A stretch of 16,490 nt of DNA from positions 1 through 16,490 of the forward strand of contig CAWJKT010000012.1 of assembly GCA_963843375.1 (NCBI GenBank), read 5' to 3'. The DNA is from an uncultured Pseudomonadota bacterium. Its GTDB lineage: Bacteria > Oederibacteriota > Muellerivitia > Muellerivitales > Muellerivitaceae. Positions 1 through 16,490 of the stretch are shown piece by piece. A program made the translations under genes and the position numbers. The notes beneath the pieces were generated by a model. That model made no database searches and had not been told where the DNA came from. It saw only the letters and a program-made list of their open reading frames with translations. Numbering within the stretch: the first letter of the stretch is position 1; every line of letters begins with the position of its first letter.

Positions 1-292
1 AATAGATGTCCAAAAAAGGGAGGCGAGATCCATTGTTCCTCCCCTTAACCGGGATTGTGAGGCATGCGGAAAAGGGTTTGTTGAGAAGCCGAATTCAAGA
101 ATTGAATGCGCCACTTGATTCAAAAATGGCTGTTTCCTAAGAATTATCAAATAGGTTTCGAAAACCATGGAAATCAGCGCCGCAAATCGTTTGCAAAGAG
201 AGTATCCTTTCGTGGAGTTAGAACGTCTAAATAAAAGTAGCAATTGATTATCATTGATAAATGGATGGGTAAATACCCAAGGATGGTGTTAC

Positions 293-1612
293 ATGAAGAA
301 AATGATATGGCTATTGGCGATCCTATTATGTCTTCCGACCGGGGCAATTTTGGCCCGTGATTCGGGATCGGGCGGTGGAGGCGATCGGGGTGGGGGAGAC
401 GGCGGATGGAGCGGCGGTGGTGATGATCGCGGGGGTGAGGGTTCCGGCGGTTCAAACGCTGGTTCCGGGGACTTTTCTGACCACTCCTCAAACAATCATG
501 ACCGTGCTTATTCCAATTCCTCCGGTTTCAATGGAGGGAGTTTCCGTTCGGGGGGCAATGGTTATTACCGGCGGGGCAGCTACGGTTCGGCTGGATACGG
601 GGCGGTCCATCATTTCAACCATTCCTATGGCGGGTCTAACTTTCGTTCTAACTCCACAGGCCTCCATCATTTCAATTCTTCTACGAGAGCTTCCACCCAT
701 TCCTTCGCTTCGGGTTCCCCAAGGCCTTTGAGTAAAGGGTCTTTGCTGCCCCACTCCCTTCAGCACTCGGCGGTCAAGCTTCCCAGCACAGGGCCTTCGG
801 GCAAGGCTTTTTCAGCTTCCATGGTTTCCCCCAGCCGGATGAATTCATCACTGGTTACAAGTCACATGGCCTCCCTTTCCCGCGATACGGCTTTCTCAGG
901 CCGGATCGCGTCTCTGAATCGTTCGGATGTCCTTCGGAATAATTACTATTGGCATCAATGGGGCGGCGGGAACTATTGCCACTATTTTGATCGCTGGGGA
1001 GGCAACTGGTTCGGCTGGTGGTGGGGCGGATCTTTCCTTTGGACCCAATGGTATGGCGATTATTGGTGGTGGTACGATCCATGGAATGCTCGCTGGTGCT
1101 ATTGGTGGGGCGACGGATGGTGGTGGCAAGATCCTTGGACCACGACGGCTTACGTTTATGAAAATGGAAACTACGTGCCCGGGGACCAGGGCTATTCGAA
1201 CGGCGGCGGGGACGGTTATAACCAACCGCCGAGCGGCAATGGAGCGGTACAGCCTAATGGGGAGAACCCCGGCGGAAATATGACCGAATCACCCGGTGAT
1301 GGAAATAATCCAAACGTTCCAAAAGAATCGGTTGAATTCCCAAGCCAGGACAAAACACGCACCGTCAAGGTGGTTGGAGAATCGGGTGACGCCTTTCTGT
1401 ACGATTCGGCGAAAAACTCCTTTAAGCCTCTCTTCTTGGAAACCGATGTCAAGGACGTGAAGTTTTCCAAGGATAGCAAAGGGGCTTTGGAAATCCGATT
1501 AATTCTGAGCGACGGGTCTCATGAGACTTTCGACGCCCAGGGCAACCAAATCAAGGAAACGGTTCCCTCGAAGACTGGACAATCGGTGGATGTGGAAGGG
1601 GACAACACCTAA
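293..1612 (+). CDS. Secreted hypothetical protein: signal peptide, Gly/Ser/His-rich low-complexity region, Trp-rich repeat domain, C-terminal small beta domain
   Basis: ORF 254..1612. The ATG at 293 gives MKKMIWLLAILLCLPTGAILA (Sec signal-like) after a GGATGGTG SD-like site. 20 Trp in 63 aa at 950-1138. Confidence 0.85.
   Translation: MKKMIWLLAILLCLPTGAILARDSGSGGGGDRGGGDGGWSGGGDDRGGEGSGGSNAGSGDFSDHSSNNHDRAYSNSSGFNGGSFRSGGNGYYRRGSYGSAGYGAVHHFNHSYGGSNFRSNSTGLHHFNSSTRASTHSFASGSPRPLSKGSLLPHSLQHSAVKLPSTGPSGKAFSASMVSPSRMNSSLVTSHMASLSRDTAFSGRIASLNRSDVLRNNYYWHQWGGGNYCHYFDRWGGNWFGWWWGGSFLWTQWYGDYWWWYDPWNARWCYWWGDGWWWQDPWTTTAYVYENGNYVPGDQGYSNGGGDGYNQPPSGNGAVQPNGENPGGNMTESPGDGNNPNVPKESVEFPSQDKTRTVKVVGESGDAFLYDSAKNSFKPLFLETDVKDVKFSKDSKGALEIRLILSDGSHETFDAQGNQIKETVPSKTGQSVDVEGDNT
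606..675 (+). repeat. 13-bp direct repeat TCCATCATTTCAA (606-618, 663-675) encoding HHFN twice
   Basis: Exact in-frame duplication with 57-nt period (VHHFNHS / LHHFNSS). Confidence 0.7.
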
Positions 1613-1660
1613 CGGGGTTCGAAAAAAGAATATTCGGTATTTGTCAATCGTCAACTAGGG

Positions 1661-1698
1661 AAACCCCTGGAGTATTAACTCCGGGGGTTTTTTGTTTT
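1661..1698 (+). terminator. Rho-independent terminator
   Basis: AAACCCCTGGAGT-atta-ACTCCGGGGGTTT stem followed by TTTGTTTT, about 50 nt after the stop at 1612. Confidence 0.88.
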
Positions 1699-1971
1699 AA
1701 ATCTTCTGAAGTAGTTGTAGTTCCATTTAGTTCACGATAAACCGATACTCCCTTTGAGTTTTTTCCATTCAAATGAAGATGGAAACCAACAAGATTTTCA
1801 TCGATCGGATAAGTAAGAACTTTTGTTCAAAGAATTGGCCACGTGAAAGGTTTTTCCGAATCTTGAGACGCTTTGGTCCCTTTGCCGGGGGCCAATCCAG
1901 GCAAGCCGGCGCTTCCCAAAATTAAATTTCAAAAACTCGTTCCATCCATTTATTTAACCAGCAAAGTAGCC

Positions 1972-2000
1972 TTGAAACTTTCTGCGGAGGGGAGTAGGTT
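1972..2000 (+). promoter_or_regulatory. Possible sigma70 promoter (TTGAAA-17-TAGGTT)
   Basis: TTGAAA 1972-1977, 17-nt spacer, TAGGTT 1995-2000. The predicted start falls about at ATG 2007. A GGAGGGGAG SD-like run lies in the spacer. Confidence 0.35.
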
Positions 2001-2006
2001 AAAAAC

Positions 2007-2363
2007 ATGTTCAGGATCAAGAGGCTTCGCCAAAACTTGTTGATGTTTTTATTGGTTTCCATGTTGGTGCCCATGGTGGGCCGGCAGTTGGTCTATTTGC
2101 TGGGCCCCGCCAATCCTTTTTGCGCGGATTCAAAAGGTTCCATCGACCGTAACAGTCACCTCTCATTTGGAAAAGTTTTACGTGGGTTTAATTGCCTGAC
2201 ACAGGAAGTCAGGGAAAAAACCGAGAAGCTCAAATCCGACATTTGTAAGACCTCAAAATTCCCGGAAACCGTTCCCTTTTCAAGGATGACGGTGATGGCG
2301 GCCGTCGCCGCTTTTGGGAAAGTGGGTGTTTTCTCCGCTGGTCCTATACCTCTCAGAATCTGA
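2007..2363 (+). CDS. Hypothetical protein with N-terminal hydrophobic helix (signal/anchor), C-terminus ...SAGPIPLRI
   Basis: 118-aa ORF with a basic N-terminus, hydrophobic stretch LLMFLLVSMLVPMV and purine-rich upstream sequence. Confidence 0.55.
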   Translation: MFRIKRLRQNLLMFLLVSMLVPMVGRQLVYLLGPANPFCADSKGSIDRNSHLSFGKVLRGFNCLTQEVREKTEKLKSDICKTSKFPETVPFSRMTVMAAVAAFGKVGVFSAGPIPLRI

Positions 2364-2477
2364 AATTTACCTAAAAAATTAAATCATCCACTTTTGGATG
2401 ATGGCTTTCGCGCGTTCAAATTCTTTGAATTTCATTTTTACATTCATTTATTTTCCCCTGGGGGGGAAGGAGACAAA

Positions 2478-2747
2478 ATGTCCAAAAAAATCACGCTTCA
2501 AAACCAGCCGGGGCTTCCGCCCTGGGCTTTGACCGACTTGCTTAGGATTGCGAGGAAATTTCAATGTCACATCAAGCTTCACGACGATGAAATTACAATT
2601 GATGGGAAAAAGCTGCTGGAAGTCGTTTCCTTGATTCGTCCTGATTTGTCTCGGCTGATTGTCAGCCTGAAAGGAAGCGACGAGAAAGAGGCTTTGGAGT
2701 CGATCCTGAAATCCAACATGGGCCGGTTCATCACCCAAAGAAACTAA
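2478..2747 (+). CDS. HPr-fold protein, degenerate (no His15 or Ser46 equivalents)
   Basis: AAGGAG SD then ATG 2478. The pattern ITLQNQPGL...ARKFQCHIKL...IDGKKLLEVVSL...LKGSDEKEALESI matches the HPr layout, but GLHARPA is GLPPWAL and AKSI is GKKL. Confidence 0.75.
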   Translation: MSKKITLQNQPGLPPWALTDLLRIARKFQCHIKLHDDEITIDGKKLLEVVSLIRPDLSRLIVSLKGSDEKEALESILKSNMGRFITQRN

Positions 2748-2788
2748 GGGAGAGCTTTTCGTTGCCCGGCTTTAAACAGAGGTGTTTT

Positions 2789-2971
2789 ATGAATTGTGAA
2801 CAAGTCGCAAAAAAATACAAGGACTATCTGCTTGGGAAACTGCAAGCTCGCGAGAGGGAATCCATCTCGGAACATATCCTGGATTGTCCCGATTGTTTCC
2901 TGCTGGATCAAAAAGAAAACGGGCTTCACTTTGAGGAGCATCCAAGGAGCAAAGCAAACCCTAAAAGTTGA
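2789..2971 (+). CDS. Stand-alone zf-HC2 (ZAS anti-sigma-type) zinc-finger protein
   Basis: GAGGTG SD then ATG 2789. MNCEQV...DYLLGKL...EHILDCPDC gives an N-terminal Cys plus the HxxxCxxC motif. 60 aa, no TM helix. Confidence 0.8.
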   Translation: MNCEQVAKKYKDYLLGKLQARERESISEHILDCPDCFLLDQKENGLHFEEHPRSKANPKS

Positions 2972-3021
2972 GGCCTTCATGAAGACTCTTTATTAAGACC
3001 GAAAAAACAAGGGAGGAAAAA

Positions 3022-3678
3022 ATGAATTTTTATTTCACGATTTATCAAATGATCGAAACTTCCGGACGTTTGGAGGGCGATGTGAAGGTTTTGGCGACTC
3101 ACGCGCTTAGTACCAGCCCACGAGATGGACAAGCCAACCGGGCCCTTTTAGAACAGTGTGGTGACAGACTTCAGGAAGTCAATGTACTTCTAAATACCAA
3201 ATCCCATATCAGCAGGGTCCAACTTCGCAGGACGGCCATCCTATTCCAGATGATGGAAACCGCTCACCGGCGGGTCCTTCACCTAGCGGGGGCTGAGGTG
3301 CCGGACGACGAAACCTCCGTGAACGACATCTGGGGGCTTTTGTTCCAAGCCAAAAAAGATTACCGGGATCTTCGGACTGGTTTAGGCGAAAGGATGGGTA
3401 CTCCGCTTTACCTTGAACTGCCCGAAGAGGAGACGAATGGGGCTTTCAGGGAAATTCTCCTAAAGGAATCGGTTTTTCTGGAAGAAATGCTGAAGTTGGC
3501 TGAAAAGGCCATCGAAGTTTTTGGCGAGGAAAGGGAACTGGCCGACCAGTTGATATTGGTGCGAAAAAATTTGCTGGAGGCGAGAAAAAATGTGAAGCGG
3601 CTTCTTATAAAAAATTGCATTGAAAAGGAACCGGCCCTCCTGGCCCCAAGAGGGATCTCGCCACTGGATAGGAAATAA
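3022..3678 (+). CDS. Hypothetical all-helical cytoplasmic protein
   Basis: 218-aa ORF with GGGAGG SD and amphipathic E/K/L-rich helices. Its stop abuts the HPr ATG (TAAATG). Confidence 0.75.
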   Translation: MNFYFTIYQMIETSGRLEGDVKVLATHALSTSPRDGQANRALLEQCGDRLQEVNVLLNTKSHISRVQLRRTAILFQMMETAHRRVLHLAGAEVPDDETSVNDIWGLLFQAKKDYRDLRTGLGERMGTPLYLELPEEETNGAFREILLKESVFLEEMLKLAEKAIEVFGEERELADQLILVRKNLLEARKNVKRLLIKNCIEKEPALLAPRGISPLDRK

Positions 3679-3945
3679 ATGGTCATCGGCGAAAAAATCA
3701 TTGTTCCTGCCGCCTTGGGCCTTCATTTGAGATCAGCTGCCAAACTGGTCCTTTTGATGAGCCGGTATCAATGCGAGGTAACCGTCCGGAATGATCATCG
3801 AAGCGCAAACGCCAAGAGCATCATCGGTTTGATCTCGCTTGGGGCGGCCGCGGGAATGGAATTGTTTTTCAACTTCCAAGGCGACGACGCCGAAGAGGCT
3901 TCTCTTGTGGTCCGGGAGTTTTTTCAAAAGAGTTCCGACGAATAG
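3679..3945 (+). CDS. ptsH: HPr family phosphocarrier protein
   Basis: GLHLRSAA (His15 motif), NAKSIIGLISLG (Ser46 motif) and GDDAEEA. 88 aa. Confidence 0.9.
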   Translation: MVIGEKIIVPAALGLHLRSAAKLVLLMSRYQCEVTVRNDHRSANAKSIIGLISLGAAAGMELFFNFQGDDAEEASLVVREFFQKSSDE

Positions 3946-3978
3946 AGGAGACCCAGTTCATCCGTTCGGAGGTGTTTC

Positions 3979-4236
3979 ATGAGGCCTTTCGGAAGTCAAA
4001 AAGAATTGGAACTTCGCCGTCTTCGGGCGATAAGCATGGCACTGAAGGGAATTAAGATGATCGCGATTGCCCGCGATTTGGGAGTGGACCAAAGAAGTGT
4101 TCGGCGGTGGAAAGCAGCCTACCGGAAGGAAGGGGTGAGGGGTTTGGAGGCCAAACCCGCTGCTTGTGGGCCTATGAAATGGCGAGGGAAGAAAATACCA
4201 GGAGGACTTCCCGCACGGAAAGGAGAAAATATATGA
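3979..4236 (+). CDS. Helix-turn-helix protein resembling the N-terminus of IS630-family transposases (no DDE domain)
   Basis: MRPFGSQKELELRRLRA...IARDLGVDQRSVRRWKAAYRKEGVRGLEAKP fits the IS630 N-terminal HTH pattern. GGAGGTG SD. Ends by ATGA overlap with the next gene. Confidence 0.7.
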   Translation: MRPFGSQKELELRRLRAISMALKGIKMIAIARDLGVDQRSVRRWKAAYRKEGVRGLEAKPAACGPMKWRGKKIPGGLPARKGENI

Positions 4237-4979
4237 TGAAAAAAATTCAGTTACTTTCGGTTTTGGCGGTCACTTTTTATGGGTTTGCATCGATGGTGTT
4301 TTGCGAAACTTCAACGCCAATGTACACCCCCACCCCGGAGGGCTTAAGGAATAGCGGGTGGAATATGCCATTGTCCCAATTCAGGGCTCTGAAAAAATCC
4401 AAGGTGACCTTTTGGGTCGATCCAATGGAAGCCCGGGTTTTGGATTATCTTTTGATGGGTTCCCACGAAGTGGACAAGGATGACCCGGCGCGCTTTCCGG
4501 GGGTTTCGGTGCAAATTCCGGAAAAGGACTCGGCCATTTACGTTTTCTACCGCGGAAATCTCTGTATGGATGCGAGAGAACTAACTTTGGCCGACCTGGA
4601 GGGCGAGAGGGGGAAGCTGCGGTTCCAATATGGATCGCCGAAAGAGGAATTTCATTCTATTGGCCCGGATTTCAGCGATTCTTACGGGAAGATCAGAACG
4701 TTCTATCATTTTGAGGCTTATGACGAAAACCCCAATACCATTGTGGATCTGGTCCGGGTCACGGGTTATTACGAAAACCAACTCTATTACGACAGGAGTT
4801 ACGATATGGTTGCTTCCAGCATGGGGGAGTTGATGAAGGTTTATTTAATCCGCTTTTCAAAAAGTTACCTTCAAGAGGATAACGCTTATAGCGACTGGTT
4901 AGCGGATAAGAAAAATCCGCCCGCAACAGAAACTCCAGTGGATTATTTCCAAAGCCTCAAACGTAGTATTGAACGTTGA
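4233..4979 (+). CDS. Secreted/periplasmic hypothetical protein
   Basis: AAGGAG SD at 4220-4225 and ATG 4233 (MMKKIQLLSVLAVTFYGFASMVFC, signal-like). Short T/P-rich segments at both ends. Confidence 0.8.
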   Translation: MMKKIQLLSVLAVTFYGFASMVFCETSTPMYTPTPEGLRNSGWNMPLSQFRALKKSKVTFWVDPMEARVLDYLLMGSHEVDKDDPARFPGVSVQIPEKDSAIYVFYRGNLCMDARELTLADLEGERGKLRFQYGSPKEEFHSIGPDFSDSYGKIRTFYHFEAYDENPNTIVDLVRVTGYYENQLYYDRSYDMVASSMGELMKVYLIRFSKSYLQEDNAYSDWLADKKNPPATETPVDYFQSLKRSIER

Positions 4980-5252
4980 TGGAGAGCGGGGCTCTTAGCG
5001 GGATGTTGAAAAAGTCTGTTTTCCATACTTTTTCTCGTTATTAAACAATACATGGATTAAAAAAATTAAATGTCTCGTTCCATCCCGCAGCTGTCGAACA
5101 GGTGATGAGAAGGTAATTTTTATCGCCCGGTTATGTTTTCCACGGAATTAACTTGCCCTATTTACTGTGCAGAAGCATGGTAGGTCCAAGAATTGGCCTT
5201 GCAGCCTATTCCAGGTCCAATTCTTAACATCATGAATTTTTAGGAGGACACC

Positions 5253-6623
5253 ATGGGGAACCAAGACAGTCGACAGCTCGACCAGCCGGTATTCGCCCAG
5301 CCTGAACCAACCGAAGACCCGACGACTTTTCGGGTGAAGCATGCGTCCGACGCGGCGGCTTACAAAACCATCGATCAATTGAACGCCCAACACAAAATCA
5401 ATCCCACGCCCTTTCCCGCGCCGCGAACCACCAATGAAAGCCCCGACGAACCCATCCTCACTTTGGCGGACGTGCTGGGCGGCAACAGCTTGATGATCAA
5501 CAAGATCACCGCCCAAGACCAAATCGTGTTCCATGCTACGGGCGATTGCGGCAGTACGGTGGGACCCAAGACCGAAAGCGAGGTCGCGGACAAGATGGTG
5601 GCGGATTTCCAGGAAACTGACCCCGCTCAGGTCCCGCAGTTTAATTTTCTCTTAGGGGACGTCGTCTACAGCTTCGGGGAAGCCCAGTATTATTATGACC
5701 AATTTTACGAACCCTACCGGGAATATCCGGCCCCCATTCTTGCGGCGGCGGGGAACCATGACGGCATGGTGGCCCCCCAAACGGGCGTGGAAAGCCTTGC
5801 CGCCTTCTTGCGGAATTTTTGTTCGGAAAATTTCGTCATTACACCCGAAGCAGGAGGCCTTTCCCGCACCGCTCAAATCCAGCCCGGAGTCTTCTTTACA
5901 TTTGACGCCCCCTTCGTGCGCATCCTGGCGATCTACAGCAACACCCTGGAGGACCCCGGGGTCATTGCCGATGGAGGACCCTATAGCGGCTTAGGAACCT
6001 CTCAATTGGATTTTCTGACCGCCGCCCTCAGCCGAGCGAAAAGCGAAAAGTACCAGGGAGCGTTGTTGATCGCTTCCCACCATCCCTCCTATACCATCGC
6101 CAAACACGGATGGAGCACCCTCATGACATCGCAAATCGACGCCATCTGTAACAAGGTTGGGCTATGGCCCCACGCTTTCCTAGCGGGCCATGCTCATAAT
6201 TATCAGCGATTTACCCGTACCCGTTCGAACAACACCGAAATTCCCTACATCGTCTGTGGAAATGGTGGACATGGGCTTCAACGCTTGTCCAAGGTAGGAA
6301 CTCCTCTTCGCACCCCACAAGTTATACAGAACGCTTCGGGCTCCAATGACCAAGTGGTTTTCGAGAATTATGACGACGGCGATTACGGCTATTTACGGGT
6401 CATCGTGACAGAGAGCCAATTGCGCATTGAGTATCACCCGGCAAGTGACGGAGAAGCCGCGAAGACCCCGGATGATTCTGTAACGGTTGATCTCCAAAAG
6501 CGGATCCTCACCCAATACACCGCTCCGGATCTCGGCCGACCACAGGTCGCCCAAGCAATCCGGGCCTTCCGGAACCAGACCAAACCCTCAAGGTCGGTGG
6601 GTAAGAGGAGAAAAAGGAAATAA
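5253..6623 (+). CDS. Metallophosphoesterase (calcineurin-like, purple acid phosphatase-type motifs)
   Basis: AGGAGG SD. Motifs GDCG, GDVVY, GNHD, SHHP and GHAH in canonical order. No obvious signal peptide. Basic tail KRRKRK. Confidence 0.92.
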   Translation: MGNQDSRQLDQPVFAQPEPTEDPTTFRVKHASDAAAYKTIDQLNAQHKINPTPFPAPRTTNESPDEPILTLADVLGGNSLMINKITAQDQIVFHATGDCGSTVGPKTESEVADKMVADFQETDPAQVPQFNFLLGDVVYSFGEAQYYYDQFYEPYREYPAPILAAAGNHDGMVAPQTGVESLAAFLRNFCSENFVITPEAGGLSRTAQIQPGVFFTFDAPFVRILAIYSNTLEDPGVIADGGPYSGLGTSQLDFLTAALSRAKSEKYQGALLIASHHPSYTIAKHGWSTLMTSQIDAICNKVGLWPHAFLAGHAHNYQRFTRTRSNNTEIPYIVCGNGGHGLQRLSKVGTPLRTPQVIQNASGSNDQVVFENYDDGDYGYLRVIVTESQLRIEYHPASDGEAAKTPDDSVTVDLQKRILTQYTAPDLGRPQVAQAIRAFRNQTKPSRSVGKRRKRK

Positions 6624-7058
6624 CAAAAACACTAACTTTACCTGTGCCGGCCCCGTAGATTAAATGGCTTTGGTTCCAGGCGGACTGGCTTTTTAGAGAG
6701 GGGAGCGTCAATATGGCCCGTTTCAATCTTTTCCTCCGCATTATCCAAGCCCGGCGGACGCCCCTTCGTCAACCCATACAGGCTGGTTCATGTGGTTTGG
6801 GATCTTTCTGGTTTTATCCGAGAATTTGGCCCCTTCGACAAAAGGCCTGACAATCCAGCCCCTCCGGACCCTGGTTTCCGTGGTGGCAAAGCTCTTGCCA
6901 GCCCGCAATGAGCTTTTCGAACCCCTTTAAGAGTCTCCAGCCAATACCCAGTTTTTGGCAAATGGTCTAAAATAATGCCTGGATTCCAGCCTGAAATTGG
7001 GAGTTATCCATTTAGGCCCTTTTGAGAGTAATAAAAGCCCTTTCCTCAATTAAAAAAT

Positions 7059-7088
7059 GGAATAAAGTGCTTATTCAAAAGGCTAATC
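7059..7088 (+). promoter_or_regulatory. Candidate ECF-type autoregulatory promoter (GGAATAAA-14-GGCTAATC)
   Basis: GGAAT -35-like box right before the sigma RBS. The same TGGAATAAA recurs at 11262-11270. Confidence 0.35.
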
Positions 7089-7101
7089 TCTAGGAGGATG
7101 T

Positions 7102-7665
7102 TTGGAAGACCGGGAGTTGGTTGAAAAAATACTCCAGGGGGACGAGGGGGCCAAGGCTCAATTCTATACCCAATACCGGGAACGCCTTTACAAGGATTGC
7201 GTTTTTCTGTTGGGCTACCGAGACCCGGAAGCTGAAGATTTGGTGCAGGAAGCCTTCCTGATCGCCTTTAAAAAACTTCCTTCTTTCGAATTTCGCTCTT
7301 CGCTGGGCACCTGGCTGACGCAGATTGGAATTTACCTTTGCTACAACCGCTACCGCAACCGGGCCCGGATGGTGTTGAAGGAAGAAGAAAACCTGGAAGG
7401 CCTTTTGAGAACGAAAGCCATGCAAGGAGAAATCCAAAAATCCCGGGAGGAGGACAAACAACTCAAGCTGCGGCTAATTGACCGGGGTCTGGAGAAGATA
7501 GGGCCCGAATGCCGGGAGATTGTAGTTTTAAGGGATAAAGAGGAAAAAACTTATATTGAAATCGGGAAGGCGCTGAAAATCCCCCTGGGTACGGTGATGT
7601 CCAGGCTGTCGCGTTGCAAAAAGGCACTGAAAGTTTTGATCGAACAAATGCTTCGAGAGGGATGA
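7102..7665 (+). CDS. ECF (sigma-70 group 4) RNA polymerase sigma factor
   Basis: AGGAGG SD and TTG start. Region 2 AEDLVQEAF...FEFRSSLGTWL and region 4 TYIEIGKALKIPLGTVMSRLSR. 187 aa. Confidence 0.95.
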   Translation: MEDRELVEKILQGDEGAKAQFYTQYRERLYKDCVFLLGYRDPEAEDLVQEAFLIAFKKLPSFEFRSSLGTWLTQIGIYLCYNRYRNRARMVLKEEENLEGLLRTKAMQGEIQKSREEDKQLKLRLIDRGLEKIGPECREIVVLRDKEEKTYIEIGKALKIPLGTVMSRLSRCKKALKVLIEQMLREG

Positions 7666-7666
7666 G

Positions 7667-8350
7667 ATGGCGGATTTGATAACTGAATTTTTCGAACGGG
7701 AGTTGACTGAAACGGAAGCCGACTCCCTGGGCGACCTCTTGAGGGAATCGCCTGACGAAACCCTTCGCTTCGAAGGCCTGCTGGAAGGCCATTACCTTGC
7801 GACGGGGTTGCCGTCCCCCCAATTGCCCGCCTCGCTCCTCAAGCTTCCCCCTTCCCCAGGGGGATGGGGTGGCGCGGGTGGTTTGAAGCTTTTGTTCCTT
7901 TTGGGCGCGGCCGGGTTGGGTTTGCTTGCATGGAAATTCCGCCCCATAACTTCTTTCTTTCAACCTGCCGCTATTCCGGCCTCCGCGACTCTTTCCCAGT
8001 CACCGGTCTTTTCAACGGCTCCTAAGCCGGTCAATACCTTACCCCAGCCAGCCAATGCGGCTAAATCTGAACCGGTTCAACCGCAGGAAGCGGGCCCTGT
8101 AGCGGAGGGGGAAGAATTAAGCGTGGAAGTTGGAACCCAAGAAAAAACCCTTATAACCGTGCGGGTACTCAATCACGAGGGCAAGGAAATCTGCGATATT
8201 TATACCGGTTTCGTCCAACCAGGCCAATGGTCCTTCCGGTGGAATGGCAACCTTGCCGATGGCATGCCGGCTCCGGCGGGGGCCTATCAAATTGACGTTC
8301 AGGCGGGCGCCCTGCATCAAAGCAAAGACATCCAAATCAAGCCGAATTGA
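7667..8350 (+). CDS. Putative membrane anti-sigma factor with C-terminal FlgD-Ig / T9SS-CTD-like domain
   Basis: Starts 1 nt after the sigma stop. Short acidic helical N-domain, single TM (LLFLLGAAGLGLLAW, about 7889-7933), Pro-rich linker, then VRVLNHEGKEI...PGQWSFRWNG...GMPAPAGAYQIDV. Confidence 0.8.
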   Translation: MADLITEFFERELTETEADSLGDLLRESPDETLRFEGLLEGHYLATGLPSPQLPASLLKLPPSPGGWGGAGGLKLLFLLGAAGLGLLAWKFRPITSFFQPAAIPASATLSQSPVFSTAPKPVNTLPQPANAAKSEPVQPQEAGPVAEGEELSVEVGTQEKTLITVRVLNHEGKEICDIYTGFVQPGQWSFRWNGNLADGMPAPAGAYQIDVQAGALHQSKDIQIKPN

Positions 8351-8417
8351 TTTTGGGTTTGGTGACATTCCGTTGGGAAGCCATAATAAGAATATTCCCC
8401 GGGAGGTCTTTGGCGCG

Positions 8418-9851
8418 ATGGGTTCAAAACGTTTCAAACTAATCTTCGTCCTTTTACTCCTAACGGCACCTTCCATTCTCCGGGCACAGGCCAATGGTGA
8501 TGGCCTCAAGGGCACCTATTTCATTAACACCAACCTCACCAGCCCGGCCGTGACCGTTGTAGATCCCTTAGTCAGCTATCGATGGTTCGGCTGTCCTCCT
8601 CAGCCGGGAATGTCGGGGACCTCCTTTTCGGTTCAATGGCTGGGTCAGGTGGATTCTTCCTATAGTGAACCCTATACCTTCACGGTTGACGTTAACGGCG
8701 GCGTGAGCGTGATCGTCAACGGCCAAGTCCTTATCAGCCAATGGACCGATTTTCCCCCGCCCGTCCGCGGCTTTTCGGGGGTGATCAGCCTGACGGCTGG
8801 CCTCAAGGTTCCCATTGAAGTGGACTATTTTACCAACGGCGCCAATCCCACTTCCGACCTGATTCAACTGGCTTGGCAAAGCCCTTCCCAAGGATATGAA
8901 TATGTTCCAAGGGAGTATCTCTTTTCGGGGGCGGCGCTGAACCCCACCCCCACGCCCCAAACGACCATGGCCTGCCAGTCGAGCGTTAGCGTGGACGGGG
9001 TCCTGAGCGAATGGGCCTGGACCACGCCTACGGGCTGGAACACCGTTTCCCGGCCTGTGCTGGGCAACGTCTACGGGACCACGGCGGTCTTCAAAACACT
9101 GTGGGACACATCCAACCTCTATCTCGGTGTGACAGTCACTGACAGCCAGCTCACCAACAACGGTGTCTCGGCCGTATGGGAAAACTCGGCGGTGGAGCTT
9201 TACCTGGACACCACCGACTCCAAGAGCATCACGGTCGTCAGCACCGATTTCCAATACTTCTTCGGGTGGAACGACACGGTGGCCGTCGAGGCCCTAGGAA
9301 GGACCGCTGGAGTGAGCCTGCGCACAACGACCATTTCCACCGGCTATGTTGTGGAAGCCTCCATCCCCTGGACAACCTTGGGCTTAGGGAGTCCGAGCCC
9401 CGGGATGGTGTTGGGCTTGGACGTAGGCGTGGACGTGAATCATAACGGGGGCAATTGCCGGGATGGTCAGTTAATGTGGAACGGCGGGTCGGACGATTAC
9501 GCGAACGCCAGCGATTACGGCCAACTGACCCTGACAAGCGCTTGTCCCACCCCCGTCGCAACACCGCCCGCCCCGACGAGCCTGCCTTATGTTTATCCCA
9601 ATCCCACCAGCGGTCCGGTGGTGACTTTCGTTTACACCATGGCCCAGGCGGGAACGGTTTCCATCAAGGTTTGGAACGCCTGGGGAAACCTGGCCGCCAC
9701 AATCAATGATTCCAAATCACCCGGATTGGCTTCCAGTACTTTGGACATCAGCTCTTTCGCTCCCGGTCATTATTTTTATCGAATTGAGCTCGACTATGAT
9801 TCGGGACAAAAAGACGAGTTTAAAACTCAGGTCCTGGCTATCAAGAAATGA
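8418..9851 (+). CDS. Secreted non-catalytic PA14 + CBM9-like (DOMON sugar-binding) protein with T9SS type-A-like CTD
   Basis: GGAGG SD, ATG 8418 and signal peptide. PA14 (GLKGTYF...FSVQWLG...YTF...W...SPSQ). CBM9-like (VDGVLSEW, WDTSNLYLGVTVTD, VELYLD, GYVVEASIPW). CTD (YPNP...IKVWNAWGNL...PGHYFYRI...LAIKK). Confidence 0.88.
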   Translation: MGSKRFKLIFVLLLLTAPSILRAQANGDGLKGTYFINTNLTSPAVTVVDPLVSYRWFGCPPQPGMSGTSFSVQWLGQVDSSYSEPYTFTVDVNGGVSVIVNGQVLISQWTDFPPPVRGFSGVISLTAGLKVPIEVDYFTNGANPTSDLIQLAWQSPSQGYEYVPREYLFSGAALNPTPTPQTTMACQSSVSVDGVLSEWAWTTPTGWNTVSRPVLGNVYGTTAVFKTLWDTSNLYLGVTVTDSQLTNNGVSAVWENSAVELYLDTTDSKSITVVSTDFQYFFGWNDTVAVEALGRTAGVSLRTTTISTGYVVEASIPWTTLGLGSPSPGMVLGLDVGVDVNHNGGNCRDGQLMWNGGSDDYANASDYGQLTLTSACPTPVATPPAPTSLPYVYPNPTSGPVVTFVYTMAQAGTVSIKVWNAWGNLAATINDSKSPGLASSTLDISSFAPGHYFYRIELDYDSGQKDEFKTQVLAIKK

Positions 9852-11191
9852 AAAGACGAGAATTTTTACCACGAGGTTTTTCAAAATCCATTCAACCTTT
9901 CAAGTCGAAAGCCTTTCTGGGGGCTCTGGGTTCCTTCTTGGTTCAGCTTTTGTTTCCGGCTCATTCTTTTTCCCAAAATGTTTCTTCGACCGCTGGCCTC
10001 GTCACACCCTTGAGCGCATTGGGGGCCTCCGCGCGAGCGGACGCGATGGGGTCGGCCTTCGCGGGCATTGCTGACGATTCCGCGGCGCTCTTCTTCAACA
10101 GCGCGGGGCTTTCGGGCCTGGGGGACGCCCAGATCAGTCTCAACCACAACAGCTACCTGGCTGGTTCTTTCGAGGAAACCCTGCTGGTGGGGCTTCCGGC
10201 GGGGGATTTGGGCGGTTTCGCGGGTGCAGTTCAAAGTGTCTTTTGGGGAAGCCTTGATGAAAGGGACGCTTCGGGCGTCGACTTGGGAACATTCCAGGAC
10301 AACGACGTGGCCTTGAGTTTCGGGTGGGGCAAGGAATGGGCAAAGGGATTTTCCGCTGGCGTGGCCCTCTACGGGACCCAGCAAAAAATCGTGGAGTCGC
10401 TATACGACAGCCTCTCGGGACAAGCCGGTTTGCTATGGAAGGCTTCCCCCGGACTGCGGTTTGGTCTGGCCTATGCGGGGTTCGGAACCCCGGTAGCTGG
10501 TCAAGCTTTGGCGACGGACTTGAAAGGAGGAACTTCTTATTTCTTTCATCTCAGCGCGGACAAAAGTCTCTTGTTGGCCTTTACAGGCGATGCCGAACCT
10601 AATAGTGTCAGTCGCCTCCAGGGGGGGATTGAGGCGGGATACCGAAAGAATATATTCCTGAGGATGGGTTACCAGCTTCCGTTATCCAACAACCAGGTTA
10701 CCGGTTTTGATAATTTTACAGCCGGCGTGGGCATCCATTTTGATTCCATTACCCTGGATTACGCCTATGTTCCTTATGGTGATTTGGGAACTTCTAACCG
10801 AATCAGCCTGGCTTATGATTTTTCAAATCCTACCCCCGTTCCGGTCAAGCCGGTGACGGTTGTTGTGACGCCGGTTCCGATTCCCATTCCAACTGTCACA
10901 CCCGTCCCCGCAAAACCATCAGTAGCGGTCCATTTCGAGGTTCCCCTCAGCGTCGCCACGCCCGAAACCAACCCGGAGATTTTGGCCCAACTGCAACAAT
11001 ACCAAAAGGCTACAGAAGCCAATCCCCAAGATCCCGCCGCCTGGCATCGTTTGGGGCTGGCTTATTGGAAAACGGGACAGAAGGATTTGGCGGTCCAATG
11101 CCTCGAACAAGCCTTGAGGCTCGATCCTTCGGATACCCAACTGAAGGCCTGGATTGATCTGTACAATTCCAGCCAGCCTGCGAACCGTTAA
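9848..11191 (+). CDS. PorV/PorQ-like (FadL-superfamily) outer-membrane beta-barrel with Pro-rich linker and C-terminal TPR
   Basis: ATGA overlap with the upstream gene. ARADAMGSAFAGIADDSAALFFNSAGL N-terminal motif. Amphipathic strands ending DYAYVPYGDLG..NRISLAYDF. TPR PQDPAAWHRLGLAYWKTGQKDLAVQCLEQALRLDP. Confidence 0.85.
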   Translation: MKRREFLPRGFSKSIQPFKSKAFLGALGSFLVQLLFPAHSFSQNVSSTAGLVTPLSALGASARADAMGSAFAGIADDSAALFFNSAGLSGLGDAQISLNHNSYLAGSFEETLLVGLPAGDLGGFAGAVQSVFWGSLDERDASGVDLGTFQDNDVALSFGWGKEWAKGFSAGVALYGTQQKIVESLYDSLSGQAGLLWKASPGLRFGLAYAGFGTPVAGQALATDLKGGTSYFFHLSADKSLLLAFTGDAEPNSVSRLQGGIEAGYRKNIFLRMGYQLPLSNNQVTGFDNFTAGVGIHFDSITLDYAYVPYGDLGTSNRISLAYDFSNPTPVPVKPVTVVVTPVPIPIPTVTPVPAKPSVAVHFEVPLSVATPETNPEILAQLQQYQKATEANPQDPAAWHRLGLAYWKTGQKDLAVQCLEQALRLDPSDTQLKAWIDLYNSSQPANR

Positions 11192-11378
11192 AAAGTTTTA
11201 ACGTTTCTAATTATGGTTTTTTCAATGAGTTTTGCTTCGTTGACAATTTTTATTTTTTTTTTGGAATAAATCTCCCCATCCAAACACCTATCCGTTGTAC
11301 AGGCTTGTCCACTTGCCAATTGGACGGGTCCTGTCGGGGACATTAAAAGCCCTTTTTAAAAATTGATGGCGGAGATCC

Positions 11379-11567
11379 ATGCAAGGTTCTAAATCCCGTT
11401 TAAAACGTTACATCTTTTTCCTTTTTGCCTTCCTGATGTTTTCCCCGAGTTTCTCCTGGGCCCAAACCTCCATCTATCAAAATCTCAACCTCCCAGGGTT
11501 TCGTCCCGATTTCGATATTGGTGTGTTGGGCAATGATTTCTATTTTCCTGTCGCCGGGAAAGTTTAG
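11379..11567 (+). CDS. Small signal-peptide-bearing ORF (62 aa); secreted peptide or gene remnant
   Basis: GGAG SD. KSRLKRYIFFLFAFLMFSPSFSWA/Q is a classic SPase I signal, leaving a mature part of about 34 aa. Confidence 0.5.
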   Translation: MQGSKSRLKRYIFFLFAFLMFSPSFSWAQTSIYQNLNLPGFRPDFDIGVLGNDFYFPVAGKV

Positions 11568-11600
11568 ATTTTTGAAATAGAAAAAGAGAAAGGCTAAGGA

Positions 11601-11657
11601 TGCTGTGGCGGGGAAGGAAGACAAAGGGCTTTGTCTGGGCACCTTCCCCCCACGGCA
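11601..11657. repeat. Long imperfect inverted repeat (about 23-bp stem)
   Basis: TGCTGTGG/CCACGGCA, GGGGAAGG/CCTTCCCC and AGACAAA/TTTGTCT nest around a 4-nt loop. Confidence 0.75.
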
Positions 11658-11809
11658 CTTTAAAAAGAGTCTGCATTTAAATTAGGGGGATGACTAAGAG
11701 TATTGTTTGGGAACCCTTCCAACTGCGGTCACCTTTTGCCCCATTGGTTTGTGAATAGCAACAGGACTTTGGTTGCACCCAAGGTCCCAAAAAATTGGAG
11801 GTGGCTCAG

Positions 11810-14800
11810 ATGACCCTGAAAAAATTGAAGGCTTTAACCCTGATCCTCGGTTTTGGTTGCTTCGTCTCATCCGCTTGGGGCCAAACGGTCACCGTTAATC
11901 CCGGTACCACCTATCAAACGATCTCGGGTTTCGGTGCTTCCAGTCAATGGGACAATTCATTCTCGTCCTCTCTCGCTAACAATTTTTGGGCTGACGATTC
12001 CAATCAGCCCCCCGCCAGCCAGGTCAACGGCAATGTCGGGCTTTCCATTCTCCGACTCGGGATTGACGACTCCGGTAACGCCAATTGGGGCTCGCAATGC
12101 GCATTCGCCACCCAGGCCCTGGGGATCAATTCTAACATCCGGGTCTTCGGCTCCGAGTGGAGCCCGCCGGCGAAATGGAAGAACAACAACAGCGTCGATG
12201 GCAACAACACCGGCAACGATAACGGCAATCCGGGCTCCAACACCAACCAACTCAACCCCTCGAACTATGCGGCCTATGCCGCCTACCAGACGAGCTTTGT
12301 CACGGCTTGCAAGAATACCTATGGGTTCACGCCTTACGCCATCTCTGTCCAGAATGAGCCGGATTACGATCCCAGTTACGATGCCTGTCTTTGGTCACCT
12401 TCGGCATTCGACACCTATATCGGGACCTATCTGGGCCCGGACCTTGAGGCCGCTGGCTTCGGCACCTCGATCATCATGATGCCCGAGTCCTTCGCGGACA
12501 ATTTGAACCTTTCCGCCACCACCATGGGCGACCCGACCGCGGCGGCTTTCGTGAGGTGCATCGGCATGCATTTGTACGGTGGCGGCCCTAACACGGTTCC
12601 GACCAGCTACTCGACTACGGCCGGCCACACCGTTGAGAGCTGGGAAACTGAAATCTCGGAAAAAACAAGCGACAACAACATCGACAGCGGGATCTACTAC
12701 GCCGATTTGCTGCACAACTGCATTGTGGATCATAACTTCAACGCCTTTTGCTACTGGTGGCTGGTTAACATTAACTCTGACGACGAGGGGCTTTGTACAA
12801 GCGCAGGCACTCCTACTCCTCGCCTCTACTGTATTGGTAATTTCAGCAAATTCATTCGCCCGGGTTTCGTGCGCATCGGCTGTACCGAATCGCCCTCCGC
12901 CGGGGTTTCGGTATCGGCTTATTACGGCTCATCCACGGGTAAGGTCGTGGTTGTGGCCATTAACAGCAATACTTCCAGCTACAGCCTACCTGTCAGTTAT
13001 ACCGGCTTTACCGCCACCACGGTTTATCCCTGGCTCACGGACTCCAGTAGCAATCTAGTCCAGCAGACGGCAGTGAATGTCAGCAACGGAAGCTTTACCT
13101 ATACCCTGCCGGGCCAAAGCGTTGTGAGTTTCGTTACCACCATGAACAGTGGATCACCCGTGCCAACCGTTACACCTACCCTGAGTCCCACACCGGTCGT
13201 TGCCTCCACCTGGAGGGTCAATGCGGGCGGGCCCACCTATGTCAGCGCCTCCTCGGGGTTCACCTGGCTGGCGGATGAGAATTACAACGGCGGATCCACC
13301 ATCGCCGAGGGAACCACCATTGCCGGTACCAACGACCCCACCCTTTATGATACCCAGCGTTACGGATCGAGCTTTAGCTATTCCTTCAACGTGCCTGCCG
13401 GCAGCTACCAGATCTCCTTGTTGTTTGCCGAGACCTATTCGGGTGATTTCGCCAAGGGTGACCGTGTTTTCAACGTAGCCATTGACGGGACCACGGTGCT
13501 GTCGAACTTTGATGTTTACGGCCAAGTGGGCGGAAACACTGCGGATGTACAGGTGTTCAACAACATTTCGCCCTCAAGCGGCGTCATCACCATTTCATTT
13601 ACCGGTACCTCCAGCACGGATACCAACGCGATGGTGGACGCCATCCAAATCATTCCCATGCCTGCCGTAACGGCGACGGCCACCAGTACGGTGACGCGGA
13701 CCAATACTTTGACGGCCACCAGCACGGCTTCTTCCACCCCCACTTCCACCGCGACGGCCAGCCCGACCCGTACTTCAACCGTCACCCCATCTAACACGCC
13801 GATACCCCCGACTTTAACAACCACTTCGACGGCCACCTCTACACCGACCAAGACCAATAGTCCTGTGCCGCCTACGGCCACGAATACAACCACGGCGACT
13901 TGGACCAGCACTCCGGTTCCCCCGACACCCACCAATACACCCTTGCCGCCGACAGCAACGAATACTAATAATCCGGTGCCTCCGACGGCGACCAATACTC
14001 CGGTTCCGCCCACCCCGACCAGCACGAGTACGCCGGTGCCTCCTACCCCCACCAGCACCAACAGCCCGGTGCCACCAACACTGACCAATACTCCGCTACT
14101 TCCGACCGCAACCAATACTCCGGCTCCACCCACCGCGACCGGCACGAGTACGCCAGTGCCTCCCACGGCCACTAGCACCAACAGTCCCGTACCGCCAACG
14201 GTAACCAATACCTTGACGGCTACGCTATCAAGTACTTCTACCAACACGCGGGTGCCGCCAACGATGACGCCAACACCGGTTCCTCCGACCGCAACGAGGA
14301 CGAACACGCCCATTCCGCCAACCTCTACTCCTACGCCGGTTCCACCGACGGAAACCTTTACGCTGACGCCTCTTGCGCCTACTTCCACTCCTACGGAAGT
14401 CATCTCAAGTTCGAACTTCACAGTTCAACTGCTGAGCGGCGTGACCAGCGACACGACCAACAGTCCCCATCCCTTTATCCAAGTGGTGAATACGGGAACG
14501 GGGCCCCTGGATCTGAACAACGTGGAAGTGCGCTACTGGTTCAATTGCGATTGCACGACCCAATCCCTGCAGGTTTGGGTGGACTGGGCGGGATTACTTC
14601 CCGCCGGAACCTCTGTTACGGGAGACATCGCAGCGACAATCGTTCCCACCAGTTTAGGCGGCCAGACGGATTACGTGAGCTACAAGTTCAACGGGAACTT
14701 GGTGCTGCAACCCGGGCAAATGATCCAAATCCAAAGCCGCTTCAATAAGAGCGACTGGAGCAACATGAACCAGGCCAACGATTGGAGTTTTGCGCCCTAT

Positions 14801-15250
14801 ACGAGTTATACCAATGCGCCTCAGGTGACGGGATATCTGGGTGGAACGCTGGTTTGGGGCGAACAGCCGGTGGCAGCCCCGGCAGCGCTTTCGGTCGCCA
14901 ACGTCTTATCCTTCCCGAATCCCTCCACCGGGACTGGAGCGACCCTCTCCTTTAGCTTGAACGGTTCGAGTTCGGGCGCGAGCGGGTCGGTTTTGAGTGA
15001 AAGCGACCCGGCGTTGGTGGACCCCAACGCCCAGATCAACCTGAGCATCTATAGCCTGGCTTTTCGATTGATCTGGACCCAGACATTGACCGGGGGAGGA
15101 TACGGGACCACGGGGAACCATGATTACTACTGGAACGAACGGGACTTTCAGGGCGCCGGTTTAGCCAACGGTGTTTACGTTTTGAAGGTTACCGTGGAGT
15201 CCAAAGGCCAGAAAAGCTCGGCCATAGGGAAGATTTTGATCTTGAAGTAA
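11810..15250 (+). CDS. Modular glycoside hydrolase: signal, GH30 (xylanase-like), malectin/CBM57, Pro/Thr linker, CBM3, T9SS type-A-like CTD
   Basis: GGAGGT SD and ATG 11810. GH30: QTISGFGAS, WSPP, VQNEPD (acid/base Glu 12356-12358), WETE (nucleophile Glu 12650-12652), FSKFIRPG. Malectin about 13211-13657 (RVNAGG, LFAE, RVFNV). CBM3 about 14413-14869 (NTG..LDL..VRYWF, DWSNMNQANDWSF, LVWGEQP). CTD FPNP...NGVY...GKILILK. Confidence 0.93.
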   Translation: MTLKKLKALTLILGFGCFVSSAWGQTVTVNPGTTYQTISGFGASSQWDNSFSSSLANNFWADDSNQPPASQVNGNVGLSILRLGIDDSGNANWGSQCAFATQALGINSNIRVFGSEWSPPAKWKNNNSVDGNNTGNDNGNPGSNTNQLNPSNYAAYAAYQTSFVTACKNTYGFTPYAISVQNEPDYDPSYDACLWSPSAFDTYIGTYLGPDLEAAGFGTSIIMMPESFADNLNLSATTMGDPTAAAFVRCIGMHLYGGGPNTVPTSYSTTAGHTVESWETEISEKTSDNNIDSGIYYADLLHNCIVDHNFNAFCYWWLVNINSDDEGLCTSAGTPTPRLYCIGNFSKFIRPGFVRIGCTESPSAGVSVSAYYGSSTGKVVVVAINSNTSSYSLPVSYTGFTATTVYPWLTDSSSNLVQQTAVNVSNGSFTYTLPGQSVVSFVTTMNSGSPVPTVTPTLSPTPVVASTWRVNAGGPTYVSASSGFTWLADENYNGGSTIAEGTTIAGTNDPTLYDTQRYGSSFSYSFNVPAGSYQISLLFAETYSGDFAKGDRVFNVAIDGTTVLSNFDVYGQVGGNTADVQVFNNISPSSGVITISFTGTSSTDTNAMVDAIQIIPMPAVTATATSTVTRTNTLTATSTASSTPTSTATASPTRTSTVTPSNTPIPPTLTTTSTATSTPTKTNSPVPPTATNTTTATWTSTPVPPTPTNTPLPPTATNTNNPVPPTATNTPVPPTPTSTSTPVPPTPTSTNSPVPPTLTNTPLLPTATNTPAPPTATGTSTPVPPTATSTNSPVPPTVTNTLTATLSSTSTNTRVPPTMTPTPVPPTATRTNTPIPPTSTPTPVPPTETFTLTPLAPTSTPTEVISSSNFTVQLLSGVTSDTTNSPHPFIQVVNTGTGPLDLNNVEVRYWFNCDCTTQSLQVWVDWAGLLPAGTSVTGDIAATIVPTSLGGQTDYVSYKFNGNLVLQPGQMIQIQSRFNKSDWSNMNQANDWSFAPYTSYTNAPQVTGYLGGTLVWGEQPVAAPAALSVANVLSFPNPSTGTGATLSFSLNGSSSGASGSVLSESDPALVDPNAQINLSIYSLAFRLIWTQTLTGGGYGTTGNHDYYWNERDFQGAGLANGVYVLKVTVESKGQKSSAIGKILILK
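13661..14400 (+). repeat. Pro/Thr-rich linker with degenerate PVPPTxTxT(xT) units
   Basis: About 245 aa containing repeated 9-11 aa units (PVPPTATNT, PVPPTPTSTST) with varied synonymous codons. Confidence 0.9.
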
Positions 15251-15338
15251 AATTTAAGTAAATGGGATGGAGTACCATCTGAAATTCCAATGAATGAAAT
15301 TGCCGGGACTTAAATAAAAAAAGTTTTTGAAATCAGAC

Positions 15339-15367
15339 TTGACATTTATTTAAGATCTCGGTAATCT
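15339..15367 (+). promoter_or_regulatory. Sigma70 promoter TTGACA-17-TAATCT
   Basis: Perfect -35 at 15339-15344, 17-nt spacer, -10 at 15362-15367 and A-tract upstream. The TSS would fall just before aptamer 1. Confidence 0.8.
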
Positions 15368-15377
15368 TCAGGAATCA

Positions 15378-15445
15378 AACGCGGGCTTTAAGTTTCCAAC
15401 TTGCTCCGGCGTTGTTCGAAAGAACTAAACAGTGAGCTAAAGCGG
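15378..15445 (+). promoter_or_regulatory. SAM-II/SAM-V-like riboswitch aptamer, copy 1
   Basis: P1 AACGC/GCGUU, loop GGCUUU...CUUGCUC, GNRA hairpin GUUC-GAAA-GAAC and 3' GAGCUAAAG. This gives the UUU / UUGC / GCUAAA signature of SAM-II H-type pseudoknots. Confidence 0.7.
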
Positions 15446-15467
15446 TACAAGGTTAAGAGACTTCTCC

Positions 15468-15508
15468 AAACCCGATCCGCTCCAAAAGCGGACCGGGTTT
15501 TTTGTTTT
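15468..15508 (+). terminator. Intrinsic terminator (expression platform of aptamer 1)
   Basis: AAACCCG-a-TCCGCT ccaaa AGCGGA-c-CGGGTTT followed by TTTGTTTT. Confidence 0.88.
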
Positions 15509-15547
15509 AGGGCAAAAAAACCGTAAAACAATGGTTTTTATAACAGT

Positions 15548-15675
15548 ACGGTGTGGCTTTAATTGGCGAAAGGCTTGAACAAGGCTCTTTCGGCGATTCC
15601 CGAGAGGGAATCGACCAACTTGCCCCGACCGTTTTTTTCCCGTAAGGGGAAGGAAGAACTGGGGGCTAAAGCGGC
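15548..15675 (+). promoter_or_regulatory. SAM-II-like (long-loop) riboswitch aptamer, copy 2
   Basis: P1 ACGGU/ACCGU, GGCUUUAA, inserted hairpins, CCAACUUGCCCC, GUAA-capped hairpin and 3' GGGGCUAAAGCGG. Confidence 0.68.
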
Positions 15676-15692
15676 ACCTGATTTCCGTCTGG

Positions 15693-15734
15693 AAACCCGA
15701 GCCGCCCGAAAAGCGGTCTCGGGTTTTTTTGTTT
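15693..15734 (+). terminator. Intrinsic terminator (expression platform of aptamer 2)
   Basis: AAACCCGAG-CCGC ccgaaaa GCGG-t-CTCGGGTTT followed by TTTTGTTT, about 40 nt before the Prx start. Confidence 0.88.
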
Positions 15735-15772
15735 CACGGACCGCTAAGAATTAAATTTTTAGGAGGACTGTC

Positions 15773-16414
15773 ATGGCTTTAAGACTAGGGGATATAGCCC
15801 CGGATTTTACGCAGGATTCCAGCGAAGGTAAAATTCATTTTTACGATTGGGCCGGTAAGTCCTGGGTGGTGCTGTTTTCCCACCCGGCGGATTTCACGCC
15901 CGTTTGCACCACCGAATTGGGGGCCACGGCAAAATTGAAACCCGAATTCGAGAAAAGGGGCGTGAAGGTGGTTGCTCTTTCCGTGGATACCGTGGAAAAC
16001 CATAAGGGTTGGATTCCGGATATCAACGAGACCCAGGGCACCAAGGTCAATTTCCCAATTTTGGCGGATCACGACCATGAAGTGTCGCTTTTGTACGATT
16101 TGATCCATCCGAACTCGCTGGCCAACGCCACGGTCCGGTCGGTTTTTATCATCGACGCCGATAAGAAAATCCGGGCCACTATCACCTATCCGGCCAGCAC
16201 GGGCCGCAATTTCAACGAGATTTTGCGGGTCATCGATTCCTTGCAGTTGACTGACAACTACAAGGTGGCTACCCCGGTGAATTGGAAGGACGGGGAAGAC
16301 GTGGTTATCGTTCCAGCCTTAAAGGACGAGAACGAGTTGCGCGAGCGGTTCCCGAAGGGATTCAAGGTGGTTCGGCCTTACCTGCGCCTAACCGCCCAGC
16401 CGAACAAGAAGTAA
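15773..16414 (+). CDS. lsfA: 1-Cys peroxiredoxin (Prx6 subfamily, LsfA-like)
   Basis: AGGAGG SD. FSHPADFTPVCTTELG active-site motif, YPASTGRNFNEILRVIDSLQL and single Cys. The whole sequence closely resembles Pseudomonas LsfA as recalled. Confidence 0.93.
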   Translation: MALRLGDIAPDFTQDSSEGKIHFYDWAGKSWVVLFSHPADFTPVCTTELGATAKLKPEFEKRGVKVVALSVDTVENHKGWIPDINETQGTKVNFPILADHDHEVSLLYDLIHPNSLANATVRSVFIIDADKKIRATITYPASTGRNFNEILRVIDSLQLTDNYKVATPVNWKDGEDVVIVPALKDENELRERFPKGFKVVRPYLRLTAQPNKK

Positions 16415-16490
16415 GGGCTGGTTTCAAAGAGGGGGAAATTCCAAGGTCTTAAGGAGGTGATCGGAAAGTTTAAACTTGAAAGTTTCACGG

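Follow-up and report, generated by a model that had tools for sequence, protein, structure and literature searches.

The 16,490-nt window, by which we mean the whole stretch of DNA analysed, carries a four-gene operon that we interpret with moderate confidence as a T9SS-based cell-surface signalling unit resembling RsgI in its logic. Its products are an ECF sigma factor, a FlgD_ig-bearing transmembrane protein, a secreted PA14-CBM9-CTD cargo and a PorV-family barrel with a TPR, a domain make-up proposed in the initial annotation and borne out by Pfam and NCBIfam. The ORF calls agree with the tight packing described there, in which the sigma and anti-sigma genes are separated by 1 nt, the anti-sigma and cargo genes by 67 nt, and the cargo and barrel genes share an ATGA overlap, and the CTD-bearing GH30-CBM3 enzyme noted downstream is likewise present (Table 1).

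In the model we favor, the anti-sigma factor would retain the sigma factor at the inner membrane, as arrangement and fold suggest, while the cargo would leave through a SprA-like translocon and remain attached through its CTD to the extracellular loops of a dedicated PorV paralogue, a step suggested by T9SS structures and exclusive co-occurrence. The PorV tail would donate a beta-strand to an incomplete anti-sigma Ig domain and the TPR would pack on that domain, as one controlled model and conservation suggest, and the two contacts would thus make a non-covalent tether across both membranes. We infer that xylan-type polysaccharide bound to the cargo may alter this tether through tension, clustering or release and license anti-sigma proteolysis, a signal that would have to pass a closed barrel; an RseP homologue is encoded in the host. 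Released sigma would transcribe its own operon together with GH30 and GH62 genes, going by a computational promoter motif, and paralogous cassettes would address pectinases, proteases or other surface proteins by exchanging both the -10 element and the part of the cargo that senses. Within this model we consider surface display of the cargo probable and bound ligand a reasonably likely trigger.

Table 1. Features of the locus, in window coordinates.
Feature	Position	Strand	Details
Predicted autoregulatory ECF promoter	7057-7088	+	-35 GGAATAAA, spacer, -10 GGCTAAT
ECF sigma factor gene	7102-7665	+	187 aa, TTG start; ORF call
Putative anti-sigma gene	7667-8350	+	227 aa; ORF call
Secreted, putative sensor cargo gene	8418-9851	+	477 aa, ATG start; ORF call
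PorV-family barrel gene	9848-11191	+	NF033709 above cutoff; C-terminal tail
Conserved donor-type strand of PorV tail	10922-10942	+	V359-P366 region, F363; motif and complex model
Second predicted promoter for the same sigma, 5' of the enzyme gene	11261-11292	+	29.5 bits
62-aa ORF, signal-peptide-like start	11379-11567	+	ORF call
GH30 (XynC-like)-malectin-Thr/Pro linker-CBM3-ordinary CTD gene, predicted target	11810-15250	+	Domain matches

A sigma factor and a putative anti-sigma factor with an incomplete Ig domain

The sigma protein matches Pfam sigma70 r2/r4 and, above cutoff, TIGR02937, contains regions 2 and 4 only, and has exclusively ECF family matches among the best 25 of 85 NCBIfam matches. 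It belongs to a lineage-specific subfamily whose full-length relatives share 39-87% identity, with the next proteins at 33% or below. In 56/59 loci the next gene downstream encodes a protein with a cytoplasmic helical domain and a single TM helix. FlgD_ig (residues 149-213, E 2.6e-9) is the sole Pfam match in the 227-aa protein of this operon, for which AF2 predicts three helices at the N-terminus, one TM helix (72-90), a disordered proline-rich linker (95-148) and a six-strand sandwich (149-227). Residues 1-65 align with 8Z6G_A, a chain of the AlgU-MucA cytoplasmic complex, at Z 6.6 and rmsd 5.0 over 65 aligned residues, which is weak for helices. FlgD_ig is present in every one of the 136 family members, none of which matches a Pfam anti-sigma family, the RsgI domain or FecR. 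From arrangement and fold, the first two products of the operon are almost certainly a sigma/anti-sigma pair.

The initial annotation described the extracytoplasmic domain as FlgD/T9SS-CTD-like and proposed that the anti-sigma presents a CTD. The likeness of fold holds, with matches to the PorU, PorZ and mirolase CTDs (Z 7-8.7), but the domain is not a complete type-A CTD, as its first strand is missing: the YPNP-type first-strand motif was found in 0/136 anti-sigma Ig domains versus 36/38 cargo CTDs, which argues against a secretion tag. An Ig that serves as a true or decoy CTD, entering the T9SS or docking at the CTD site of the barrel, would fit the fold matches and the three anti-sigma ORFs that score with a general CTD model. 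We regard it as highly improbable, given the motif missing throughout the family, the lack of a Por_Secre_tail match in any of the 136 members and the weak profile alignment with the cargo CTD (37 columns, 29% probability); moreover, the available portion of PMC10994853 places the PorV CTD site on extracellular loops, whereas the anti-sigma is anchored in the inner membrane.

The cassette is multi-copy and conserved

The cassette recurs in multiple copies across genomes labelled FCPU426, an uncultured soil bacterial lineage. An anti-sigma, a barrel and a cassette cargo lie within 6 kb in 46/59 loci with a close sigma relative versus 0/20 distant ECF loci, so the linkage of sigma, anti-sigma, cargo and PorV-TPR that the initial annotation singled out is kept, with the reservation that these counts are not independent because the genomes are kin. 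Anti-sigma and barrel are encoded separately in every mapped locus. The cassette maps show no TonB-dependent receptor, and the host genome's six PF00593 matches lie on other contigs or far from the cassette. Neither a kinase nor a response regulator was recognised in these maps, though a more distant kinase may exist. The literature searched yielded no published account of this cassette, and the route of signalling across two membranes appears to be undescribed.

We also considered that the cargo and barrel are merely co-transcribed targets of a sigma/anti-sigma pair that senses something else. Cargo-then-PorV gene pairs lacking a sigma gene are frequent in the host genome, with at least seven others, and 10/59 close-sigma loci lack a barrel within 6 kb, although several of these ten are short contigs or carry a more distant barrel (as at L097, which is the same locus as L121). 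Against such a reading, the linkage persists through gene reordering, as complete cassettes come in three gene orders, including one with the barrel 5' of the sigma promoter, and the strand-TPR tail is restricted to cassette barrels. There is thus very little probability in the absence of a signalling link.

The PorV tail is predicted to pair with the anti-sigma Ig

The barrel matches NF033709 (PorV_fam) at 97 bits versus a cutoff of 90 and additionally carries a TPR. Its AF2 monomer has 14 strands, with residues 330-373 unfolded, and its top fold matches, 8GL6_F and 6H3I_F, each represent chain F of a T9SS translocon structure, a chain that we take to be PorV. The C-terminal tail, periplasmic by the topology that we assign, consists of a proline-rich linker, a conserved strand and the TPR. 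The strand motif occurs in 36/37 cassettes versus 6.5% of shuffled linkers and is kept although linker length ranges over 25-129 aa. Of 68 tails bearing the strand, 60 have an anti-sigma match no more than 5 kb away, versus 0/82 generic TPR matches. When the host genome was searched with a model of the tail, the four top matches were the four cassette barrels, the remaining PorV paralogues having other tails or none.

Complex modelling was confined to one controlled prediction, that of the tail with the anti-sigma, and the strand idea preceded the run. An interface was predicted, of a kind that the initial annotation had suggested testing for the barrel or TPR, with a score of 0.64 versus 0.29 for the best control; the mark used is reached by 116/157 solved and 2/215 mismatched pairs, counts that are only roughly valid for the alignments used. 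In the predicted complex, the V359-P366 region (F363) of the tail lies alongside strand L151-E159 of the anti-sigma, forming a strand pair, while the TPR also packs; at least 89% of contacts are shared between runs, and partner pLDDT is at least 78. The predicted pairing reads parallel, so the tail strand is no simple substitute for the native first strand. Predicted interface residues are no better conserved than the rest (0.55 versus 0.57 and 0.52 versus 0.52), and the covariation signal at these contacts is weak (p 0.04 under a fair control) and depends on the model. We nevertheless predict with good confidence that the PorV tail binds the anti-sigma Ig.

Anti-sigma Ig identity correlates with that of the cargo CTD (rho 0.63) and of the PorV tail (0.33), the former being the best correlation. 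This would suit an arrangement in which the pre-export cargo CTD, or its sugar-loaded modules, touches the anti-sigma in the periplasm and the barrel serves to remove or park the cargo. CBM9 binds reducing ends and could in this way read oligosaccharides, which the six TonB-dependent receptors encoded elsewhere in the genome could import. PorA-CTD binds PorY in the periplasm according to the portion of PMC12152298 available. Such periplasmic sensing leaves both the cassette-exclusive strand-TPR tail and the tail/anti-sigma complex model unexplained, and the cargo comes with a full CTD and a barrel of its own; we therefore hold it to be quite unlikely.

The cargo combines a T9SS-type CTD with an RsgI-like PA14 and a CBM9

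The cargo comprises a signal peptide, PA14 (28-164), CBM9 (192-373) and a cassette-specific type-A-like CTD (392-477) that matches TIGR04183 and PF18962 (Por_Secre_tail) above cutoff; no catalytic domain was found by domain search. A model of the cassette CTD finds only three ORF tails in the genome at 92 bits or more (next 32), every one in a cassette, and CTD subtype matches barrel subtype in this genome. The best PDB matches of the cargo are the RsgI PA14 dyads 6QE7 (E 2e-36) and 6QDI (E 2e-31) and the CBM9 structure 1I82. At CBL1, other residues stand in place of the Asp-Asp calcium motif known from RsgI PA14-A, and PA14 may therefore bind weakly; the CBL2 loop, TNGAN, seems closer to the xylan-type NNTGN than to the pectin-type QHVRA, a loose resemblance.

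The host is diderm and encodes BamA. An SprA-like gene of about 2000 aa is present in 28/31 family genomes and 17/17 near-complete ones, all matches falling under the 200-bit cutoff. Neither the GldM/PorM motor (PF12081) nor a PorU-type protease (PF01364) was found in the 31 genomes, and control genomes likewise gave no over-cutoff match.

Promoters and cargo types point to substrate-matched regulons

GGAATA lies within 130 nt 5' of the sigma gene in 48/48 cases examined versus 6% of random windows, and a promoter model built from the sites of other genomes scores the site upstream of our sigma gene at 31.1 bits, predicting an autoregulated ECF-type promoter. The same model finds seven sites in the host genome at 29.5-37 bits (next site 18.4, shuffled-sequence maximum 19.3), which precede the sigma gene itself, five GH30 xylanase-like genes and one GH62 gene, and a -35 GGAATAAA-type site stands 5' of GH30 in 10 orthologous loci. 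This sigma very probably controls a xylan-type regulon. The GH30 protein of the window matches NF052681 at E 6e-64 and 217 bits, under the 650-bit cutoff, so that it is likely a xylanase by sequence while formally unassigned. One of the five GH30-like genes is a fragment at a contig end. The 62-aa ORF sits at the promoter distance found in relatives and its N-terminus resembles that of the GH30 at G000:C11:415883; it is probably the leftover of a secreted-enzyme gene.

Cargo type tracks output across the family: PA14-CBM9 cargos accompany xylanases, lectin or pectate-lyase-like cargos accompany pectinases, and propellers accompany proteases or propellers. The gene following a PA14-CBM9 cassette encodes GH30, GH62 or GH44 in 12/14 cases, that following a lectin/DUF11 cassette PL4 in 4/4 and that following the PL1-malectin cassette GH28 (1/1), and a CAZyme comes next in 0/10 propeller cassettes. 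The polysaccharide sensing put forward in the initial annotation thus suits this PA14-CBM9 cargo and its xylan-type regulon but not the family as a whole, in which carbohydrate-type domains occur in 15 of the 38 cargos, beta-propellers making up 16.

A tail-Ig tether could instead report CTD loading of the barrel, and thereby secretion flux or cargo loss, with the N-terminal module being mere cargo or a strippable handle. Otherwise complete cassettes with CTD-only cargos exist (L074, L088 and G000 C16) and, having no sensing part, point against the cargo as sensor; regulon members are themselves T9SS cargos, and the PorA CTD activates signalling in P. gingivalis according to the accessible part of PMC12152298. 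A flux sensor would need no several substrate-matched copies, however, and the match between cargo type and regulated enzyme class, together with -10 elements that differ between paralogous cassettes, renders such a monitor unlikely. The PL1-like cargos also speak against it, carrying N or S at the position where three solved lyases have R, an Arg that we presume to be catalytic in the lyases.

Relation to known signalling and secretion systems

The initial annotation proposed an RsgI-like sensor split over a diderm envelope. The synteny, dedicated barrel, RsgI-type PA14 relatives, cassette maps devoid of TonB-dependent receptors, predicted tail/anti-sigma interface and xylan-type regulon are consistent with this proposal; the CTD role assigned to the anti-sigma falls away. 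We see an even chance that PorV barrels are also signal-transducing receptors, forming a programmable platform in which any T9SS-exported module sits on a private barrel with a strand-complemented two-piece tether, dispensing with a TonB receptor or kinase and possibly giving a mechanical readout on gripping insoluble polymer. If so, the private barrel could receive lectin, dead enzyme or propeller modules, its strand in the periplasm completing the anti-sigma fold.

In TonB-dependent signalling (FecIRA, Bacteroides SusC-type), a periplasmic extension of the receptor contacts an inner-membrane anti-sigma, using an N-terminal STN domain and FecR. The cassette is predicted to share the meeting of an outer-membrane barrel extension with the anti-sigma periplasmic domain but has a 14-strand PorV barrel, a C-terminal strand-TPR tail and a FlgD-Ig anti-sigma, and would have its ligand site on a separate displayed protein. 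Like Dma, an anti-sigma that spans both membranes, it would offer a continuous path of sigma-binding domain, TM helix, long disordered periplasmic tether and outer-membrane barrel; Dma is a single polypeptide with an 8-strand barrel and controls vesiculation, whereas the cassette path would be two proteins joined non-covalently, with a PorV carrier and a cargo sensor.

The available parts of PMC6852018 and PMC6056542 describe clostridial SigI/RsgI as paralogous pairs with swappable sensing modules and xylan versus pectin regulons distinguished by promoter sequence. The cassettes are likewise paralogous, with exchangeable putative sensors, substrate-matched predicted regulons and a cargo PA14 related in sequence to that of RsgI, but their sigma is ECF (TIGR02937), the putative sensor is secreted separately instead of being fused to the anti-sigma, the anti-sigma ends after the Ig and the host is diderm. 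The sections of PMC7712824 and PMC12152298 consulted describe PorA-PorXY-SigP as a two-component system in which PorA signals by its CTD to the kinase PorY, with a general PorV and T9SS-gene output. Shared with it would be a lectin-like CTD cargo able to remain on PorV and affect an ECF sigma; the cassette differs in its anti-sigma, private tailed barrel, CAZyme output and lack of a recognised kinase. T9SS shuttles pair PorP/SprF with type-B CTDs (PMC12618676) and PorV with type-A CTDs (PMC10994853), and the portions available of these two sources treat such pairs as localisation devices, with no periplasmic signalling tail or linked sigma/anti-sigma. In common with these cognate pairs, the cassette links the cargo gene to its own carrier barrel and matches CTD with barrel subtype.

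A conserved four-gene cassette

Sequence checks and domain searches of the window reproduced the ORFs, spacing and domains that the initial annotation had described as one packed operon, comprising an ECF sigma factor, an anti-sigma factor, a secreted cargo and a PorV-TPR barrel. In the AlphaFold model the anti-sigma starts with three helices, which are followed by one TM helix, a disordered linker and a six-strand sandwich (its FlgD/CTD-like domain, here Ig); the barrel model has 14 strands followed by a disordered stretch (residues 330-373) and the TPR. The top fold hits of the barrel model came from two T9SS translocon structures, chain F in each. By eye, the cargo, barrel and GH30 enzyme of the window each carry Gln at +1 after predicted signal-peptide cleavage, as is typical of secreted proteins of Bacteroidota.

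Using the sigma alignment as query, we collected 79 genome loci, 59 belonging to the close sigma subfamily and 20 to distant ECF factors, and searched them with profile models from 20 related loci; the genomes sampled are kin to one another. The expected synteny was borne out: the anti-sigma N-domain was present at 56 of the 59 close loci, the barrel at 49, and anti-sigma, barrel and cassette-type cargo together within 6 kb at 46, compared with no cassette part at any of the 20 distant loci. Three gene orders occur (sigma-anti-cargo-barrel, sigma-anti-barrel-cargo and cargo-barrel-sigma-anti), and 80 mostly short metagenome loci keep the same order wherever their length allows. Across 99 genomes sampled from the phylum, the anti-sigma was matched in 29 of 30 other family genomes, and outside the family full-length copies lay beside barrels in one genome of another family. 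The protein family is diverse, the best 150 hits still yielding about 140 full-length clusters at 50% identity. Every ESM Atlas match fell below 0.9; the leads, 260-390 aa long with T9SS-type tails, come from Bacteroidota and Ignavibacteriota. In several genomes a divergent subfamily (contig C6 of the window's genome and related loci L123, L124, L127 and L129) directly follows flagellar hook-like genes, FlgE-like by eye, and adjoins an ABC transporter; L123 holds a tandem of two sigma/anti-sigma pairs and L127 two cargos.

Coordinates of features in the window, on other contigs (C) of its genome and at related loci (L)
Sequence	Coordinates	Feature	Remark
Window	254-1612	Secreted Gly/Ser-rich protein	Trp/Tyr/Gly-rich block; no Pfam match
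Window	2478-2747	HPr-like gene	Stand-alone
Window	3022-3678	218-aa ORF	No Pfam match
Window	3679-3945	HPr-like gene	Stand-alone
Window	3979-4236	Transposase-type HTH fragment	
Window	5253-6623	Purple-acid-phosphatase-like metallophosphoesterase	
Window	7057-7088	Predicted promoter	Sigma gene
Window	7102-7665	ECF sigma	Regions 2 and 4, nothing further in the domain search
Window	7667-8350	Anti-sigma	227 aa; FlgD_ig the sole Pfam match
Window	8418-9851	Cargo	477 aa, ATG at 8418; PA14, CBM9_1 and type-A CTD over cutoff
Window	9848-11191	Barrel	447 aa; PorV_fam cutoff reached; TPR at its end
Window	11261-11292	Predicted promoter	Upstream of enzyme gene
Window	11379-11567	Short signal-peptide ORF	Between second promoter and GH30 gene; probably a gene remnant
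Window	11810-15250	GH30-malectin-CBM3-CTD enzyme	Downstream of barrel gene
Window	15773-16414	1-Cys peroxiredoxin	
C6	199860-204984	Divergent cassette	
C6	201444-203402	Apparent in-frame sigma/anti-sigma fusion	Probable indel error
C11	291706-292362	Frameshifted anti-sigma	Probable indel error
C15	110180-115440	SprA-like gene (L138)	About 2000 aa; frameshifted in assembly
C15	110180-116168	Frameshifted region	
C16	26473-29552	Locus with CTD-only cargo	
C16	31993-32280	HPr-like gene	Stand-alone
C22	1-760	Region with suspected indel error	
L039	7683-9971	Pectate-lyase-fold cargo	Candidate pectin sensor
L058	7224-9155	Pectate-lyase-fold cargo	Candidate pectin sensor

Cargos are dedicated and matched to their neighbours

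Cargo-then-PorV gene pairs without a sigma gene are common in the window's genome, and the cassette pair is a subtype of these that parallels the cognate shuttle/cargo pairs of Flavobacterium (PMC12618676). With the cassette CTD model, only three ORF tails in that genome scored at least 92 bits, each in a cassette, and the next scored 32; the strand-TPR tail is limited there to cassette barrels. At least seven more of its CTD-cargo genes each have a PorV paralogue of their own directly downstream, in several cases with an FN3 or TPR tail; these sigma-less pairs suggest that the genome, in which neither GldM nor PorU was found, makes general use of private carriers.

The 38 cargos scanned bear on whether the cassette is a ligand sensor or, on a rival account, an occupancy monitor. 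They comprised 16 beta-propellers, 8 PA14-CBM9, 4 lectin/DUF11, 2 PL1-malectin, 1 other lectin, 2 IgGFc-binding, 2 CTD-only and 3 unassigned proteins. In a survey of the first downstream gene covering 35 of 41 candidate genes, PA14-CBM9 cassettes were followed by GH30, GH62 or GH44 in 12 of 14 cases (no hit in two), lectin/DUF11 cassettes by PL4 in 4/4, the single PL1 cassette by GH28, and Kelch/NHL cassettes (n=10) by proteases (3) or NHL proteins (7) and never a CAZyme. Both PL1-like cargos carry N or S in place of the Arg of three solved lyases, which we take to be the catalytic base, a change one would expect in a sensor and not in an enzyme. These two, at L058 and L039, also carry malectin and are candidate pseudo-enzyme pectin sensors. 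At L061, L071 and L079 a Kelch or NHL propeller cargo precedes an S53 or S8 protease, a possible protein-sensing version. CTD-only cargos, a signal peptide plus CTD of about 120-140 aa, occur on C16 and at L074, L080 and L088.

The closest PDB entries to the window's PA14 are clostridial RsgI PA14 dyads. Its CBL1 has no Asp-Asp pair, and in its CBL2 loop it comes loosely closer to the xylan signature of PMC6852018.

A shared predicted promoter points to a likely xylan regulon

We observed GGAATA within 130 nt upstream of the sigma gene in all 48 cases examined, compared with 6% of random windows. At 10 orthologous loci GH30 is preceded by the same -35 and an ACAC[CT]AATC-type -10, from which the -10 of lectin/DUF11 and PL1 paralogues differs. 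Of 24 sites collected, all in other genomes, 23 went into a weight matrix, which returned seven sites in the window's genome at 29.5-37 bits, against 18.4 for the next and a maximum of 19.3 in four shuffles. These seven precede the sigma gene, the window's GH30, three more GH30s, a second copy of a GH30 start that lies at a contig end, and a GH62. XynC is the best match of every GH30, but the scores stay under the XynC cutoff, which makes arabinoxylan or xylan a likely, not a proven, regulon substrate. The C11 paralogue lies among PL4, GH53 and GH28 genes; the top three sites of a pectin-type promoter model were the C11 sigma, PL4 and GH28, and this model is suggestive only, the first site alone exceeding the shuffled maximum of 21.3. 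A sigma-70 promoter and terminator scan gave results at or below chance.

The barrel tail is predicted to pair with the anti-sigma

The initial annotation proposed checking the barrel or its TPR for contacts with CTDs, that of the anti-sigma included. A complex between the barrel tail and the anti-sigma Ig was predicted (0.64, best control 0.29). The label of a complete CTD did not survive: the CTD first-strand motif was found in 36 of 38 cargo CTDs and in 0 of 136 anti-sigmas, whose Ig starts with strand two of the FlgD/CTD fold. A rival reading takes the Ig as a decoy CTD. Ig identity follows the cargo CTD more closely than the tail, which counts against the tether. Strand complementation had been set down ahead of the complex prediction. 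Of 37 complete cassettes, 36 have a short hydrophobic strand just ahead of the TPR, compared with 6.5% of shuffled linkers, and it is kept regardless of linker length (25 to 129 residues).

Another alternative is mere co-transcription of the cassette genes. Among the matches listed (150 of 183 tails, with duplicates and large CTD proteins dropped from the anti-sigmas), an anti-sigma lay within 5 kb of 60 of 68 strand-bearing tails compared with 0 of 82 generic TPR matches, and 60 of 80 anti-sigmas had such a tail equally close.

The predicted interface joins tail S358-S368, with F363 central, to anti-sigma L151-E159 and V211, and TPR residues 386-424 to T161-T164 and T180-F182; in the contact list the strand pairing reads parallel. 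Contacts agreed between runs in at least 89% and partner pLDDT was at least 78, and the score mark, only rough for the alignments used here, was passed by 116 of 157 solved pairs and by 2 of 215 mismatched ones. In a PDB search with the tail alignment, the best 60 of 240 matches were generic TPRs, and no chain among them spanned the strand, so recall of a similar solved complex is not evident; in a full-length search TPR matches swamped the result. Interface residues showed no extra conservation. Covariation at predicted contacts, computed over 52 paired rows, gave p 0.0002 with random pairs as control but 0.04 with scrambled partners; it was dropped as support, being weak and also circular because the complex model saw most of these rows. 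A linker "ruler" was likewise rejected: the correlation between the two linkers in length is positive (rho 0.58), where a ruler would call for a negative one. Summed, the two linkers span at least 74 residues (93 in the window), and such a length should be enough to cross a periplasm of usual dimensions.

The even strand number of the barrel suggests that the tail is periplasmic; CTD binding by PorV is on extracellular loops (PMC10994853). A further rival is sensing within the periplasm in the manner of PorA-PorY, with precedent in PMC12152298 and PMC7712824.

We favour a tether across the periplasm. Computation establishes the cassette, motifs, promoter and cargo/regulon match, and the tail/Ig complex is a prediction made with controls. 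The anti-sigma would sequester sigma (its fold match to an AlgU-MucA entry is weak), the cargo would be displayed at the surface, and ligand binding outside would alter the tether inside, perhaps through tension on an insoluble polymer, clustering or cargo stripping. Proteolysis would then bring about release; an RseP homologue is present in the genome. We consider this full mechanism somewhat better than an even bet.

Comparison with known systems

Judged by the features of TonB-dependent cell-surface signalling, the cassette works alike but fails a defining one. The same holds for SigI/RsgI (PMC6056542), and the path resembles a Dma in two pieces but lacks a defining feature of Dma (PMC10927553). 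At the level that separates these three as kinds, the logic is known and the hardware fits none. A literature search covering the main text or abstract of mostly open-access papers found no description of the cassette; ECF classification tables may contain the group. In the accessible part of PMC7031533, the one paper found to name both FCPU426 and type IX secretion, PorV is unmentioned and "sigma" is only a supplier's name. Collectively, the cassette is real, conserved and undescribed in the literature searched.

Known diderm sensing of outside polymers relies mainly on imported fragments or TonB-dependent receptors. With the cassette, a diderm could detect polysaccharide at its surface in intact, insoluble form, following the same modular logic as clostridia do with their one membrane. 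PorV-family barrels would gain a regulatory role, and there would be a possible reason for a dozen or more paralogues per genome of this kind. The promoter motif and the contrast between xylan and pectin cassettes also provide a regulatory map, open to testing, for a soil lineage that is uncultured. Should the tether function in a model host, it could be used as a swappable biosensor from surface to transcription.

Host genome and neighbouring genes

Many close relatives are labelled candidate division FCPU426. The window's genome encodes BamA and a SprA-like gene with 27 relatives; 12 of its genes pass the PorV_fam cutoff, and by our own iterated model 82 ORFs end in a CTD-like tail. A SprA-like gene was matched in 28 of 31 family genomes, each time below the curated cutoff, and a profile search run without a positive control found neither GldM nor peptidase C25 in the 31; a reduced or divergent T9SS in the host is therefore likely, though unproven. 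A SprA-like gene conserved without a detectable GldM motor possibly marks a motor-less or otherwise powered T9SS.

The HTH fragment, metallophosphoesterase and peroxiredoxin are not conserved beside the cassette in mapped relatives. The HPr-like genes, two of which flank the 218-aa ORF, stand apart from any evident PTS genes.

The window's genome holds four cassette modules, two damaged by probable indel errors. Its frameshifts and in-frame fusion suggest indel errors of assembly; the apparent sigma/anti-sigma fusion on C6 and broken anti-sigma on C11 are probably of this kind: several genes are frameshifted, and the C6 pair is separate in a same-genus genome. C22 and C6 have a near-identical promoter/GH30 start in common.

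Follow-up and report, generated by a model that had tools for sequence, protein, structure and literature searches.

SAM-II riboswitches are known from Alphaproteobacteria or Bacteroidetes, and the published SAM-II partner of marine SAM-V lies directly upstream of it. In the account of pseudo-cooperative tandem riboswitches, SAM-II doublets included, by Sherlock et al. (2022, PMC9481103), two complete riboswitches of one class stand in series, each with its own terminator, and a steeper dose response is expected. In the description of the SAM-V crystal structure (6FZ0), the bulged U47 binds the adenine, A48–A50 hold the sulfonium and amino-acid ends, G21 stacks on the ligand, and A18 pairs with A50, the A that holds the amino-acid end (PMC6061858). 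The other SAM-V elements described there are a third-strand UUU, a descending UU-G, a P3 hairpin, an A-stack before P2 and a 2-bp P2a (PMC6061858).

Here, we analyzed the leader of a 1-Cys peroxiredoxin gene in a 16,490-nt stretch of DNA (the window, meaning the whole stretch). We read this leader, with a probability of about 0.77, as two independent SAM-dependent OFF riboswitches of a divergent, uncatalogued SAM-II-type family. Termination, and tandem SAM-II elements with separate terminators, are already known. The initial annotation had stated that SAM-II and SAM-V mostly act on translation, which is wrong for SAM-II. Of the target, mechanism and variant core that it had called unusual, the mechanism drops out, and the tandem layout is not unusual either, because both have precedents in SAM-II.

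Two aptamer-terminator units ahead of a peroxiredoxin gene

The two aptamer-plus-terminator units (15378–15506 and 15548–15733) lie between a putative promoter and the peroxiredoxin gene (Table 1). Transcription would start a few bases 5′ of aptamer 1 P1, and in the upstream sequences from other genomes, each tandem set has a TTGACA-N17-TAnnnT block at equal distance 5′ of its first aptamer. The promoter assignment is tentative, because a consensus promoter scan proposes another, overlapping site (15327–15356).

The leader had been described as holding two copies of one motif, and every word quoted in support was found in its place. GGCTTTAA, at 15384 and 15555, is weak evidence alone, because the window holds 5 matches when 0.89 are expected. 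CCAACTTGCYCC (15396 and 15615) has 2 matches vs. 0.00 expected, with none of 200 shuffles containing 2, and GCTAAAGCGG (15436 and 15665) has 2 vs. 0.03 expected. A repeat search also revealed a 46-nt repeat that spans both terminators (15463–15508 and 15688–15733, 76% identical). The P1 helices, the GCUC/GAGC and GCCC/GGGC pseudoknot stems, the GNRA hairpins and the complementarity between tail and terminator were all as first described.

Folding of 15438–15482 returned exactly antiterminator 1 (−13.9 kcal/mol), and folding of 15667–15706 returned antiterminator 2 (−13.0 kcal/mol). The arms of terminator 1 form an inverted repeat with 93% complementarity. A simple terminator scan reports terminator 1 only; the folds show both terminator hairpins. 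Second aptamers that bear the insertion were also found ahead of peroxiredoxin genes in other genera. The aptamer 2 insertion consists of two variable hairpins, of which RNAalifold recovers only the second, and no familiar motif was recognized in it.

Table 1. Features of the peroxiredoxin leader (window positions)
Feature	Position	Strand	Sequence or evidence
Promoter (putative)	15339–15367	+	−35 TTGACA 15339–15344, 17-nt spacer, −10 TAATCT 15362–15367; read from sequence
Aptamer 1	15378–15445	+	Model R1, 70.3 bits, E 1.5e-18 (rough); P1/P2 covariation over 94 copies; mapping to SAM-V
Aptamer 1 P1	15378–15382/15409–15413	+	AACGC/GCGUU
Aptamer 1 third strand	15384–15391	+	GGCUUUAA
Aptamer 1 P2a-5′ (candidate)	15396–15397	+	CC
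Aptamer 1 P2 descending strand	15400–15407	+	CUUGCUCC
Aptamer 1 P3 hairpin	15414–15425	+	GNRA hairpin, GUUC-GAAA-GAAC
Aptamer 1 adenine segment	15428–15431	+	AACA
Aptamer 1 P2 ascending strand	15432–15437	+	G15432, U15433 bulge, GAGC 15434–15437
Aptamer 1 tail	15438–15445	+	Bulged U15438, AAA 15439–15441, GC, then GG 15444–15445
Aptamer 1 P2a-3′ (candidate)	15444–15445	+	GG
Antiterminator 1 (predicted)	15441–15481	+	Outer helix AGCGG 15441–15445 with CCGCU 15477–15481; inner hairpin 15451–15472
Intrinsic terminator 1	15468–15506	+	Arms 15468–15481 and 15487–15500; U-run from 15498; terminator scan, repeat search, folds
Aptamer 2	15548–15674	+	Model R1, 45.4 bits, E 9.7e-11 (rough)
Aptamer 2 P1	15548–15552/15628–15632	+	ACGGU/ACCGU
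Aptamer 2 third strand	15555–15562	+	GGCUUUAA
Aptamer 2 insertion	15563–15614	+	52 nt, two hairpins
Aptamer 2 turn and descending strand	15615–15621	+	CCAACUU
Aptamer 2 P2 descending strand	15622–15626	+	GCCCC
Aptamer 2 P3 hairpin		+	GUAA loop, CCC-GUAA-GGG
Aptamer 2 P2 ascending strand	15662–15666	+	GGGGC
Aptamer 2 tail	15667–15674	+	Bulged U15667, AAA 15668–15670, GC, GG 15673–15674
Antiterminator 2 (predicted)	15671–15705	+	GCGGC 15671–15675 with GCCGC 15701–15705 around hairpin UUUCC...GGAAA
Intrinsic terminator 2	15693–15733	+	Stem 15693–15726; U-run 15724–15730; inverted repeat, folds
Peroxiredoxin ribosome-binding site	15761–15766	+	AGGAGG
1-Cys peroxiredoxin gene (predicted target)	15773–16414	+	213 aa; AhpC-TSA 4.6e-33, 1-cysPrx_C 1.3e-08

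Covariation, pocket nucleotides and model searches

A covariance model of the motif (R1) finds a widespread family: together with pattern scans it recovered ∼140 copies in 35 of the 99 genomes of the phylum, and copies are present in 28 of the 30 genomes of the window's own family. An exact-pattern scan with one genome per species gave 70 stretches. Column numbers below refer to an alignment of 94 copies.

The claim that the two leader copies covary was extended by these 94 related copies from other genomes, in which compensatory changes fall in the same P1 and pseudoknot. Four P1 pairs covary, among them 7–90 (CG 48, AU 40, UA 3, UG 1), 8–89 (GC 53, CG 38) and 10–87 (CG 73, UA 17), and RNAalifold found the same P1. 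The P1 covariation score was 0.221 vs. 0.106 in shuffled alignments, was reached in 0 of 500 shuffles and was best at slide 0. P2 with 5 pairs and at most one bulge can form in 91 of the 94 copies; 1000 shuffles gave 73.6 on average and never more than 79. These shuffle statistics are inflated by related sequences. Compensated P2 classes are GCCCC:GGG(N)GC, GCUCC:G(Y)GAGC and GCCUC:GAGGC, with GUCCC:GGGAC in one relative. Covariation thus supports an H-type pseudoknot in which the P1 hairpin loop would pair with the 3′ tail. The candidate P2a joins CC (columns 74–75) with GG (columns 150–151) as CG 91/UG 3 and CG 94, a pattern that is compatible with P2a and leaves it unproven, because no two-sided change occurs. 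A P2a longer than CC:GG was rejected, as the flanking columns 72–73 and 152–153 pair inconsistently. RNAalifold also proposes a GG13–14:CC84–85 pairing that competes with the lower pseudoknot pairs.

Core elements of SAM-V and SAM-II were defined from the consensus lines of the Rfam models and from the SAM-V structure paper. The counterparts of the SAM-V ligand contacts are identical in 93–94 of the 94 copies, with two exceptions, the first third-strand U and A18. The bulged U (column 144), AAA (145–147) and G (81) are invariant (94/94). The third-strand UUU (columns 16–18) has U in 85, 94 and 93 of the 94 copies, with G in the remaining 9 at column 16, and faces the invariant UU (columns 79–80) and AA (columns 145–146). 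By analogy with the known structures, these nucleotides would build a U:A.U major-groove triplex. At the A18 counterpart (column 78), 87 of the 94 copies have C and 7 have A, hence an A opposite the A50 counterpart is mostly lacking. The SAM-II/SAM-V core first noticed in the leader is thereby upheld, except for the frequent C in place of A18.

The family shares features with both classes. As in SAM-V (RF01826), the third strand reads GGC-(A)-UUU, the descending strand contains UUG, a bulged U precedes AAA, a P3 hairpin occupies L3, adenines precede P2, and a 2-bp P2a could form from the turn and the 3′ tail. Unlike SAM-V, which acts via the ribosome-binding site, the copies in the window would act via terminators; in addition, most copies have C at the A18 counterpart, their P2 is longer and G+C-rich, and RF01826 gives no match. 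As in SAM-II (RF00521, SAM_alpha; RF01726, long loop), the arrangement is an H-type pseudoknot with the order P1, G-x-UUU-R-A, (C)AAYUUGC, P1, L3 and GC-U-AAAG. A single-nucleotide bulge in lower P2 and an AAAGCG tail that complements the 5′ side of the next terminator are common to the family and SAM-II, including the SAM-II-position element of marine tandems, as are downstream sulfur and methionine genes and tandem use. In contrast to SAM-II, (i) GGC rather than GA precedes UUU, and CC is inserted before AACUUGC; (ii) lower P2 is CCC:GGG rather than GG:CC, and L3 is a hairpin rather than an A-rich strand; (iii) some copies carry a 36–60-nt two-hairpin insertion in the turn; (iv) scores are far under the Rfam thresholds, with no match on the window and a best score of 14.8 vs. 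44 bits; and (v) the family comes from uncultured lineages that carry the labels FCPU426 or Elusimicrobia. The tail, terminator logic and bulged P2 of SAM-II stand here beside the GGC-UUU third strand and P3 hairpin of SAM-V, a mixture that helps to show how SAM-II and SAM-V relate.

The Rfam search that the initial annotation had proposed came back empty. There were no matches in the whole window at the gathering thresholds (36, 44 and 41 bits for RF00521, RF01726 and RF01826), and no SAM-II, SAM-II long-loop or SAM-V match in the leader at E ≤ 10. Twenty diverse loci and a divergent third copy from this genome likewise gave no SAM-II-clan match at E ≤ 10; these scans, that of the leader included, returned only noise such as TCV_H4, NsiR1 and trpB. 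Among the Rfam families, RF01726 alone reaches a hairpin-less copy, and this relative has the best Rfam match of all (14.8 bits, threshold 44). Genome searches for RF00521, RF01826 and RF01726 gave only sub-threshold matches elsewhere among the candidates scored (150 of 628, 202 and 1698). A Loktanella match of the genome scan showed no SAM-II match and was treated as chance. Neither SAM-I nor SAM-I/IV was detected in the window's own genome, the assembly of which is 80% complete.

In the reciprocal test, R1 was run without filters against 57 marine loci that had been retrieved by a SAM-V word. It matched no SAM-V element in these loci, only the element directly 5′ of SAM-V in two of them (14.7 and 13.0 bits; E 0.002 and 0.007, R1 E-values being rough). 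This closest R1 match has the layout P1, GAUUUAA, CAACUUGC-GG, CC-U-GC-U-AAAGCG, and the words CAACUUGC and GCUAAAGCG in common with the window family. In it, the 5′ side of the terminator complements the tail, with bulged P2 and antiterminator logic as in the window family. By its position in the SAM-II/SAM-V tandem, it is a candidate SAM-II element.

Proposed switching, downstream genes and alternatives

Each aptamer would be an H-type pseudoknot with a 4–5 bp P1 and, as its U-rich third strand, GGCUUUAA. Its descending strand, CCAACUUGCYCC, leads directly into P1; an optional P3 hairpin and AACA follow, and the 3′ tail GGG-N-GC-U-AAA-GCGG would pair back on the P1 loop. If the ligand is SAM, it should stack on the bulged U, held by U:A.U triples and the third A as in SAM-II and SAM-V, and lock the tail, including the terminal GG paired with the conserved CC as P2a. 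With SAM the tail would be sequestered, so that the terminator forms and transcription stops; without SAM, GCGG of the tail would pair with CCGC of the terminator 5′ arm, and the resulting antiterminator would allow read-through. Peroxiredoxin would be made only if both serial units are passed, giving tighter and steeper repression when SAM (sulfur) is plentiful.

A run of at least 5 U follows 114 of 128 distinct copies, and folds from which the terminator 3′ arm is left out show the tail GCGG paired with the 5′ arm in 103 of these 114. This recurrence fits a SAM-dependent transcriptional OFF switch and favors the earlier proposal of two serial ones, in which SAM as ligand, the OFF direction and the triplex are inferred.

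The 1-Cys peroxiredoxin gene lies behind the aptamers at 8 of 21 loci. The other downstream sets are porin with sulfate-binding protein and CysTWA, MetY-CysK-MetX-MetW, ExbBD-TonB-receptor and others tied to sulfur; the family precedes sulfate ABC transport, metY-cysK-metX-metW, TonB systems and peroxiredoxin/encapsulin operons. Sulfur assimilation genes at the other loci agree with the sulfur-starvation peroxiredoxin that had been proposed as the target. This placement, in 5′ leaders of methionine, cysteine and sulfur genes with a predicted OFF-type platform, is that of SAM riboswitches. All 5 near-complete relatives carry the metK gene, never next to a copy. It was not found in the window's own genome, which is no evidence of absence because the assembly is 80% complete. 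Among the papers searched, none linked a SAM riboswitch with peroxiredoxin and sulfate, SrpI with a riboswitch, or Elusimicrobia with SAM-II.

Alternatively, the SAM-II-type fold might be the same but retuned, so that it senses a different indicator of sulfur status, for example SAH, methionine, or an intermediate of the cysteine or sulfate pathway. Riboswitch variants have switched ligand before, an example being SAM-I variants described as sensing spermidine (PMC10853860). The regulon leans to sulfate uptake and cysteine synthesis and does not include metK, the A18 counterpart is mostly C, and all three Rfam models miss the family. We nevertheless consider retuning unlikely: the bulged U, AAA, UU-G and all but the first of the third-strand U's are kept in 93–94 of the 94 copies (the first U in 85), metY, metX and metW belong to the regulon, and the closest R1 match is the SAM-II-position element of marine tandems, with its shared CAACUUGC and GCUAAAGCG words. 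In a broader and equally doubtful proposal, the replacement of A18 by C, together with a longer G+C-rich P2 and the extra P3 and insertions, would move specificity away from SAM towards a different metabolite of sulfur status, and the riboswitch would be the master sensor of the regulon. Were it true, one riboswitch class would govern sulfate uptake, TonB uptake, peroxiredoxin and SrpI-type encapsulin. Other bacteria run such a sulfur-starvation regulon with CysB-type proteins.

The two remaining alternatives give up the SAM-II-like fold or the ligand altogether. GGCUUUA could pair Watson-Crick with the tail UAAAGC, replacing or alternating with the triplex; the words are perfectly complementary, and 94.5% of cells pair in the 94 copies. 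The pairing shows no compensation, however, since mismatches at column 15 (16 cells) and column 16 (9 cells) are not accompanied by a change in the tail. Moreover, this helix and the covarying helix 81–85:138–143 would both abut P1 on one continuous tail strand, probably a geometrically strained arrangement, and known SAM-II and SAM-V are equally near-complementary yet form the triplex, which makes this fold very improbable. Least probable of all is an attenuator that responds to a protein or some other trans-acting factor, with convergent likeness to SAM-II. Terminator/antiterminator leaders also serve protein-dependent systems, and the leader fails the curated riboswitch models, but conservation falls precisely on the nucleotides that form the SAM pocket in SAM-II and SAM-V. 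Up to 12 copies per genome precede many different operons, and reuse of the aptamer core with predicted Shine-Dalgarno sequestration in the third copy is typical of self-contained aptamers.

Family distribution, tandems and a third copy

Under the preferred reading of SAM-dependent OFF riboswitches, the ∼140 copies make up a well-populated SAM-II/SAM-V branch in one uncultured phylum, with further copies in MAGs that bear the names of Elusimicrobia and other candidate phyla. Because current Rfam models do not detect this branch, genome annotation misses the main sulfur regulon of these organisms. In that regulon, RNA in place of a CysB-like protein would couple sulfur status to the 1-Cys peroxiredoxin, to TonB-dependent uptake and to an operon for an SrpI-type encapsulin and a cysteine desulfurase.

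Copies usually occur two or three in tandem, with three in a row at 4 of 20 fetched loci, and first and later copies are consistently different subtypes. The idea that these subtypes sense different ligands found no support, there being no difference at the ligand-contact columns. As in the SAM-II doublets described in PMC9481103, units of one class stand in series with their own terminators; unlike in that account, which for SAM-II describes doublets only, tandems are here the rule, with consistent subtypes and some triples. Such routine double and triple tandems provide a natural system in which to study how riboswitches in series make a response sharper.

The third copy in this genome precedes a 163-aa ORF that belongs to no Pfam family and has 5 unnamed proteins as its only relatives. 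Its 3′ end reads ACUAAAAAGGA and the start codon follows after 8 nt, as in SAM-V, and its CC:GG pairing would cover the Shine-Dalgarno sequence. The same aptamer core thus appears with a different platform, predicted Shine-Dalgarno sequestration.

The aptamer family and the genes behind it

Every word quoted in the initial annotation, which described tandem SAM-II/SAM-V-like riboswitches in the peroxiredoxin leader, was found at its coordinates. In the window, CCAACTTGCYCC and GCTAAAGCGG each occur twice (0.00 and 0.03 expected, respectively), and GGCTTTAA gives a weaker signal (5 matches vs. 0.89 expected). The leader begins its own transcription unit, because the genes 5′ of it (a secreted GH30/malectin/CBM3 protein, an ECF sigma factor and others) are not sulfur-related. 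The large secreted protein, unrelated to the riboswitch, combines extended Pro/Thr-rich linkers with the kind of C-terminal tail seen in sorted surface proteins.

Rather than a local duplication, the aptamer motif represents a family. Across the 99 genomes of the window's phylum, a two-word pattern matched exactly dozens of times; the matches cluster, with several in one genome. Copies were pulled by script from 20 pattern-matching regions, and 94 of 113 distinct copies were aligned (96 copies of ≤125 nt, minus the long copies L042:2516-2635, L082:649-764 and L111:397-502, plus window copy 2). The consensus runs P1-5′, G(A), GGCUUUAA, a 2-6 nt linker or 36-60 nt insertion, CCAACUU, GCCCC, G and P1-3′, followed by an optional hairpin, AACA, GGG-N-GC, U, AAA and GCGG. 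As had been proposed, a covariance model of the aptamer (R1) was searched and the downstream genes were examined, and both outcomes favour the annotation. R1 found ∼140 copies in 35 of the 99 genomes, including 28 of the 30 members of the window's own family; in the window's genome it found three, the window copies (70.3 and 45.4 bits) and a divergent third copy. An exact-pattern scan with one genome per species returned 70 stretches, most of them in MAGs titled candidate division FCPU426 or Elusimicrobia/Elusimicrobiota, and a few under Firestonebacteria, Desantisbacteria, Coatesbacteria, Acidobacteria or Proteobacteria labels. A Loktanella match looks like chance and was discarded.

A genome may use the motif up to 12 times, and the motif is routinely doubled; in 4 of the 20 extracted loci it is tripled, before sulfate-porin or TonB operons. 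The second aptamer preceding peroxiredoxin in other genera carries an insertion at the site equivalent to that of window aptamer 2, with different stem sequences and a recurring UGAACAAGG loop word.

The genes directly behind the aptamer sets in 21 loci form a sulfur-scavenging regulon. The 1-Cys peroxiredoxin was found in 8 of the 21, always behind a type-1 aptamer and then an insertion-bearing second aptamer, and two of these eight loci continue with a hexapeptide transferase or epimerase, an SrpI-type encapsulin and a cysteine desulfurase. The other sets are Porin_O_P followed by a sulfate-type binding protein, two permeases and an ATPase; MetY-CysK-MetX-MetW; ExbB-ExbD-TonB-receptor; an AprA-like flavoprotein with ferredoxin; an NMT1-type binding protein with rhodanese; a DsrE-like protein; a nitroreductase, O-methyltransferase, RibBA and RibH set; and small proteins without family. 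No metK adjoins any aptamer copy, though all 5 near-complete relatives checked carry the gene.

In some relatives the peroxiredoxin or MetY operon runs into the gene for an SrpI-type (family 2A) encapsulin shell and a cysteine desulfurase. With such extended operons, the encapsulin system would come under putative riboswitch control. Our literature search found no link between SAM riboswitches and peroxiredoxin, TonB uptake or an encapsulin operon.

Coordinates of the leader, the aptamer elements and related loci (columns refer to the 94-copy alignment)
Feature	Position	Details
Large secreted protein	11795-15250	1151 aa; GH30, malectin, CBM3
Peroxiredoxin leader	15339-15772
1-Cys peroxiredoxin gene	15773-16414	213 aa; AhpC-TSA 4.6e-33, 1-cysPrx_C 1.3e-08
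Predicted antiterminator 1	15441-15445 with 15477-15481	around hairpin; -13.9 kcal/mol
Two-hairpin insertion, aptamer 2	15563-15614	52 nt; turn between third strand and CCAACUU
Predicted antiterminator 2	15671-15675 with 15701-15705	-13.0 kcal/mol
UUU, third strand	columns 16-18	85, 94, 93 of 94
CC:GG, candidate P2a	columns 74-75 with 150-151	CG 91 / UG 3, and CG 94
UU-G, descending strand	columns 79-81	94/94 each
AAC-A	columns 134-137
Bulged U	column 144	94/94
AAA	columns 145-147	94/94 each
Aptamer triplets	L036 369-886; L039 2959-3499
Aptamer triplets	L041 9821-10323; L034 8724-9195	reverse strand
Operons with SrpI-type encapsulin	L035 6048-9879; L041 4499-9637 (reverse strand)
Third aptamer copy, divergent	C9:147277-147354 (R1 match to 147346); L143 1501-1578	R1 32.8 bits

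Aptamer pairing and expression platform

The P1 helix and pseudoknot first read from the two window copies hold across the 94 copies. P1 covaries at pairs 7-90 (CG 48, AU 40, UA 3, UG 1), 8-89 (GC 53, CG 38) and 10-87 (CG 73, UA 17, UG 3), and was also recovered by RNAalifold. Its covariation score was 0.221 vs. 0.106 shuffled (0 of 500 shuffles as high, optimum at slide 0), and the loop word GCYCC and the tail form 5 pairs, interrupted by no more than one bulge, in 91 of the 94 copies vs. a mean of 73.6 (maximum 79) in 1000 shuffles of the partners, but these figures overstate significance because the aligned sequences are related. Better evidence comes from the several distinct compensated classes: GCCCC:GGG(N)GC, GCUCC:G(Y)GAGC, GCCUC:GAGGC and, in a relative of the third copy, GUCCC:GGGAC.

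Two alternative pairings are conceivable. GCUUUA of the third strand complements the tail UAAAGC perfectly and might form a Watson-Crick helix with it, but 16 and 9 uncompensated breaks at two positions speak against this. RNAalifold also proposes GG:CC pairing of columns 13-14 with 84-85, which could reflect pairing in the apo state or be a Watson-Crick shadow cast by base triples.

Both window copies are trailed by a strong hairpin and U-run, in agreement with the terminator assigned to each; a simple terminator scan reports only the first. Of the 128 distinct copies for which 95 nt of downstream sequence was available, 114 carry a U-run of ≥5. With the terminator 3′ arm removed, the minimum-energy fold of 103 of these 114 pairs three or all four of the tail bases GCGG with the terminator 5′ arm. 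SAM would lock the tail into P2/P2a and block the antiterminator, so that the terminator would prevail; an OFF switch follows if this holds. The last aptamer of some sets (e.g., L036 808, L037 4593) may have a different expression platform, because its hairpin lacks a clear U-run.

The third-strand word GGCTTTAAG reappears at 15775-15783, in peroxiredoxin codons 1-4 (ATGGCTTTAAGA). This may be coincidence, because the N-terminus MALRLGD is kept in homologues.

Relation to SAM-II and SAM-V

The Rfam comparison suggested earlier (SAM-II, SAM-II long loop and SAM-V models) did not recognise the leader. The window gave nothing at gathering thresholds, and no SAM-II-clan match at E ≤ 10 was obtained on the leader, 20 diverse loci or the third copy. 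The sole family touching a hairpin-less relative (L112) was SAM-II long loop (14.8 bits, E 0.7, threshold 44). Consensus lines read off sub-threshold matches elsewhere in the genome are GaGG-AaaGAUUUGA-CUG-AUUGCAA-CCuC ... AUGCUAAAgCAG for RF01726 and GGCAuUUGAAC-u-GUAUUGUGC-GCC ... UAAAGCACUAAAAAGGAG for RF01826.

The SAM-V crystal-structure report (PMC6061858) describes a P1 of 4 bp, a third strand G5-G11, a turn A12-C14, P2 from U20:A48 to C24:G43, a bulged U47 that pairs with the SAM adenine, a U20:A48.U9 triple that faces the sulfonium, an A50 that lies opposite A18 and holds the amino-acid end, a P3 hairpin, A40-A42 in the P1 minor groove and a 2-bp P2a (nucleotides 14-15 with the 3′ tail). 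In sequence, each of these elements has a nearly invariant counterpart at the corresponding position of the new motif (for P2a, the candidate CC:GG), with one clear difference: the counterpart of A18 is C in 87 of the 94 copies and A in 7.

In the reciprocal direction, a SAM-V consensus word picked 114 marine stretches, 80 of them listed, and R1 was run with filters off on the 57 loci having full flanks. It matched no SAM-V element in these 57 loci. In two it matched an element lying directly upstream of SAM-V on the same strand, at 14.7 and 13.0 bits (E roughly 0.002 and 0.007). This is the position of the SAM-II partner in published SAM-II/SAM-V tandems (PMC9481103). This candidate SAM-II has P1 AGCGC/GCGCU, U-GAUUUAA-UU-CAACUUGC-GG-A, an A/U-rich L3 and the tail CC-U-GC-U-AAAGCG, and the 5′ side of the terminator after it, CGCUUUA, complements the tail. 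From this sequence and terminator, it shares with the window motif the words CAACUUGC and GCUAAAGCG, a single bulged base in lower P2 and the antiterminator logic.

By analogy, we infer strongly that SAM is the ligand of the new aptamers (probability about 0.8). The interpretation offered earlier is supported overall, but its claim of unusualness is trimmed: 44 tandem SAM-II examples have been published, some of them with a separate terminator for each unit (PMC9481103), and most SAM-II act on transcription (PMC6061858), so neither layout nor mechanism is out of the ordinary. The novelty lies in the lineage and its scale: the branch is of SAM-II type, shows SAM-V-like features and goes undetected by Rfam 15.

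The divergent third copy, conserved in two relatives (G054 and G044), has the same core and the 3′ end ACUAAAAAGGA (GGGACUAAAAAGGA). It looks like a translational, SAM-V-style version, because a start codon lies 8 nt downstream of this end; as in SAM-V, its GG falls within the Shine-Dalgarno sequence. Behind it lies an orphan ORF of 163 aa that has no Pfam family and only 5 relatives, all unnamed; this ORF adjoins an NT5C-type nucleotidase and a WYL-domain protein.

At its 3′ end (16440-16490), the contig of the window apparently breaks off inside another aptamer. The final bases (...AAGGAGGTGATCGGAAAGTTTAAACTTGAAAGTTTCACGG) align with the stretch that immediately precedes P1 and runs into it in the third aptamer of L037, a locus of a same-genus genome; that aptamer (reverse-strand position 4593) follows the peroxiredoxin gene and heads a porin/sulfate-binding protein/CysTWA operon.
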